Source: Syntrophorhabdaceae bacterium
GTDB lineage: Bacteria; Desulfobacterota; Syntrophorhabdia; Syntrophorhabdales; Syntrophorhabdaceae
Direction: 5' to 3'
Length of the DNA: 64,000 nt
Assembly (NCBI GenBank): GCA_963665295.1
Contig: OY762209.1
Span: forward strand, 3,136,001 to 3,200,000
A model generated the notes under the pieces. The model had not been told where the DNA came from. It searched no databases and was given only the letters and a program-made list of their open reading frames with translations. Below, piece after piece: positions 1-64,000 of this stretch (positions are counted from its first letter, which is position 1; every line of letters starts with the position of its first letter). The translations under genes and the position numbers were made by a program.

Positions 1-1004
1 TCATGGACCGCGTTCAATTTAAGCTTTACGCCGAAGTGGCGGATCGATTCCTCCGGTTCAATGAAGGTCCTGCCCACATAATGGTTCCTTATGAGGCCCA
101 GTTCAAAGGGTATTCCGGTTTCCTGCGAGTAACCTATGGCTGCGCCTATGCCTGAGTCGGGGATAGGTATGACCATGTCCGCGTCCACATGGGTGTCCCT
201 CGCCAACTCCCGTCCGAGGGCCTTTCTTACCGTGTATACCGTCTTGCCGAACATGAAGCTGTCGGGCCTGGCAAAGTAAATGTACTCGAAGATGCAGTGC
301 TTCCGGTTCACCTTTTTGAAAGGCGTATACGTTTTTACACCGTCCTCCGTGATATGGAGGATTTCACCCGGCTCGATCTCTCTTAAATATTCCGCTTCAA
401 CGAGATCGAAGGCGCATGTTTCGCTGGAGACCACGTAAGAGTCCTTCAGTTTTCCCAGTACGAGAGGTCTGAACCCGTATGGGTCTCTCATGGCGATAAG
501 TTCCCTGTCGGTCAGGACCAGCAGTGAATATGAGCCTTCCACTCTCCTCAGAGCGGCGATCAGCCTGTCCAGGGTCGAATTTTCGTGGGAAAGGGCCACG
601 AGGTGGATAATCACTTCCGTGTCGGTCGATGACTGGAAGATAGAGCCGTAGTTCTCGAGCTCTTCTTTGATAATTTTCGCGTTGGTAAGGTTTCCGTTAT
701 GGGCTACGGCGATGAACCCTTTCGAATACTCGACCATGAGAGGTTGTGCGTTGCCGATATTGCTCGATCCGGCGGTGGAATACCTCACATGGCCGATGGC
801 CGAGTTACCGCGGAGCTGCTTCAGGACCGTTTCGTTGAAGATGTCGGACACAAGCCCCATTTGTCGATGGGAACGCATCGTCCCGCCGCTGTCAATGCTT
901 GCGATCCCGGCGCTCTCCTGGCCCCTGTGCTGGAGCGCATGAAGACCCAGATACACAATGTTCGAGGCATCTTTATAATTGAAGACTCCGAATATACCAC
1001 ACAT
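1..1004 (-). CDS. purF: amidophosphoribosyltransferase (3' end runs off the window)
   Basis: Manual minus-strand translation from ATG at 1004: MCGIFGVFNYKDASNIVYLGLHALQHRGQESAGIA..., with GHVRYST, AHNGNL and CIFEYIYFARPDS motifs. Not in the ORF track because it is truncated. Confidence 0.96.
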   Translation of the reverse strand, partial: MCGIFGVFNYKDASNIVYLGLHALQHRGQESAGIASIDSGGTMRSHRQMGLVSDIFNETVLKQLRGNSAIGHVRYSTAGSSNIGNAQPLMVEYSKGFIAVAHNGNLTNAKIIKEELENYGSIFQSSTDTEVIIHLVALSHENSTLDRLIAALRRVEGSYSLLVLTDRELIAMRDPYGFRPLVLGKLKDSYVVSSETCAFDLVEAEYLREIEPGEILHITEDGVKTYTPFKKVNRKHCIFEYIYFARPDSFMFGKTVYTVRKALGRELARDTHVDADMVIPIPDSGIGAAIGYSQETGIPFELGLIRNHYVGRTFIEPEESIRHFGVKLKLNAVH

Positions 1005-1005
1005 T

Positions 1006-1554
1006 TTAGTTACCTTCTTCTTGTTTTGTCAGTTCCTCTTCGAAAAAGCCGATAATATCGCTGTCCCGGAGGTAAAAGTTTATTTCTTTCAGAGATGTTT
1101 CGTGGACTGCCAGAAAACCCGTTATTTCCCTAACCATGACCTCGGCACACTGTTTCTTGGGAAAACCGAATATGCCCGCACTGATCGCAGGCAAGGAAAT
1201 GCTCCTAAAGCCTTTTTCCGTTGCGAGGGCCAGGGTGTTTACCACGGCATCCTGCAATTTCTTTACTTCATCCCCTTCGCCCCACCTCGGGCCCACAGCG
1301 TGAATCACATATCGCGCTTTCAAGCTCCCCCCTGATGTGAGAGCGCACCCGCCGGCGGGCACGTAACCGATCCGGTCGCTTTCTACCTGGATAATGTGCC
1401 CTCCTTTTCGTACTATGGCTCCCGCAACTCCCCCGCCGTGTTGCAGGTACGAGTTCGCGGCATTCACTATGGCGTCGGCGGTACTCTCCGTCAAGTCACC
1501 CTTGACCAGACGGATAACGATACCTTTTCTGGAAATGCTCTTGATTATGTCCAT
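1006..1554 (-). CDS. macro domain protein (O-acetyl-ADP-ribose deacetylase, YmdB-like)
   Basis: GDLT, DAIVNAAN, GGGVAGAI, HAVGP and PAISAGIFGFP motifs; start placed at MDIIKS rather than the upstream ATG at 1641. Confidence 0.9.
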   Translation of the reverse strand: MDIIKSISRKGIVIRLVKGDLTESTADAIVNAANSYLQHGGGVAGAIVRKGGHIIQVESDRIGYVPAGGCALTSGGSLKARYVIHAVGPRWGEGDEVKKLQDAVVNTLALATEKGFRSISLPAISAGIFGFPKKQCAEVMVREITGFLAVHETSLKEINFYLRDSDIIGFFEEELTKQEEGN

Positions 1555-1924
1555 GAGATCAGGGACCCGCCAGGAGGACTCGCGTGGTTTCACCCTGCGA
1601 CCGGCAGGCCGGCGTTCCGGCCCCGTGGTATCCGTCCGCATGCAACATCGAAAAAGATGGACTCCTGTTTTTGTTGGTTGGCGGGATAATGGTTTTCATT
1701 GTTGTTCAGATCGCGTACCAATATTGTAATATAAATTTCAAAAATGCGAAAGAGAAAGATGCTCGACCTCGCCATAACCGGGGACGTGGGCCTCAAGAAA
1801 CAAATTGTCTTCACCGCGCGCATGGAGTAGAATTCACGTAAGTAAGGGCAAAGAGATTATGTTATGACAGTAATTGACCCTGATATGTGCCGGGGAAGAG
1901 CGCAAAATGCATAGGAGGTATGCA

Positions 1925-3358
1925 ATGGAGGAAGCGAGAAGGGCAAAGATAGTCTGCACCATCGGACCCGCGACAAGCAGTGAGAAGAACCTCGAGGAGT
2001 TGATCAGGAGCGGGATGAATGTGGCCCGACTGAATTTTTCCCATGGCGATCATGCTTCCCATGGAGAGGTGATCATGAAGATCAGAAAGGTGTCGCAGAA
2101 ACTGGGAAGACACGTGGCTATCCTTCAGGACCTTCAGGGCATAAAGATAAGGACAGGGCAGTTGGAGGGCGGAAAGGTGAAGCTCGTTCAGGGGGACGGG
2201 CTTGCCATTATGACCGGAGAAGGGAAGGGCACCAACAAGGTCATCTATATCCGATATCCGTCACTCATCGACGCCGCCAAGGTGAACGATACCATCCTCC
2301 TTGACGATGGGCTTATTCAACTCAGGGTTTCCGGGAAAGAGAAGGACAGACTCATGACCACCATTGTCGAGGGGGGTGTCCTGAAGGAGGGGAAGGGGGT
2401 AAACCTGCCCGGGATGAAGCTTCGGGGGACATCGTTTACGGACAAGGACAAGCTGGATCTTGAATTCGGTCTGAAGATGGGGGTCGATTACGTGGCGCTC
2501 TCCTTTGTGAGGACCGTGAAGGATGTGCGTGCAGCAAAGAGCTGGCTTGCAAAGAAGGGGGTCTCCGTTCCACTTGTTGCGAAAATAGAAAAAGCAGAGG
2601 CCATTGAGGACATAGACAGGATACTGGACGAAGTCGAGGGGATCATGGTGGCACGGGGAGACCTTGGGGTTGAGATTCCCCTGGAGCAGGTGCCCATGTA
2701 CCAGAAGATGCTCATTGAAAAAGCAGGCAGGAGGAGGCGTCTGGTCATTACGGCGACTCAGATGCTTGAATCCATGACAGTGCACGAGAGGCCCACGAGG
2801 GCGGAGGCGACGGATGTGGCGAACGCAGTCATTGACGGGACCGATGCACTCATGCTCTCGGAAGAGACCGCATCAGGAAAGTACCCGGTGCAGGCCGTGC
2901 GGATAATGGACAGAATTATCCGTTACACCGAAGCGTCGATCCGTATTCCCTCCCGTTCCCATCAGCCAAGGGATTGGCATGAGGGGACCCTCGAGTTTCC
3001 CGAAGCGGTTGCCCATGCGGCGTCCCATGCGGCTCTGGAAACGGGAGCACGCTATATTGTCGCTTTTACGGGGTCAGGGTTCACGGCGCGGCTCATATCG
3101 AAATACAGACCCCTGACACCGATATTGGCCTTCTCTCCCGACGAGAAGGTAGTACAAAGGATGTCCCTCTATTGGAGCGTTCTCGCTCAAAGCACCGAAA
3201 GGTTGGCAGATACCGATCACCTCGTTAAAAAGATCGACCGTATGCTGATTGACCCCGGATACGTGAACGCCGGCGACACAGTGGTCGTTGTGGCGAGCGT
3301 ACCTCTTCTTGAGGGCGGTGAAACGAACTTTATGAAAATCCATGTAGTGCAAGGGTAG
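1925..3358 (+). CDS. pyk: pyruvate kinase
   Basis: KIVCTIGPA, RLNFSHG, IMVARGDLGVE and ATQMLESM motifs; GGAGG RBS upstream of ATG 1925. Confidence 0.97.
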   Translation: MEEARRAKIVCTIGPATSSEKNLEELIRSGMNVARLNFSHGDHASHGEVIMKIRKVSQKLGRHVAILQDLQGIKIRTGQLEGGKVKLVQGDGLAIMTGEGKGTNKVIYIRYPSLIDAAKVNDTILLDDGLIQLRVSGKEKDRLMTTIVEGGVLKEGKGVNLPGMKLRGTSFTDKDKLDLEFGLKMGVDYVALSFVRTVKDVRAAKSWLAKKGVSVPLVAKIEKAEAIEDIDRILDEVEGIMVARGDLGVEIPLEQVPMYQKMLIEKAGRRRRLVITATQMLESMTVHERPTRAEATDVANAVIDGTDALMLSEETASGKYPVQAVRIMDRIIRYTEASIRIPSRSHQPRDWHEGTLEFPEAVAHAASHAALETGARYIVAFTGSGFTARLISKYRPLTPILAFSPDEKVVQRMSLYWSVLAQSTERLADTDHLVKKIDRMLIDPGYVNAGDTVVVVASVPLLEGGETNFMKIHVVQG

Positions 3359-3678
3359 TGGGCGAAGGGATCAAAAGGGGTGTGTCGATGTTCGGATTTT
3401 CACGAAATAGATGCACCCCGTACCTGAAGGGGGGGTGGCAGGGGTGCAGCCTATTTCAGTGAGCGACCTCCCTCCCTTCTGAATACCAAATGCTGTGTCG
3501 GAGAGATTAGCCACAAAACCTTACTAAACGCTGAACGGTCAACTCCGTGCCGCGTATATATTCTTTTCACTCACGGATGTTCGTGACATTCTGCCGTGCA
3601 ACCGTCACTTATTCCGTACTCATGTTAATATATAACAAATCGGAGAAAAAGATGAAATAGGTTGATTTCTGACTTAAG

Positions 3679-3696
3679 TGTAAGTATTTTCCTACA
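3679..3696. promoter_or_regulatory. GacA/UvrY-box-like palindrome TGTAAG-TATTTT-CCTACA
   Basis: One mismatch from TGTAAG-N6-CTTACA; lies about 15 nt past the stop codon of a UvrY-like regulator. Confidence 0.5.
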
Positions 3697-3710
3697 AATA
3701 TTAAGGGCAC

Positions 3711-4340
3711 TCATTCGACGAGGAGATTCTTGATTGCATAATGGGTAATTTCCGCGTTGCTCTTGAAGTTCATCTTTTCCAGAATGCGGGAACGGTATGT
3801 GCTGATCGTCTTCACACTGAGCGCCATTTCCGTGGCTATATCGCTTAATCGCATGCCTCCGGCAATCATTAACATCACCTGATATTCGCGATTGGACAGA
3901 CGGAGGTGGGACGCCTTGCCGTCTGATTCGAGTTCGAAGGCCAGTCGCTCGGCAAGACTTGCGCTCACGTATTTTCCCCTGTTGAGTATCGTCCGGATGG
4001 CTTTCACCAGTTCCTCCGGGGCGCTCTCCTTGGTCAGGTATCCTGCGGCCCCTGTCCTCAGTGCCCGGACCGCGTACTGGTCCTCGGGGTGGATGCTGAG
4101 GACCAGTACCGGGAGCTTCGGATACTTCTGCTTCAAGTCCTTCAACACGTCGAGCCCGCTCTTCCCGGGCATTGTAATATCGAGAATCAGTATATCCCAT
4201 ACTCCCCTTTGCACGAGATCCAGCACCTCGTTGGCATCTCTCGCTTCGCCGGGAACGGCCATGTCCGGTTCGTCGGAAAGGATCTGCTTCAAGCCCCGAC
4301 GCACGATGGGGTGGTCATCGGCAATGAGAATTCTTATCAT
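3711..4340 (-). CDS. NarL/UvrY-family response regulator (REC + LuxR HTH)
   Basis: MIRILIADDH, ILDITMPG phospho-Asp, LSNREYQV...LSVKTISTYRSRILEKM; no kinase nearby. Confidence 0.95.
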   Translation of the reverse strand: MIRILIADDHPIVRRGLKQILSDEPDMAVPGEARDANEVLDLVQRGVWDILILDITMPGKSGLDVLKDLKQKYPKLPVLVLSIHPEDQYAVRALRTGAAGYLTKESAPEELVKAIRTILNRGKYVSASLAERLAFELESDGKASHLRLSNREYQVMLMIAGGMRLSDIATEMALSVKTISTYRSRILEKMNFKSNAEITHYAIKNLLVE

Positions 4341-4361
4341 GAAACGCGCCTCCCTTGACTC

Positions 4362-5750
4362 CTATTCACCGAAATATGTGTCCTCTTCGACAGAGGGGAC
4401 CTTTCCATTCAATCTGGAAACAAACTGTTCTTTGTCCGTGGCGAAAAGAGGACTGATCTCCACCAGTATACCGGGCGGCACCTCGATACCCGCTTCTTCC
4501 AGCCAACGCCCGAAAAGGTTGCTCATGGCGAGACGGGCAGTGTAAGGCGAGTCGACCCCGTCGCCATTTTTCACGGGAGAGAATTCCTCCTCCCTTACCA
4601 CTTCCATGCAGCAGGTCTTTGTTGCGAGAGGGATGGCATCGAACACGAAGGTTTCGAACTTCCATCCTTCCATCTTCGTGACCGATCCTCCGGACCCCAG
4701 AGCCTCGACAGGTCTCGCGGCACGGTGGTATGGAAGGGCAAAACCATGAAGGTTCAGTCGTTCTATGAAGGAGAGATCGAGTATATGTATGGCCGTGTTT
4801 CCTCCCCAGTACAGGATTTTTCCGTCTGCGTCGACGGCCTGCATGTGCCGGCCGTCAAGGTCGCTGTACTCCAGGATCGCTTCTTTCCCGTCCACCGTCA
4901 CATAAACCCCCACTTTTTCTTCCACGTTCTTCCGTCTTACTACCTTCGTGCTCATTTCGGAACCTGCCATCCTGTGATAACCCAGGAATACGGGGTCAAC
5001 CATTTTCACGAGGGGGTTGTCCACCTGACAGTAGAAAAGCTGCGTAATGCCCCTTGCCGTCAGTTGTTTGAGAAGGCCCGAGTCGTGGATCCCCTTGAGG
5101 GACCCGCCGTGGCCATCGGGGTTCGTAAAAAAATGGGTCGTGTCCTTCAGTATGAGTTTGCCCTCGGGCGAGATGCTCGGCAGCATTCCCTGCTGGAAGA
5201 AAAAGACGTCGTGACGGTCGAGGCCGAAATACCGGCATGACTCGAAGTAAGCCCTCGTCTCCCGGTCATTCTGCTCCGAAGTCATCACCACAAGGGGGAT
5301 GCGCGCGCCATACCGGAGAGACATGGCTTTCAGGGATTCACAAAAAAGGCAGAACAATGTCTTGTTCCGTATCGGAGAAATGGGGAACGCGCCTTTCGGT
5401 CCGTCGAAACCGAGGCGGGATCCCTGACCTCCCGCGACGATCAAAACCGCAACCTTGTTCTCTCGAAGCAACGTTTCTCCGGTGCGACAAGCCTCCAGCC
5501 GGTCCTTCTCTCCTGCGGGGTCCTTCGGGATAGTGATGATGGGGGCAGGACCAATGGCTCCCACGGCGACAGGCGCTTTCTTTGCGCCTACGGCATCGCG
5601 GTAAAGAGAAAAGGTGAGGTCGAAATCCAAACCCTCCGACCCTTGGAGGAAACCCCGCCTCCCCTCGGGGGGGAGGGCGTGGTAGTGGTCCAGGATATGG
5701 TCCTGGTTGTATTTCCGGAGAAGGCTAAAAAGCTTTGCTTCTGTCATCAT
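4362..5750 (-). CDS. UDPGP-family (eukaryote-type) UDP-N-acetylglucosamine pyrophosphorylase
   Basis: AGGQGSRLGFDGPKG, PDGHGG, QVDNPL, EKVG, EYSD, KFETFVFD and EFSPVKN motifs. Confidence 0.88.
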   Translation of the reverse strand: MMTEAKLFSLLRKYNQDHILDHYHALPPEGRRGFLQGSEGLDFDLTFSLYRDAVGAKKAPVAVGAIGPAPIITIPKDPAGEKDRLEACRTGETLLRENKVAVLIVAGGQGSRLGFDGPKGAFPISPIRNKTLFCLFCESLKAMSLRYGARIPLVVMTSEQNDRETRAYFESCRYFGLDRHDVFFFQQGMLPSISPEGKLILKDTTHFFTNPDGHGGSLKGIHDSGLLKQLTARGITQLFYCQVDNPLVKMVDPVFLGYHRMAGSEMSTKVVRRKNVEEKVGVYVTVDGKEAILEYSDLDGRHMQAVDADGKILYWGGNTAIHILDLSFIERLNLHGFALPYHRAARPVEALGSGGSVTKMEGWKFETFVFDAIPLATKTCCMEVVREEEFSPVKNGDGVDSPYTARLAMSNLFGRWLEEAGIEVPPGILVEISPLFATDKEQFVSRLNGKVPSVEEDTYFGE

Positions 5751-5985
5751 TCTGGACACCGGTCCTCAATGGAAGTGAGCCGGGAAGGCCACACCTTCAC
5801 GGTCTGAAGTATTTTTACCATGTTTGGGACAAATTTAAAAGGATACTGAAGAGTTCATTTAATGGCCGCCGCGGGACCGGCCCTATTCGACCCGGCATTA
5901 TTCGGCTTATTCCGCTTTTAGTCTTCCCTTTATGGCCGTTTTCCTATACAATTATATGATTGTACAGGCTTGAAAGGGGTGGAAA

Positions 5986-6522
5986 ATGCGTCGATTTATG
6001 TGCTTGTTTGTGGCTTTGTGGGGCATTGTTATTCCCATGTGGAGCGTATGTGATGCCTTTGGTGATCTGGGGGTGGATGTGGAGAGAGTTCCGAGCCAGG
6101 GGGATCAGGTGGATCAATGCAAGTATTGCGGGAAGATGATCACTCCGGGAAAGATCCACGGCGACGCCGAAGCCATCATGAAGAACCAACTCGAATCCGC
6201 CTTGACCGGGCGGGACATGGGGTACGTTGAAGGAAAGACCAAAACGCAGTATATTAATGTGCTTATCTACAAATACCAGGAGAGGCAGGGCGGAAACTAC
6301 GCAGTCGACAGACCGGCAGGTATCGGGTTTCACATGCATCTGATGAACAGAGGTGTGTTGAAGCGGGTTTTCGTATACGAGGAAGACCAGCAGGCATTGA
6401 TGGAAAACCTGTTCAGCATAGGTAAGTTTATGAGCCGGGGAGGCAAGTGGGTAACAGTGGAAAGATTGTCCAGTGATGGGATAGAAAAGGGGCTCGACAT
6501 GCTTCTTGAGGCAGTGGAATGA
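5986..6522 (+). CDS. exported hypothetical protein with CxxC
   Basis: Hydrophobic N-terminus, CKYC motif, stop overlaps the hisA start. Confidence 0.75.
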   Translation: MRRFMCLFVALWGIVIPMWSVCDAFGDLGVDVERVPSQGDQVDQCKYCGKMITPGKIHGDAEAIMKNQLESALTGRDMGYVEGKTKTQYINVLIYKYQERQGGNYAVDRPAGIGFHMHLMNRGVLKRVFVYEEDQQALMENLFSIGKFMSRGGKWVTVERLSSDGIEKGLDMLLEAVE

Positions 6523-7223
6523 TCGCGCTTTTTGCCATGGATCTCATGGGTGGCAAGACTGTCCGCCTGATGAAAGGGGACTTTTCGAAGGTGACAGTAT
6601 ATAGTGAAGATCCCGTTTCCAAGATAGAAGAGATGATGGAAAGAGGGGCGAGAGACTTTCATATAATAGACCTGGACGGCGCCCGGACAGGTGATCCTCA
6701 CCATCGGGATATCATAAAAATGATAGGAATGAAGGTCCGGGGATATCTCGAAGTGGGCGGGGGCATACGCAGAAACGAAGATATAGAGTATTACACGCAG
6801 TGCGGGGCGAAGGGGGTCATAGTGGGCACCAGGGCCCTCGAGGATGAGCGGTTTTTTGAAGGATTGTCCGGGTTCGGGAATATTGTTCTCGGTCTTGACC
6901 TTCTCAACGGCAAGCCCATGGTAAGAGGGTGGAAGACTGCTCTCGACAGAGATATAAAGGAAATCCTCGAAGCGTCCGAGCGCATAGGCATTATGGCCAT
7001 ACTCTGTACGAGTGTCGCCAGGGATGGTATGCTCTCGGGGCCCGATTTCGAGGGATTGAAGGAAATGATGAAAATGACCCGCATACCGGTGATTGCAAGC
7101 GGCGGGGTTACCGGTATCGATGATGTAAAGCGATTGAAGGATATGGGTGCCTGGGCCACCATTCTCGGCAAGGCCGTCTATGAAGGCCTTATCAGCATAG
7201 AGGAGGCGGTGGCCGTATGCTGA
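6519..7223 (+). CDS. hisA: ProFAR isomerase
   Basis: [39 protein letters not shown]; directly before hisF. Confidence 0.93.
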
Positions 7224-7972
7224 CGAAGAGAATAATACCATGCCTCGACGTGATGGAAGGCAGAGTGGTGAAAGGCATCAATTTCCTTGAGCTGAGGGAT
7301 GCGGGAGACCCGGTGACCAATGCCAAGACGTACGAGGAGCAGATGGCCGATGAACTCTGTTTCCTCGATATTACCGCCTCCCACGAAAGGAGAAAGACGA
7401 TCGTTAAAGTCGTCGAGAAGGTGGCCCATGAGGTTTTCATGCCCCTCACGGTAGGGGGCGGCATCAAATCCCTTGAGGATATAAGGGAGATATTGCTTGC
7501 AGGAGCCGATAAGGTAACGGTGAATACCACGGCCATCGAATCACCCGATTTTGTGCGGGAGGCGAGCGAAGTTTTCGGAAGCCAGTGCATATGCGTGGCG
7601 ATCGATGCAAAAAGGAACGGAAAGAGCTTTGAGGTCTATACCTACGGCGGAAGAAGACCCACAGGTGTCGATGCGGTGGAGTGGGCGAAAAGAGTGGAGA
7701 AACTTGGTGCGGGAGAGATCCTTCTTACCAGCATGGATAGGGACGGCACAAAAAGGGGATTCAATATAAAGCTTACCAGGACAATCTCCGAGGCGGTCAA
7801 CATACCGGTCATCGCATCGGGGGGTGTGGGCACCCTGGAGCATCTCTATGAGGGACTTGTGGAGGGCAAAGCCGATGCGGTCCTCGCGGCGTCCATATTC
7901 CATTACAGGGAGTTCACCGTCATGGATGCGAAAAAATATCTGAAAGACAGAGGGGTAAACGTAAGACTTTAG
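7217..7972 (+). CDS. hisF: imidazole glycerol phosphate synthase cyclase subunit
   Basis: [38 protein letters not shown]. Confidence 0.97.
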
Positions 7973-8003
7973 TCGAAACGTGACCCGGGATAGGTGAGAG
8001 ATA

Positions 8004-8378
8004 ATGGAAGAGATTAAATGGGATGAAAGGGGGCTGGTTCCCGCGGTAGTCCAGGATGTTCACACAAAAGATGTGCTCATGGTCGCCTACATGAACAAAG
8101 AGGCCTTCGATCTGACATTAAAGACCGGAAAGGCTCACTTCTATTCAAGGTCCAGGAAACAGCTCTGGCTCAAGGGAGAGAGTTCAGGCCACACACAGGA
8201 AGTGAAATCAGTGTACGTGGACTGTGACAACGATACGATTCTCCTTGTGGTCGACCAGAAAGTGGCGGCTTGCCATACGGGATTCTGGAGTTGCTTCTAC
8301 AGGGTCTGGGATGAGGGGTGGAAAATAGTCGGCAAAAAGGTATTCGATGACAAGAAGGTTTATGGAGATAAGACATAA
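8004..8378 (+). CDS. hisI: phosphoribosyl-AMP cyclohydrolase
   Basis: YSRSRKQLWLKGESSG, DCDNDT, ACHTG..SCF. Confidence 0.96.
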   Translation: MEEIKWDERGLVPAVVQDVHTKDVLMVAYMNKEAFDLTLKTGKAHFYSRSRKQLWLKGESSGHTQEVKSVYVDCDNDTILLVVDQKVAACHTGFWSCFYRVWDEGWKIVGKKVFDDKKVYGDKT

Positions 8379-8814
8379 AGCGCTTTTGTTTCTTGTAAGT
8401 TGTGGATTTATAGGGTATTTCCCTTTTGCACCCGGCACGGCCGCTTCACTCTTCGGGGGAGCGCTTATATATCTTTTCCCTTTTTCTTCCCTCGTGAGCA
8501 ACCTTGCTTTTGTGATTGCCCTGATCCTGGTCTCCGTTGTCTGCGTCAATTGGTTCAATTCGGAGAGCGATGACCCCGGTTATATAGTGATCGATGAACT
8601 GGCAGGCATGTATGTGACCATGGCAGGCCATAGACCCACGGTTTTAAATGTGGTGGCGGGATTCGTTCTCTTCAGGATCTTTGACGTGATGAAGCCCTTT
8701 CCCGTAAACAGGGCTGAAAGACTGAAGGCGGGATACGGTGTTGTGGCGGATGATGTGGCGGCAGGGATCTTTGCGAATATCGGCCTTATAGTCCTGGAGA
8801 AGATAGCGTGGTGA
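8362..8814 (+). CDS. pgpA: phosphatidylglycerophosphatase A
   Basis: APGTAAS, DPGYIVIDE, FRIFDVMKPFP and GVVADD motifs. Confidence 0.93.
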   Translation: MEIRHKALLFLVSCGFIGYFPFAPGTAASLFGGALIYLFPFSSLVSNLAFVIALILVSVVCVNWFNSESDDPGYIVIDELAGMYVTMAGHRPTVLNVVAGFVLFRIFDVMKPFPVNRAERLKAGYGVVADDVAAGIFANIGLIVLEKIAW

Positions 8815-9287
8815 CGGAAGCAAAAGTGGGCGGACTTTTGAGGAAAAAAGGCTTGAAACTGGCGGTGGCTGAGTCATGCACGGGCGGTCTCATTGCAAAG
8901 AGGATCACCGACGTGGCCGGGGCCTCGGACTATTTTGATCTGGGTATGGTAAGCTATAGCAATAAGGTCAAGGAGCGGTTTCTCGGAGTCCCTGAAAACG
9001 TACTCTGCGAAAAAGGCGCGGTGAGCCCTGAGGTCGCCCTTGCTATGGCAACGGGCGTGAGAAAGGCGGCACTGTCGGATATAGGACTGTCCGTCACGGG
9101 GATTGCCGGACCTGGAGGAGGCACGGCGGAGAAGCCCGTGGGCACAGTCTATATCGGTCTGTCCTGGAGTGACAGGGTCCTTGTCAGGAAGCACCTGTTT
9201 CATGGCGACAGATCGGCCATAAGAGAAGAGACGTCGGAGGAGGCATTGAAGCTGGTCCTGAACTGCCTTGAAGGGAAACTTGAATGA
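8808..9287 (+). CDS. pncC: CinA C-terminal domain / nicotinamide-nucleotide amidohydrolase
   Basis: AESCTGG, SYSN..K, GAVS, TGIAGPGGG, KPVGTV. Confidence 0.9.
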   Translation: MVTEAKVGGLLRKKGLKLAVAESCTGGLIAKRITDVAGASDYFDLGMVSYSNKVKERFLGVPENVLCEKGAVSPEVALAMATGVRKAALSDIGLSVTGIAGPGGGTAEKPVGTVYIGLSWSDRVLVRKHLFHGDRSAIREETSEEALKLVLNCLEGKLE

Positions 9288-9818
9288 GAGCGTTTCTCGC
9301 CATTGAAGTCCCTCCGGTGGTAAAGGATTACCTCCAGTCCGTCATCTCAGGTATGGCGTCCCGGGTGAAAGACATACGGTGGGTGAAAAAGGGTGGGCTT
9401 CACATTACCCTGAGATTCCTGGGAGACATCGAGAAAGACAAGGCGGAGCAGATCCGGGAGGCGGTTTCTGTAATTCGAACGGCCTATAGCCCCTTCCCGG
9501 CATCCATAGAAGGGATCGACGCTTTTCCCAGCAGAAGGAGGGCGCGGGTCGTGGTGGTTACCATGAAGGAGGGGGTTTCGGGCATAAAGAACATTTTCAG
9601 TGACGTGGAAAGGGGTCTTTCGACGTTGAACATAGAGCCGGAGGAGAGGGAATATACACCCCACATCACCCTCGGGAGGGCAAAGATGCCCGCTCCCCTG
9701 CTTGAAAAGGATATTATGCCTCTAGAGGAAAAGAGGTTTACTGTGGATGGGGTAGTGCTGTTTCAAAGTACCCTTACAAAAGAAGGAGCGGTCTATACCC
9801 CGGTATGGGATATAAAAC

Positions 9819-9829
<11 letters not shown>
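9284..9829 (+). CDS. thpR: RNA 2',3'-cyclic phosphodiesterase (2H family)
   Basis: MRAFLAI and two HITL motifs; typical cinA-thpR-recA context. Confidence 0.92.
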
Positions 9830-10846
<1,017 letters not shown>

Positions 10847-10850
<4 letters not shown>

Positions 10851-13474
10851 ATTCGAAAGAGATAAGAAGATTATTTTTGGACTATTTCGCCGGAAAAGGC
10901 CACACCATAGTGCCCAGCGCATCGCTGGTTCCGGAGAAGGACCCCAGCCTGCTGTTCGTGAACGCAGGCATGGTGCAGTTCAAGAACCTGTTCCTGGGGA
11001 TCGAGAAAAGGGATTACACGAGGGCGACTACGTGTCAGAAGTGTGTGAGGGCCGGAGGGAAGCATAACGACCTCGACAATATCGGAAAGACTCTGAGGCA
11101 CCACACCTTCTTCGAAATGCTCGGTAATTTTTCTTTTGGCGACTATTTCAAGAAGGAAGCGATAGGTTATGCGTGGGAATTCCTGACCGACGTGCTCGAG
11201 CTCGACAAGGAAAAGCTGTGGATCACGGTATACGAGGAAGACGACGAAGCGGCGGTGATCTGGCAATCCATCGGGGTCAGGCCGGACCGGATCGTCCGGA
11301 TGGGTGAGAAGGACAACTTCTGGTCCATGGGCGATGAAGGTCCGTGCGGTCCCTGTTCCGAGATCATTTATGACCTGGGCGAGGATGTTGGGTGCAAGCG
11401 GCCCACGTGCAAGGTCGGATGCGAGTGTGACCGGTACCTGGAGATATGGAACCTTGTTTTCATGGAATTCGAACGTACGAAAGACGGGGAGATGAGGAAG
11501 CTGCCCCGGCCGTCTATAGATACGGGCATGGGATTTGAGAGGATCACTTCTGTCTTGCAGGGCAAAATAGGCAATTATGAGACCGACCTTTTTGCTCCGA
11601 TCATCAGGAAACTTGAAGACATTTCCCATAACGTTTACGGCGAGAGCGAAAAAATAGACGTGGCCATGAGGGTCATTGCGGACCATGCCCGGGGCGCCAC
11701 TTTCATAATCAATGATGGCATATTGCCGGGAAAGGACGGCAGGGCTTACGTACTGAGGAGAATTATCAGGAGGGCGCTCAGGTACGGGAAGAAGATCGGT
11801 ATCGAGAAAGAGTTCCTCCACGACCTCTCGAGCGCGGTGGTCGATCTCATGGGGGATGTGTACCCGGACATAAAGAATAACCATCCCTACATAGCGGGTG
11901 TAATCCGGGGCGAAGAAGAACGGTTCATGGAAACCCTCAATGTGGGAATGAAGGTTTACAATGAGATCGAAGAAGAGATCAAGGCGAAAGGGGAACACAT
12001 CATACCCGGCGACCTTGTATACAAACTCTATGATACCTATGGTTTTCCCCTTGATATTACCGCCGAGATGGCGGAAGAGGACGGTCTGGTCCTCGATATG
12101 CCGGGATTCCAACTCGCTCTGGAGGATCAGAAGACGAGATCGCGGGTAGGATCGAAACTCAAGGGTGAGACCTTGGGCGAAGGCCAGATATCCGTGCTCA
12201 AGGAAGGCATCACAAGCCGTTTTGTCGGATATGAGGATCTCGAAGTCGAGAGCGCTTTTGTGATAAGCATGTTAAAAGACGAGAAGCCGGTCCTCGAATT
12301 GCATGAAGGCGAGACGGGCAATGTGTTCTTTGATACCACCCCGTTTTATGCGGAAAGCGGCGGTCAGGTGGAAGATGAAGGTGCGGTGACCTGGGCCGGC
12401 GGGAAGGCGAGGGTCGTTGCCGTCGAGAAGGTCAAGGCTGATCTCTTTTCCCATGACCTGGTGATTGGGGAAGGTACCCTCAAAAAGGGTCAGAAAGTCC
12501 GTCTTGAAGTAGATACGGACAGGCGGCGGTCCATCGCCAGGAACCATACGGCTACCCATCTTCTCCAGTATGCCTTGAGACAGGTACTGGGAGATCACGT
12601 CAAGCAGTCCGGTTCACTGGTAGAGAGGGACAGACTCAGATTCGATTTTACCCACTTCCAGGGCCTCGATGCGGCGGAGATAGCCAGAGTGGAAGACATC
12701 GTAAATGAGAAGATTATGTCGTGCGCAAGCGTTTCGATCCTGACAAAGAACCGGGAAGAGGCGATAAAGGAAGGGGCGACGGCGCTCTTTGAAGAGAAGT
12801 ACGGTGAAACAGTCAGGGTTGTGCGCATCGGCGACTTCAGTGTGGAGTTATGCGGTGGGACCCATGTGAAGAACACGGGGGAAATAGGCAGCTTCTACGT
12901 GATAAGCGAAGGTTCCCTTGCCTCCGGGGTGAGGCGAATCGAGGCTACAACAGGCAAAGGGGCGCTTCTCCACAAAAGAAAACTGGACGGCATCCTCAAG
13001 TCCATATCAAGGGCCTGCAATACGGAACCGGAAAGAATCCAGGAAAAAGTGGAGTCCCTGATCGTCGAACTGGATAAGAGAGAAAAGGAAATAGAGCGGC
13101 TGAAGGGGGAGATGGTACTGTCCCGGGTAGACGAGGCGATCAATGGCGCCTACGAGAAGGACGGGGTGAAGTTCATACCCATGTATGTTCCCGGCGGAAA
13201 AGCCGATGATCTGAGGAAAGTAACCGATATTATAAGGGATAAGGCAAAGAGCTGCGTCGTCCTTGTAGGCTCGGTGGAAGACGGCAAAGGTATGCTCGTC
13301 GTGGCGGTGAGTCGTGATCTGCAGCCTACTTTCCATGCAGGGAAAATCGTCAAGAAGATTACCGAGAAATACCAGGGAAAGGGCGGCGGAGGTCCCCAGA
13401 TTGCACAGGGTGGCATTCCGGGTGACAGCGTTCTCACTGTGCTCGGGAATATCAGGGATGTTATCGATGGCTGA
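10847..13474 (+). CDS. alaS: alanine--tRNA ligase
   Basis: [49 protein letters not shown]. Confidence 0.99.
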
Positions 13475-13576
13475 CCGGCTGATAGTACGGGCTCGTATGT
13501 TCAGGACGAACAATAGGCACGCGAGCCCCTTTCAGATATACAGGCAACGAAATTCTGCGGATGTTTTGGGGGTTCC

Positions 13577-14245
13577 ATGAAGGAGTATCAGGATCGTGTA
13601 AGAGCGGCCAGTTTTTTTTCCGTGTTAACGGATGCGGAATTGGCCATCCTGCTGAAGATTGCAAGGGTACGAAAATTCAGCAAGAACTATGTAATTTTTG
13701 AGGAAGGGGACACCAGAGCAGCGCTGCACATCGTGCTTTCCGGTAAAGTGAAGATCTCTCTCTACGACGAAGAGGGCAAGGAATACGTGCTCGATATAAT
13801 CGGCAGCGGAGGGTTTTTCGGCGAACTTTCCATGTTTGACGAACTGACCGGTTTCGCCAATATCATCGCCTCGGAAGAAACTGAATGCGTGGTAATTCAA
13901 AGGCAGGACTTCGTAAATCTGCTCATGGACAATCCCGCCTTTACGGTGAATGTGCTGAAGACGTTGATAAAGAAGCTGAGGGCCGCAAACGAGAGGATCA
14001 AGGGGCTTGCCTTTCTGAACGTGGAGAACAGGATCCTGAAATACCTTATGGAAATCGGAGAGAAGTCGGGGGTTAAGGTAAAAGACAGGGTAATTGTCGA
14101 GCGGGGACCCACACAGGTGGAAATTGCGAACTCCTGCGGCTGTTCGAGGGAGACAGTCTCGCGGATGATAAAGAGCCTTGTGAACAAAGGCAAGATCAGC
14201 GTCATCAAAAGGCAGTATACGCTTCGTCCCGTGTATCCTACCTGA
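13577..14245 (+). CDS. Crp/Fnr-family transcriptional regulator
   Basis: cNMP-binding-like domain (FFGELSMF) and HTH CSRETVSR. Confidence 0.93.
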   Translation: MKEYQDRVRAASFFSVLTDAELAILLKIARVRKFSKNYVIFEEGDTRAALHIVLSGKVKISLYDEEGKEYVLDIIGSGGFFGELSMFDELTGFANIIASEETECVVIQRQDFVNLLMDNPAFTVNVLKTLIKKLRAANERIKGLAFLNVENRILKYLMEIGEKSGVKVKDRVIVERGPTQVEIANSCGCSRETVSRMIKSLVNKGKISVIKRQYTLRPVYPT

Positions 14246-14349
14246 CTGAAAGCAGCCTTGTTCGCAATGTAGTCGTTGACAAGGCGTTTCGAAAGATATT
14301 ATAGTCAAAGATCTGAAAGCTGGGAAATAACAAGGGAAAAGAGAGAACG

Positions 14350-15582
14350 ATGAATAGCGGGGAATTAAAGGAGCGGCTGGAACAAAAAGAACAGGAGTTG
14401 AGAATACTGCACGAAGTGGCTCAGGATATCAGCAGCAACCTTGACCTTCATGAGCTTCTCGTAAAAATAGTCGACATGGTTATGAATACCATTGCCGCTG
14501 ATTCGTGCCTGATTTATCTGTACGATAAGCATAACGAAGAGCTTACCCTCACAGCGTCAAGTAACGCGGACCACAAGATGCTGGGAAGGGTGAAACTCAA
14601 AATAGGCGAAGGTGTTACGGGTTGGGTTGCAAAAGAGAAGAAGCCCCTGGCCTTGGAAGCCAAGGCCTACAAGGATCAGAGATTCAAAACCTTCACATCC
14701 CTGGACGACGAAAAATATGAAGGCTTCCTCTCCATACCTATTCTCTCCAAGAATGAGATCGTGGGTGTAATGAACATCAGAAACCGCAAGGAACATCGTT
14801 ACCCGACCCACCAGATAGATCTCCTGTTCACTGTGGGCAGGTATCTGGGGAGCGCCATTGCAAATGCGAGGATCTACGAGGAAGTGGTGAGCAAGGCAAA
14901 ACAACTCGACCTGCTCTCGGAAGTATCCCGTACCATCGTTTCCGATTATTACCTGAAGGAGATCCTCCAGCTTATTGTCACCATGACCGCGGAAGTGATG
15001 GATTCGAAGATATGTTCGATAATGCTTCTGGATGAGAAGAAGGAAGAGTTGATCATCGCTGCCACCCAGAGCCTGAGCCAGGAGTACCTGAGCAAGCCGA
15101 ACCTGAAGGTCGGCCAGTCGGTGAGCGGCAGGGTGGTTCTGGAGAAGAAGCCCATTACCGTCGAGGACGTGACAATGGAGAAGGGCTTTATGTTTCCCGA
15201 TGTGGCGAGAAAGGAGGGCATTGTATCACTTCTCTCCGTTCCCATGATGATCAAAGACAGGGTCGTAGGGGTTATCAACAGCTATACCCAGAGCGAACAT
15301 AACTTCAATAAAGAGGAAATTGACATTCTTCAGACAGTGGCCAATCAGGCTGCCGTGGCCATAGAAAACACCCACCTGAGTCAGGAGATATTCGCCGCAA
15401 AAGAGGCCCTCGAAGCCAGAAAGACCATTGAGCGGGCAAAAGGAATACTGATGAGGGAATTGGGCGTCTCCGAGGATGAGGCATACAAGAAGATCCACAA
15501 GAAGAGTATGGACCTCAGAAAGACCATGAAAGAGATTGCCGAGGCAATCATCCTGACCTTCGACCTCAAGAGAAAGATTTAA
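14350..15582 (+). CDS. GAF-GAF-ANTAR RNA-binding antiterminator
   Basis: Two GAF domains (GEGVTGWVA; LLSVPMMIKDRVVGVIN) and a C-terminal ANTAR (RKTIERAKGILM...EDEAY..I.KKSMD.RKTMKEIAEAII). Confidence 0.95.
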   Translation: MNSGELKERLEQKEQELRILHEVAQDISSNLDLHELLVKIVDMVMNTIAADSCLIYLYDKHNEELTLTASSNADHKMLGRVKLKIGEGVTGWVAKEKKPLALEAKAYKDQRFKTFTSLDDEKYEGFLSIPILSKNEIVGVMNIRNRKEHRYPTHQIDLLFTVGRYLGSAIANARIYEEVVSKAKQLDLLSEVSRTIVSDYYLKEILQLIVTMTAEVMDSKICSIMLLDEKKEELIIAATQSLSQEYLSKPNLKVGQSVSGRVVLEKKPITVEDVTMEKGFMFPDVARKEGIVSLLSVPMMIKDRVVGVINSYTQSEHNFNKEEIDILQTVANQAAVAIENTHLSQEIFAAKEALEARKTIERAKGILMRELGVSEDEAYKKIHKKSMDLRKTMKEIAEAIILTFDLKRKI

Positions 15583-15662
15583 CACCTCTTTGCATCAGCC
15601 CTCCGGTTGACCGGGTTCCGCCCTTCCGTACCGGCAGGTTACCATATGGGTCAGGCGGGAAC

Positions 15663-15691
15663 TTGACACGGGGTGCTGAAAGGAGTATTAT
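15663..15691 (+). promoter_or_regulatory. sigma70-type promoter for the sigma-factor gene
   Basis: TTGACA-17 bp-TATTAT. Confidence 0.75.
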
Positions 15692-15701
15692 AAACTTAAG
15701 T

Positions 15702-15759
15702 AGACATTGAAGTCTCCTGGTAGAGGCTGCTAATAAAAGTTAGGCGGACTTAGGCGTCC
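15702..15759 (+). promoter_or_regulatory. ANTAR-type dual-hairpin leader
   Basis: AGAC-ATTGAA-GTCT (15702-15715) and GGAC-TTAGGC-GTCC (15746-15759); both hexaloops have G at position 4, and the second overlaps the terminator 5' arm. Confidence 0.7.
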
Positions 15760-15796
15760 AAATCACCATGGGTGGTTTGAACGCCTTTTTTGTTTT
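15752..15796 (+). terminator. intrinsic terminator (attenuator) in the sigma-gene leader
   Basis: AGGCGTCCAAATCACC-ATG-GGTGGTTTGAACGCCT followed by TTTTTGTTTT. Confidence 0.85.
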
Positions 15797-15822
15797 CGTC
15801 CGCGACAAACGAGGTGGCGAAC

Positions 15823-16386
15823 ATGGAGAGAAACAGGGTTACCAATGAGGACGGAAAATGGGGCATGACCTTCGACAGCCTTGTGCACAGGATATCCCCT
15901 ACGCTTAAAAGAATCACGAAGCGGCTGAACGGCCACTTCTCTTTCTTTAACGATGAAGACCTGTACCAGGAGGCGCTGACCCACCTGTGGGTCGATTACA
16001 GGGAAGGCGTGCTTGGCGACAAGACCGACAGCTATATTCTGCAGGGGTGTTATTTTCACCTGAGAAACTACCTCCGCAAGGTTCAGGATAATGTGGTCGT
16101 CTTGAGCTTCAACGCCCCTGTCGGCGAAGACGGTACGAGATTGGAGGATCTGGCGGCGATTGATGACGGGGTTCGCTTCGATCATCTGGAAAGCAGGCTG
16201 CAAATGGAGGTGGCGGAGAAGAGATATTTTACGGAGAGAGAAAAGAATGTGTTGATGCTCTTTCTGGAAGGCATGTCGATGAGGGAAATCGGCAGCAAGC
16301 TCGGCATATCCCACGTGATGGTGCTGAAAATAAGGAACCGGATCAAAGACAAATATGTACAGTTCAATAAGGAAACGCAAAATTAG
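15823..16386 (+). CDS. alternative sigma-70-family (ECF/SigH-like) sigma factor
   Basis: Region 2 (EDLYQEALTHLW...YFHLRNYLRK) and region 4 (TEREKNVL...GMSMREIGSKLGISHVMV); GAGGTGG RBS. Confidence 0.88.
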   Translation: MERNRVTNEDGKWGMTFDSLVHRISPTLKRITKRLNGHFSFFNDEDLYQEALTHLWVDYREGVLGDKTDSYILQGCYFHLRNYLRKVQDNVVVLSFNAPVGEDGTRLEDLAAIDDGVRFDHLESRLQMEVAEKRYFTEREKNVLMLFLEGMSMREIGSKLGISHVMVLKIRNRIKDKYVQFNKETQN

Positions 16387-16447
16387 GTTAACAGACTCTT
16401 GATGGTGCGACTTGTAGTATTATAGCCCAAAGTAAGGGCATAGAAAT

Positions 16448-16506
16448 CACGTTGATGTGGATTGAAACGACGGCGTTCTGGCAAAACAGAGCGCCGTCTT
16501 GCGTTG
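16448..16506 (+). promoter_or_regulatory. ANTAR-type dual hairpin plus overlapping terminator-like stem
   Basis: CAC-GTTGAT-GTG, a 6-nt linker, then AAC-GACGGC-GTT overlapping a 12-bp stem GACGGCGTTCTG/CAGAGCGCCGTC with a weak U tail. Confidence 0.7.
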
Positions 16507-16687
16507 CAGTCGGGTGGCAGGGACATGTCGGGACGGGTGATCCTGGAGGCGTCTACCGGAAAACATAAAGGAGGTGGAGGGAAGGACTGTGTGAAACAGT
16601 TTGCAAGAAGGGCAGTCGAGATAGTAAAACGTTGGATGACAAAGAATTCCGTGTTCCGGCACGGAGCACAAAATCAGGAGGTGTGAA

Positions 16688-17638
16688 GTGAAATTGGCGA
16701 GATATTTACTGCTATTTTTCGTGTTATCATTTTTCGCATGCACAGGTATTCTCCATGCAGACGAAGCAAAGGCACCGGAAGCAAAAGGCATCGATAAGAC
16801 CATAAAGGTTGCGGGCGATCAGGCAGCCGAGGGTGCTCAGAAAGAGGTTCCCAAAGCGGACGCTCCCAAAGCGGAGGAGCCGCCGGCCCTTACGGGCAGC
16901 GTATCAACCGCTGTTTTAAACAGGTACATCTTCCGTGGATACCGGATCGGTGAAAGCGGGCTTGTAATCCAACCGTCCGTTTCCGCTTCGTTCAAAGGCT
17001 TTACCGCAACGTACTGGGGGAACTATGATACCCACCAGACGAACACCACGTCCGCCACATTTGCGAGTGAGGGGCAGGGAGGATACAATGAAACGGACTT
17101 GACCTTGAGTTATACCTACACGATAAACAAGCTCTCTCTGACGGGCGGGTATATCCACTATGAGTTGAGGTACGCAAAGTCGACGGGTGAGTTCTTTACC
17201 ACCATCGCCTATGATATGCTCACAAAGCCTACCCTGTCAGTCTACCAGGACGTGAGCGCCTATCCCGGGACCTACCTCAATCTTTCCTTTGCCCATTCCT
17301 TCAACCTTCCTAAGGATATAACCCTCGATCTCGGTGCGTCTTTCGGATATGAGGCGGGACAGGGAAGATACTGGGAGACCTATCAGCCTTCCACGGCGGA
17401 CTACAGTGGAAGCAAGTACAAGGGGTTCCACGACGGTATGGTAAAAGCGGGGTTTACGATCCCTGTGACCAAAGCCTTTCTTGTCCAGCCTGTGTATCAG
17501 TACTGGTTCCCCCTCTCGGCGGATTCGAACAGGACCTATGGTACCGACCCGGCGAGCGGTCTCCGGATACCCTATAACCCGAACGGCTATCTCACGAGCA
17601 GCCAGGTGTATGGAGTGAACTTTGTGTATAATTTCTAG
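16688..17638 (+). CDS. outer-membrane beta-barrel protein (Gcw_chp/TorF-like putative porin)
   Basis: Signal peptide, YIFRG...IQPS and ETDLTLSY motifs, C-terminal Phe; AGGAGG RBS, GTG start. Confidence 0.75.
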   Translation: MKLARYLLLFFVLSFFACTGILHADEAKAPEAKGIDKTIKVAGDQAAEGAQKEVPKADAPKAEEPPALTGSVSTAVLNRYIFRGYRIGESGLVIQPSVSASFKGFTATYWGNYDTHQTNTTSATFASEGQGGYNETDLTLSYTYTINKLSLTGGYIHYELRYAKSTGEFFTTIAYDMLTKPTLSVYQDVSAYPGTYLNLSFAHSFNLPKDITLDLGASFGYEAGQGRYWETYQPSTADYSGSKYKGFHDGMVKAGFTIPVTKAFLVQPVYQYWFPLSADSNRTYGTDPASGLRIPYNPNGYLTSSQVYGVNFVYNF

Positions 17639-17886
17639 TTTCAGCAGTATTTTTGCCGCAGTGTTGCGGTAACCCCCTGACTGATCAGGTTCTAATCGCA
17701 TTAAAAGACATTGAAGTCTCTTTGAGCTACGCCTCTTGCCGCACCAGAGGCGAGGCGTAGCGCGGAAGTACCGTAAACGGACTGTCCGGTTCGCAAGGTT
17801 GTTGCCCGAGGTGCGTGCAGATGCGGGATTCGGAATTCGGAAAACAGGCTCAAGAACGGCTATTTCCAAACTGGAGGAGGAAGACT

Positions 17887-18153
17887 TTGAGTGACGAAAC
17901 AGACGAAAGGATTCCGGCGCATTGGTATGAGGCAACAGAGTCGAGGTATGTATGTTTGTGCTGTCACAAAGTCTTTAGTCGGGTATATAAGCCCAGAAAC
18001 ATCCTCCGAAGGAAGAAGAAAGGCCGCGGGGCCAACATGTTCTCCCTGTGGGCCTGGCACAACTTCAGGAAACATTTGTTGAAGTGCTGGGGCAACCGCA
18101 GTCTTCCGGGAAGGGAATCATCGGGCCACGGTAATATGGGCAAAACCGACTGA
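17887..18153 (+). CDS. small basic putative zinc-finger protein (88 aa)
   Basis: GGAGGAGG RBS then TTG; YVCLCC...HLLKC motif; ends 30 nt before amtB. Confidence 0.65.
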   Translation: MSDETDERIPAHWYEATESRYVCLCCHKVFSRVYKPRNILRRKKKGRGANMFSLWAWHNFRKHLLKCWGNRSLPGRESSGHGNMGKTD

Positions 18154-18183
18154 CACGGGTAGCCGAAAAAAAGGAGGCTCAAG

Positions 18184-20107
<1,924 letters not shown>

Positions 20108-20124
20108 TGAATTGATGCGCGACC

Positions 20125-20161
20125 GGCCGCGGGGCAGGTCATTAATGTCCGCCCCGCGGCC
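20125..20161 (+). terminator. GC-rich stem-loop after glnK
   Basis: GGCCGCGGGGC...GCCCCGCGGCC 11-bp inverted repeat. Confidence 0.6.
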
Positions 20162-20219
20162 CTGTTTGAACAGGAGAAGAGGTTTTTTTCGACAAAAGGC
20201 AAAAAAAAGAAGAATTTAT

Positions 20220-20405
20220 TTGACAAGCATTATTACTAATGGTATATAACGATCAGACGTTATATAGGAAGACACATAGCGCCGCCTAAAGGCGGCGTCC
20301 GGTCCTATAGATAGTTTGGTTCAGCAAGTGCTCATCTCCTTTCCATGAACGCGGCCGCCTTGGCTTCCGGAAGGCTAAAGCGGCCGAATCCGTTCACCTT
20401 TCATT
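20220..20405 (+). ncRNA. candidate small RNA with its own promoter
   Basis: A-rich UP element, TTGACA-17-TATATA, two long hairpins flanking a CU-rich anti-SD stretch, and no ORF on this strand. Confidence 0.4.
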
Positions 20406-20457
20406 GAAGTAAATTCCATAAAAAGATTTTAAAAGCTGCTGCAGCCGGGAGGGACGG

Positions 20458-21810
20458 TCAGAAGAAATACCACGCGGCGACTCTGAAGGAGTGTAATGTC
20501 GCATCTTTGCTGAGAGTCGGAATGACGCCCAGGCCCGACGGATCGGGGACTGTCCCGTAGTTCGCGTAGCGGGTGGCGAAGTACGCGTACTCCGTGGCAA
20601 ATCTCACTGAATCATTTACGTCATAGCAGAGGCTCACAATGTACTGGGTAGCGTTCTGCACTGTATTGGCGTGGGCGAAGCGGGAAGTGAGAGAGGTCTT
20701 GGCCGCATCATAGGCGCTGCTTGTGTCGTTTCTGAGATAACCGTACCAGCCGCTTACGAACAGCCTATCGGTAAGGTGGTATGATATCTGTCCCCAGCCA
20801 CCGTACATCTTTGGTGCGACGAAATCCGGGGTCTGGCCGGCAGGCTGGGAAGGCGGTGTGGTGAGGTCGCTCGGTCTCGCATAGGAGCCGGCGGAGTATG
20901 CCCTCGACTGGAGCCATGAGGGGTTCTGCGCGACAAAGAGGATGCCCGATACAGACAACGCTCCCGCCTTGCCGGATGGTTTTTGGGAGACTATGGGGAC
21001 GAAACCTTTGAGCGCGAGTCCCCAGGAATCCACATCCTTGTACGCATAGGTGATCGAGGTGGGGGCGCCGGCGGGGCCCGTGTACTGGGTGGCCCACCTT
21101 TTCTCCTGTCCGTAGAAGGCATCGATGTTCCACTGCAATTTCCACGAACCGATGGTTCCCCACCTGTCCGATGACCAGCCCAGAGAGGTTTCGTAGAAGG
21201 GCATCTGACTCGCGGTAAACCCGTCCACCACCCCTGTGTCGGTCATCGAGCGGTTGCTTCCGAGGGTATTGGTGGGAGACAAGAGGGCAAAAGAAAGGTT
21301 CCAATCCTTGGCAAATTTTCGTTCTACCCTGATCATGGGCTGGCGGCTCCCCTTCACGAAGGGAGTAAGGTCGTTGCCGCTCGTGATCATATTGGCGTAA
21401 GTGGGAAGGAAACCCCACTTTTGAAAGGTGTGCCCGATAACAAGCTTTGTCTGAGGCCAGTCGAAGGTCATGAAGGCGTGTCTCATGGCAAAGGAACCCC
21501 TTGGGGCGCCCGCATACACGCCATTGAAGTCGCCTTCGACAAAGGCCGATGTTTTTGCGCCCCATGCCTCCGGGCCTCGCGTAAGGAAGTTTATACGGGA
21601 CCCGCTGGAATACCCCGAGGTTATGCCTTCCTTCCCGTTGGGGTCCCTGTAGGCGCCGGACCCGTGCCTGCCCTGGTCCGTGTAATCCATCTCAAGCTTG
21701 ACATAACCGCCGATAGTAAGATCCCACATGCTTGTGGCGCTGCCCGCGAGAGCAGCGGCCGGGGCGGCAAGGAGCAGCAATAGATGCAGAATAATGATGA
21801 TTTTTGTCAT
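20458..21810 (-). CDS. DcaP-like outer-membrane porin
   Basis: Signal peptide, TIGGYVKLEM, SRINF, AFVEGDF, MRHAF, RQPMIR, aromatic C-terminus WYFF. Confidence 0.75.
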   Translation of the reverse strand: MTKIIIILHLLLLLAAPAAALAGSATSMWDLTIGGYVKLEMDYTDQGRHGSGAYRDPNGKEGITSGYSSGSRINFLTRGPEAWGAKTSAFVEGDFNGVYAGAPRGSFAMRHAFMTFDWPQTKLVIGHTFQKWGFLPTYANMITSGNDLTPFVKGSRQPMIRVERKFAKDWNLSFALLSPTNTLGSNRSMTDTGVVDGFTASQMPFYETSLGWSSDRWGTIGSWKLQWNIDAFYGQEKRWATQYTGPAGAPTSITYAYKDVDSWGLALKGFVPIVSQKPSGKAGALSVSGILFVAQNPSWLQSRAYSAGSYARPSDLTTPPSQPAGQTPDFVAPKMYGGWGQISYHLTDRLFVSGWYGYLRNDTSSAYDAAKTSLTSRFAHANTVQNATQYIVSLCYDVNDSVRFATEYAYFATRYANYGTVPDPSGLGVIPTLSKDATLHSFRVAAWYFF

Positions 21811-21978
21811 TCGTGGCGTCACGCTTCCATTAACGGGGGTGATCTCCTGAAAGGCGTGGCCGGTGGGTATTCGTCCGAAAGTCTTCGGGAGTCCGGTGAT
21901 AGATAGCATAGGGATGCGGAGGTTGTCAAATCATTCGGTGGGGTTTGCCGGAAAGTTTCCGTGAATGGCTGGACGCCC

Positions 21979-22012
21979 TTGACATTCAAATAATCTATGT
22001 TAATGTTATAAT
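21979..22012 (+). promoter_or_regulatory. promoter of the peptide/radical SAM operon
   Basis: TTGACA at 21979 and an extended -10 TGTTATAAT at 22004-22012. Confidence 0.6.
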
Positions 22013-22062
22013 TATAGCCTGAAGATATGAACAAAAATTTACGCGAAAGGAGGTGAGAAGCC

Positions 22063-22185
22063 ATGAAGAAGATCCTGAGTAAAGAGGTCCTTGAGAAAGA
22101 GGCATCCTTTTGGACCACGATGAAGGAGGCTCTCAAAGAGAGTCCGGCGAAAGAATGCCGCAAGTGAAAGAGCTGAAAGAGCTAG
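22063..22185 (+). CDS. putative selenocysteine-containing RiPP precursor MKKILSKEVLEKEASFWTTMKEALKESPAKECRKUKSUKS
   Basis: AAAGGAGGTGA RBS, ATG at 22063, in-frame TGA at 22165 and 22174 in C-x-x-U-x-x-U spacing, TAG at 22183, SECIS-like hairpin next, radical SAM/SPASM gene downstream. Confidence 0.8.
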
Positions 22186-22186
22186 C

Positions 22187-22203
22187 GTTGCAGGTTCTGC
22201 AAC
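22187..22203 (+). promoter_or_regulatory. bacterial SECIS-like hairpin
   Basis: GTTGCAG-GTT-CTGCAAC, near-identical to the E. coli fdhF minimal SECIS GGUUGCAGGUCUGCACC; 10 and 19 nt after the two UGAs. Confidence 0.75.
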
Positions 22204-22213
22204 CCAAAAAGAA

Positions 22214-22247
22214 GAGGCAGATATGACGGAGTTGTCATATCTGCCTC
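22214..22247 (+). terminator. intercistronic 14-bp stem-loop
   Basis: GAGGCAGATATGAC-GGAGTT-GTCATATCTGCCTC, no strong U tract. Confidence 0.7.
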
Positions 22248-22275
22248 CTTGCATCAATGGAGGTGGGAAAAACGG

Positions 22276-23334
22276 ATGTCCGTTAATCGAGCATATTCAT
22301 TCTTCGTCCAGTGGCACCTGACGGAAAGATGCAACCTCGCGTGTACCCACTGTTACCAAGACAAGGCAAGAGCAACGGAGATGACCCTGGAGCAGATAGT
22401 GGGGGCCATGTCCGACGTGGTCGACATGCTGGACTCATGGTCCGGTGCGTACGACATGGAATTTTCCCGGAGTTTCAACATTACCGGCGGGGAGCCCTTT
22501 CTTAGAAAAGACCTCTTTGCGATCCTCGAGGCGGCGGCGTACCACGGCTTTGACAATTATCTTCTCACCAACGGGACACTTATCGACAGGGAGAAGGCCC
22601 GCACCCTGTCCGACCTCGGCGTCCGGGGTGTCCAGGTGAGTTTTGAGGGGCCCAGGGAGGTTCATGAAGCGATAAGGGGCAAAGGAACCTTTCCTCTCTC
22701 CGTCGCAGGCGTATGTCATCTCCGGGATGCGGGAATACCGGTGACCATGAACGTCACCCTTTCTTCTCTCAATGCGCCCTATCTCCCGGAACTTATGAAC
22801 CTTGCCTCCGACCTGGGCGTGCCGAGGCTCGGGTTTTCGAGGCTGGTGCCTTCAGGCAGGGGGATGGGCCTTCTTGGAAGCATGCTTTCAAGAAGGGAAG
22901 TGAAAACTCTCTATGAGGAAATATTTCGTCGCACCCGTGAGGACGTGGAAGTGGTGACCGGCGATCCCGTGGCGGCCCAGATGGTTGTGCCCCCGGACAC
23001 GGAGGGAGCCGACGCAGAGGGTATGGAGACTGTGCCCAACGGAGGGTGTGCCGCGGGCGTTTCCGGTCTGACGTTTCTCCCTGACGGCACGATCACCCCC
23101 TGCCGGAGACTGAATATTCCTCTTGGTAATGTGCGGACCGATTCGCTCCGTGAGATATGGGCAACTTCGCCGGTGCTGGAAGGATTGAGGACGAAAAGCG
23201 CATATAAAGGAAAGTGCGGGACCTGCCGGCGATGGTCGGCTTGCCGAGGATGCAGGGCGATAGCCTATCAATACTCGCTCTCAAGAGGTATGGGTGACTA
23301 CCTTTCAGATGATCCTCAGTGCTTTATCGAGTAG
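22276..23334 (+). CDS. radical SAM/SPASM domain protein, putative peptide maturase
   Basis: QWHLTERCNLACTHC, TGGEP, and a 7-Cys SPASM (GCAAG...PC...CGTC-x5-CRGC...DPQC); GGAGGTGG RBS. Confidence 0.92.
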   Translation: MSVNRAYSFFVQWHLTERCNLACTHCYQDKARATEMTLEQIVGAMSDVVDMLDSWSGAYDMEFSRSFNITGGEPFLRKDLFAILEAAAYHGFDNYLLTNGTLIDREKARTLSDLGVRGVQVSFEGPREVHEAIRGKGTFPLSVAGVCHLRDAGIPVTMNVTLSSLNAPYLPELMNLASDLGVPRLGFSRLVPSGRGMGLLGSMLSRREVKTLYEEIFRRTREDVEVVTGDPVAAQMVVPPDTEGADAEGMETVPNGGCAAGVSGLTFLPDGTITPCRRLNIPLGNVRTDSLREIWATSPVLEGLRTKSAYKGKCGTCRRWSACRGCRAIAYQYSLSRGMGDYLSDDPQCFIE

Positions 23335-23492
23335 ACGAGGATGCTGTTTCCTTCATAATACCTGAACACCAGCCTGCCGTTCACAATGGGTTACCGGCTA
23401 ATGTCGGGCGCGGCGCTCATCTGCCGGGCGGGCCGGCTGACCCAAGGGAGACCGGGTTATCCCGGCCTTTTAGAATGGTGAGGCGACAAAGC

Positions 23493-23523
23493 AAGAGGAG
23501 GAGCCTTAGCTCCCCCCCCTCTT
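23493..23523. terminator. probable terminator between convergent genes
   Basis: AAGAGGAGGAGC-CTTA-GCTCCCCCCCTCTT-type imperfect hairpin. Confidence 0.5.
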
Positions 23524-23553
23524 ATTTACCGTTTCGGTGACCAGCGATCCCTG

Positions 23554-23904
23554 TTATTTGTAGGAGACCCACATGGCGTAGTTGATGAATTTCACTGTCT
23601 TATATTCGCCCTTTACCATGGAGCCCACTTTCAACCCTTTTAGCCGGTTGTAATCCTGCTGAAACTTTGCGTAGTCGTCCTGAAGGGTAAGATTACCCGT
23701 TGCAGTCTTCACCACGACGCAGTGGCACATTATATCGTGGCTAACGACCGTGCCCTCAAAAGGCATCGCCTTCGCCATGGCCAACTGATTCTCAAACACC
23801 TCTCCCTCGCCGCTCGGGGAACCCAAATTCGCCTGCGCCATTACTCCCGTTATAAACCCGAAGCTCAAAAACACCGCCAATGCAATAACCAACATCTTCC
23901 TCAT
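23554..23904 (-). CDS. small exported beta-rich protein with CHC motif
   Basis: AGGAGG RBS, classic signal peptide ending VMA, FEGTVVSHDIMCHCVVVK. Confidence 0.85.
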   Translation of the reverse strand: MRKMLVIALAVFLSFGFITGVMAQANLGSPSGEGEVFENQLAMAKAMPFEGTVVSHDIMCHCVVVKTATGNLTLQDDYAKFQQDYNRLKGLKVGSMVKGEYKTVKFINYAMWVSYK

Positions 23905-24164
23905 TTTGTACCTCCTGTTTTATAGGTATTTGAAAACCATCATTTACTTCTGAACATATGGCTCACCCATCCTCTTGTCAAGTGGGCCGGTGATCATGGG
24001 GCGCAAAAGAAAAGACTTTGATACCCGGGAAATCCGTAATCGTCTGCGATAAGTCCCAAGGTGTCGTTTTCCGATTAATACGGGCGTTTACGGCTGATTT
24101 CCAATTACCCGGCAAGGTCGTGGGCCGAAGCTTGCCTGAAGCGGTGTACGTTGATACCCGGGCT

Positions 24165-25333
24165 TCAATAAAGAAACATGGGTTTGCCGAGGGTATCCCG
24201 CACCTTGGGCCTGTATTCCTCAAGATCGTAGAGGGCGGTAACGTCGACCTGTTTTCTCGCAGCGCCTACAAGGTCGAGAGGGACGGTCGTATATATTCCC
24301 TGTTGGAGGGCGACCATTCTTCCTGTGTGGCCCATAGCTATCTGGTCGAGGGCGAGGTTGCCATAGGAGACCGCGACCATTCTGTCCAGGGAATCGGGCG
24401 CGCCGGAACGCATGATGTAAGCCAGTTGTTGGTAGATGATGTTGATGCCCGTTCTGTCCTTGATCTCGTGTGCCACTATGTTGCCTATGCCTCCGAGCTT
24501 CTTGTGGCCGTACGCATCTGCCTCACCACTTTCGAGAATCAGCCCTCCCAGTTGGCGTGCGCCTTCAGAAATGGTCATTATGGCATAGTGCGACGGGTTC
24601 CGTGAGCGGTCTTCGACGAGAAAACGGGCGACCCGTCTACGTCAAAGGGCACCTCCGATATTAACGCCCGGTCCACGTCAGCGAGGTACGCGGCAAACAA
24701 GGAGGTTTCCCCCGAGTTTCTGCCGAATAGTTCCACCACGCATATGCGCTCGTGGGAGCCCGCGGTGGTCCTGAGTGCGTGGATTGAGTCCACGGAGCGT
24801 GTTACCGCGGTCGAAAAGCCGATACAGAAGCCGGTGCCGAACACGTCATTATCCATTGTTTTCGGAATGGCGACAATCTGAAACCCTGCCTTGTGGAGAT
24901 GATTTGCGTAGCTCAGAGTGTCGTCTCCCCCGATGGCGATAATTGCATCCAGCGAGAGATAATCAAGCACATCCATTATATGGGGAGTGCAATCGACCGT
25001 ATTGCCCGGACCTGTAATGCGCTTGCTTTCCGGTATGAAGTCGGGGACTTCGCCAGGCTTCATATTTGCGGGATTGGTCCGTGAGGTGTGGAGAACCGTT
25101 CCACCCGTGCGGTCGATGGTGCGAACCCTTTCCGCAGGCAGGGGCATGGTCCATTTTTCCACTGAACCGGGATCGTCGGGGTTAAGGCACATAAGGCCCA
25201 TCCACCCCCTCCTGATGCCTATGATATCGATCTTGTGGGTGGACGCCCGTGTCACGACCGCCTTGATCGCCACATTGAGGCCGGGCACGTCACCGCCACC
25301 TGTAAGTATCCCGATATGCTGTTTGTTGGTCAT
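24165..25333 (-). pseudogene. pfkA: 6-phosphofructokinase (PPi-type signature), frameshifted near 24632
   Basis: [34 protein letters not shown] and ELFGR in one frame; [25 protein letters not shown]...RSGAPDSLDR continues in another frame. Confidence 0.85.
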
Positions 25334-25763
25334 CCGGTTCTCCTCCCTTTGGTATTGACTACGTGAGGACACGCATTCCTGTGGTCGGCCGACGGGTGAA
25401 CGGTGTCGCTGTCATTTTCTCTACCTCGGTGTAAACCTGTTTCCCCTTCTTCATCGGTTTCCATTCATCATTTTGCCGGTTTGATGCTGATTATGCCATA
25501 TTCGCTCATCTGAAGGCGATCTCCTGGATCAACCCGAGGTGTTGGGGGACCGGATAGTACGAGACTCGGCGGGAGGAGAAAAATGGTCGCGCAAGAACGG
25601 GGGCTGCGCGGCCACGCTGTCCACGATTTTTCACTGTGTCCATTTATAATGCGAATGTATGCGTAGGGATGAAGATTGTCAATATCGGCCCGGCCGATTG
25701 TCTTGGTCCCCGCCAATCGTGTCTCGGGACCGCGTGCCGGCGCGGATGTAAAGAAAGGAGGCC

Positions 25764-25991
25764 CTACGGGTTTTCGGAGCCGAAGAGTTGCTCGGATTTG
25801 GCAGTGTGCCCTATCTTGCTTTTCAGCCAGTTTCTTCCGCCGGGCTTACACTTCTTGTGCCGCCAGAGATTCTTGCCTATATAAATACCCTCGTCTTTTT
25901 TGATTCTCTTGTAACAGACGTAACAGGTGTCACGCTTCAGTTCCTCGAAAAGAGGTTCCTGGTAGTATGTATGTTTTGATTGACGGGGCAT
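25764..25991 (-). CDS. small putative zinc-binding protein
   Basis: CYVC...HKKC; starts 10 nt after the upstream gene's stop. Confidence 0.7.
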   Translation of the reverse strand: MPRQSKHTYYQEPLFEELKRDTCYVCYKRIKKDEGIYIGKNLWRHKKCKPGGRNWLKSKIGHTAKSEQLFGSENP

Positions 25992-26001
25992 TTTTTTGTG
26001 A

Positions 26002-26535
26002 TCAATCCTTTCCCGGTTTGTCGATGGTAACTCCCACGAACTTCCAGTAGCCTTCGTCGGTTTTTGCCATAGTCGCGGTTTGTCCGGGTTTGTCCTTCAA
26101 TTTTACGTAGGCGGTTCTTCCCCGTGTTTCCACGTCGAGGCGCCACACGGTGCTCATTCTCAGGTTGTGAATATCGACGGAGCCTAGTCTGATCGCCGCA
26201 GCTTTCTTTCGGTCTCCCGCGTCATCCTGAGACCGGATGACCGAGATGAGGTAGAGCCGCACGCCCTCTTTAATGCTGGGCATATTCATTGAAATCGCGG
26301 CGGCCACATCCTTGTTGATCTTTCCGGATGCGCCGCCCCCGGCGGAAAGACTCTTTGCCAGACTCTCCGTAACGGAATCGACGTCGATGAACTTCAGTGC
26401 GGTCTCCGCGTCGTGATCGTTTACCGCCCTGGACAGTTGATAGATGGAATACCAGGGGGTGGTCTTTATATAGAGAAACCCGCAAAGAAGCATCAGAAGA
26501 ATCGCGCCCGATATAAGGGCAATCTTTTTCCTCAT
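26002..26535 (-). CDS. DUF2939-like membrane-anchored protein
   Basis: N-terminal TM helix, TPWYSIYQL..AV..HD.E...FIDVDSV. Confidence 0.75.
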   Translation of the reverse strand: MRKKIALISGAILLMLLCGFLYIKTTPWYSIYQLSRAVNDHDAETALKFIDVDSVTESLAKSLSAGGGASGKINKDVAAAISMNMPSIKEGVRLYLISVIRSQDDAGDRKKAAAIRLGSVDIHNLRMSTVWRLDVETRGRTAYVKLKDKPGQTATMAKTDEGYWKFVGVTIDKPGKD

Positions 26536-26618
26536 TCAGTGATTTTCCCTTTTTTCCGACCCATTGTCAATGCTCGAGTTAACCGGGTTCCCCTTTTCCG
26601 CCCTTGGAACCCATATTG

Positions 26619-27155
26619 TCAATAAAAGAGAAAGATGGCATCAAGGAAAAAGAATATCCAGCCGATCACGGTTACAAGGCCGAAATACCAGAGCACCTTC
26701 CTTTTAGTCAACGCCGCGATAGATGAAAGCATAAGGCCGATCTGAAGAAAGATAAGGCTGTAGCCGAAATTCCCCCCCTTGTCCTGGGCGACTATTTTTT
26801 GTTTCGCCAGTTCGTCCCCTTTTGCCTTGATTTCCGCCTTTTCCTTATCATAACGCTTGATGGCGTCCTTATACCTGGTCAGGGTCTTCTCGAACTTTTC
26901 TGAACCCACCTTCCGGGCTTTTGCTTCGCCCTCGAGGCGTTCCATGTCCATAAGCTCGGCTTGGATCTCATAGAGATAGGACTTGATGCTTTTTGCTTGG
27001 TAGTAACCCCACTGATTTGTTTCCTGTCCCTGGAGGAGTATGGCTCTGGACGAAAACTTGCCCATGTAGAGGGTCGTTATCGCTGCGAGAACGGCCATCA
27101 CTGCGGTGGACAGGGCTACCCACGTCATCCATGTGTCTTGTTTTGTTTCAGTCAT
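26619..27155 (-). CDS. DUF4337-like membrane protein
   Basis: VALSTAVMAVLAA, QWGYYQAKSIK, LQIGLMLSSIAALT. Confidence 0.8.
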   Translation of the reverse strand: MTETKQDTWMTWVALSTAVMAVLAAITTLYMGKFSSRAILLQGQETNQWGYYQAKSIKSYLYEIQAELMDMERLEGEAKARKVGSEKFEKTLTRYKDAIKRYDKEKAEIKAKGDELAKQKIVAQDKGGNFGYSLIFLQIGLMLSSIAALTKRKVLWYFGLVTVIGWIFFFLDAIFLFY

Positions 27156-27205
27156 ATATTGTTTCTTCTCCGGGTGAATTTGTCTTCATATCGTGAGGGT
27201 TTCTG

Positions 27206-28339
27206 TTATTGCGATATACCGTGAATGGGGAAAATGGTGGTCCTGATGAAATTGACGACCCGTTGGGCCTGAAGCAGACATTGTTCCTTTTCGTGGCCCC
27301 CGACGCTAAACGGAGCGTCGTCCAGACTGCCGGAGGCGCCTTCAGAGTGGCCCATGGTTTCTCCCACAAGGCATGAGTCAAAGCCGCGCGGCTGGAGTCC
27401 GCAGAATTCCGCCCATGCCAGCGTCCAAAGGGCGGCCGTCTTGACTACATTGTAGCCGCCGGAACCCAAGGCAAGAATCTTGGGTGACAGGCTATTAATG
27501 ATGGAAATCACCTTTTTGTAGCCGTTGCTTGTGAGGCTGAGATGGGCGAGGGGGTCATCCTTATGAGTATCGCATCCGATGCACGCCACCACCATATCAG
27601 GTTTGAATTTCTCGAGTAGAAGCGGTACAATGGATTCGAAGGCGAAGAGATAGACTTCATCGTCGGTACCCGCTGAAAGAGGGATATTGACATTGTATCC
27701 GGTTCCCTTCTTTATACCTATCTCGCCCGCGAACCCGGACCCGGGAAAAAGGGTCTCTCCCGATTCATGGAGGGATATGTTCAAAACCCTGTCCGACTCA
27801 TAGAAAGCGTACTGAACCCCATTGCCGTGATGCGCGTCGATGTCTATATAAGCGACCCTCTGTCCCTTCCTCACGAGGTCGGAAAGGGTAACCGCAATGT
27901 CATTGATATAGCAAAACCCCTCCGCGTGATTCCGCCCTGCATGGTGGAAGCCGCCGAAGGGGTTGAAGACGACCCGGGCATCTCCACGATAGAGCATCAT
28001 GGCGCCCTCATGGGTAGCACTCGATGCAGCCAGCGAACATTGGTACATGCACTTAAACAGGGGGTTGTCCTGGGTGCCGAGACCTGCACGAAGCATTTCA
28101 ACCGAGAGCTCCCCTCTTTCTCCCTTCTTGAGAAGCTCGATATATTCACGGGTGTGAAAGAGATAAAGTAATTCATTATCCATGAGTTGGGGCTCGACGG
28201 TCCGTTGGTTCTTGTCGGTGATGAGACCATGCTTGTTGAGGAGTTCGCACATGAGCTTTGCCCTCACGGGCTTGAATGGGTGGGTCGGTTTGTATTCGTA
28301 CTCCACAAGGTCATTTGAATATGTGAGGACATTGAACAT
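27206..28339 (-). CDS. acuC: AcuC/histone-deacetylase-family protein
   Basis: HPFKPVR, GGFHHA, GFCYIND, DIDAHHGNG, SLHESG, FPGSG, DTHKDDPL. Confidence 0.85.
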   Translation of the reverse strand: MFNVLTYSNDLVEYEYKPTHPFKPVRAKLMCELLNKHGLITDKNQRTVEPQLMDNELLYLFHTREYIELLKKGERGELSVEMLRAGLGTQDNPLFKCMYQCSLAASSATHEGAMMLYRGDARVVFNPFGGFHHAGRNHAEGFCYINDIAVTLSDLVRKGQRVAYIDIDAHHGNGVQYAFYESDRVLNISLHESGETLFPGSGFAGEIGIKKGTGYNVNIPLSAGTDDEVYLFAFESIVPLLLEKFKPDMVVACIGCDTHKDDPLAHLSLTSNGYKKVISIINSLSPKILALGSGGYNVVKTAALWTLAWAEFCGLQPRGFDSCLVGETMGHSEGASGSLDDAPFSVGGHEKEQCLLQAQRVVNFIRTTIFPIHGISQ

Positions 28340-28644
28340 TTAGATACCCCATTCCGCTCAGTATATTATATATATTGTGTTTTTAAATTTAATTCAACAC
28401 ATTCCTGACGACGCGCTTCCCAATTCCAATTTTGCGATGCCGGACGGGAGAAATCAGGACGGTAAAATTGGCGGGAAGTCACAAAAGGAAATTTTTTGTT
28501 GCATTTTACCCTCATTAAGGTATTCTATCTATTGGATGTCCTGGGTTACATGGAGTTATACACCTGAAATTTTGCCACAATTGAGAGCGTTTTTTATCTG
28601 AGAGAACGTGCTGTATTCCAACACCAACGCCTGGGGAGGCCGGT

Positions 28645-30753
28645 GTGACGGAGACTGGGAAGGAGCCTGGTTTAACGGTAAATCTCGACAAGATAAGTGC
28701 GCTTTTTTTCTTGATAGACCGGGAAAGCAAGGTGGTGGACGCCAACCGCGGAGCTTGTCAAACTCTCGGATATAGCCGTGAAGAACTCACCAAAATGTCC
28801 ATACCCGATGTGATGGACCGTTTCCCCCATGAGGCGTGGTTTGACCACTGGGAACAGGTGAGGGAAATCGGTTCAATGGCTTTTGAATGCGACTATCGCA
28901 TGAGAACAGGGGCGACTTTTTGCGCGGAAACCACTGCGGATCTATTAAAGATGGGTGAAGAACAATACGTTGTATGGTCCGCCCTCGAGATCAGAAGACA
29001 GAAGAGACTCGAGGATTACCTTCGGAGAACTGATGAAAGATATCGGACTATTTTCGAAAACGCCCCTGTAGGAATGTATCAGACTTCGCTGGATGGGCGT
29101 TTCATTACGGCCAACCGCGCTGTTGCTCGTCTGGTTGGATACCGGTCATCCGAAGAACTGATGCAAGCGGTTACGGACATAGGGACGGAAATTTACGCCG
29201 ATCCCCAGGATCGGGCCGAACTGATACGGTTATTGTGCGAACGCGACTCTGTTCAAAGTTTTGAGTCGCGGTATCGTCGTCAGGACGGCAGCACTGTTCG
29301 TGTGGCAATGGACGCCAGGATCGTGCGGAACGAAAGGGGCAATCCCAGATTTATCGAGGGATTCGTCCGGGATATCGCTCCGGAAGGACAGACGGATAGG
29401 TCGGCCCGAAGCCTTGGAAACAGACCCGGCGAAGGGACGACTTTACGATTCACCGGCAGAATGTCGGACCACCGGAAAGGGAGCCAAGGACTGCCCCTGA
29501 AGCCTGAGAAGCCGAAGGGATTCGAAGTACCACTCCACGAGGCAAAGGCATACTGCCAGGCCCTATTTGAGGAAACAAGAGATTCCGTCTGTATCATTGA
29601 CGCCGCCAAAGGGGACGTTCTGGATGTGAATCCTGCGGGAGTGAAGATGTTCGGGAGGCCGAAAAGTGAAATAGTGGGCAAACAGATGATGTCGTTGCAT
29701 ACCTCAAAACAAGGTAATCCATCGGAAGGGACGCTTCTGGAGATAACGGGCTATCCGAAGGGCCATCCGATTCAAGCATCCCTGGTGGGTGGAGACGGAA
29801 GAGTTTTACCGGTAGAGGCAAAGTCACGCATAATCGATCTTCCTTGTGGAGACAGGATAGTGCTTGCCTTTTTCAGGGACTTAAGCGAGAGGGAACAGAT
29901 GGAGAACTCCCTGACTCAAAGCGAGAAACGGTTCAGTGCGGTTGCGGAAAACACAGTCGATTGGATCTGGGAGACTGATGGAGACGGCAGATATGTTTAC
30001 TCCAACGGGGCTGTCGAAAATATGTTGGGATACTCCCCCGGGGAGATATGTGGAAAGGCGTGCCACGAACTGCTCCCCCTCGACCGGGATAGGCTCAAGG
30101 ATGTGGACCCGCACGTTTTGTCCGAAGGGGAGGAGTACAAGGGGCGCTTAAGAGAGGTTCTTCACCGAGATGGCCGCCTCGTATGTATGGAGTCCAGTGC
30201 CACGCCGGTCATGGACGATCAGGGACGATGGGCGGGGTATCGCGGTGTTGACAAGGATGTCACGGACCTGCTTGAACTGGAGAAGAAAATGCTCGACCGG
30301 GATGAAGAACTGATAAAGAAGAACATTGCCTTGAAGGAACTGGAGATAGGATTGAAGATGCTCCTTGACCGGGTGGAACAGGATAAGAAAGCATATGAGG
30401 CCAGGATTGTGGAAAATATGAGCCGTCTGGTTTTGCCGTACCTTGAGAAAATCAGGGGAAATCACCTGAACCCTGAAGTAGAGGAACTGCTGGAAATAGT
30501 ACACGCTAACCTCAACAACGTACTGTCTCCCTTCCTTCAAAAGATACACGCGCGGTTTACGACCCTCACCCAGAACGAGATCACCGTGGCAAACCTCATA
30601 AGAAACGGAAAAAGTATCAAAGAGATCTCCAACCTGATGGGCCTATCGGAGAGCGGAGTCAATTTTCACCGACAAAGCATCAGGAACAAGTTGGGGTTGC
30701 GAAACAATAAGACCAGTCTTTATACCTACTTACTCTCACTGTCGGATCAATGA
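28645..30753 (+). CDS. multi-PAS sensor with C-terminal LuxR HTH (one-component regulator)
   Basis: About four PAS/PAC repeats, a coiled coil, and LTQNEITVANLIRNGKSIKEIS...FHRQSIRNKLGL. Confidence 0.9.
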   Translation: MTETGKEPGLTVNLDKISALFFLIDRESKVVDANRGACQTLGYSREELTKMSIPDVMDRFPHEAWFDHWEQVREIGSMAFECDYRMRTGATFCAETTADLLKMGEEQYVVWSALEIRRQKRLEDYLRRTDERYRTIFENAPVGMYQTSLDGRFITANRAVARLVGYRSSEELMQAVTDIGTEIYADPQDRAELIRLLCERDSVQSFESRYRRQDGSTVRVAMDARIVRNERGNPRFIEGFVRDIAPEGQTDRSARSLGNRPGEGTTLRFTGRMSDHRKGSQGLPLKPEKPKGFEVPLHEAKAYCQALFEETRDSVCIIDAAKGDVLDVNPAGVKMFGRPKSEIVGKQMMSLHTSKQGNPSEGTLLEITGYPKGHPIQASLVGGDGRVLPVEAKSRIIDLPCGDRIVLAFFRDLSEREQMENSLTQSEKRFSAVAENTVDWIWETDGDGRYVYSNGAVENMLGYSPGEICGKACHELLPLDRDRLKDVDPHVLSEGEEYKGRLREVLHRDGRLVCMESSATPVMDDQGRWAGYRGVDKDVTDLLELEKKMLDRDEELIKKNIALKELEIGLKMLLDRVEQDKKAYEARIVENMSRLVLPYLEKIRGNHLNPEVEELLEIVHANLNNVLSPFLQKIHARFTTLTQNEITVANLIRNGKSIKEISNLMGLSESGVNFHRQSIRNKLGLRNNKTSLYTYLLSLSDQ

Positions 30754-31055
30754 TAGTATTTACTAGCATAGAACTATCTTTATTCTGTAATGCAGTATGT
30801 AATTTTTTCTGATAGCCTAGAACAATAATACTTTTCTCGGAACAGGCTGGCAGTTTTTCTTATGGCGTTGCATGGCATACGTGAAGGGGGATTCACTGGA
30901 ATGCGTGAGATGAGCCGGAGAGCGACAAGAAACAGCTGAAACTCCGGATATCTGCGTCTACTCTGTTGTTCCCATCCTTCACACAAGCCAAGTGGTATTC
31001 GTATCGTTAGAAGGTCTGCATTTCTCGAATTCAGGGCGTGAAATGTGGTCGATAT

Positions 31056-31067
31056 GGCGGTAGCCTG
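31056..31067 (+). promoter_or_regulatory. ops-like element GGCGGTAGCCTG
   Basis: Exact match to GGCGGTAGnnTG in the leader of the polysaccharide operon. Confidence 0.6.
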
Positions 31068-31159
31068 CCCCGGAGTAAGGCAGAGCCTGGAGGTACACGA
31101 TTCTTTCATCAACTTCAGGTTTGTGCGTGTTAAGGCAAATCATGAAAGAGGAGGAGAAC

Positions 31160-31996
31160 ATGAGCAGAAAAAGTCTTAGACCGGTAACGGCCATCGTTTT
31201 GGCGATCAGCTTTTTGGCATACTCCCAGTTGGTTCTTTCCGCGGAGGTGACCGGCAGATTGCTGGGAGCGGCGGTGGGTTCTCAGGACGCAGCCATAAAG
31301 ACGTCCCTCGGCACGTGGGTTCCAATCGCAGGCAAAACATATCCGGTGGTGGACGGGGCAGGCTTGAAGACCCAGACCGGCGTTCTGCTTATCGCCATGA
31401 AAGACAGCACGAAGATCAATGTGGGGAAAAAGTCGAGCCTTACAATACATGGGAAGAGCGGCCAATATTCCGTTAAATTGGACTCGGGCGGGATCGTCTT
31501 CGTGCTGCCGGAAAGCGCCGGTTTCACCATAGCTACCCGTACTGCGTCGGTAAGAGTCCAGGCGACAAAGGGGACCGTTCAAAAGGTCCGGGTGAACTCG
31601 CAAAATGACCGGGTTGGTGTCGTGGTGTTTGATGGGACAGGCACGAGAGTATCGTCAATCAATGGAGACTTCATGGTGGTCAACGCAACAGGCCTCACTA
31701 ACCACGCACTTTCAAAGGGCAGTGCGGTTTATGTCGCAGGCGTGGAAGAGGGGTTTGCAGTCAAGAAGGTACAGTTGGCGGAAGAGGATAAGGACGATGC
31801 GGCGGCCGCTACAGGCGGTGTAGTAGCGGGTGGTGCGGCCGCAGGCGGCGCGGCAGCGGCAGGAGGTCTCAGCACGGGTGCCGTACTAGGCATGGTAGCG
31901 GGTGGCGCGGCCCTGGCGGCAGGGGGGATCGCGGCTGCGAATAGTAGCGGCGGCGGCGGTTCCACGCTGGTGCCGGCCAGTCCTTCGACGCCGTAG
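31160..31996 (+). CDS. exported FecR-like beta protein with Gly/Ala-rich C-terminal anchor
   Basis: GAGGAG RBS, signal peptide, beta-strand pattern, acidic linker, then a GA-rich hydrophobic tail. Confidence 0.7.
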   Translation: MSRKSLRPVTAIVLAISFLAYSQLVLSAEVTGRLLGAAVGSQDAAIKTSLGTWVPIAGKTYPVVDGAGLKTQTGVLLIAMKDSTKINVGKKSSLTIHGKSGQYSVKLDSGGIVFVLPESAGFTIATRTASVRVQATKGTVQKVRVNSQNDRVGVVVFDGTGTRVSSINGDFMVVNATGLTNHALSKGSAVYVAGVEEGFAVKKVQLAEEDKDDAAAATGGVVAGGAAAGGAAAAGGLSTGAVLGMVAGGAALAAGGIAAANSSGGGGSTLVPASPSTP

Positions 31997-32024
31997 CAGA
32001 AGATCGTAGAACAGAACGCGGTTC

Positions 32025-33125
32025 ATGGCAGCACGAGAGACGACTGCAACTCTAATGAAAGGCATCCGTGTTATCGCATTCCTGGTTGTATTCGGCTTCC
32101 TCTTGAATGGATGTGGGGGGAACCGCGCCGCAAACGTCCAGTCAATGGATGCGAGTGCGGTAAGGGCGGATTACACTTCCAGGAATGCGGACCGTCTGAA
32201 TAAAGCCTTGCTGAAATCACAAATGATAAAAGGCATCCCATCCGCTGCCGATTATGTGATCGGCCCCGAGGATGCTCTCGATATTGAAGTATTTGATGCA
32301 GAAGAGCTTAAAAGGTCCGTCAGGGTGAACTATCAGGGCTATATCGCGTTGCCCCTCATCGGACAGATGAAGGTTAAAGGGCTCACACCGAGGCAACTGG
32401 AAAAGGAGTTGAGCAACAAGTTTGAGAAATATCTGCAGAATCCCATTATAACAGTTCACGTTAAAGAGTATAAGTCGCAGAAAGTAGGAGTTATGGGTGC
32501 AGTGTCGAGGCCGGACATCTATAGCGTAGTCGGCCAGAAGTATCTCATCGACATGCTTTTTATGGCGGGAGGTCTTAAAGATGCGGGTAAAGGATGTTAT
32601 ATCTTCAGACCTGTGAATAGACAGGACGAGGAGGTCTCGGAAACAGAGACGATCATTATCGACCTCCACGAACTGCTGGAAAAAGGGGACAGGAGTCTCA
32701 ATATCCCTGTGTATGCCGGTGACATAGTCAACGTGCCGCCAGGTGGGGTGATCTTTGTGGACGGCGCGGTCAGAAACAGGGGGATGTACAGACTCGCATC
32801 GAAGACCACGCTTCTCCAAGCTCTCGCAATGGCAGGAGGGATCGCCTTTGTCGGCGACGGTTCGGATATCCAGGTTCTGAGAGACACGGGCGAGGGGACG
32901 AGACAGATGATCGATGCGGATTACGAAGCCGCGAAACTTGATACAAAGAAAGATATGCTTATTCAGGATAACGATATCGTCATAGTGGGAAAAAGCGCCA
33001 TAAAGACAGTCGTCTCTGCTATCGGCAACCTGTTGACGGGTTCGGTCGGTCTTGGCAGCGGTGGTGTGTCGTCGTCGTCTGTGGGCCTGGGAAGAAGCAC
33101 GGTCCCTGCGGCCCAGGGGTGGTAG
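32025..33125 (+). CDS. wza: polysaccharide export lipoprotein (Wza-like, SLBB domains)
   Basis: Lipobox LNGC, DYVIGPEDAL, GYIALPLIG, V.GAV..P repeats. Confidence 0.88.
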   Translation: MAARETTATLMKGIRVIAFLVVFGFLLNGCGGNRAANVQSMDASAVRADYTSRNADRLNKALLKSQMIKGIPSAADYVIGPEDALDIEVFDAEELKRSVRVNYQGYIALPLIGQMKVKGLTPRQLEKELSNKFEKYLQNPIITVHVKEYKSQKVGVMGAVSRPDIYSVVGQKYLIDMLFMAGGLKDAGKGCYIFRPVNRQDEEVSETETIIIDLHELLEKGDRSLNIPVYAGDIVNVPPGGVIFVDGAVRNRGMYRLASKTTLLQALAMAGGIAFVGDGSDIQVLRDTGEGTRQMIDADYEAAKLDTKKDMLIQDNDIVIVGKSAIKTVVSAIGNLLTGSVGLGSGGVSSSSVGLGRSTVPAAQGW

Positions 33126-33272
33126 GGCCTTTGGCCCGACTTTCCGTCCTATAACAGGTATATTGCTATCGGCTATACCCCACACAGTTCATTCAGCTTT
33201 ATTGTGATGATCGCCGCCACTCCGTGATGGACTCCGGAACAGTGCATATGCCGCACCCGAAACATAACTAAA

Positions 33273-35600
33273 ATGAACGAGCTCGAGACAAAAGACACAC
33301 GGGCGGACCTGCAAAGGTTCGAATCTTTTCCTTTTATGAATCCGGAGGAATATGAACAGCAGGAGGAAGGCCGCCATCTCTGGGATTATCTGCATGTGGT
33401 CTTGCGCAGAAAGTGGACGATCATAACCTTCTTCCTTGTCACGGTGGTGACGGTGCTTATCGGAACCTACCTTATTACTCCCGTATATAGGGCTACGGTT
33501 ATCCTCAGAACCGAAACCGGCAACCCCACGGTCATGCTTTTTAAGGACCAGCCCATGGTGTGGCAGCAGGGTGCGAGCGAAGACATTGAAACTCAGTTGA
33601 GAATTTTGAAGAGCAGGATGCTCGCCCGCAGGGTTATACGCGCCATGGGACTTGATAAGGACAAGGACTTTGCGGCCCCCGGGACCGGGCGTTCGGAGGT
33701 TGTCCGTTCAAATCCTGACGATGCAATCGACCCTGCGGCGGTTGAGAGTCTCGTCTCTCAGATCAATGTGGCGGCGGTGCCGAAGACAAAGCTTATCGCG
33801 GTGAACGTTGACAGCCCGAATGCGGAATTTGCCGCGAGGACGGTGAATGAGCTCGCGCGATCTTATATAGGCCTCAATATGGAGGGCAAATTTGAATCGA
33901 CCCAGCAGGCGAGGGACTGGCTTGAAAAGCAGCTGGTCGATCTTAAGGCGAAGGTAGAACGGTCAGAGGAGCAGTTAAACAGGTTTGTGCTGCAGAACAA
34001 GATCATCAGACCTCCCGTGGTTTCCATGGATACCAGCTCACAGGCCCTGGATGGAAAAGGAAGAGGCGGCGTCGGGCCATATGATCGGATGGACGAGCTT
34101 TCTTCGGAACTCTCGAAGGCGACCTCCGACCGGATCAGTAAAGAAATGATCCTGAGAGAGGCAAGGAGCGGAGATGATTTGCCTCTGCAAACCACTACCG
34201 CGAACAATCCTGCAATAGAAGCACTCAGAAAGGAGATTGGCGCGAAAGAAACAGAATATGCGAAGCTCCTCATCACTTATAAGCCTGATTACCCGAGACT
34301 GGTAAAGCTCAACGAAGAAATCTCCGTTTTGAAGAGGCAGGCCGGTCAGGAGGGGAATAAAGCAATTCTTTCCCTGAAAAGGGAATACCAGATTGCCCTT
34401 GAGAAAGAGAACTACCTCAAGGGCCAGATAGAGAAGTACAAGCAGGACTCTTTAGGGTCAAGCGATAAGGCGGTTGAGTATCAGATACTCAAGCGTGATG
34501 CCGACACCAACAAGGAACTATACAATGGGGTCCTGCAGAGGCTGAAAGAAGCGGGCATCTCGGCAAGCATGACGGCGAGTAACATGGTGATACTGGACAA
34601 GGCCGATGTACCGAAACAACCATATAAACCGGACAAGAAGAAGAACATGCTCTTTGCCCTCCTTGTGGGGACACTGGGGGGGCTCGGCCTCGCCTTCTTC
34701 ATCGAGTACCTCGATAACACGGTCAAGAGCCCCGACGATGTTGAAAAGACAGTGCTCCTATCTTCCCTGGGACTCGTACCGCATATACCTATGCTCGCCA
34801 AGGGCGAGGTGAAGCCGATGATTGCCAATCCCTCGAGGAGGTCAAAAGAGAGCTCCCTTGTAGAGGCTTACAGGTCGATAGTCACCTACATCCAGTTCTC
34901 ATCTCCCGTGAGGCCGCCAAAGACAATCCTTCTTACCTCGGCGAGGGCCGGCGAGGGGAAGACGACCTCGAGCATCAACCTCGCTACAACCTTCGCCAAT
35001 AGCCAGGGGCGCGGAATAGTTGTCGACTGCGATCTCAGAAAGCCGCAACTTCACAAAGTATTTGGAATGGATAATGCCCACGGCCTTTCTTCATATCTCA
35101 CAGGGCACGCCGAGATCGACGCCGACGGCTTCGTCCAGGAGACAAAGGTCAACAATCTGAGTGTGATCACTGCAGGCATCATCCCCCCGAATCCCTCCGA
35201 GCTTCTGAGTTCTATAAGAATGAAGAACCTCCTGGAGGAACTGTTCAGGAGATATGAGTTTGTGATCCTTGACGCACCTCCTATTCTCGGTCTTTCGGAT
35301 AGCCTTATACTGAGCACTCTCACGGACGGAGTCATACTGGTGGTGAGGGCCGGGGGCACCCCCAAGGAATCGGTGAGTCAGGCAAAGAAGCTTCTGAGGG
35401 GAGTGAACGGCAGGATACTGGGCGTAATACTGAATGGGGTCAGGGAATCCGACCTGCGTTACAGCTCTTACTCTTATTATTACTCTTACTATTACTCTTA
35501 CCAGGACTCCGAGGATGGTCATGGCAAGAGGAAGCGAGGAAAACACAGGGAGAAGAAACTTGTTCGCGACGACGCCGAGAAAGAGGAAGATATCATATGA
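33273..35600 (+). CDS. wzc: polysaccharide co-polymerase / BY-kinase
   Basis: Two TM segments, EAYRS, GEGKTT, DCDLRKP, PPNPSELL and a C-terminal Tyr cluster YSSYSYYYSYYYSY. Confidence 0.95.
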   Translation: MNELETKDTRADLQRFESFPFMNPEEYEQQEEGRHLWDYLHVVLRRKWTIITFFLVTVVTVLIGTYLITPVYRATVILRTETGNPTVMLFKDQPMVWQQGASEDIETQLRILKSRMLARRVIRAMGLDKDKDFAAPGTGRSEVVRSNPDDAIDPAAVESLVSQINVAAVPKTKLIAVNVDSPNAEFAARTVNELARSYIGLNMEGKFESTQQARDWLEKQLVDLKAKVERSEEQLNRFVLQNKIIRPPVVSMDTSSQALDGKGRGGVGPYDRMDELSSELSKATSDRISKEMILREARSGDDLPLQTTTANNPAIEALRKEIGAKETEYAKLLITYKPDYPRLVKLNEEISVLKRQAGQEGNKAILSLKREYQIALEKENYLKGQIEKYKQDSLGSSDKAVEYQILKRDADTNKELYNGVLQRLKEAGISASMTASNMVILDKADVPKQPYKPDKKKNMLFALLVGTLGGLGLAFFIEYLDNTVKSPDDVEKTVLLSSLGLVPHIPMLAKGEVKPMIANPSRRSKESSLVEAYRSIVTYIQFSSPVRPPKTILLTSARAGEGKTTSSINLATTFANSQGRGIVVDCDLRKPQLHKVFGMDNAHGLSSYLTGHAEIDADGFVQETKVNNLSVITAGIIPPNPSELLSSIRMKNLLEELFRRYEFVILDAPPILGLSDSLILSTLTDGVILVVRAGGTPKESVSQAKKLLRGVNGRILGVILNGVRESDLRYSSYSYYYSYYYSYQDSEDGHGKRKRGKHREKKLVRDDAEKEEDII

Positions 35601-36862
35601 GAAACAGGTGTAAATTCGCGGCCATCGCCATTGCAGGTCTCCTCGTCATCTTTCTGGCGCGTCCCGTGGTATCTCAACTTCTCGCACCCAAAGATCCGAC
35701 AAAGGAGAAGAGGCTTCGCTGGGCGTCGGCAATTGCGGGAGAGGACGGAAAATACGACTATACCCTTGGTTTGGTGTCTTACGCGGTGCATGATAGAGAA
35801 TCGCTGGTAAAAGCGATCGGGAAATACCGGATGAGCCTCAGGAAGAACCCTACCGACGGGAGGGTATGGTTGGCCCTTGCAAAAGCCTATAACGACCTCG
35901 ATATGACGGGCTACGCGGAATATGCATTCAAGAAAGCTGCTTACACGGGACGGGGCGACCGGGGTATCCAATGGGAGGCGGGCGTCTTTCTGCTTCTCGA
36001 GGGCAAAGCGCCTGATGCGGTCCTTGCCTTCAAGCAGTATATGCGTCTCGTCCCGAGTGACCAGGGGGTAGTCTACTCGCTTTTTTACACGGTGGGGTTC
36101 GAGCCTACGTTTATACTCGATTCGCTGGTTCAAAAGGAGTACCGATCCTACCGGGAGTACCTTGGCTTTCTCATGGCGAACGGTTGCGTTCCCGAGTCCG
36201 TGGAGACATGGAAGAGAATGGATGCATGGAGTCGGTCGAGGGCGGATTATATCGCCTACACAAACTTCCTGATAGACAAGGGGAACACGGAAAGGGCCCA
36301 CGAACTCTGGGGGGAATATACGAAGAACTTCGGTCTTTTGGATAGCAGTCACTCGCCCACCAACATCCTATGGAACGGAGGATTCGAGTTGCCCGTCCAG
36401 GACGGCGGGTTCGACTGGAGGATAGGGAAAGCCGATGGAGTGAGGGTGTTTATAGACAGCGATATGAAGAAGATCGGACAAGCCGCACTCAGCGCGCAGT
36501 TTTCGGGGAAGGCAAATCCCGAAGTGTACCTGGCGAAGCAGATAGTGCTGGTCGAACCGGATACGAAATATTCGTTGAAGGGCCGAATCCTTACCGATAA
36601 TCTGACCACTACGAACGGGATCGTGTTTGAGGCAAGAAGCTACCTGTGCGACGATTTCACTCAGAAGACCGAGCCTGTGACCGGTTCGACACTCTGGAAG
36701 GACGTGGGAACGGAATTTACGACGCCTGCGCGGTGCAAACTGATAACAGTGGGCGTAAAGCGTGAAAAGTCCACCAAATTTGACAATAGAATCAGCGGTG
36801 ACGCATGGATCGATCTGGTTTCACTGATCCCGTCAAAGAAAGAATCCACAAAAACGCGCTGA
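35597..36862 (+). CDS. TPR-like protein with C-terminal carbohydrate-binding-like domain
   Basis: Helical repeats then NILWNGGFE...FDW...WID jelly-roll signature. Confidence 0.7.
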   Translation: MRNRCKFAAIAIAGLLVIFLARPVVSQLLAPKDPTKEKRLRWASAIAGEDGKYDYTLGLVSYAVHDRESLVKAIGKYRMSLRKNPTDGRVWLALAKAYNDLDMTGYAEYAFKKAAYTGRGDRGIQWEAGVFLLLEGKAPDAVLAFKQYMRLVPSDQGVVYSLFYTVGFEPTFILDSLVQKEYRSYREYLGFLMANGCVPESVETWKRMDAWSRSRADYIAYTNFLIDKGNTERAHELWGEYTKNFGLLDSSHSPTNILWNGGFELPVQDGGFDWRIGKADGVRVFIDSDMKKIGQAALSAQFSGKANPEVYLAKQIVLVEPDTKYSLKGRILTDNLTTTNGIVFEARSYLCDDFTQKTEPVTGSTLWKDVGTEFTTPARCKLITVGVKREKSTKFDNRISGDAWIDLVSLIPSKKESTKTR

Positions 36863-38166
36863 ACGTTCTGAAGCAATGGAATGATAAGAGCGTTCCGGAA
36901 GAGAAACGCATCATACAGCTCATCATGTACGCCGACCCATTGATAAGTATCCTGAATGAGACCGTTGAAGGCGGAGGTTCGGCAGACGGTGCAGGTCCTG
37001 CCGACCTTGGGCCGCGTATAAGGGCAGTTTTCAAAAATATGCACCTCAATAAAAGAAATGACTACTACGTGGCGCTTCTGCTTTTTCCGAACGCTTCGCA
37101 GTCTGCGATCAACAAACGGTTCAAAGCCCTGATACGTCTCTATCACCCCGATCTGCACTCCGCGGGAAACGCGGATGATCTCGCCTGTGCGAAGAAAATA
37201 ACCGAGGCGTATAATGGTCTCAAGGACCCTGTCCGGAAGGAAGAGTATGGGAGAAGACTGATTCACAGGGCATTCACTATGACCAGGGGAGGCCATGTAC
37301 GGTTTCAGCGGAGGAACATCATCCTCAGGGTGATAGTGCCTTCGGCAACGGTATTCTGCATTTTCTTTGCAGGGGCCTTCTTGCTTACGGGAGAAAGAAA
37401 GGAGGCATACGTGCTTGAGAACGTACTTGCCACGCGCCCCCACGGAGACAGAGCATCGGCGGGTGATTTGGAGCAAAGTGCGGAAGGGAGACCGGCATAC
37501 CCGTTGACTACACGAGAATCCGATACCCCGATTCCCCCAACAACGCCTGAGCGGGGAATGGCGTCGGACCCGAAAAGGCCTCCCGCCCGGCACGGGGTAA
37601 TATCCAGACCCGGGTCAGGTTTGCAGACGAAGTCCGGGGTCGCGGCACGGAAGGCTTCTTCATCTCCAGCGCCCGTCCGCGCGGTAACAACGCCCCGGGA
37701 GGTGAGCAAGGAAAGTCTCCCGGGGGTCGTAGCGCATGCCGGAGGTCCCGCCGGAGAACAAGCGTTGGGATCGGTCACTGAGACAAAGGGCAACAAGGCA
37801 TCTCAAGCTAACGACTTCACAAAGGACGCGGCTGCTTTTGTGCAACAATACATCCGCACTTACGAAGAGGGCGATATCAACAGATTCCTGGGTTTTTATT
37901 CAACGTCGGTAATCGAGAACAACAGACTGGACTATAATGCCGTCAGAAAGGCATACACACAGAATTTCGAGAACAACAGGTACAGATACGATCTGAGAAA
38001 CATGCGGTACGAGAACAAGGGGGAATACCTGCGCATCAGCGGCATTTACACCATCACGAAACTTAAAGGCTCCAGCCTTGGGCCCGTCCGCGGAAACATC
38101 GCGTGGACGCTCAGAAGGGAGGATGGCGGCCTCAAGATTGTGAAGGTCGACTACAGACGGTTTTAG
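36805..38166 (+). CDS. membrane-anchored J-domain protein with C-terminal NTF2-like domain (start uncertain)
   Basis: DYYVAL...YHPD...ITEAYNGLKDP J-domain, TM helix, P/S/A-rich linker, FVQQYIRTYEEGDI..FLGFYS. Confidence 0.75.
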   Translation: MDRSGFTDPVKERIHKNALNVLKQWNDKSVPEEKRIIQLIMYADPLISILNETVEGGGSADGAGPADLGPRIRAVFKNMHLNKRNDYYVALLLFPNASQSAINKRFKALIRLYHPDLHSAGNADDLACAKKITEAYNGLKDPVRKEEYGRRLIHRAFTMTRGGHVRFQRRNIILRVIVPSATVFCIFFAGAFLLTGERKEAYVLENVLATRPHGDRASAGDLEQSAEGRPAYPLTTRESDTPIPPTTPERGMASDPKRPPARHGVISRPGSGLQTKSGVAARKASSSPAPVRAVTTPREVSKESLPGVVAHAGGPAGEQALGSVTETKGNKASQANDFTKDAAAFVQQYIRTYEEGDINRFLGFYSTSVIENNRLDYNAVRKAYTQNFENNRYRYDLRNMRYENKGEYLRISGIYTITKLKGSSLGPVRGNIAWTLRREDGGLKIVKVDYRRF

Positions 38167-38172
38167 GACAAT

Positions 38173-38907
38173 ATGACGGACCATACGCCACCCACAGGAT
38201 TCATCGACCTTCACTGTCACATACTTCCCGGGATGGACGACGGTCCGGAGGACATGGACGAATCCGCTGAGATGGCGGCCCTGGCAAAGGATGACGGAAT
38301 ATCCCACATATTTGCAACACCCCATATCCTGCCTGGTGTCTTCGAAAATGACTCCCGGAAGATAATGGAGGCTTGGGGCGTTTTCAGGAAGAGTATTCCG
38401 AATAATGTCTCCATCCTGTATGGGGCCGATGTGAGGATTACCTCGGATATGGCGGATCGCCTGGCCAGGAATGAAATCCCGACACTCAACGGCTCGCCCT
38501 ACCTGCTGATTGAACTGCCGTCGTATGCGATGCCCCTTAATTGTGGGCATCTTATCTATACCTTGAAGTGCCGTGGCACCATTCCCATCCTCACCCATCC
38601 CGAACGTTATCCTTACATTGCCGGGAAGATAGCGTACTTGAGAGATCTGAGGAGTGAGGGCGCCCTTTGCCAGGTGACGGCCCAGAGCATCACCGGAGAC
38701 TTCGGGAAAGACGTGAAGAAAAGTGTGCTCACCATGATTGAAAAGGGGCTTGTCGATTTTGTCGCCACTGACGCCCATGGAACGCATAACAGGCCTCCTA
38801 TCCTCTCCAAAGCTTTCCGGGAGGTCATCCGCCAATTCGATGCGGGTACCGCCAAGCGGCTGTTTTACTCCAATCCGCAGGAAATACTGAACTCCATACC
38901 TTTGTAG
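38173..38907 (+). CDS. CpsB/CapC-family PHP tyrosine phosphatase
   Basis: IDLHCHILPGMDDG, ATPH, THPER, ATDAH. Confidence 0.93.
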   Translation: MTDHTPPTGFIDLHCHILPGMDDGPEDMDESAEMAALAKDDGISHIFATPHILPGVFENDSRKIMEAWGVFRKSIPNNVSILYGADVRITSDMADRLARNEIPTLNGSPYLLIELPSYAMPLNCGHLIYTLKCRGTIPILTHPERYPYIAGKIAYLRDLRSEGALCQVTAQSITGDFGKDVKKSVLTMIEKGLVDFVATDAHGTHNRPPILSKAFREVIRQFDAGTAKRLFYSNPQEILNSIPL

Positions 38908-38921
38908 TCTCTCGACCGATT

Positions 38922-40256
38922 ATGTTCAAGCTCTCTTACCTTCTCCTCGCCATAGCCATTCTCTCTGCCCTCCTGTTCGGGTCCGTCGAGGTATGGTCTA
39001 TCGCGTTCATCGGCTTGCTGACAGCGGTTGTCTTCATAAGTTTCGTGAAACGGTTCCCCGGCCTGGCGGAAGAGGATACGGCATCGAAGCACATAACCTT
39101 TTCCATAATACTTATTTTTGCTTACGGGATTCTGCAGCTTATTCCTTTGCCTGTCTCCATTTTGAATATGGTCCATCCGAAAGTCGCGTACCTTTTCTCG
39201 CTTCCACCTTCATTGCAGAATCCTGTTCCTGCAGTGCACGCGGCCACGCTCGTAATCCCGCCCACCTTCCATGCCGTCTCCGTCTATCCTTTTGCTACGG
39301 AGCAGGAGGTTGCAAGGATTGTAATCTACCTCATGGTCTTTTGCTGCGCCGCATTCGGACTTGAGAGCAAGAAGGACGTTTACTCGGTCCTTAAGACACT
39401 TGCGGTGTTCGGTTTCATACTGTGTCTCTTCGGCCTGATCCAGAAGACGGCGTGGAATGGTAAGATATACTGGTTCAGGACCCTGAGCAACCCCAGGTCA
39501 ATGCCTTTCGCATCTTTCGTAAATAAGAACGATTTTGCGGGCTGGATCAATATGATAATTCCCATATCTCTCGGCATCGGCCTTATGGCGAAGACAATCC
39601 ATAAGAAGGTGCGTTACCTGTTCTTTGCCGTCGCCATGTCGGTGATCCTCTTTTACAGTCTTTCCCGGGGCGGCGTAATATCCTTTTTCGCCGGAATATT
39701 CGCATTCGCATGTATGGCCCTTCACAGCAAGGTTTCCAAAAAGAAGCTCATTCCTTTCTTTCTCTTTATCGTCGCACTGTCGATCTTCCTCATCTATGTA
39801 GGTGTATCGCCGATCCTCCACAGGTTCGCCAACGTCGACATATCCACGGAAGAGCGGATCATAGTCTGGAAGGCCACCTTCGGCGCCTTCACCGATTTCT
39901 CGGTGTTCGGGAGCGGACTCGGCACATTTTCCCACATATTCAGCATGTATCACCCGCCCACATGGTGGTACTATGACTATGCCCACAACGACTATCTTCA
40001 GTTCCTTCTTGAAGCGGGGATTGCAGGGGCAATAGTGTTCGGCATGTTCTTATTTCTTGTGGCCCGTACGACCTTCACGAGCGAGTGGACAGAACGTGAG
40101 TCATACCTGAAGGCAGGGCTCGTAGCATCGGTGACGACACTCGCCGTACACAGCATTTTTGATTTCAATCTCCATATACCGTCAAACGCCATACTTTTCT
40201 CCCTCATCCTCGGTCTGGCGGTAGCCCTGAGCAGGCTGAACACTGATTTCGAGTGA
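38922..40256 (+). CDS. O-antigen ligase / Wzy_C-family membrane protein
   Basis: Many TM helices, SLSRGG, GSGLGTF, AHNDYLQ, HSIFDFNL. Confidence 0.88.
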   Translation: MFKLSYLLLAIAILSALLFGSVEVWSIAFIGLLTAVVFISFVKRFPGLAEEDTASKHITFSIILIFAYGILQLIPLPVSILNMVHPKVAYLFSLPPSLQNPVPAVHAATLVIPPTFHAVSVYPFATEQEVARIVIYLMVFCCAAFGLESKKDVYSVLKTLAVFGFILCLFGLIQKTAWNGKIYWFRTLSNPRSMPFASFVNKNDFAGWINMIIPISLGIGLMAKTIHKKVRYLFFAVAMSVILFYSLSRGGVISFFAGIFAFACMALHSKVSKKKLIPFFLFIVALSIFLIYVGVSPILHRFANVDISTEERIIVWKATFGAFTDFSVFGSGLGTFSHIFSMYHPPTWWYYDYAHNDYLQFLLEAGIAGAIVFGMFLFLVARTTFTSEWTERESYLKAGLVASVTTLAVHSIFDFNLHIPSNAILFSLILGLAVALSRLNTDFE

Positions 40257-40261
40257 CTTTC

Positions 40262-41449
40262 ATGCTTAAGATTCTCTCCATATTCGGTACCCGGCCCGAG
40301 GCGATCAAAATGGCGCCCGTGATAAAAGAACTGGCCCATTATCCGGACGAATTTCAAAGCCTGGTGTGCGTCACCGCACAGCACAGGCAGATGCTCGACC
40401 AGGTGCTCGATATCTTCGATATCAGACCGGACTTTGATCTCAACCTCATGGAGAAAAACCAGACCCTTCCGGGCCTCACCGCGAAAGTAATGACGTCCCT
40501 TCAACCACTGTTTGACGATGTCGCTCCCGACTGGGTTCTCGTGCAGGGCGACACGACGACGGTCATGACCGCGAGCCTTGCGGCCTTCTACAGGAATATA
40601 AAAGTAGGCCACGTAGAAGCCGGTCTTCGCACCCATGATAAACATGCCCCCTTCCCGGAGGAGATGAACCGGCGCATCGCATCCGTCCTGGCGGACCTTC
40701 ATTTTGCGCCCACCAATACATCCCGGAGCGCCTTGCTCTCTGAGGGTATCTCCGACGAGCGCATCGCGGTCACCGGAAATACCGTGATCGATGCCCTTCT
40801 CATGACCGTGGGGAACATCCAGTTGGATGGCTCATGGACGCGGCTTTCCCGCTATTTTTCCGAATTGATGCCCGGTCTGCGTGCTCTTTTTGATGCCCCC
40901 CTCTCGCGTTCCTCATCCCTCGCCCCCCGCCTTTTGCTGGTTACCGGGCACCGCCGCGAGAGTTTCGGGAAGCCCTTTGAAGAGATATGCCTTGCTCTTA
41001 GAGAGATTGCTTCGGTCTTTCCCGACGTCCATATTATATACCCGGTTCATCTGAACCCAAACGTGCGTGAGCCGGTATTCCGTATACTCGGTGATATGGG
41101 GCGCGTTCACCTTATAGGGCCGCTCCCGTATGTCCCCTTTGTCTACCTTATGATCAAGTCCCACGCAATCCTTACGGACTCGGGCGGAATCCAGGAAGAA
41201 GCCCCGTTACTCGGCAAGCCGGTTCTTGTCATGCGGGAGGTTACGGAACGGCCTGAAGGCGTCGAAGCCGGCTGCTCGGCCCTGGTGGGCACATCGAGGG
41301 AATCCATCGTGGGCCATACAAAGATGCTCCTCACGGACGAGGCTCTTTACGGGAGAATGGCTCACGCCCGGAACCCTTACGGCGACGGCCATGCTGCGGA
41401 GAAGATAGTAGGCAAATTGACGGAATTCGGGAAAAAAGCGCATGAGTGA
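40262..41449 (+). CDS. wecB: UDP-N-acetylglucosamine 2-epimerase (non-hydrolysing)
   Basis: GTRPEAIKMAP, VQGDTTT, HVEAGLRT, TDSGGIQEEAP, NPYGDG. Confidence 0.96.
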   Translation: MLKILSIFGTRPEAIKMAPVIKELAHYPDEFQSLVCVTAQHRQMLDQVLDIFDIRPDFDLNLMEKNQTLPGLTAKVMTSLQPLFDDVAPDWVLVQGDTTTVMTASLAAFYRNIKVGHVEAGLRTHDKHAPFPEEMNRRIASVLADLHFAPTNTSRSALLSEGISDERIAVTGNTVIDALLMTVGNIQLDGSWTRLSRYFSELMPGLRALFDAPLSRSSSLAPRLLLVTGHRRESFGKPFEEICLALREIASVFPDVHIIYPVHLNPNVREPVFRILGDMGRVHLIGPLPYVPFVYLMIKSHAILTDSGGIQEEAPLLGKPVLVMREVTERPEGVEAGCSALVGTSRESIVGHTKMLLTDEALYGRMAHARNPYGDGHAAEKIVGKLTEFGKKAHE

Positions 41450-41560
41450 AAGGCAGGGAGAAGAGGGAAAAGAGGAGTCGGGCTGGAGGCCACGGGGAAG
41501 GGACGGGAGACAGTTCCTCGATCTTCGCCTCTCTCACAAACCAGAAGGAGTGTCCCGGAG

Positions 41561-42874
41561 ATGCTAATTGAGAAAATAACGTCGAGAACTGCGCGGATAG
41601 GAGTAATAGGTCTTGGATACGTTGGGTTGCCTCTTGCTGTCGAGTTTGTGAAAGCCGGATTTTTTGTAATGGGGTTTGACATAGATGACAGGAAGGTTCT
41701 ACTCCTCAGCCAAGGGCGCAACTATGTCAAGCATGTGAGTATCGACCCCATAATGCAAACCGGAGAGTCCCAATCCTTTCCGAGCCTCGATAACGAAAAA
41801 TTTATCGCCTCCACCGATTTCTCCCTCCTCAAGGGGGCTGATTGTATCGTCGTCTGTGTTCCCACGCCTTTGGGGAAGAACCGTGAGCCTGATATGCAGT
41901 ACATTAAGGACACGATGAGGGTGGTTGCCGAGCATCTGGGAGTGGGACAACTCGTCGTCCTTGAGTCAACGACCTATCCCGGCACCACGGATGAAGAGGT
42001 AAAGTCGATTCTTGAGGAGAAGGGACTCAAAGTCGGCAGGGACTTCTACCTTGCTTTTTCTCCTGAACGGGAAGATCCGAACAATAAGGATTTCAGTCTA
42101 CGCACCGTTCCCAAGGTGGTTGGCGGGTGCACCGAGGGATGTCTCGCTGCGGCAAAAGCTCTCTATGATTCCATAGTATCCAGGACTGTTCCGGTATCAT
42201 CCACGAGAGTAGCCGAAGCTGCAAAGCTTCTGGAAAATATCTACCGGGCGGTCAACATCGCTTTGGTGAATGAACTCAAGATGATCTTTGACCGCATGGA
42301 CATAGACATATGGGAAGTGATCGACGCCGCTAAGACAAAGCCTTTCGGGTTTCAGCCGTTTTATCCCGGACCGGGACTTGGCGGGCATTGCATCCCCATC
42401 GATCCGTTCTATTTGACGTGGAAGGCGAAGGAGTATGATTTTCCGACCCGTTTCATTGAACTTGCCGGTGAAATTAATACTCTCATGCCTGATTTTGTCG
42501 TCGGCAAGGTGGTACAGGCACTCGGCGACAGCGGTAAGCCGCTCAAGGGTGCGCGCATTCTTATTCTGGGACTTGCCTATAAGCCGAATATTGGTGATGA
42601 TCGTGAATCGCCCTCTTATTACCTTATGGACAAACTGGAAGAGGGAGGTGCGATTGTTGATTACAATGACCCTCATATCCCCGAGATACTTCTGACGCGC
42701 AAGTTTGCCAAGTTTGCGGGAAGACGTTCCGTGGAAATCGACGGAAAACATGATCTGATCCTTATTGCCACGGGCCACGATGAATATAAAGCCATCAATT
42801 TCATTGGCCTCGATTTGCCGATAGTTGATACCCGGAATATAGCAGGCAAGGGCACCAAGATATATCCGGCTTGA
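41561..42874 (+). CDS. UDP-N-acetylhexosamine 6-dehydrogenase (WbpA/WecC-like)
   Basis: GLGYVGLPLA, CVPTP, ESTTYPGTT, GPGLGGHCIPIDP. Confidence 0.93.
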   Translation: MLIEKITSRTARIGVIGLGYVGLPLAVEFVKAGFFVMGFDIDDRKVLLLSQGRNYVKHVSIDPIMQTGESQSFPSLDNEKFIASTDFSLLKGADCIVVCVPTPLGKNREPDMQYIKDTMRVVAEHLGVGQLVVLESTTYPGTTDEEVKSILEEKGLKVGRDFYLAFSPEREDPNNKDFSLRTVPKVVGGCTEGCLAAAKALYDSIVSRTVPVSSTRVAEAAKLLENIYRAVNIALVNELKMIFDRMDIDIWEVIDAAKTKPFGFQPFYPGPGLGGHCIPIDPFYLTWKAKEYDFPTRFIELAGEINTLMPDFVVGKVVQALGDSGKPLKGARILILGLAYKPNIGDDRESPSYYLMDKLEEGGAIVDYNDPHIPEILLTRKFAKFAGRRSVEIDGKHDLILIATGHDEYKAINFIGLDLPIVDTRNIAGKGTKIYPA

Positions 42875-42976
42875 AGACTCAATCTCAAAGAACCACAACC
42901 ACGGAATACCCGGAAAGCAGGTTTGTCGCCCTTCCGGTCCGGATCATCCTGATTCGGAGACCAAATTATTCCTGAC

Positions 42977-43858
42977 ATGCCGATCAAAACTCAAACCCTC
43001 GGGAAGCAGGAAAATCCAGGCACTGACTGGGATTTGATCATACGTCCGAAGTCGGGCCGGTTCGACCTGCGTCTCGGCGACCTGTGGCGTTATCGGGACC
43101 TGACAATGCTCTTTGTGCGCAGAGATTTCGTATCCCAGTATAAGCAGACTATACTTGGCCCCCTATGGTATCTTATACAACCTCTGCTTTCAACCATAAT
43201 GTTTACAATCATATTTGGGAAAATAGCAGGGTTGTCGACCGACGGTCTTCCCCAGTTTCTGTTCTACATGGCCGGCGTTACCTGTTGGAATTACTTTGCT
43301 GAATGCCTGAACCGCACTTCCGGTACGTTTATCGCAAACGCGGGTATTTTTGGAAAGGTTTATTTCCCTCGCCTGACAGTGCCCGTGTCGGTGGTTATTT
43401 CAAACCTCTTGAAGTTTGCGATCCAATTCACTTTCTTTGCCGCATTCCTTTTGTTTTATATGATCAAGGGGTTCAGCATACACCCCAGTATGTGGATGTT
43501 TCTCACTCCGTACCTACTGATCCTTATGGCGGGTCTCGGTCTTGGAACGGGCATCATTATATCCAGTTTGACGACCAAATATCGCGATCTGCAGATTCTC
43601 GTGGTCTTTGGAGTGCAACTCCTTATGTATGCCACGCCCGTCATCTATCCGTTGTCTGCAATACCGGGCAAATACCTTTGGCTGATATTGCTGAATCCGA
43701 TGACGCCCATTATCGAAGCCTTTCGCTTCATGTTTCTTGGCGCAGGCGCGTTCAGTCCGGTAAGCTTGGCATATAGCACTTTCGCGACACTGGTGATCTT
43801 ACTGATCGGTGTCCTTATCTTCAATAAAGTCGAAAAGTCTTTCATGGATACGGTATAA
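42977..43858 (+). CDS. wzm: ABC-2 polysaccharide transporter permease
   Basis: RRDFVSQYKQTILGPLW, KVYFPRL, YRD, ATPVIYP, NPMT. Confidence 0.94.
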   Translation: MPIKTQTLGKQENPGTDWDLIIRPKSGRFDLRLGDLWRYRDLTMLFVRRDFVSQYKQTILGPLWYLIQPLLSTIMFTIIFGKIAGLSTDGLPQFLFYMAGVTCWNYFAECLNRTSGTFIANAGIFGKVYFPRLTVPVSVVISNLLKFAIQFTFFAAFLLFYMIKGFSIHPSMWMFLTPYLLILMAGLGLGTGIIISSLTTKYRDLQILVVFGVQLLMYATPVIYPLSAIPGKYLWLILLNPMTPIIEAFRFMFLGAGAFSPVSLAYSTFATLVILLIGVLIFNKVEKSFMDTV

Positions 43859-43924
43859 AGCGACGGAAAGTATGGCGCAATCGAAAAAATTGAATAATCC
43901 TGAACCGTAAATCGAAAACCTCTT

Positions 43925-45268
43925 ATGCCCGACACTGTTATTCAGGTTGAAAACCTTTGCAAGTATTACCGTCTTGGCGTGGTGGGCACGGGAAGCTTGT
44001 CCCGGGACCTCCACCGCGTTTGGGCCAAGGTCAGGGGCAAACCTGACCCCGCCCTTCGCGTTGACCAACTTGCAGAGAATCAGGAATCGGGAACGCTAAA
44101 TGGGAAATTGAACAATGGTTTCATATGGGCTTTAAAAGACATTTCTTTCGAAGTTGAACAAGGGGAGGTCTTGGGGATCATCGGTCGTAATGGCGCCGGC
44201 AAGAGCACGCTCCTGAAGATACTCTCCCGTGTCACCACTCCCACCTCCGGTGAATGTCGGGTCAAGGGCCGCATCGCCAGCCTCCTTGAGGTCGGCACCG
44301 GCTTTCACCCCGAACTCACGGGGCGGGAGAATATCTTCCTCAACGGCGCCATCCTCGGCATGACCAAGGAAGAAATAAGACATAAATTCGATGATATAGT
44401 CGCATTTGCGGAGGTGGAAAGATTCATCGACACCCCCGTGAAACGCTATTCTTCCGGCATGTATGTGCGACTTGCTTTTGCCGTGGCTGCTCACCTGGAA
44501 CCGGAGATATTGATAGTTGACGAGGTACTGGCGGTGGGAGACGCGGCATTCCAGAAGAAGTGTCTGAGGAAGATGGGCTCTGTCGCTCACGAAGGGCGGA
44601 CGGTGCTGTTTGTGAGCCACAGCATGGATGCAATACTGGCACTATGTACGAAGGCAGTATTACTGGACAGAGGTGCGTTTCAATGTATTAGTGAAACTCA
44701 AATTGTCATAGATAGATACAAGAACGGAATTTTTAACAAGAATGGTATTTATGCTCAAAAGCGTGGCTTTGATGTCCTTAAAGGGCGAGGATCGGGAGAA
44801 GTCTGTTTTACGGGAATCTCAATAATGGATAGCAAGAAAGAAAAAACGGGATCAATCGCGCAGGGTGAGACGTTCTTCTTCGATATATCTTTTCGCGTAT
44901 TTATGAAGATTTCGGAACTGCAGTTATATGTGGCAATACAGGCTTCAAAATCAGGAGAAACCATATCATCGGTTAAGCATGTTATTTCTTGCGACACATT
45001 ACATGAAGGGACAAAGGGTCGTGCGGTGGTAGAGGTTTCGAATAATATATTCCGCCCGAAAGAGTACTCGCTTTATTTTTGGCTCGGTGACAGTTCTCCC
45101 AAAATGAGTACGGACGCCTTCCATATCATCGACGGTGACTACGCCCCACAGTTGACGATCATTCGCAGTTCCCGGAATATTATGGATGACAATCTGTACG
45201 TTAATGATGGTTTCTTCGGCATAGCATCGAGATGCGACGTCTTGGATATCGATTATGCCAGGCCATAG
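43925..45268 (+). CDS. wzt: polysaccharide ABC transporter ATPase with C-terminal carbohydrate-binding domain
   Basis: GRNGAGKST, YSSGMYVRLAF, DEVLAVGD and a C-terminal extension. Confidence 0.95.
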   Translation: MPDTVIQVENLCKYYRLGVVGTGSLSRDLHRVWAKVRGKPDPALRVDQLAENQESGTLNGKLNNGFIWALKDISFEVEQGEVLGIIGRNGAGKSTLLKILSRVTTPTSGECRVKGRIASLLEVGTGFHPELTGRENIFLNGAILGMTKEEIRHKFDDIVAFAEVERFIDTPVKRYSSGMYVRLAFAVAAHLEPEILIVDEVLAVGDAAFQKKCLRKMGSVAHEGRTVLFVSHSMDAILALCTKAVLLDRGAFQCISETQIVIDRYKNGIFNKNGIYAQKRGFDVLKGRGSGEVCFTGISIMDSKKEKTGSIAQGETFFFDISFRVFMKISELQLYVAIQASKSGETISSVKHVISCDTLHEGTKGRAVVEVSNNIFRPKEYSLYFWLGDSSPKMSTDAFHIIDGDYAPQLTIIRSSRNIMDDNLYVNDGFFGIASRCDVLDIDYARP

Positions 45269-45373
45269 TCCCTCGGCTTCTACCCGGCTCAGCCACCTTG
45301 GACTCCGGTTTGCCAAAGCCGCGATGGGCTCATCTTCTTCATCCTCTCTTCAGACCAATGCGAGAAGAATGAC

Positions 45374-46084
45374 ATGAAAGTCGGTGCCATCATACAGGCA
45401 AGAATGGGATCTCGAAGACTTCCCGGTAAGGTGCTCAAGGAGATCAACGGCAAGCCTCTCCTGCTCTACCTCGTGGAACGCTTGGAAAGAAGTCCCGCCC
45501 TGGATGCGATAGTGATTGCGACCTCCAATGACGAGAGTGACGGGCCTGTTGCCGACTTTTGCATTACGAATGGCATTCCCTGCTTTAAAGGGCCATTAAA
45601 GAACGTAGCAAGACGGTTCCTGGACCTTCTTGCTGCCTTTCCTTTCGATGCGTTCGTGCGCATCAACGGCGACAGCCCTCTCCTCGATCAACGTCTTGTA
45701 ACACAGGCGGTGGATATTTTCCGCCGGTCCTCTTACGACATCGTCACCAATGTCCAGAAAAGAACCTTTCCGAAAGGCCAGTCGGTGGAGGTCATCAAAA
45801 GTGATTATTATCGCGCCCACTATCCACTTTTTGCCGATGAACACGATCGCGAACACGTGACGCCATATTTTTACAGGAATAACGAAAAGGTCAACATGCT
45901 AAATATGGAATCGGGCAAGAATCTGGGTTCTGTCCAATTATCCATCGATACCTCGGAAGACTTTCGCATGGTCGAAAAGATGATCAAGCTCATGGATGAA
46001 CCTCATTGGGAGTATACAGTGAGAGACCTGGTATCATTGCAGGCACAGGCGTTGCAAAAAGAGGGCCGAGACAGAGATGCTTAA
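45374..46084 (+). CDS. acylneuraminate-type cytidylyltransferase (SpsF/PseF-like)
   Basis: IIQARMGSRRLPGKVL, RINGDSPL, REHVT, SIDT.ED. Confidence 0.9.
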   Translation: MKVGAIIQARMGSRRLPGKVLKEINGKPLLLYLVERLERSPALDAIVIATSNDESDGPVADFCITNGIPCFKGPLKNVARRFLDLLAAFPFDAFVRINGDSPLLDQRLVTQAVDIFRRSSYDIVTNVQKRTFPKGQSVEVIKSDYYRAHYPLFADEHDREHVTPYFYRNNEKVNMLNMESGKNLGSVQLSIDTSEDFRMVEKMIKLMDEPHWEYTVRDLVSLQAQALQKEGRDRDA

Positions 46085-47087
46085 GGCGGGAATCATCGGT
46101 CTCGGGGTGGGCGAACAACATATTCCAGGTTACCGCGGCCATCCCGATTGCGAAGTGGTAGCTCTTTGCGACCTGTCGGAGGAGAAGCTTTCAGAGGTCG
46201 GGAGCCGCTATCCGGAACCGTACAGGACGACCAGAGCCGGCGATATACTGGAAGATCCCGACATTAACGCGGTTTCCATCGCGTCTTACGATGACGCCCA
46301 TGGCGCCCAGGTTTGTCAGGCCCTTGATCATGATAAGCATGTCTTTGTGGAGAAGCCTCTCTGCCTTTATGAGGAAGAGGCTGTCGGTATCCGCGAGCGC
46401 TTGCGACGTAAGCCCCACTTAAAACTAAGCTCCAATTTGATTCTCCGGAAAGCGCCCCGCTTCCAGGTTCTGAAAGAGATGGTTACGGCAGGCGACATGG
46501 GGGATATCTACTATATTGAAGGGGATTACAATTACGGGCGGATTGAAAAGATTACGGAAGGCTGGAGGGGTAAGATTGATTTTTACTCCGTAGTTTACGG
46601 CGGGGGCATCCATCTGATCGATCTGATGCTATGGCTTACCGGGGACGAGATAGTGGAAGTCAGCGCCTACGGCAACCGCATATGTGCGGAGAACACCCCG
46701 TTTCGCTATCGTGATCTGACGGCGGCCATCCTGAAATTCAAGAGCGGGATGGTTGGCAAGATGACGGCAAATTTCGGCTGTATGTTTCCGCATTTCCATC
46801 CGCTGGCCTTGTACGGAACCAAGGCGACCTTCATTAACGGTCGAAAGACAGGAGAACTATATCGTTCACGGGATCCAAAGATCGAACCGGAGAAGATAGA
46901 AGCGGCCTATCCCGGGGCGTCAAAGGGTGACTTCCTTTCTACCTTTATTGACGCGATTCTCGAAGACGGCCAGCCGGAAGTTTCAGCTGCGGAAGTCTTT
47001 GCTGCCATGTCGGTCTGCTTCGCTATCGAGAAAGCGGTACAGGAAAATAAAACTGTTGCGGTGAAGAATTTGTGGGAGGAAGAATGA
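46077..47087 (+). CDS. Gfo/Idh/MocA-family oxidoreductase
   Basis: GIIGLG, HVFVEKP, GIHLID. Confidence 0.9.
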   Translation: MLKAGIIGLGVGEQHIPGYRGHPDCEVVALCDLSEEKLSEVGSRYPEPYRTTRAGDILEDPDINAVSIASYDDAHGAQVCQALDHDKHVFVEKPLCLYEEEAVGIRERLRRKPHLKLSSNLILRKAPRFQVLKEMVTAGDMGDIYYIEGDYNYGRIEKITEGWRGKIDFYSVVYGGGIHLIDLMLWLTGDEIVEVSAYGNRICAENTPFRYRDLTAAILKFKSGMVGKMTANFGCMFPHFHPLALYGTKATFINGRKTGELYRSRDPKIEPEKIEAAYPGASKGDFLSTFIDAILEDGQPEVSAAEVFAAMSVCFAIEKAVQENKTVAVKNLWEEE

Positions 47088-48229
47088 CAAAAATACCGTT
47101 TGGTCGTCCCATGATAGGTGAGGAGGAGCGCGATGCCGTCCTTGGAGTCTTACAGGGGACCACTTTCGTTCATGGGCCTAAGGCCCTCGAATTTGAAGCA
47201 GCTTTTGCACAATTCAGCGCTGCCCCTTACGCCGTCAGCGTATCCTCTTGTACGGCAGGTATGCACCTTATCTATTTTTCGCTTGGCTATGGACTGGGGG
47301 ATGAAGTCATTGTTCCCGCACAGACCCATGTTGCCACTGCTCATGCCGTAGAGCTTACCGGGGCGCGTCCTGTTTTTGTGGATGCAGAACCGGAAACAGG
47401 CAATATTGATATTGAGCAGATCGAAGCGGCCATCACGTCACGAACGCGCGCGATCTCAGTAGTGCACTACCTGGGTGTGCCCGTTGACATGCCCGCAGTT
47501 GTTGAGATCGCCCGTCGTCATAACCTTTTTCTGCTGGAAGATTGTGCCCTGTCCCCGGGGGCAAAAGTGGATGGTGTACACACAGGTTTACATGGTGACG
47601 CGGGAGTATTTTCTTTCTATCCGGTAAAGCATATTACCACCGCAGAGGGGGGAATGATTATCCTTCGCGATGGCGAACTGGCCTCCAAGCTGAGACTGAA
47701 AAAGGCATTCGGGGTAGACCGTACCCACAGCGAACGGAAGATTCCCGGTGTGTATGATACTACGGCCTTGGGTTTCAACTACAGGATGAGCGAGATTCAT
47801 GCTGCCATAGGTGTAGAGCAGGTCAGGAAATTGCCGGATTTTCTGGCGCAAAGGTCCAGGAACCACCAGGCGCTGTCAAAAGCCCTGGCAGACGTGCCCG
47901 GGCTTCGCGTCCTTCCCGCCCCGACCAATCGTCTGCTGAGTTGCCATTATTGCCTGTCGGTTGTGCTTGATGACGATTTGGCGCCACGGCGGCCTGAAAT
48001 CATCGCGGCCCTCGCGGAACGAGGCGTCGGCACCAGTGTCTACTATCCGCAACCAGTACCGAGGATGACATATTACAGGGAGAAATATGGGTATGAACCA
48101 CGCGGTTTTCCTAATGCGGCGCGCATCAGCGACGCCTCCATTGCCTTTCCCGTTGGACCTCACCTGAGCACGAACGATATGGCTGAAATTGCTTCGTATC
48201 TCAAAGCGATAATGAAAGGAGTAAACTAA
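47084..48229 (+). CDS. DegT/DnrJ/EryC1/StrS aminotransferase
   Basis: SSCTAGMHL, EDCA, FSFYPVKHITTAEGG, GFNYRM. Confidence 0.94.
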   Translation: MTKIPFGRPMIGEEERDAVLGVLQGTTFVHGPKALEFEAAFAQFSAAPYAVSVSSCTAGMHLIYFSLGYGLGDEVIVPAQTHVATAHAVELTGARPVFVDAEPETGNIDIEQIEAAITSRTRAISVVHYLGVPVDMPAVVEIARRHNLFLLEDCALSPGAKVDGVHTGLHGDAGVFSFYPVKHITTAEGGMIILRDGELASKLRLKKAFGVDRTHSERKIPGVYDTTALGFNYRMSEIHAAIGVEQVRKLPDFLAQRSRNHQALSKALADVPGLRVLPAPTNRLLSCHYCLSVVLDDDLAPRRPEIIAALAERGVGTSVYYPQPVPRMTYYREKYGYEPRGFPNAARISDASIAFPVGPHLSTNDMAEIASYLKAIMKGVN

Positions 48230-49266
48230 TGAGTACAAGACCCATAGAAAATCGCCGAATCACAATCATTGGAGGCGCCGGTTTCATAGGCCACAAGATG
48301 GCCCTTCACCTGAAAAGCCTGGGCGCTGAAGTGTCTTTGATCGATGGATTGGAAGTGAACAATCTTACCTCGGTTGTCGGCAATGCCGACAACCTGCCTC
48401 ATCCGGACCTTTCACTCACCGTAATCCATGAACGTCTGCGCCTTCTGCGTGAGGCGAACATTCCATTGTTTGTCCAGGACGCGCGTGACTACCATGCGCT
48501 TTCTCATTTGCTGGCGAAGACCAATCCGCAGGTGATCGTGCATCTCGCGGCGGTTTCTCACGCCAATCGTTCCAACAAAGACCCTTATTCGACGTTTGAT
48601 CATAGTTTCAGGACTCTCGAAAACGCGTTGGATAACGCAAAAGGACGGGTGGAGCAATTCGTATATTTCTCCTCCAGTATGGTCTATGGGCATTTTAAGG
48701 GAGGTTGGGTGGACGAAGATACTCCCTGTGAGCCCCTGGGCATCTATGGCGCCCTGAAGTATGGCGGGGAGAAACTCGTTATTGCATATAACCAGGTTTT
48801 TGGGTTGCCATATACCATCGTCCGCCCGTCAGCCCTTTATGGTCAACGCTGCATCAGTCGTCGTGTGGGCCAGATATTTATCGAAAATGCGCTTTTTGGA
48901 GAAGAAATTACAATTAACGGCGATGGATCGGATAGTCTGGACTTCACGTACATCCAGGATCTCGTGGAAGGCATCGCGAAGGTGATCGAGAATGACAACG
49001 CTATCAACCAGACTTTCAATCTCACCTATGGGTCCGCCCGCACGATCGGCGATATGGTTGATATTTTGAAAGCGTATTTCCCTAAAGTAACGGTGCGTAG
49101 TATCCACAAGGATGCACTGATGCCGGAACGAGGTACACTTTCGGTGGAAAAGGCACGATCCCTGATCGATTACAAACCGGACTGGCCTTTGGATAAGGGG
49201 TACCCACGGTATATTGAATGGTATACGGATCTCTTTGATCGAAATCCGAGCCTGCGTATGAGGTGA
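48229..49266 (+). CDS. NAD-dependent epimerase/dehydratase
   Basis: GGAGFIG, HLAA, SSSMVYG, YGALK. Confidence 0.92.
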   Translation: MSTRPIENRRITIIGGAGFIGHKMALHLKSLGAEVSLIDGLEVNNLTSVVGNADNLPHPDLSLTVIHERLRLLREANIPLFVQDARDYHALSHLLAKTNPQVIVHLAAVSHANRSNKDPYSTFDHSFRTLENALDNAKGRVEQFVYFSSSMVYGHFKGGWVDEDTPCEPLGIYGALKYGGEKLVIAYNQVFGLPYTIVRPSALYGQRCISRRVGQIFIENALFGEEITINGDGSDSLDFTYIQDLVEGIAKVIENDNAINQTFNLTYGSARTIGDMVDILKAYFPKVTVRSIHKDALMPERGTLSVEKARSLIDYKPDWPLDKGYPRYIEWYTDLFDRNPSLRMR

Positions 49267-49976
49267 AGATGGTTAATGATCGCCTGGTTTACGACGAGTG
49301 GCTGAGTGGTCTGCTGGGCTGCCCTGCGCTTCACCTGACGGGATCTGCCGGGTCCCTGGGAGTCCGGGATCTGCCAAAAGAGCTGGCTTTTGTAGATGCA
49401 AAAGTGGGGGTTGCACGGACTGATGAACTTCGACATCTCCAGAAGCTGGGTTTTCAGGTGGTGGACACCAATGTGCAGTTAAGTCGGAAGGCAAACCCTC
49501 TGAAACTGTCCTCGGAAACGTGCCGGTTTGCGGTCCCCGAGGATGAAGGTTGGGTACGTGATACTGCGGCAAACTCCTTTTCGGTAAGCCGGTTTCACCT
49601 GGACACAAAGATCCCGAAGAAGACCGCAGATCGAATCAAGGAAGATTGGGCAGGCAATTTTTTCTGCGGCAGCCGTGGTGACTGGATGGTAGTTGCAGAA
49701 GAAAAAGATGGTCCGGCTGGGTTTCTTCAACTCCTCAGGCATGGAGACACAGGAATCCGGATTGATCTGGTGGCTGTGGCGGAGAAAGCTCGTGGTCGGG
49801 GGTTGGCGCAGGCAATGATCGGGTTTGGTAGCCAACGGTGTTTGGGAAAGCCGGCGGAGGTTCTTGTAGGTACCCAGATTGCAAATATACATTCACTAAA
49901 CCTTTACTCGGTCTTGGGTTTTGTTCTTACCTCGGCAGCTTATGTGTTGCACCTCCATACGGGCGTCTCGGCATGA
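49263..49976 (+). CDS. GNAT N-acyltransferase (WecD-like)
   Basis: SRFHLD, LVAV...RGRGLA, VGTQIAN..S..LY..LGF. Confidence 0.85.
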   Translation: MKMVNDRLVYDEWLSGLLGCPALHLTGSAGSLGVRDLPKELAFVDAKVGVARTDELRHLQKLGFQVVDTNVQLSRKANPLKLSSETCRFAVPEDEGWVRDTAANSFSVSRFHLDTKIPKKTADRIKEDWAGNFFCGSRGDWMVVAEEKDGPAGFLQLLRHGDTGIRIDLVAVAEKARGRGLAQAMIGFGSQRCLGKPAEVLVGTQIANIHSLNLYSVLGFVLTSAAYVLHLHTGVSA

Positions 49977-50992
49977 GGATAGGCAACTTCGACACGGACA
50001 GGGAGGTATTTATTATTGCGGAGATCGGCAACAACCATGAGGGCAGCTACACACGGGCCGAAGAGATGATTGGCCGAGCCGCTGAAGCCGGCGCTCACGC
50101 GGTAAAATTTCAGACATTCATTCCTGAGTTGTATGTTACTTGTGACGATATTGGACGGCTGGAGCGTTTGCGCCGTTTTCAGCTTTCCTTTCAGGAATTT
50201 GAACGTTTGGCCACGCAGGCAAAGAAAACAGGGGTGGTGTTCTTTTCCACTCCTTTTGATATCGAAAGTGCCAGGTTTCTGAACAGTATCCAGTCTGTAT
50301 TCAAAATTGCATCCTCGGATAACACGTTTTACCCGCTTATCGACATTGTGGCAGGCTTCGGAAAACCGATGATCGTGTCAACGGGGTTCGCCGACCTCCC
50401 CCTGCTCCAGCGCGTTCGAGATCGGGTTAGTGCGGTTTGGGGGCGCGACGGGGTGTCGCCTGGTTTTGCGCTGCTACATTGTGTGTCAAGCTATCCCGTG
50501 CCCCCGGAGCAGGCAAACCTTGGCGCTATTTCCGTCCTTAAGAGCAGGTTCCCGGATACGGTGATTGGATACTCGGACCACACGCTGGATATCGAAGCCG
50601 CCACCTATGCGGTAGTGGCGGGAGCCCGCATCCTCGAGAAGCACTTCACCTTGGATAAGCAATATTCGGACTTCCGTGACCATCAACTTTCGGCTGACCC
50701 AGCCGAATTTCGCGGTCTGGTGAACTCCGTTCGCGCAGCGGAGGCGATGTTGGGACTTGGTGAAAAGAAGGCACAACCATGTGAAGAAGTAGTAAAGATA
50801 GACGTACGGCGCTCCATTGCCGCCGCCAGGAAACTGCCCGCGGGGGTTGTACTGAGGGTTGACGACCTGACGTGGGTACGTCCCGGTACCGGAATCCCAC
50901 CCGGAGAAGAGTCATGTGTAGTCGGCCGCCGTCTGTCGCGGCCAATGAAGCAGGGTGAGTTAATTACACCTGGAGACCTGACCTCGTCTTGA
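49973..50992 (+). CDS. nonulosonic acid synthase (NeuB family)
   Basis: IIAEIGNNHEG, AVKFQ, STPFD, KIAS, LHCVSSYP, GYSDHT, EKHFTLD and a SAF domain. Confidence 0.94.
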   Translation: MRIGNFDTDREVFIIAEIGNNHEGSYTRAEEMIGRAAEAGAHAVKFQTFIPELYVTCDDIGRLERLRRFQLSFQEFERLATQAKKTGVVFFSTPFDIESARFLNSIQSVFKIASSDNTFYPLIDIVAGFGKPMIVSTGFADLPLLQRVRDRVSAVWGRDGVSPGFALLHCVSSYPVPPEQANLGAISVLKSRFPDTVIGYSDHTLDIEAATYAVVAGARILEKHFTLDKQYSDFRDHQLSADPAEFRGLVNSVRAAEAMLGLGEKKAQPCEEVVKIDVRRSIAAARKLPAGVVLRVDDLTWVRPGTGIPPGEESCVVGRRLSRPMKQGELITPGDLTSS

Positions 50993-51717
50993 AGATTACA
51001 GTCTTGACCACGGAAACGCCGCACCACGCTTATTTTGTGCGTGAACTTGCGGCAGCCCATGACAATGTTGAAGTGTTCTGCGAGACAACGACGGCCGTCA
51101 AACCGCCTTTTGCGACCCACCATCCTTTTGAAGACGAGCGTGACCATTATGAATGGCAATCCTGGTTTGGCGGCACTCGAACCAGAATCGGTGAAATTGT
51201 GCCTACACATCTATTTGACTCTTTGAATAGCCGGACCGCGGTTAAGGCACTCGTCGGGAGTCGTGCAGATGTTATCATAGTGTTTGGAACCGGCGTTTTG
51301 AAAGGTTCGGTGATTACCGCGAAACCACATGGGATATTTAACTTACACGGCGGCGACCCGGAGTGCTACCGTGGCCTCGATACTCACTTGTGGGCAATCT
51401 ATCATCGGGATTTTGAAGGACTGATCACGACGCTTCATCGTCTTGAGGAGGATCTCGACACCGGGGACATTGTTATGCAAGGTAAGATCCCTCTATCGAA
51501 AGAAATGCCGATCTACGCATTGCGCAGGTCCAATACAGAGATGTGCGTTGCCCTCAGCTTGACGGCAATTGACATGATCCGGCGAAGCGGCAGCGTAATC
51601 TCAAGACCACAGCGGACGAGGGGGCGTTATTATTCCTCCATGCCGACTGACCTAAAAGATGTTTGCAGAAAACGATTCGAATCCTATACGGCGGGGTTGG
51701 ATAATGGTTCTCGATAA
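50989..51717 (+). CDS. formyltransferase-family protein
   Basis: FNLHGG...YRG, TLH..EEDLDTGDI. Confidence 0.85.
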   Translation: MKITVLTTETPHHAYFVRELAAAHDNVEVFCETTTAVKPPFATHHPFEDERDHYEWQSWFGGTRTRIGEIVPTHLFDSLNSRTAVKALVGSRADVIIVFGTGVLKGSVITAKPHGIFNLHGGDPECYRGLDTHLWAIYHRDFEGLITTLHRLEEDLDTGDIVMQGKIPLSKEMPIYALRRSNTEMCVALSLTAIDMIRRSGSVISRPQRTRGRYYSSMPTDLKDVCRKRFESYTAGLDNGSR

Positions 51718-52639
51718 AGAATTGCCCGATCGCCTTGTTGCCCGTTTGCCTGAAGACGGCTTGGTGATATTCCTCTTCCACGGGGTCATAAAACGTCAGA
51801 GGCACCGCGTACGTAACTATACAGGCAAACACATTGAGGCCGACCTATTTGCAATGTGTATGAGGAGATTATCGCTGAGTGGACGCGCACTCTCCATGGA
51901 CGAAGTGCTTGGGTATCGCCGATCAGGCGATTCCTTCCCACCCCATTCATTTGCAATCACCTTCGACGATGGTTTCGAGAACAACCTGAGTGTGGCTGCG
52001 CCGATTCTGGCGGACCTGAATATCCCTTCGATTATATATGTGACGACAGGTTTTGTAGACGAAAACGGCTTATCATGGATTGACCGGGTCGAATATGCAG
52101 TTGAAGAGGCGCCTGATCAGACGTTGAAGGTTGAATGGGCCAATACGCCGTTTCGGTTAACGGACGACGTGAGACGAATTGCCTTTTTGAAGGCTGTACG
52201 CACATATGTGAAGAACACGCCGGACTGCAACGCGGACATGTTCGCTGACAACCTTTGTGCCCAATTGGGAAAACCGGGGAAATTGTCCAGCGATGATCCT
52301 TTGGATCTCAAGATGACGTGGCAACAAGTCCGCAAGGCAGATGAATGCCACCTTATCAGTGTTGGCGGTCATAGTCATACCCATGCGATTCTGAGTTTCC
52401 TGAGTCCGAAGGAGTTGACTGAAGAAATTGACACCAGTCTCACTCTCCTCAAGGAAAAGGCTGGTGTATCGCCGACGCACTATTCCTACCCCGAGGGGTT
52501 GGAACACTGCTTCTCAGATGCGGTCATTGCCACACTTAAGCAGGCCGGTGTTCAATGCTGTCCGACTGCGATTGATGGTGTGAACGGCAGAGATGATGAT
52601 TTGTTTCATCTCAAAAGAGTGATGGTGGATGGATCATAA
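51704..52639 (+). CDS. polysaccharide deacetylase family protein
   Basis: LFHGV, ITFDDG, GGHSHTH, YSYPEG. Confidence 0.88.
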   Translation: MVLDKELPDRLVARLPEDGLVIFLFHGVIKRQRHRVRNYTGKHIEADLFAMCMRRLSLSGRALSMDEVLGYRRSGDSFPPHSFAITFDDGFENNLSVAAPILADLNIPSIIYVTTGFVDENGLSWIDRVEYAVEEAPDQTLKVEWANTPFRLTDDVRRIAFLKAVRTYVKNTPDCNADMFADNLCAQLGKPGKLSSDDPLDLKMTWQQVRKADECHLISVGGHSHTHAILSFLSPKELTEEIDTSLTLLKEKAGVSPTHYSYPEGLEHCFSDAVIATLKQAGVQCCPTAIDGVNGRDDDLFHLKRVMVDGS

Positions 52640-52663
52640 AGACTACAGGAAAGGGGCTCGGAG

Positions 52664-53353
52664 ATGAAGGAATACCTTATGAGTAATAAAGAATACTGGG
52701 AAAAGGGATATGTTGCTCCCAACGTCGAAAGTTTTGTGTTCCGGTTCTATGGACGTGTATTGAAGCCTGACTTCAACCTGGGTGGGAGGTATGAACGACT
52801 GCTCGATTTCGGGTGCGGTCAGGGTGCAACGGTCAATTTCTTCGCCCAACAGGGTTTCAATGCCCGTGGGGTTGATATAAGCCAAACCGATATATCGGTG
52901 GCAAGGATTCGGTATCCGCAGTTGGCAAGTCATTTTACGGTCTGCGATCCGGACCCGAGTAATAATGATTTCTATGGATTTCCTGAAGATGTCGCGGTTG
53001 TGACCGCAATTCAGTCGCTCTACTACTTTTCCGATACTGATTTTGATATCTGCATGGAAAGGATTTACAGGTCAATGCGCAAAGGCGGCATTTTCTATGC
53101 AACCATGATGGGTATCGGGCAAAAACAGTTTTATGATAATTCGAAAGAGTACAAGGATGGATTGCGCAGGGTTAATTTTAAGACAGACCGCTACGAAGTC
53201 AAAGATTACTTCGTTTCTTTTACGAACGACAGAGCCCACCTATTGGACCGATTCAGCATGTTTAAGCCGGTTCACGTAGGATTCTATGCCCAGAGGTTCA
53301 GGGAAGACGAAGAGGAAGGCTTCCACTATACATTCTGCGGAATTAAAGAATAG
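52664..53353 (+). CDS. class I SAM-dependent methyltransferase
   Basis: LLDFGCGQG, GVDIS. Confidence 0.88.
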   Translation: MKEYLMSNKEYWEKGYVAPNVESFVFRFYGRVLKPDFNLGGRYERLLDFGCGQGATVNFFAQQGFNARGVDISQTDISVARIRYPQLASHFTVCDPDPSNNDFYGFPEDVAVVTAIQSLYYFSDTDFDICMERIYRSMRKGGIFYATMMGIGQKQFYDNSKEYKDGLRRVNFKTDRYEVKDYFVSFTNDRAHLLDRFSMFKPVHVGFYAQRFREDEEEGFHYTFCGIKE

Positions 53354-53367
53354 ACGGAAAGGGACCC

Positions 53368-55194
53368 ATGTGCGGCATTGCGGGATATATAGGTCGGAAT
53401 ATAATAGCGGAAGATACGCTCCGCACCGCTTTGGGTCTTATGAAGAATAGGGGTCCGGACCATCAGGCGTTCTGCGTATTCGAGGAGCAGGACAACCGCG
53501 TCTATCTCCTCCATTCAAGGTTAAGCATCATCGATCTCGACGAAAGGTCTCATCAGCCGTTTACCATTGGCGATGTGTCCATAGTGTTTAACGGAGAAAT
53601 TTACAACTACCTTGAACTGCGCGCGGAGCTGGAGAAAAAAGGCATAATCTTCAGAACCTCATCGGACACAGAGGTGTTGCTCCAGTGTTACCGGCAATAT
53701 GGTGAACAATGTGTAGAGCGCTTCGAAGGGATGTGGTCCTTCGCGATCTATGATAGTAGATCAAAAAAGCTCTTCCTGTCCCGTGATCGTTTCGCAGAAA
53801 AACCTTTGTACTATCGTGTCACAAGAGATGGTATCTACTTCGGCTCGGAGATCAAGTTCATTCGGTCTCTGTCTCTCGTTCCACTGGTTGTGAATGAGAG
53901 GCATCTTCTGAGATATCTTGTGAATGGATATAAGGCACTTTACAAGACATCAGATACGTTTTTTGAGGATGTCGGTTATCTGCCCTACGCAACTAATATG
54001 ACCATCAACAAAGACCTTGATATACACATGCAAAGATACTGGTCGCCTGTATTTGCGGAAAGACAGATGTCTCTGGAGGAATCAATCGAAGGAACCAGAT
54101 ACTGGTTGCGGGAAAGCGTCAAGATAAGGCTTCGTTCGGATGTTCCCCTTGCCTTCTGTCTGAGTGGAGGAGTTGATTCGGCATCCCTTGCATCCATCGC
54201 CGCCAAGGAATTTGGCTGTAATGTTAAGACATTCTCAATCGTCGATAGCGATGAACGCTATAACGAGTACCATAATATTAAAGCTACGATCGATGACCTT
54301 GATTGCGAGCACACAATTATTGAAATCTCGTCGGATAACATATTCGATCGACTCACTAAGCTGGTGATGTACCACGATTCTCCCGTTTCCACCATCTCCT
54401 ATTTTGTTCATTCCTTCCTTTCCGAAGCTATTTCGGAGGGAGGTTTCAGGGTAGCCATGTCCGGTACTGCCGCGGACGAGCTTTTCACCGGGTACTATGA
54501 TCATTTCAACCTTCATCTGTATGAGATGCGCAATGCCCATGACTATCCGGAGCTACTGAGAGACTGGGAGAGGCACATAGGTCCGATCGTAAGGAATCCC
54601 TATCTGAAGAACCATCGGCTATATTTCGAGAATCAAGCAATTCGTGACCATATTTACTTGGAAAATGACGTATTTGCCGGATATTTGAAGGAGGGTTTCA
54701 AGGAAGCCTTTGCAGAAGAAGACTATTGTCCGTCCTTGCTTCGCAACCGCATGCTTAATGAACTGTTTCACGAATCCATCCCCGTTATTCTTCAAGAAGA
54801 CGACCTGAATTCCATGTTTTATTCGGTGGAGAACAGAAGCCCGTACCTTGATTCGAGACTCTTCAATTTTGCCTATTCCGTACCGGTTCGATACCTGATT
54901 CGCAATGGGTATGGGAAGAACGTTTTGAGAGAGGCAATGAGTGGTATTCTTAACGAACAAGTCCGGACCGACAGAAAGAAGGTTGGCTTCAATGCGTCAA
55001 TAAACTCAATCATTGATTTTCGGAACAAAGAGGTGAGAGAGTACCTCCTGGAGGACAGCAAAGTCTTTGATCTTGTAAAGAGGGAAAGGATCGAAGAAGC
55101 CATGTGCAACAAACTCATGCCCAACAGTTACAGCAAATTCATGTTCAATTTCATAAATTCAAAGATATTCCTTGAGGTGCAGGATAGGTCCTGA
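53368..55194 (+). CDS. asnB: asparagine synthase-like glutamine amidotransferase
   Basis: MCGIAG, RGPD, RLSIID, FNGEIYN, LSGGVDS, ENRSPYLD. Confidence 0.93.
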   Translation: MCGIAGYIGRNIIAEDTLRTALGLMKNRGPDHQAFCVFEEQDNRVYLLHSRLSIIDLDERSHQPFTIGDVSIVFNGEIYNYLELRAELEKKGIIFRTSSDTEVLLQCYRQYGEQCVERFEGMWSFAIYDSRSKKLFLSRDRFAEKPLYYRVTRDGIYFGSEIKFIRSLSLVPLVVNERHLLRYLVNGYKALYKTSDTFFEDVGYLPYATNMTINKDLDIHMQRYWSPVFAERQMSLEESIEGTRYWLRESVKIRLRSDVPLAFCLSGGVDSASLASIAAKEFGCNVKTFSIVDSDERYNEYHNIKATIDDLDCEHTIIEISSDNIFDRLTKLVMYHDSPVSTISYFVHSFLSEAISEGGFRVAMSGTAADELFTGYYDHFNLHLYEMRNAHDYPELLRDWERHIGPIVRNPYLKNHRLYFENQAIRDHIYLENDVFAGYLKEGFKEAFAEEDYCPSLLRNRMLNELFHESIPVILQEDDLNSMFYSVENRSPYLDSRLFNFAYSVPVRYLIRNGYGKNVLREAMSGILNEQVRTDRKKVGFNASINSIIDFRNKEVREYLLEDSKVFDLVKRERIEEAMCNKLMPNSYSKFMFNFINSKIFLEVQDRS

Positions 55195-55799
55195 TGTCTT
55201 TCGTTAAGAGAGCAAGAACTTTTTATTGGATTTGGTACCTCAAAGCCCATGGGGCAAAAGTTGGAAAAAACGTCAAGGTGAACGGTCCCATGGATATTCT
55301 GCTGAGGGATAACGCTGACTGGGGTAACATCGATCTTGGGGACAATGTCAATTTTACCGGCAAAACATATTTTCGTCTGAGAAAGAACGGCAAAATAACA
55401 TTGAAAAATGGCGTCATGGTCGGCACTGAAGTCTGGCTGGTAAGTGCCAATGACGCGGAACTTGCAGTAGGCGAAGATACAATCCTGAACAGTTACAGCA
55501 TCTTCAACGGGGGCCATGGATTGAAGATAGGACCTAACTGCATATTTGCCGCCTTTGTATACATCAACACGTCGGACCACAACTTCAAGAAAGGCGAGAT
55601 GATCCAGGAACAGGGATTTTTCGGCGCTCCCATTGAAATCGGAGAAGACGTCTGGCTTGGGGGTCAGGTCTTTGTGAATAAGGGCGTGAAAATTGGTGAC
55701 GGGGCGGTTATTGGGGCCGGTTCGGTTGTGGTAAGAGACATTCCCGATTATAAGATTGCCGTGGGAAATCCCGCGGCTGTCGTGAAAGACAGAATATGA
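55194..55799 (+). CDS. hexapeptide-repeat acyltransferase
   Basis: IGEDVWLG, IGDGAVIGAGSVV, GNPA. Confidence 0.9.
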   Translation: MSFVKRARTFYWIWYLKAHGAKVGKNVKVNGPMDILLRDNADWGNIDLGDNVNFTGKTYFRLRKNGKITLKNGVMVGTEVWLVSANDAELAVGEDTILNSYSIFNGGHGLKIGPNCIFAAFVYINTSDHNFKKGEMIQEQGFFGAPIEIGEDVWLGGQVFVNKGVKIGDGAVIGAGSVVVRDIPDYKIAVGNPAAVVKDRI

Positions 55800-55809
55800 C
55801 AGTGGGTGA

Positions 55810-56940
55810 ATGATGAAATACTGCAAGAAGTGTTTGATGCCCGCGACAAAGCCGCACATTAGCTTTGACGATCAAGGTGTGTGCAACGCCTGTCGGGCCC
55901 ATGAACAAAAGAATGCCGTTCTGGACGGAATAGACTGGCAGGAGAGAGAAGCCGCTTTTGAGCAACTCGTTCAGGAGGCCCAGGCCAGGAACGCCCCTTT
56001 CTATGACGCCCTGGTGCCGGTGAGTGGAGGTAAAGATAGCATCACGCAGGTGCATCGCCTGTTGAAGTACGATTTGCGAATCCTGGCAGTGAATGTGGAT
56101 TATGGAATAAAAACGGAAGTGGGAATCCATAACCTCAATCTTATTCCCTCCATGGGCGCCGGCTTGATCACCTACCGTCCCGAGCAGCGTCTCCACAAAG
56201 GATTGATTCGAATCGGGTTTGAGGACTTTGGTGACCCGGATTTGTTGAGCCACACCTTGCTTCACGCCTATCCCCTCCATTGCGCTCTGCAATTCAGGAT
56301 TCCCCTGGCTGTTCTGGGAGAAAACTCCGCCTTTGAATACGGAGGCGACGCGGAGACGGCCCAAAAGAACCACATTACCAGGGAATGGTTCACGAACTAT
56401 GCAGCAAACAAGGGTCACGATGCCCGCTTCGTGTCCGAACATTACGGCATTCCCATGGAGAAGCTGGCCCTTTATGACTTCCCCGATGAGATTGAGGCAT
56501 CAACAACGAAGGCGGTATTTCTCAGTTATTTTTCTTACTGGGATTCCGAAGAGCACCTTCGAATTGCCCAGAGCCACGGGTTCAAGACCCTGGAAGAGAG
56601 CCGGGAAGGCACGTATCGGAATTATGTCGGCATTGATGAAAAGATCAACCGTATTCACCAGTATATGAAGGTCCTGAAGTTCGGTTATGGCCGGGCAACC
56701 GACCATGCGTGTGAGGATATCCGCAATGGTCGCCTGAGCAGGGATGAAGCCAAAGACCTCGTCAGGAAATATGATCTCGCCGATTTGTCGGATGATTATG
56801 TCGATGACTTCGCAGCTTATGTTGGCTATTCGAAAGAGGAATTCCGGGCAATCATGGACCTGTACCGGAACCAGGATATCTGGGCCAGGGACAAACAAGG
56901 GAGATGGTTTATCCCCGGTCATTTAGAGGAAGATCAATGA
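55810..56940 (+). CDS. N-acetyl sugar amidotransferase (WbuX/PseA-like)
   Basis: YCKKCLMP..KP, CNAC, VSGGKDS, GEN...EYGG, KFGYGRAT. Confidence 0.92.
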   Translation: MMKYCKKCLMPATKPHISFDDQGVCNACRAHEQKNAVLDGIDWQEREAAFEQLVQEAQARNAPFYDALVPVSGGKDSITQVHRLLKYDLRILAVNVDYGIKTEVGIHNLNLIPSMGAGLITYRPEQRLHKGLIRIGFEDFGDPDLLSHTLLHAYPLHCALQFRIPLAVLGENSAFEYGGDAETAQKNHITREWFTNYAANKGHDARFVSEHYGIPMEKLALYDFPDEIEASTTKAVFLSYFSYWDSEEHLRIAQSHGFKTLEESREGTYRNYVGIDEKINRIHQYMKVLKFGYGRATDHACEDIRNGRLSRDEAKDLVRKYDLADLSDDYVDDFAAYVGYSKEEFRAIMDLYRNQDIWARDKQGRWFIPGHLEEDQ

Positions 56941-57299
56941 AATTGGACATTAAGGGCAAACCGAGGGAATTCGAGGTCGGAGGCAAGACGATAAGAGATT
57001 TCGGCCGTGTCCATTTTATGCATGGTGAGATGGTTGCACTGGTTAGCCCTTCCGGAAGGGAATGCGACGTAACCGCTACGGAATGGGGGTTTTATCTGGC
57101 TCCTTCCCTGAATGCCCGATTATCTGCTCAAGGCTTCAAGGTAGCCCTGGTTTGCAATAGTTACGGAAAACTCTTCCTGAACGCCGTCGAGATTGATAAG
57201 AAGGACTTATTCGATCTATATCTGTGTGAACAAGAAAGCAGACTAATCTGTTGGCTGGACGAGATATCGTGCAAATCATCGTTGGATAACATTCCCTGA
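56937..57299 (+). CDS. hypothetical protein
   Basis: ATGA overlap with the upstream stop; WGFYLAPSLNARL. Confidence 0.75.
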   Translation: MKLDIKGKPREFEVGGKTIRDFGRVHFMHGEMVALVSPSGRECDVTATEWGFYLAPSLNARLSAQGFKVALVCNSYGKLFLNAVEIDKKDLFDLYLCEQESRLICWLDEISCKSSLDNIP

Positions 57300-57326
57300 T
57301 AGGATAATGGTAGGTACCAGATAAGA

Positions 57327-59048
57327 ATGAAAATAGCCATTTTCGCGCCACACATTTCGGTTTGGGTATGGGGCCTGTTCTTGTCCTATTTCGGAAGAGC
57401 CTTCAAAAGTCAGGGGTATGAGGTTGACTTTATTACTTGCGGTGGTGCCATTGAATATTGTACAGCAATGCTTGGTGCGACCTCGGATGCGCACAAGTCT
57501 GCAATATGCGCGCTATGCAAGAGGAACGCGCGATGGCTTGCAGGAGGTTTTGGCTTTAGTCACCAGGAAATCAAAGCTTTGTCAAAATCAGGATCCCTTC
57601 ATGACAACGACGTGGAAAATGAAATTGGCAAATATGCCTTCTATGAGACAATACTTACGTATAAAACCTATGGCAACTTAACACCTGAAATGGTGGCATT
57701 GAAAGACGCCTATCACAAGGGCAATAGGGTTGTTTACGCCGCCGCTGAAACCTATTTCAGGAGTAACACTCCGGATTTGACTTTGGTGTGGAACGGGTTG
57801 TATTCACTTAACAGAACGTGGATGCTTGCGGCGGAACAAAAGCATATCCCTGCTTATTGGATACACGCGGGCGCCAATAGGGGCTTTGAATTTCGGACGA
57901 TAATGTTCGGCCCGAAACACTGGTACGTGTACAACGCAGAACAAAAGGAACACTGGACAAAGGCCGAATCCAACGTACGACTGAGGGCAGGGGATGCACA
58001 AACCATAGCCACCCTTGTTGGGAATATTGTTTTGGGCAAAACGCCCTTCACCTATTCCAAACCAAAGCAGAATGTTCGTTATCGACAAGCAAAAAGAGTA
58101 GGCGCGCGGAAACTGGTTGTAATGCCCACAAGCAGCAAGGATGAATTGCTCTCCGCGAAGGCAATAGGCGCAAAAGCCCTGACTGATCATGTTTTCCAGG
58201 AACAATCCAAGTGGATTCAATTCGTTCTGGATAGATTTGCCGAATCAAAGGATCTCTTTATCGTTTTGCGTGTGCATCCCCGGGAATTTCCCAACCATAG
58301 GGAAAACAGACACTCGGAAGATTCGGCATTCTACTCTTCCCTGTATGAAAAATACAAAGAATCAGACTCGATACACATAAATATGCCCGAAGATGGCATA
58401 TCGCTCTATGACTTGCTGGAAGAAGCCGACCTCGTCCTTAATGCCTGGTCAAGTGTCGGCGAAGAGGCGGGATTGCTCGGGATCCCCGTGGTATCTGCGT
58501 TCAAAAGCTACTGCAATTATCCCGCAAATCTCGAGCCCTCCTATTGTACCGGAACGGAATACCTGGACGTGATAAAGTCCGAGATGAATGCAGGTTGGTC
58601 CGCCGTGCGTGCATTGCGTTTCCTGAAGTGGCGTGTCTTTTCCACATTACAAAGCGAGATAGCGCTTTCGCGCGAATACCGGGAATGGATTGGACAATCG
58701 CGTGTACCGTTCAAGGACCGTTTTTTGGCCATGCGAATCATGAGACAGATGAAATCCGAACGATTTGACGATGTACTGCGATATTTTCATATGGGCAACA
58801 ACGACTCGGACCTCCTTGTCCACACTGACTATATTGGAGATGACGAGGCATTGAATCTGTACTTTCAGACAATCTACGATTTGCTTTATAAGGATATGGA
58901 CCATGCCTCTACTAACGGGCTGCGAGATTACATTCTTAGATTTGTGGGGCATGACGCGAAGCCCGAACCGAAGATAGAAGAGTTATTATTCGTTCCCGCC
59001 GTGGAAGCTCAAAGCGCCGGGACCCAGGGAAGATGCTTGCCAAAATAA
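57327..59048 (+). CDS. capsule biosynthesis protein (KpsS/sialyltransferase-like GT-B)
   Basis: LRVHPRE and SSVGEEAGLLGIPVV motifs; N-terminal CxxC. Confidence 0.65.
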   Translation: MKIAIFAPHISVWVWGLFLSYFGRAFKSQGYEVDFITCGGAIEYCTAMLGATSDAHKSAICALCKRNARWLAGGFGFSHQEIKALSKSGSLHDNDVENEIGKYAFYETILTYKTYGNLTPEMVALKDAYHKGNRVVYAAAETYFRSNTPDLTLVWNGLYSLNRTWMLAAEQKHIPAYWIHAGANRGFEFRTIMFGPKHWYVYNAEQKEHWTKAESNVRLRAGDAQTIATLVGNIVLGKTPFTYSKPKQNVRYRQAKRVGARKLVVMPTSSKDELLSAKAIGAKALTDHVFQEQSKWIQFVLDRFAESKDLFIVLRVHPREFPNHRENRHSEDSAFYSSLYEKYKESDSIHINMPEDGISLYDLLEEADLVLNAWSSVGEEAGLLGIPVVSAFKSYCNYPANLEPSYCTGTEYLDVIKSEMNAGWSAVRALRFLKWRVFSTLQSEIALSREYREWIGQSRVPFKDRFLAMRIMRQMKSERFDDVLRYFHMGNNDSDLLVHTDYIGDDEALNLYFQTIYDLLYKDMDHASTNGLRDYILRFVGHDAKPEPKIEELLFVPAVEAQSAGTQGRCLPK

Positions 59049-59767
59049 TCAATTATATGCGCAGTTACGGGGGTTTCGAGTTTATCGGCCTTCGCCGTCG
59101 GCCGATCTACGACGGCGACATGGACCGTTATTCTTATCAGTCAAAATATCATAGTTTTGATATAGGCCCGGAAGAGACCGTTCTCGACGTCGGCTGCGGC
59201 GGGAACCCGTTTCCTCATGCGACCACGCTCGTAGACCTGTACACGGGAAGATCGGAGCACAGATGCGAAGATCTCAAGACCGGCGGGAAGGCCTTTCGCG
59301 TGGCGGACATCAACCATTTGCCCTTTGAGGACAAGTCCTACGATTTTGTTTATTGTTCCCACGTGCTGGAGCACGTTGAAGACCCCGGGACCGCCTGCGA
59401 CGAATTGATGCGCGTGGGCAAGAGAGGCTACATCGAGACTCCGTCACTTATGACGGACGTCATGTTCTCGTGGGCCAAGGGCATGCACAAATGGTTTACC
59501 GTTGTCATCGCGGACCGGATAGTCTTCTATGAGTATAATGAGAGACTCATTCAGGGCGTCCGTAGCCCATACTGGGGGAAGTCAGTGTTTTCCAGGAGGC
59601 ATCATCCCCTGCAGGACATTCTGTTTGATAACCTCGATATCTTCAACAATATGTTGATGTGGCGTGATTGTTTTGATTATTCAGTATTTCACCTCGACGG
59701 ACGGATGGCCCACACCGATTTCAAGAAGGAACCATGCGCGGAAAGGCGTGTGAATCGCGAAGGATGA
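59033..59767 (+). CDS. class I SAM-dependent methyltransferase
   Basis: VLDVGCG, LPFEDKSYDFVYCSHVLEH. Confidence 0.88.
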   Translation: MLAKIINYMRSYGGFEFIGLRRRPIYDGDMDRYSYQSKYHSFDIGPEETVLDVGCGGNPFPHATTLVDLYTGRSEHRCEDLKTGGKAFRVADINHLPFEDKSYDFVYCSHVLEHVEDPGTACDELMRVGKRGYIETPSLMTDVMFSWAKGMHKWFTVVIADRIVFYEYNERLIQGVRSPYWGKSVFSRRHHPLQDILFDNLDIFNNMLMWRDCFDYSVFHLDGRMAHTDFKKEPCAERRVNREG

Positions 59768-60672
59768 CATCGATTCCCGTGGTACTTTTTGCCTATGCCA
59801 GACCCGACCATCTTCGGCGGACTTTGGATTGCCTGCGGGAAGACCGGGTACCCCTGATCTATGCCTTTAGTGACGGACCTTCTATCCCGGATAAGGTCCC
59901 GGCTGTGGCCCGGGTGCGCGACATGCTCAGGCACATTGATTGGTGTGATGTGGTGCTCTGTGAACGGGAAATCAACATGGGGCTTGGGCGCTCCATCCTT
60001 GCCGGCGTCACGGAAGTGTTGGCAAGGTATGAATCTGCGATTGTTTTTGAGGATGACCTGATCTGCGTGCCGGGCACATATGCGTATATTTGCGCGGCGT
60101 TGGAGCGGTACCGGAACGATGACCGTGTCATGAGTGTGACTGGCTGGACCCATCCCCTCGTTGCACCGGGTGACGTGGCTGACCTTCCGTATTTCGATGG
60201 TCGTGCTGAATGCTGGGTTTGGGGCACCTGGGCCAGAGCGTGGCGTGGAATGGGTACGGACGCAAGGACTTTGATGCAGCAATGCAAAGATCGGAATATC
60301 GATATTTACCGGTACGGGGCGGATCTTGTGAATATGGCCAAGGTTGAACTCCGCCAAAACATCTGGGCAGTGCGTTTTCTCTACCACCACATTTTGAAAC
60401 GAGGGCTGTGCCTGCGCCCACCGCGAAGCATGGTGGAACATATCGGTTTTGACACGGACGCCACAAATGCAAAAAGCGCTGCATGGCTGGAGAACCCGCC
60501 GCTAAAGCCCTGTCCGCCGATTCCAATGAGGTGGCCCGAAGTGAAGGAGCATCCGGAGTGCAGCCAATTGCATCGGAATGTCTGTGGGGAACGGCCCACA
60601 ATACAGAGATGCCTGCATCGCTTTGCCTGCCGCCTGACATCGAAGGTCCTGCGTGTGGTTTCTCTACGGTAA
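59764..60672 (+). CDS. GT-A fold glycosyltransferase
   Basis: VVLFAYARP, FSDGP, NMGLGRSI, VFEDDL, CWVWGTW. Confidence 0.85.
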   Translation: MTSIPVVLFAYARPDHLRRTLDCLREDRVPLIYAFSDGPSIPDKVPAVARVRDMLRHIDWCDVVLCEREINMGLGRSILAGVTEVLARYESAIVFEDDLICVPGTYAYICAALERYRNDDRVMSVTGWTHPLVAPGDVADLPYFDGRAECWVWGTWARAWRGMGTDARTLMQQCKDRNIDIYRYGADLVNMAKVELRQNIWAVRFLYHHILKRGLCLRPPRSMVEHIGFDTDATNAKSAAWLENPPLKPCPPIPMRWPEVKEHPECSQLHRNVCGERPTIQRCLHRFACRLTSKVLRVVSLR

Positions 60673-60678
60673 AGGCAC

Positions 60679-61539
60679 ATGGGAACGGCGCTCAAAGATA
60701 TGATGAGACTGGTAACACCTCCGATGTTCGTTTATCTGATAAAGCGAATACGCGCGGGCGCAGAGAGAAAAGAGCACGGCCTGTCCGGCGAATACGACTC
60801 CTGGGCGGAAGCCCTCGCTTCGAGTACGGGATATGATCACGGTGAGATTCTGGAGAAGACGAAAGCGGCACTGCTTAAGGTGAAGAATGGAGAGGCAGTC
60901 TATGAGCGGGACTCGGTACTGTTTGACGAGATCCATTATTCCTGGCCCTTACTGGCAGGATTAATGTGGGTGGCTGCACGCTGTGAGGGCCGACTTGACG
61001 TCCTGGACTTCGGCGGATCCCTGGGTAGTACCTACTTCCAAAACAGGACCTTCCTTGGCGGTCTCAGAAGATTACGGTGGAACGTTATCGAACAGCCTGA
61101 GCATGTGAAGGCAGGAAAACAGTATTTTGAAGATGAGTATCTGAGATTCTATGCCTCCATTGGGGACTGTCTTGCGGAGACGCGCCCTAATGTTGTCGTC
61201 CTTAGCAGCGTCCTGCAGTATCTTGAAGAGCCCCACATGCTGATGCGTGAGCTTCTGCGCCGGCAATTCGACTTTGTGCTTGTCGACCAGACTCCGTTCT
61301 GGAATGGGCCGCAAGATCGACTTTGTGTCCAAAACGTTTTGAAGAGGGTCTACGCGGCCAGTTATCCATGCTGGGTCTTTTCCGAAAGCCTCTTTGCGCG
61401 GAATATCGCGAAAGAGTTCGAGGTAATAGCTCAGTTTCAGGGACTCAATGGGATGGCGTCGCCTTTTGACGTGGCATGGAAAGGGATGATAATGAGGAAT
61501 CTTAGGAAGAACCCCATCGGTGAGCGCCAAAAGGATTGA
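60679..61539 (+). CDS. putative methyltransferase (LIC12133/TIGR04325-like)
   Basis: YERDSVLF, VLDFGGSLG, SSVLQYL. Confidence 0.8.
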   Translation: MGTALKDMMRLVTPPMFVYLIKRIRAGAERKEHGLSGEYDSWAEALASSTGYDHGEILEKTKAALLKVKNGEAVYERDSVLFDEIHYSWPLLAGLMWVAARCEGRLDVLDFGGSLGSTYFQNRTFLGGLRRLRWNVIEQPEHVKAGKQYFEDEYLRFYASIGDCLAETRPNVVVLSSVLQYLEEPHMLMRELLRRQFDFVLVDQTPFWNGPQDRLCVQNVLKRVYAASYPCWVFSESLFARNIAKEFEVIAQFQGLNGMASPFDVAWKGMIMRNLRKNPIGERQKD

Positions 61540-61609
61540 CCGAAACGGTTTCGTCATCCACAAAGCATGCTCGTCTATGTTGTGGGACCCGTGAGGTGAT
61601 AATAGGAGA

Positions 61610-62605
61610 ATGGATAAGATAGTCGGTGCCTTTCTCGGCACACTGAACATCAGCCCCGTCTTACTGGATGTGGGAGCGTCAGGTGAACCGCCCCCTTATT
61701 GGAAATCTATTGCCGGGCATTCGGTGTACGTGGGGTTCGACCCGGACAGACGCGAGATGAGGGATATCCGGGATGGTCAGTTTGCCCGGTCTGTTATAGT
61801 CAATGAGGCCGTTACGGATGTACCGGGGAAAAAGGTGCAATTCTATCTCACATCTTACCCTTATTGCTCAAGCACCCTACCGCCCGACACGGCATCTCTG
61901 GAGGACTATTTCTTTTCTGACCTGTTTGTAGTGGAGGACAGGGTTTCCATGCCCGCGACATCGCTTAATACAGTGATTGACCGCTTGGGGTTGGATTGCG
62001 TGGACTGGTTTAAGACGGACTCCCAGGGCACCGATTTACGCCTTTTCCTGAGCCTGGACGATAGATTGCGTGATACGGTGCTTGCAGTTGATATCGAGCC
62101 GGGCCTCATTGATGCGTATGAGGGCGAAGACCTCTTTGTTGATGCGCACAGGGAGCTTTTGCGGCAAGGTTTTTGGCTATGCACCCTTAACGTCTTCGGC
62201 AGTGTGCGTTTAAAACGACGCACGGTGAGGAACCTCCTGGAACGTTCTGTTGAATTGAACGACGGCGTGATCAACGCAGCCATAAAGACCAGCCCCGGTT
62301 GGTGTGAGGCGCGCTATCTACGCACAACGAAATCACTTGCGAACATGGGTGCAGATGCGCGCCGGTACCAATTGTTGTGGGTATTCGCGATCACGGAAGG
62401 ACAGTGGGGTTACGCTCTGGACGTTGCCGACGCTTACGAGAAGCGATTCGGTGGGGGTGATATTTCGAAACAGATGTTTGATGTGCCGCTGAAGAAGATA
62501 CTGGCTTTTAGGCCGAGCCGTATGAGGACTATAGCGGGAAAATTCATCCCGAAACCTATTAAACAGCAGCTAAAAAGGTTTCTCAAAAGCACGGTATTGA
62601 AGTAA
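61610..62605 (+). CDS. FkbM-like methyltransferase
   Basis: LLDVGASG, GFDPD, KTDSQGTDL. Confidence 0.78.
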   Translation: MDKIVGAFLGTLNISPVLLDVGASGEPPPYWKSIAGHSVYVGFDPDRREMRDIRDGQFARSVIVNEAVTDVPGKKVQFYLTSYPYCSSTLPPDTASLEDYFFSDLFVVEDRVSMPATSLNTVIDRLGLDCVDWFKTDSQGTDLRLFLSLDDRLRDTVLAVDIEPGLIDAYEGEDLFVDAHRELLRQGFWLCTLNVFGSVRLKRRTVRNLLERSVELNDGVINAAIKTSPGWCEARYLRTTKSLANMGADARRYQLLWVFAITEGQWGYALDVADAYEKRFGGGDISKQMFDVPLKKILAFRPSRMRTIAGKFIPKPIKQQLKRFLKSTVLK

Positions 62606-62655
62606 ATCGATAGATTGTAGCGGTCTTTGAACAAGTCTGAAGTACACAATCGCCC

Positions 62656-63465
62656 ATGAGAAGGATACTACGCCCAATCAAGAACCTGCTGGTGAAGAGA
62701 ATACCGAAGTCGATTCTCAAACCTTTGACGGAGATGGAATGCGCAGTGGCAAAGCGTTGGGTATCAAACGCTCACCGACGCCTGATGACGGTTGAGTGGT
62801 CCAACCCGCCGGAGCCTGAATTCTTCGACCACCAGATCGATCTCTTTCACCAGTGGCTTGCCGGAAGAAACCCTCTGTGGCTGGAACGAGGCATTTTCGG
62901 GGGATTGGCGCTACGAGGGGGAGCCGTGTTGGAGCTTTCCTGCGGGGACGGTTTTAACGCGCGTAACTTTTACAGTTTACGGGCCGGACGGGTTGTCGCC
63001 TGTGATTTTGACCCGGAGGCGATAAAGACGGCACAAGAAAAGAACAGCGCCTCCAATATTGAGTTCCTGTTGGCGGATATCCGTACGGGGATGCCGGAAG
63101 GCCGATTTGAAAATGTCGTCTGGGACGCGGCAATCGAGCATTTTACTCCCGCTGAAATAACAAGTATTTTGGAGGGCATAAGATCAAGATTAACGGATGA
63201 CGGCGTGCTGAGCGGCTACACCATCGTGCGAAGGGCCGACGGCAACAAATCGTTATCCCAGCACGAATATGAATTTGAAAGCAAAGAACACCTCATACGC
63301 TTTTTATCCCCATATTTCAAGAATGTGACCGTGTTCGAAACTAATTATCCCGAGAGACACAATCTGTACTTCTGGGCTTCCGATGGCGTGTTGCCATTCG
63401 GGGCGGGCTGGTCAAAAGCGATCACTTACCAAAGGGAGAGTCCTTATGAAGAACGCTCTTCGTGA
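62656..63465 (+). CDS. class I SAM-dependent methyltransferase
   Basis: VLELSCGDG, ACDFD, AAIEH. Confidence 0.82.
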   Translation: MRRILRPIKNLLVKRIPKSILKPLTEMECAVAKRWVSNAHRRLMTVEWSNPPEPEFFDHQIDLFHQWLAGRNPLWLERGIFGGLALRGGAVLELSCGDGFNARNFYSLRAGRVVACDFDPEAIKTAQEKNSASNIEFLLADIRTGMPEGRFENVVWDAAIEHFTPAEITSILEGIRSRLTDDGVLSGYTIVRRADGNKSLSQHEYEFESKEHLIRFLSPYFKNVTVFETNYPERHNLYFWASDGVLPFGAGWSKAITYQRESPYEERSS

Positions 63466-64000
63466 AAGACGGGTGCTTATTACGGGCGGCATGGGATTCA
63501 TCGGCGCCAACCTGGCCCATCGTCTGGTAGACTTGCAGGCAAATGTTACGCTGGTAGACAGTCTCATACCCGAGTACGGCGGTAACCTCTTCAACATCAC
63601 GGGTATCGAGAATCAGGTGAGAGTCAACATCTCCGACGTTCGCGACACGCACAGTATGCGTTACCTTGTACAGGGGCAGGACTATCTCTTCAATCTGGCC
63701 GGGCAGACAAGTCATATGGACTCTATGCAGGATCCATATGTCGATCTGGAGATCAACTGCCGCGCACAGCTTTCCATTCTGGAGGCTTGCAGGAAATACA
63801 ATCCCGGCATCAAGATTGTCTTTGCAAGCACCCGTCAACTCTACGGCAAACCAGACTATCTGCCGGTGGATGAAAAACACCTTTTACGTCCTGTGGATAT
63901 AAATGGGATCAACAAGATGGCCGGCGAGTGGTACCACATCCTTTATAACAATGTATACGGCATCCGTGCATGCGCTCTACGCCTCACGAATACCTATGGC
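63446..64000 (+). CDS. NAD-dependent epimerase/dehydratase (runs off the window)
   Basis: Manual translation MKNALRERRVLITGGMGFIGANLAHRL...FNLAGQTSH...ASTRQLYG. Confidence 0.92.
   Translation, partial: MKNALRERRVLITGGMGFIGANLAHRLVDLQANVTLVDSLIPEYGGNLFNITGIENQVRVNISDVRDTHSMRYLVQGQDYLFNLAGQTSHMDSMQDPYVDLEINCRAQLSILEACRKYNPGIKIVFASTRQLYGKPDYLPVDEKHLLRPVDINGINKMAGEWYHILYNNVYGIRACALRLTNTYG

Follow-up and report, generated by a model that had tools for sequence, protein, structure and literature searches.

A candidate cassette of a two-selenocysteine peptide and a radical SAM/SPASM enzyme in a Syntrophorhabdaceae genome

The locus described here raises the question of whether a short reading frame with two internal TGA codons, lying directly upstream of a radical SAM/SPASM gene, encodes a selenopeptide and whether that peptide is the substrate of the enzyme. 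The window, a stretch of 64,000 nucleotides from a Syntrophorhabdaceae bacterium (GCA_963665295.1, contig OY762209.1, positions 3,136,001 to 3,200,000 of the forward strand), carries both genes on its plus strand. Direct reading of the sequence placed a Shine-Dalgarno element, AAAGGAGGTGA, at 22046-22056, 6 nt upstream of an ATG at 22063, as the first-pass annotation had proposed, and translation with TGA read as U gave a gene of 40 codons plus TAG (22063-22185) with the frame MKKILSKEVLEKEASFWTTMKEALKESPAKECRK-U-KS-U-KS and the product MKKILSKEVLEKEASFWTTMKEALKESPAKECRKUKSUKS. The two in-frame TGAs (22165-22167, Sec35, and 22174-22176, Sec38) and the closing TAG (22183-22185) were found as that annotation had described them, and its remark that the frame is missing from the ORF track agrees with the table 11 ORF list, in which the gene is present only as a 34-residue form (22063-22167). 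The full-length peptide is lysine-rich and its last nine residues follow the pattern C-x-K-U-K-x-U-K-x. The gene had also been credited with its own promoter; a consensus scan did identify a promoter-like site at 21985-22012 on the plus strand (TTCAAA, 16 nt, TG-n-TATAAT; 10/12 matches, with an extended -10), but the region holds two such sites with 1.0 expected, and the assignment goes no further than a match to the consensus. In the 5.5-Mb genome the core pattern is found a single time, and the peptide gene, its TGAs and the hairpin behind them recur in 100 of 121 loci fetched from other genomes, so that the arrangement is beyond chance.

The homologous loci were used to examine translation through the two UGAs. 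In 84 distinct copies, a set selected with TGA required at the first position, both internal TGAs are fixed (84/84 at the second UGA), while the final stop varies between TAA (42), TAG (16) and TGA (26). An nhmmer profile search made without that requirement returned 101 hits, all of them with TGA at the first position (101/101) and a single one deviant, L114, with TAA at the second; L114 and L118 are natural variants with one Sec. Six to seven codons past the first UGA are conserved as protein and end in the variable stop: the codon after the first UGA is Lys (AAG 74, AAA 8), followed by Ser, Gly, Ala or Glu and then by the second UGA, and the codon after the second is again Lys (AAG 71, AAA 13), followed by Ser, Thr, Gly, Ala or Asn and the stop, which stands 3 or 4 codons past the second UGA (no extra residue in 77/84, one in 7/84). 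Variation in this segment falls on third codon positions and includes serine switches, both AGY and TCN being used at both variable sites. The earlier concern that homologues might end at the first TGA is answered by these downstream codons, and a mark of selenoprotein genes, an in-frame UGA that is conserved together with the coding sequence following it, was thus found. The interchange of TGA with TGC that had been expected was not seen, as no Cys-for-Sec variant is present among the 100 loci with the peptide gene, which makes the classic Sec/Cys test inapplicable. Comparison of the copies nevertheless shows that the predicted reading frame continues through both UGAs, and the tiny gene, cut short by normal annotation, most likely has a 40-residue product that contains two selenocysteines.

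Folding of the region just 3' of the stop codon identified the SECIS-like hairpin noted earlier (GUUGCA-GGUUC-UGCAAC, 22187-22203, plus strand), with a 6-bp stem and a GGUUC loop, beginning 19 nt past the first UGA and 10 nt past the second. RNAalifold returned this hairpin as the sole consensus structure of the region. A covariation analysis gave a score of 0.294 compared with 0.107 in shuffled alignments (reached by 0/500). All six core pairs are present in nearly every one of the 84 sequences, with compensatory changes at four pairs and a closing pair that is CG in 37, UA in 28 and AU in 18; the loop is GGUC, GGUUC, GGUCA, GGUCC or GGUCU in 75/84. The distance from the second UGA to the stem is 10 nt in 51/84 genes and 10-12 nt in 76/84, that from the first is 9 nt more (19-21 nt in 76/84), and where the final stop is TGA it lies 1 nt upstream of the stem. 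The hairpin is similar to the SECIS of formate dehydrogenase in this genome, whose two fdhA-type genes carry GUCGCC-GGUCU-GGCG.C 12 nt past the UGA. A hairpin with a G/U apical loop shortly 3' of the UGA was therefore found, and the comparison shows it to be a conserved structure of SECIS type. As the stem lies farther from the first UGA (19-21 nt) than in the fdhA genes (12 nt), the efficiency of decoding at this codon is uncertain, and a 34- or 37-residue product may also be made.

The machinery for selenocysteine insertion, whose presence in the genome the first-pass annotation had asked to be confirmed, is complete: selA (582 bits), selB (372 bits), two copies of selD, one of them with an in-frame TGA, and a tRNA-SeC(tca) were all identified. 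Co-occurrence of selB with the cassette is uninformative, selB being present in 54 of 61 genomes. A long hairpin with the stem GGCAGAUAUGAC...GUCAUAUCUGCC was also obtained by folding between the two genes (22212-22249, plus strand); its equivalent in most other loci is a stem followed by a U run, which in this window is poor on the plus strand (CCUCCUUGC), and it is a probable attenuator or terminator. A scan of 21900-22400 against Rfam gave nothing near a gathering score, the best match being RsaE on the minus strand with 24.4 bits against 79.

The enzyme gene (22276-23334, plus strand, 352 residues) was identified by Pfam and NCBIfam scans; GGAGGTG lies 9 nt upstream of its ATG, which stands 90 nt past the TAG of the peptide gene, exactly the spacing previously given. 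The product scored above the gathering thresholds of Pfam Radical_SAM (PF04055, 81.3 bits, cut-off 29.5) and SPASM (PF13186, 40.6 bits, cut-off 21.5). Its CxxxCxxC motif (C19, C23 and C26) and seven C-terminal cysteines (C258, C276, C314, C317, C323, C326 and C349) are invariant in 17 orthologues, and these scores and motifs place it in the radical SAM superfamily with a SPASM domain. The radical SAM core begins at residue ~11, the Pfam scan gave no RRE/PqqD domain, and the nearest solved relatives are the peptide maturases SkfB, PqqE, anSME, CteB and SuiB. In the tree the enzyme forms a clade of its own.

Linkage of the two genes was assessed across genomes. The peptide gene was found in 92 of 107 loci holding an enzyme orthologue. 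Eight genomes were drawn from the loci in which the upstream flank is complete yet holds no peptide gene, and each of the eight, when searched, contained exactly one unlinked peptide gene (control hits, 0); in one enzyme subclade the two genes lie apart. Among 60 relatives, 23 had both genes, two the enzyme only, one the peptide with an enzyme fragment and 34 neither; the two enzyme-bearing MAGs in which the peptide gene was not found are estimated to be 96% (G011) and 84% (G045) complete. Comparison across these genomes shows that the putative peptide gene and the enzyme gene co-occur. The leaders of the peptides in other loci (78 distinct) keep E13, W17, C32 and K34 invariant, and one mark of a RiPP, a precursor with a conserved leader and a core that is encoded and co-occurs with a modifying enzyme, was accordingly found in this set.

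Structure prediction of the peptide with the enzyme gave a score of 0.86, compared with 0.02 for the best of three controls; the mark applied to such scores is reached by 116/157 solved complexes and 2/215 mismatched pairs, counts that apply only roughly here, since the prediction used our own alignments. The runs had at least 84% of contacts in common, with a partner pLDDT of at least 74. In the predicted interface, E13 and W17 of the peptide contact W55, Y59, R292, W295 and A296 of the enzyme, residues that are invariant in their respective alignments, A296 nearly so. The confident contacts do not extend to core residues 28-34, and the model covers the peptide without its Sec residues. Binding of the leader to the enzyme is thus a prediction supported by a model only.

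The genes around the cassette were examined for a further component. Among 54 downstream ORFs of other loci no universal third gene was present; 12 are PEMT/ICMT-like, 11 YceI, five Redoxin/Tpx, three ArgRS and two HAD, and the rest are mixed or without a family. Neighbours elsewhere are often redox genes (Tpx, SOD, rubrerythrin and a DsbH-like thioredoxin), and no conserved protease or exporter was seen beside the cassette in the loci examined. In the window, a 195-residue ORF (24018-24605, plus strand) was rejected as a third gene; it runs antisense over the C-terminal part of a minus-strand phosphofructokinase gene, has no Pfam hit and does not resemble the methyltransferases that other loci carry, and although homologues follow the enzyme gene in both L014 and L018, we take it from the overlap in this window to be a shadow ORF of the phosphofructokinase gene. 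A 116-residue minus-strand ORF (23554-23904) was discarded, having no relatives in the loci, as was an ORF in the +1 frame ('MPQVKELKEL...') that is present in most loci and was judged a by-product with an unconserved tail; it stops at TAA after two codons in every locus that uses CAT for the His (L034, L051 and L059).

These results were weighed against three other readings. If translation simply stopped at the first UGA, the product would be a 34-residue peptide ending in C-R-K, and the conserved UGAAAGAGC repeats and two hairpins downstream would serve the enzyme gene as a regulatory RNA or attenuator. The table 11 frame has just this length, public protein sets hold the peptide in 34-residue forms only (two proteins, both named 'hypothetical protein'), the second hairpin is terminator-like in most loci, and conservation at the nucleotide level is very high, with A directly preceding the Cys codon in 77/87 genes. 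Such an RNA would, however, hardly account for internal stops that stay TGA throughout the 84 distinct genes beside a third stop that varies freely, for third-position changes and serine switches past the first UGA, for a stop codon that always follows at 3 or 4 codons or for a hairpin that matches the fdhA SECIS, and this reading is considered very unlikely. The peptide might instead be a genuine small selenoprotein, with a redox or metal-binding C-x-x-U-x-x-U motif, that is co-regulated with the enzyme or assists it and is not its substrate. Its unlinked position in one subclade, the want of an RRE domain, protease and exporter, and the redox genes found nearby would fit, as would the CxxU and UxxU motifs, typical of redox selenoproteins in the accessible text of a recent inventory (PMC13188914). 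Strict co-occurrence with the enzyme across genomes, a conserved leader whose invariant residues are predicted to lie on invariant enzyme residues, and the kinship of the enzyme with peptide maturases make this unlikely.

The enzyme could also be a heme synthase of the AhbD kind or a NirJ-type tetrapyrrole enzyme, with the small ORF irrelevant to it. Its best NCBIfam matches are indeed NirJ2 (TIGR04055, 181.1 bits) and AhbD (TIGR04545, 175.8 bits), and at JGI several orthologues carry the name 'AdoMet-dependent heme synthase'. Both scores, however, fall far under the cut-off of 500, separate AhbD-like paralogues of the same genome (35-39% identity to the enzyme) group with the AhbD-like outgroup, far from the enzyme clade, and the linkage to the peptide gene also speaks against it; we regard this reading as extremely unlikely. 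The preferred reading, held with good confidence, is a two-gene cassette in which the radical SAM/SPASM enzyme modifies the Cys/Sec core of a two-Sec peptide.

In this cassette both UGAs would be decoded as selenocysteine by SelA, SelB, SelD and tRNA-Sec, with the single SECIS hairpin just past the stop codon serving both, and the intergenic hairpin would probably hold peptide transcripts in excess of enzyme transcripts. The enzyme is predicted to recognise the peptide directly through the invariant K-E-A-x-F-W helix of the leader and, using a 5'-deoxyadenosyl radical and two auxiliary Fe-S clusters, would modify the Cys/Sec core. Our best guess is that it attacks a C-H bond next to or at the Sec/Cys while the selenolate is held on an auxiliary cluster, which would lead to a Se-C (or S-C) cross-link or, by analogy with SbtM or anSME, to an oxidised Sec. 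As no conserved protease or exporter accompanies the cassette, the product is probably intracellular, a small redox-active or metal-binding selenopeptide. Somewhat doubtful is a fuller picture that combines a natural Se-C bond in the ribosomal peptide, either a selenium heterocycle or a cross-link of the speculative selenoether kind raised by the first-pass annotation, a role as a non-exported, intracellular redox or metal-handling cofactor of strict anaerobes, and lineage-specific processing by an ICMT/PEMT-like membrane methyltransferase or joint action with a thiol peroxidase encoded directly behind the enzyme gene.

The cassette was compared with known systems, beginning with SbtA/SbtM, which the first-pass annotation had already set apart from it. 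In the accessible text of the sources, this is the only selenium-containing modified peptide system described (PMC9204691), and SbtA is the only short-peptide entry in Table 1 of a 2026 inventory that covers 119 families of prokaryotic selenoproteins (PMC13188914). The system also goes by the names thio(seleno)oxazole system, 'selenobiotic' and 'selenobacteriocin'. As far as the available parts of the papers go, it shares with the cassette a short peptide with at least two UGA-encoded Sec and a SECIS directly behind, a radical SAM/SPASM neighbour and a host among anaerobic Desulfobacterota-type bacteria (PMC9204691, PMC11002830). The Sec of SbtA, however, sits in a G-G-U-G or S-G-U-G motif in the passages available (PMC9204691, PMC13188914), whereas here it stands in K-U-K, the core being K-U-K-x-U-K in the 84 distinct genes and the SbtA motif not being found; the product of SbtM forms from a Gly-Cys/Sec unit, of which the present peptide has none. 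Scoring against both models was negative at the locus: for SbtA (TIGR04081, cut-off 30.5 bits) a six-frame search of the whole genome reached at most 14.6 bits, at another place, and for SbtM (TIGR04082) the enzyme reached 126.8 bits against 350, matching only model positions 196-516 of 516 and so being without the roughly 195-residue N-terminal part. The peptide had no match in NCBIfam at E<=10, and no model of Pfam or NCBIfam names either gene. With a clade of its own and a predicted affinity for the peptide leader, the enzyme bears out the earlier suggestion of a separate family, and neither the literature searched nor the inventory (PMC13188914), in the parts available, describes a peptide-enzyme family of this kind.

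Maturases of SCIFF/ranthipeptides and sactipeptides (CteB, Tte1186, PapB and SkfB) share with the cassette the two-gene layout of a peptide with a SPASM/Twitch enzyme and a Cys-rich C-terminal core, two of these enzymes, SkfB and CteB, being among the closest solved structures. Their peptides carry Cys, whereas natural Sec is predicted here. CteB, SuiB and SkfB carry an N-terminal peptide-binding domain, in contrast to the early start of the radical SAM core in the present enzyme. The SCIFF systems are ones that we take to be comparable; SCIFF models are absent among the best 25 NCBIfam matches of the enzyme. In the accessible part of one study (PMC10177961), Sec can replace Cys in the substrates of PapB and Tte1186, its Se binding to an Fe of the auxiliary cluster before a Se-C bond is made. 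A further relative is anSME, likewise a SPASM enzyme without an RRE, which acts on Cys in a bound peptide (profile E-value 1.8e-13, TM 0.64, ~20% identity). In the alignment the enzyme family here has one Cys in the loop where anSME has three, some of them cluster ligands, and its conserved auxiliary-cluster cysteines therefore number seven rather than eight. The UxxU and UXX-star selenoproteins, in the part of the inventory available (PMC13188914), likewise have two Sec three apart or a Sec two from the C-terminus, with a SECIS that must lie in the 3' untranslated region; they differ, on the same limited text, in being domain proteins without a radical SAM partner, and their models (NF041115, TIGR02605, NF041114 and NF041211) were unmatched by the peptide in NCBIfam at E<=10.

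Sequence comparison and modelling together point to the locus as belonging to another family of modified peptides with selenium in anaerobic bacteria, a second one beside SbtA/SbtM that has no name as yet. Such a family would be invisible to gene callers yet common (92/107 enzyme loci) and would be a missing entry in selenoproteome counts of anaerobes; for radical SAM chemists the cassette would offer a natural Sec substrate, and for selenium biologists the peptide gene an example in which a single SECIS past the stop codon serves two UGAs. The genomes with the cassette are labelled Nitrospirota/Thermodesulfovibrionales, Syntrophorhabdus, Desulfobaccales, Desulfobulbia and others. One locus (L079), the only record not labelled as a MAG or an uncultured isolate, comes from Syntrophorhabdus aromaticivorans UI, so that the cassette may be open to experiment.

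As judged from its sequence, the window appears to hold a genuine gene for a di-selenocysteine peptide, served by its own SECIS element and paired with a cognate radical SAM/SPASM enzyme, an interpretation put forward in the first-pass annotation and supported here by the read-through codon pattern, a covarying hairpin, co-occurrence of the two genes and modelled leader binding. We regard the recoding and leader-recognition mechanism as reasonably supported, and we infer the chemistry and biological role of the pair. Direct reading recovered every element of the gene that had been described: a strong Shine-Dalgarno sequence, AAAGGAGGTGA (22046-22056, plus strand), precedes an ATG at 22063 (plus strand), from which translation with TGA read as selenocysteine (U) gives MKKILSKEVLEKEASFWTTMKEALKESPAKECRKUKSUKS, with in-frame TGAs at 22165 and 22174 and a TAG stop at 22183-22185 (all plus strand). 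The unit TGAAAGAGC is present in two tandem copies, behind which comes the TAG. As had been pointed out, the full ORF is missing from the ORF track, the table 11 list holding the 34-residue form alone. For the promoter ascribed to the gene there is a candidate at 21985-22012 (plus strand), a consensus match that includes an extended -10 element. Folding placed a hairpin, GUUGCA-GGUUC-UGCAAC, at 22187-22203 (plus strand), directly 3' of the TAG, and a longer second hairpin at 22212-22249 (plus strand), and the fold of the whole stretch gave z = -5.8 against shuffles. The enzyme ORF of 352 residues, assigned from sequence and Pfam, extends from 22276 to 23334 (plus strand), with GGAGGTG ahead of its ATG.

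The enzyme was searched in 60 relatives, and an alignment of 17 orthologues was searched in a species-genome collection (best 80 of 441 relatives). A profile search identified a peptide-gene homologue with hairpin in 92 of 107 enzyme loci, the other 15 comprising four whose upstream sequence is shorter than 700 nt (L048, L055, L085 and L102), eight with a full upstream flank (seven in one Nitrospirota-labelled subclade, L108 elsewhere in the tree), two from incomplete MAGs and one outlier of 41% identity (L037). Alignment of 84 distinct copies, chosen with the first TGA as a requirement, needed no gaps between the Cys codon and the final sense codon. Cys was present in all 84 (TGC 65, TGT 19), followed by x1 (H 61, R 15, Q 5, L 3), K1 (K 83, N 1; AAG 58, AAA 25, AAT 1), U1 (TGA 84), K2 (K 82, N 1, S 1; AAG 74, AAA 8, AAC 1, AGC 1), x2 (S 43, G 32, E 6, A 3; Ser codons AGC, AGT and TCC), U2 (TGA 84), K3 (K 84; AAG 71, AAA 13) and x3 (S 59, T 11, G 8, N 4, A 2; Ser codons AGC, AGT, TCA, TCC and TCT). 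No residue followed x3 in 77 copies and one extra residue did in 7, and the final stop was TAA in 42, TAG in 16 and TGA in 26. Conservation therefore continues beyond the first TGA, codons being kept through the second TGA to a variable stop. The last stop behaves as a stop and both internal TGAs as sense codons, most changes past the first TGA are synonymous or conservative, and serine alternates between its two codon families, three observations that argue for translation through both TGAs. Where the final stop is TGA it lies 1 nt ahead of the hairpin, so that this triplet varies freely only where the SECIS could not act on it. The interchange of TGA with TGC or TGT that the first-pass annotation had named as decisive was not seen, no Cys codon standing in place of either Sec in any locus of the profile-search set. 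That search, run without the first-TGA requirement, returned 101 hits with one deviant, L114, a natural one-Sec variant in which the second TGA is TAA and the peptide ends ...CRKUSS. A further one-Sec variant, L118, is missing one 9-nt unit and ends in ...CHKUKS, with a TGA immediately at the hairpin, and L116 carries two peptide-gene copies 1.8 kb apart (423-506 and about 2227-2310). The +1 frame (MPQVKELKEL), which looks conserved, was rejected because TAA breaks it in sequences with His encoded by CAT. In 77 of 87 distinct peptide genes an A precedes the Cys codon whatever the residue (recorded as window 22060-22062 and equivalents; GTA 39, ATA 10, AAA 7, AGA 5, ACA 5 and others), which makes this base far less variable than other wobble positions, and neither a pairing partner nor a conserved overlapping ORF was found for it. 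The protein collection contains only two truncated peptide forms, of 34 residues each and both named 'hypothetical protein'.

The proposed SECIS-like hairpin proved to be structurally conserved and covarying, with six core pairs formed in nearly all of 84 aligned sequences. Pair 56:62 is CG in 37, UA in 28 and AU in 18, pair 52:66 is UA in 72, CG in 6 and UG in 6, and pair 53:65 is UA in 80 and CG in 3. The covariation score of 0.294, compared with 0.107 in shuffles, was reached by 0 of 500, and sliding the partner columns gave 0.015-0.083; RNAalifold, applied to the same alignment, returned the SECIS-type helix as the sole predicted structure. GGU opens the loop in 75 of 84 sequences, and in 76 of 84 the stem begins 10-12 nt past the second UGA. 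The first UGA lies 9 nt farther from the stem than the second, so that it may not be decoded as well. Both fdhA-type genes of the source genome carry GUCGCC-GGUCU-GGCG(C/G)C 12 nt behind the UGA, and some peptide genes have a stem identical to the fdhA-type stem, such as that of locus L043 with GUCGCC-GGUC-GGCGAC; the peptide hairpin and the genome's own fdhA-type hairpins are of the same design, which presumably also resembles the E. coli fdhF SECIS. The selenocysteine machinery to which the first-pass annotation had tied its reading (selA, selB, selD and tRNA-SeC) was all found in the source genome, a single contig of 5.5 Mb: selB scored 372 bits against a cut-off of 242 and selA 582 bits, selD is present in two copies, one with an in-frame TGA, and there is one tRNA-SeC with anticodon tca, together with two formate-dehydrogenase-like genes containing one in-frame TGA each. 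In one selD copy and these two genes, located outside the window (G000:C1:5230927-5231841, 5310425-5311156 and 3036039-3036761), a hairpin lies 11-12 nt behind the in-frame TGA.

Between the peptide and enzyme genes, most loci have a stem of 12-18 bp starting GGCAGAUAUG and followed by a U run; this second hairpin is probably a terminator or attenuator, in a position common to many peptide-maturase operons. The U run of the window copy is poor, and seven loci (L030, L031, L033, L036, L038, L088 and L099) lack this hairpin, their enzyme ORF beginning right behind the SECIS. The 5' arm of the second hairpin keeps the sequence GGCAGAUAUGRC in both Nitrospirota-labelled and Desulfobacterota-type loci, a sequence conservation exceeding a terminator's need.

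Among the 60 relatives, both genes were found in 23, the enzyme only in 2 and neither in 34; G059 has a peptide gene and then residues 4-106 of the enzyme only, on a short contig, and three further pattern matches (G018, G046 and G054) were unlike the peptide family. For the eight full-flank loci without an adjacent peptide gene, the core pattern occurred exactly once elsewhere in 8/8 searched genomes (reversed control 0), and these unlinked copies are complete, each with the leader, both TGAs and the hairpin, and stand beside unrelated neighbours. The core-pattern search gave no match in G011 and G045. The complex was predicted from an enzyme alignment of 17 sequences and from the 34 peptide residues encoded under table 11, aligned over 78 sequences; the prediction covers leader binding and is silent on the core. 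The score was 0.84-0.86, compared with 0.02 for the best of three controls; in the calibration, 116 of the 157 solved complexes and 2 of the 215 mismatched pairs attain the same mark, figures that apply only roughly because the prediction was run on alignments made for this analysis. At least 84% of contacts agreed between runs, with a partner pLDDT of 74. In the contacts of lowest error, E13 and W17 of the peptide, which do not vary among 78 leaders, meet enzyme W55, Y59, R292 and W295, also invariant, and the nearly invariant A296. The model supports binding of the leader by the enzyme at the level of prediction.

The enzyme matched Radical_SAM (81.3 bits) and SPASM (40.6 bits), both above the Pfam cut-offs, and no curated NCBIfam family claims it (best NirJ2 181.1 and AhbD 175.8, cut-offs 500). 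Orthologue names are generic, those among the best 120 of 1998 proteins at E<=1e-60 being 'radical SAM protein', 'AdoMet-dependent heme synthase' and 'radical SAM protein with 4Fe4S-binding SPASM domain'. In a tree from which matches spanning <300 residues were left out, 104 orthologues form one long-branched clade separate from the AhbD-like paralogues (outgroup). The nearest solved proteins are SkfB (3.5e-25), PqqE, anSME and CteB by profile, and SkfB, SuiB, anSME, CteB and PqqE by fold (TM 0.6-0.7; model mean pLDDT 76.6). All 17 aligned orthologues have CxxxCxxC and exactly seven more invariant Cys in SPASM arrangement, and anSME differs in having three Cys in the loop where the enzyme family has one. 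In anSME both auxiliary clusters are fully ligated by eight Cys, and in CteB one auxiliary-cluster site is left open for a substrate Cys; set against this ligation, the Cys count suggests that the enzyme may have an open cluster site for Cys or Sec.

In the literature consulted, SbtA/SbtM is the sole pair of a selenium peptide and a radical SAM enzyme to have been described, the Sec of SbtA lying in a GGUG motif and SbtM converting Gly-Cys/Sec to a thio(seleno)oxazole (PMC9204691, PMC11002830). The precursor had been thought not to look like SbtA, and this view held: the enzyme scored 126.8 against the SbtM model (cut-off 350), aligning to model positions 196-516 only, and the Sec motif differs from GGUG, so that the pair is distinct from SbtA/SbtM. 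A 2026 review covers 119 prokaryotic selenoprotein families, with 'Selenobacteriocin TIGR04081, SGUG' the only short-peptide entry found in its Table 1, the UxxU and 'UXX-star' entries being proteins other than this peptide (PMC13188914). Full-text literature searches turned up no publication describing a C-x-x-U-x-x-U peptide together with a radical SAM partner, and the pair is uncatalogued in Pfam, NCBIfam, the literature searched and the consulted parts of the 2026 inventory (PMC13188914).

In the window the pair stands alone. A 483-aa ORF (20458-21909, minus strand), divergent from the peptide promoter, has a signal-peptide-like N-terminus, no Pfam family and, only in genome G001 of the same genus, a 62%-identical copy at the equivalent position. 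The downstream side holds a 116-aa ORF for which no relatives were found and, running convergently, a phosphofructokinase gene (24165-25372, minus strand) that is frame-shifted and so falls into two ORFs (PFK profile positions 2-198 at 24581-25372 and 227-275 at 24168-24578), the split being a frameshift or assembly indel near 24580-24620; the plus-strand ORF 24018-24605, antisense to its C-terminal part, is probably its shadow. At 54 other loci examined, the ORF right behind the enzyme gene encodes an ICMT/PEMT-like membrane methyltransferase in 12, YceI in 11 (same strand in 10), a thiol peroxidase or redoxin in 5 (same strand in 4), ArgRS in 3 and HAD in 2. The methyltransferase genes (L042, L061, L070, L071, L076, L080, L083, L087, L093, L097, L098 and L100, at about 3530-4350 on the enzyme's strand) often follow after about 12 nt or overlap the enzyme gene, and their best NCBIfam matches, isoprenylcysteine O-methyltransferase and methanethiol S-methyltransferase MddA, are all far under cut-offs; the product may act on the peptide. 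No recurring protease or exporter was found among the neighbours of the other loci, where the genes upstream of the pair encode, among others, a DsbH-like thioredoxin protein, B12-radical SAM enzymes, rubrerythrin, DJ-1 and a flavodiiron protein. Such neighbours may point to a role linked to redox processes or to the membrane. Oxidative-stress genes, comprising Tpx (190.7 bits, above cut-off), superoxide dismutase, rubrerythrin, DJ-1/PfpI and a flavodiiron protein, lie beside the cassette in L091, L115, L116 and L120 (about 3610-4210) and in L075, L093, L095 and L072.

Follow-up and report, generated by a model that had tools for sequence, protein, structure and literature searches.

A small gene with two in-frame UGA codons and one conserved hairpin past its stop codon, adjoining a radical SAM/SPASM gene in Syntrophorhabdaceae

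Described selenopeptide systems and the layout of the locus

SbtA/SbtM is the thio(seleno)oxazole system of a 'selenobacteriocin' precursor (TIGR04081) and its maturase (TIGR04082) (PMC9204691; PMC13188914, Table 1). SbtM is described as forming thio(seleno)oxazoles at Gly-Cys/Sec (PMC9204691), and the selenobacteriocin is the sole peptide of such kind in the 119-family table of PMC13188914. The thioether-forming SPASM maturases PapB and Tte1186, whose natural substrates have Cys, also accept Sec substrates according to the account in PMC10177961, where selenium binds an iron of the auxiliary cluster. On the RNA side, the consensus bacterial SECIS is given in PMC13188914 as a 4–16 bp stem with a 3–9 nt apical loop, a G in the first two loop positions, a UGA-to-loop distance of 16–37 nt and a folding energy at or below -7.5 kcal/mol, and the fdhF SECIS of E. 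coli is described with a spacing of 11 nt, a bulged U17, G23 and U24 (PMC8659212). A perfect 7-bp stem with a GGU loop past the stop was proposed as the SECIS of the SaoC C-terminal Cys-Sec proteins (bioRxiv 10.1101/2022.07.06.499078). A shared single SECIS was raised as a possibility for the UxxU Group 4 [NiFeSe] hydrogenases, which have two UGAs two codons apart (PMC13582414), and a single SECIS is stated for the animal protein SelL with the same UGA spacing (as cited in PMC4989117).

The locus described here lies in a 64,000-nt stretch of contig OY762209.1 (assembly GCA_963665295.1; hereafter the window) and comprises a tiny gene, truncated in databases, whose frame is interrupted by two UGA codons and whose stop is followed by one conserved hairpin. 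By the standard code, the ORF from the ATG at 22063 terminates at TGA 22165..22167 (UGA 1), where gene callers end it, and the 34 residues match the 34-aa products annotated in databases. When TGA is read as Sec, the plus-strand gene (22063..22185) encodes 40 residues ending in CRKUKSUKS before a TAG at 22183..22185, with UGA 1 and UGA 2 (22174..22176) as the inferred Sec35 and Sec38. The product has a basic helical leader, conserved at residue level with E13, A14 and W17 invariant or nearly so (E13 100%, W17 98%), and the core C32-x-K-U35-K-S-U38-K-S. A strong Shine-Dalgarno site (AGGAGG, 22049..22055, plus strand) is recognised by sequence ahead of the ATG, and a candidate sigma-70-like promoter with an extended -10 lies at 21985..22012 on the same strand by consensus match only (10/12), two such matches being found in the region against 0.8 expected. 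The hairpin, with a GG-led loop 16 nt from UGA 2 and 25 nt from UGA 1, occupies 22187..22203 (plus strand) and begins 1, 10 and 19 nt past the TAG, UGA 2 and UGA 1, respectively, exactly as first described. A second, long hairpin (22214..22247, plus strand; -25.3 kcal/mol, z -6.1) fills the gap before the gene of a 352-aa radical SAM/SPASM protein without an RRE domain (22276..23334, plus strand), which is likely the maturase of the peptide. Contigs from four sequencing runs, two of which may be source data, showed no alternative letters where they covered the locus.

Pfam and NCBIfam yielded no match for the peptide, 40 members giving only scattered weak unrelated matches, and Rfam gave 0 matches in the window at the gathering score. 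The window contains the hairpin string and the repeat string one time each, and 0 of 100 shuffles contain either one, a result that speaks to uniqueness only because the patterns were derived from the locus. Elsewhere in the window, a porin-like gene at 20458..21909 (minus strand; a weak Porin_4 match below cut-off) is divergent from the peptide gene and is not a conserved neighbour. The stretch 14350..20107 carries a nitrogen-type cluster with an ammonium transporter (TIGR00836), together with what we take to be a PII-like gene and a GAF/ANTAR-like regulator. At 24165..25372 (minus strand), one gene, presumably phosphofructokinase-like, appears as two abutting ORFs, suggesting a frameshift.

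Like SbtA/SbtM, this pair couples a short precursor with several Sec residues to a neighbouring radical SAM/SPASM enzyme, and both systems occur in the same phylum. SbtA carries Sec in a G-U-G motif, whereas the core of this family is CxKUKxUK; SbtA-type precursors exceed 100 aa and mostly have one hairpin per Sec, whereas this peptide has 40 aa and one hairpin. At E 0.1, TIGR04081 matched 0 of 40 peptides, and the 352-aa enzyme reached 126.8 bits against a cut-off of 350 for the 516-position TIGR04082 model. SbtM rows form their own branch (support 100), separate from that of the enzyme, and no SbtM gene was found in this genome. Judged by these comparisons, the pair resembles SbtA/SbtM without being a member of it, and appears to be a second selenopeptide/maturase family. 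The two systems can meet: one contig (G259:C54:70313-77528) bears the cassette and an SbtM gene about 5.5 kb apart, and SbtM occurs in 5 of 26 peptide-positive genomes of the phylum against 29 of 401 overall, with kin among them non-independent.

The hairpin is like the consensus SECIS in its short stem, G-led loop, distance and energy (PMC13188914), and its loop lies within the consensus distance of both UGAs, with UGA 2 at the lower edge of the window. Compared by description only with the fdhF element (PMC8659212), it has no bulged U, its stem spacers are 10 and 19 nt, and it lies past the stop and would serve two UGAs. The placement had been singled out as unusual. The position past the stop stands and follows from the Sec residues being 6 and 3 positions from the C-terminus, but the distance is an ordinary bacterial one and precedents exist in SaoC and in SbtA-type peptides. 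Four SbtA-type precursors were recovered from 14 SbtM loci; a hairpin past the stop for the last Sec was flagged by script in two of the four and seen by eye in a third, and one precursor has two Sec five codons apart with a repeated hairpin after the second only. SaoC, as described in the preprint, differs in having one Sec in a 158-aa lipoprotein, with three examples and no maturase. In the UxxU hydrogenases as presented in PMC13582414, the SECIS is embedded in a long coding sequence and forms with Cys are frequent, and SelL is metazoan with a eukaryotic SECIS (as cited in PMC4989117). Here, no coding constraint acts on the hairpin in most loci, and its covariation can therefore be read directly.

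Conservation of both UGA codons and of the single hairpin

The main set of loci was fetched via the enzyme only. Among 44 loci with a full-length close orthologue, 41 carry the peptide upstream; the other three are cut by a contig end, hold a leader-less remnant, or have no peptide. Scored with a pattern permitting Cys or Sec, all 41 loci have TGA at both sites, and Cys32 is invariant. The Sec sites are followed by Lys, rarely Asn, the Lys after UGA 2 being invariant (AAG 35, AAA 6), and the Ser between the UGAs is encoded by synonymous codons (AGC 24, AGT 4, TCC 3). At the position of the true stop stand TAA (21), TAG (9), TGA (9) or, in 2 loci, a sense codon that precedes a stop, so that a third TGA swaps freely with TAA and TAG and the first two never do, which provides an internal control. 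In a profile search with the peptide, carriers numbered 26 among 401 phylum genomes and 48 among 96 genomes of the order. Named relatives belong to Nitrospirota and Thermodesulfobacteriota. Two TGA codons were seen in 25 of the 26 and 47 of the 48 matches, both exceptions being alignments that end early with both codons present.

Cysteine is scarce at these sites. A metagenome pattern permitting any TGN returned at least 120 loci, and the matches listed comprise 119 TGA/TGA and 1 TGC/TGA, with TGA at site 2 in 120/120. The single TGC/TGA locus (L194; Cys-x-x-Cys-x-x-Sec) retains the hairpin and belongs to a lineage in which the enzyme ATG overlaps the peptide stop; P0105 is an apparent second variant with Cys at site 1. 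A search of 1.84 billion representatives gave 111 matches, 107 of which end at C-x-x, one of those with Cys at site 1; Cys at both sites was found in 0 of the 111. In metagenomes, 125 stretches fit an all-Cys pattern, none of them confirmed as a relative, and a single-sequence search returned two 34-aa matches only. The sole full-length database match (P0012) has Trp at the UGA positions and is a member of a 34-aa cluster; it was read as a code artefact of the gene caller. An altered genetic code was rejected. TGA is the commonest stop here (745 of 1591 long ORFs in the genome).

These data bear on the plainest alternative, in which UGA 1 is an ordinary stop, the product has 34 aa and requirements of the RNA account for the conserved bases downstream. 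The 34-aa database annotations and the shortness of the downstream stretch would suit it. It is nevertheless highly improbable given the synonymous changes, AGC/TCC among them, the Cys substitution at site 1, the interchangeable third stops and the start-stop overlaps at the third stop. In 23 of the 44 loci whose enzyme starts at the hairpin, the enzyme ATG or GTG overlaps the third stop, mostly in one lineage; these overlaps support the third stop as a working stop and hint at translational coupling. The original suggestion that product length could vary with selenium supply is weaker than that of the shared SECIS. The pattern of conservation favours the 40-mer, with selection acting on the full length and the 34- and 37-mers likely by-products.

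The hairpin pairs perfectly and without a bulge, either over 7 bp around a 3-nt loop or over 6 bp around the loop GGUUC (-8.5 kcal/mol). Its folding energy alone is weak evidence and modestly unusual, with shuffles folding equally well in 2 of 200 cases for the 21-nt piece, 12 of 200 for 50 nt and 33 of 200 for a 41-nt context. The genome has 4213 in-frame TGA-6nt-TGA pairs, of which 6 are followed at 15–23 nt by a GG-loop Watson-Crick stem of at least 6 bp; 2 of these 6, this locus included, also have a Cys codon three codons upstream, by criteria chosen after the locus had been seen.

Conservation with covariation, as read from the alignments, is the decisive evidence against a chance hairpin. 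The original prediction turned on whether TGA-containing homologues keep the element, and it was found in 41 of 41 loci that had not been selected for it, with the GG of the loop invariant (41/41, alignment A1). Over 40 distinct rows, 95.7% of cells pair, against 82.9% in shuffled alignments and at most 57.4% in slid registers. Changes on both sides occur at 4 of 7 stem pairs, a count reached by 3 of 500 shuffles, and the covariation score of 0.303 is reached by none of 500. The loop-closing pair is A-U in 24 rows, U-A in 12 and C-G in 4. Mapped on the enzyme tree, every one of these classes takes 3 to 7 changes, of which well-supported branches force at least 2. Further pair types (6 against 7.0 in shuffles; 480/500) are not above shuffles, three stem pairs never vary, and the related genomes in the conservation counts are non-independent.

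An extended set of 179 distinct rows combined 78 from genomes with 101 from a metagenome scan selected by the hairpin pattern. A stem of at least 5 pairs is present in all 179 rows (78 not hairpin-selected), and the GG lies 15–23 nt past UGA 2 and 24–32 nt past UGA 1, always beyond the stop (179/179, 101 of them hairpin-selected); 6 of the 179 rows have it at 15 nt from UGA 2, just under the 16-nt lower bound. An independent second G-loop stem for UGA 1 was found in none of 177 rows, and in the other two the candidates are alternative pairings of the same bases. In one lineage (L076, L077, L079–L082), the loop reads UGGAU on the same stem with the GG 18 nt after UGA 2. A small stem around UGA 2 in the window is not conserved. 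With both UGAs and the hairpin conserved, both distances in range and a second hairpin not found, a single SECIS serving both UGAs is a well-supported reading of the alignments, and the shared SECIS-type element of the original prediction is the only candidate. Its description as a SECIS outside the coding region applies in part. It always lies beyond the peptide stop, but in 44 of the 179 rows, after one false match among 45 had been discarded, the first conserved motif of the enzyme lies within 62 nt of UGA 2, which puts the hairpin at or inside the radical SAM start. The perfect 9-bp duplication that had drawn attention (22165..22173 identical to 22174..22182) is exact here and incidental, being present in 4 of 41 loci and 24 of 179 rows, and was rejected as a mechanism.

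The genome has selA, selB, two selD genes (one with an in-frame TGA) and one tRNA-Sec; one SelB exceeds its cut-off and one tRNA-Sec the gathering score, and two further ARAGORN tRNA-Sec candidates from a relaxed search are pseudogene-grade. A motif scan for other selenoproteins gave 75 rows, mostly noise, and the four recognisable genes that were used have GG-led loops at 17–20 nt. They are selD and, presumably, a formate dehydrogenase and two MvhD-type genes. The SECIS of the formate dehydrogenase type has an upper stem without a bulge, so the missing bulged U, correctly noted at the outset and matched by a perfect stem, is normal in this genome. An ORF that we take to be transposase-like ends about 25 nt from the 3' end of the tRNA-Sec gene (G000:C1:2037277-2038127). 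Elsewhere in the genome, at G000:C1:1693925-1694015, ARAGORN reports an unusual tRNA-Gly of 91 nt that has the anticodon ACC and a long variable arm. In the order, selA was found in 46 of 48 carriers, the two misses being 73–75% complete, and in 90 of 96 genomes overall, which makes co-occurrence of peptide and selA non-discriminating there. Outside the order, 27 of 33 carriers have selA and 5 of the 6 misses have SelB or tRNA-Sec; for one peptide-bearing MAG (G490), searches found none of selA, selB and tRNA-Sec.

There is a slight chance that a SECIS-dependent tRNA-ReC/SelB* system inserts Cys at one or both UGAs, or that only the better-spaced UGA is decoded efficiently. tRNA-ReC is enriched in genomes with UxxU hydrogenases, and caution on this point is raised in PMC13582414. 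In G443, one of the genomes with the peptide, an additional and shorter SelB-like gene adjoins a weak tRNA-Sec-like match of 50.8 bits (G443:C14:99573-100799), possibly a SelB*/tRNA-ReC system. In the genome studied here, by contrast, no second SelB or non-canonical tRNA was seen besides the single SelB and tRNA-Sec, by models that are not specific for tRNA-ReC. Moreover, TGC or TGT should be common were Cys enough, and the matches listed have a single case at site 1 and none at site 2.

The radical SAM/SPASM partner and the peptide leader

The enzyme matches PF04055 and PF13186 over cut-off, and its cluster cysteines, 3 in CxxxCxxC and 7 in the SPASM part, are invariant in 72 of 72 enzymes. 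A quick tree, in which long branches meet between SbtM and the outgroup, placed these 72 rows on one branch apart from SbtM (SH-aLRT 94), 68 of them with the peptide. Within the order, 48 genomes carry the peptide and 47 the enzyme, with 44 carrying both. In each of the four peptide-only genomes, the enzyme gene next to the peptide is broken or cut off by a contig end; in G041 and G095 the enzyme is present and no peptide was found, and one further match is weak. In one locus (L040), the leader is deleted, and the remnant, about 180–130 nt ahead of the enzyme, retains C-H-K together with both TGAs and the hairpin. A gene with an in-frame TGA, which we take to be selD-like, lies about 650 nt upstream on the opposite strand. 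In another locus (L108; G037:C14:27500-30500), the cassette is closely followed, in convergent orientation, by a further radical SAM/SPASM gene that is only distantly related (26% identity).

Whether the peptide is a substrate at all bears on the most serious alternative, in which both UGAs are read as Sec through the one hairpin but the peptide is an unmodified metal- or cluster-binding subunit or regulator and the enzyme acts on a small molecule in the manner of AhbD or NirJ. The best NCBIfam scores of the enzyme are to NirJ2 (181 bits) and AhbD (176 bits), and CxxUxxU could supply three ligands, its spacing being like CxxCxxC, which resembles metal-binding motifs. No RRE, protease or transporter/exporter is conserved nearby: no neighbour family occurs in more than 8 of 44 loci within flanks of 1.5–4 kb, and inspection of the ORF lists of six wider loci revealed no conserved accessory gene. 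These scores, however, lie far below the cut-offs of 500, and none of the best 25 families listed, AhbD, NirJ2, GeoRSP and ACGX included, reaches its own cut-off. ESM Atlas returned generic radical SAM/SPASM clusters only. The structure model (pLDDT 88.7) has as its nearest solved folds SkfB, PqqE, SuiB and anSME, all peptide maturases, and the SPASM part has 7 rather than 8 Cys. The usual layout of a precursor is also seen, with a short gene for leader and core immediately upstream and often a strong hairpin in the gap before the enzyme gene, and this linkage of a leader-core gene to the enzyme is of RiPP type. The subunit reading is accordingly improbable, and the preferred reading keeps the peptide as a substrate.

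The 34-aa leader part alone was co-folded with the enzyme alongside three controls. The pair scored 0.84, the best control 0.02. Of 157 solved complexes, 116 attained the mark set by the pair, as did 2 of 215 mismatched pairs. At least 87% of contacts are shared between runs, with a partner pLDDT of at least 74. E13 and W17 make the tightest modelled contacts, to W55, Y59, R292 and W295 on the enzyme (94–100% conserved), and the best contacts join invariant or near-invariant residues of both partners. The model supports binding of the leader to the enzyme. Solved leader-maturase complexes exist (5v1t and 9gm3; 15–20% identity), so the pass may partly reflect likeness, and the modelled binding would suit a subunit as well as a substrate.

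The small ORF could also act mainly as a selenium-sensing leader, in which the progress of the ribosome through the two UGAs controls the radical SAM gene and either length or stalling is the signal. Of 131 spaced loci, 111 have a strongly folding stretch downstream of the SECIS, and the enzyme start lies at or in the SECIS region in the 44 of 179 rows, 23 of them overlapping the true stop, an arrangement that would tie enzyme synthesis to full read-through. Contrarily, the 5' arm of the second hairpin is unchanged when the closing pair of the SECIS changes; switch pairing between the two was rejected for lack of covariation. Coupled lineages are mostly without the second hairpin (40 of 42), and the leader is conserved residue by residue and modelled as a specific binder. 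A role confined to sensing is thus quite unlikely, and translational coupling can coexist with a substrate role. The second hairpin, terminator-like by score in this locus on the minus strand only, is likely an mRNA stabiliser or a leaky terminator.

Proposed mechanism and meaning of the system

Taken together, the preferred mechanism is that the post-stop hairpin recruits SelB for both UGAs and that the leader docks on the adjacent enzyme, which modifies the Cys-x-x-Sec-x-x-Sec core; we regard this as probable. Its RNA step, read from the conserved sequences, is very probable: one hairpin would decode both UGAs, acting twice as the ribosome advances three codons, first over 25 nt, then over 16 nt, and would be too near the third stop to rescue it, even where that stop is UGA. 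For the protein step, there is good reason from the model to expect that a leader helix (E13, F16 and W17) binds the W55/Y59/R292/W295 patch, upon which the docked enzyme would modify the selenium-bearing core of the peptide.

The chemistry of the enzyme is the least certain step. PapB and Tte1186, which share the radical SAM and auxiliary clusters but whose substrates differ in that this core is without their Asp/Glu acceptor pattern (PMC10177961), and SbtM frame by analogy what is likely here. The 7 invariant SPASM Cys, shared between two clusters, would leave one iron free for a Cys or Sec side chain. Formation of seleno/thioether cross-links, perhaps to the invariant neighbouring Lys, is the first choice, with a chance somewhat short of even; SbtM-like oxidation to seleno-oxazoles is a more doubtful second choice, and some other chemistry, placed third, is about as doubtful. 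A wider joint reading would make this a second, near-obligately selenium-dependent RiPP class with a two-Sec SECIS, an RRE-less enzyme that knows the leader by its W55/Y59/R292/W295 patch, Se-C cross-links in a natural product, a selenium gate formed by the hairpin itself and a 34-aa decoy, and as a whole it is unlikely. For the gate, the hairpin would bury the maturase start in some lineages, and the enzyme would be made only after both UGAs had been read; for the decoy, the 34-aa truncation would keep the entire binding leader and divert the enzyme under selenium shortage.

The family is absent from NCBIfam release 20, from Pfam and from the 119-family table of PMC13188914, and no publication on it was found in the open-licence literature. 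The family is a clean natural system for asking whether two UGAs can share one bacterial SECIS, with a 40-codon gene, a hairpin without coding constraint, spacing variants of 15–23 nt, a natural Cys/Sec hybrid and alleles with UGA as the true stop, and the two-gene cassette is small enough for direct expression. Almost all selenoproteins are described as having Cys homologues (PMC9312934); that no all-Cys form of this peptide was found suggests that selenium is needed for its function. The pair would be the second genetically encoded selenium RiPP system.
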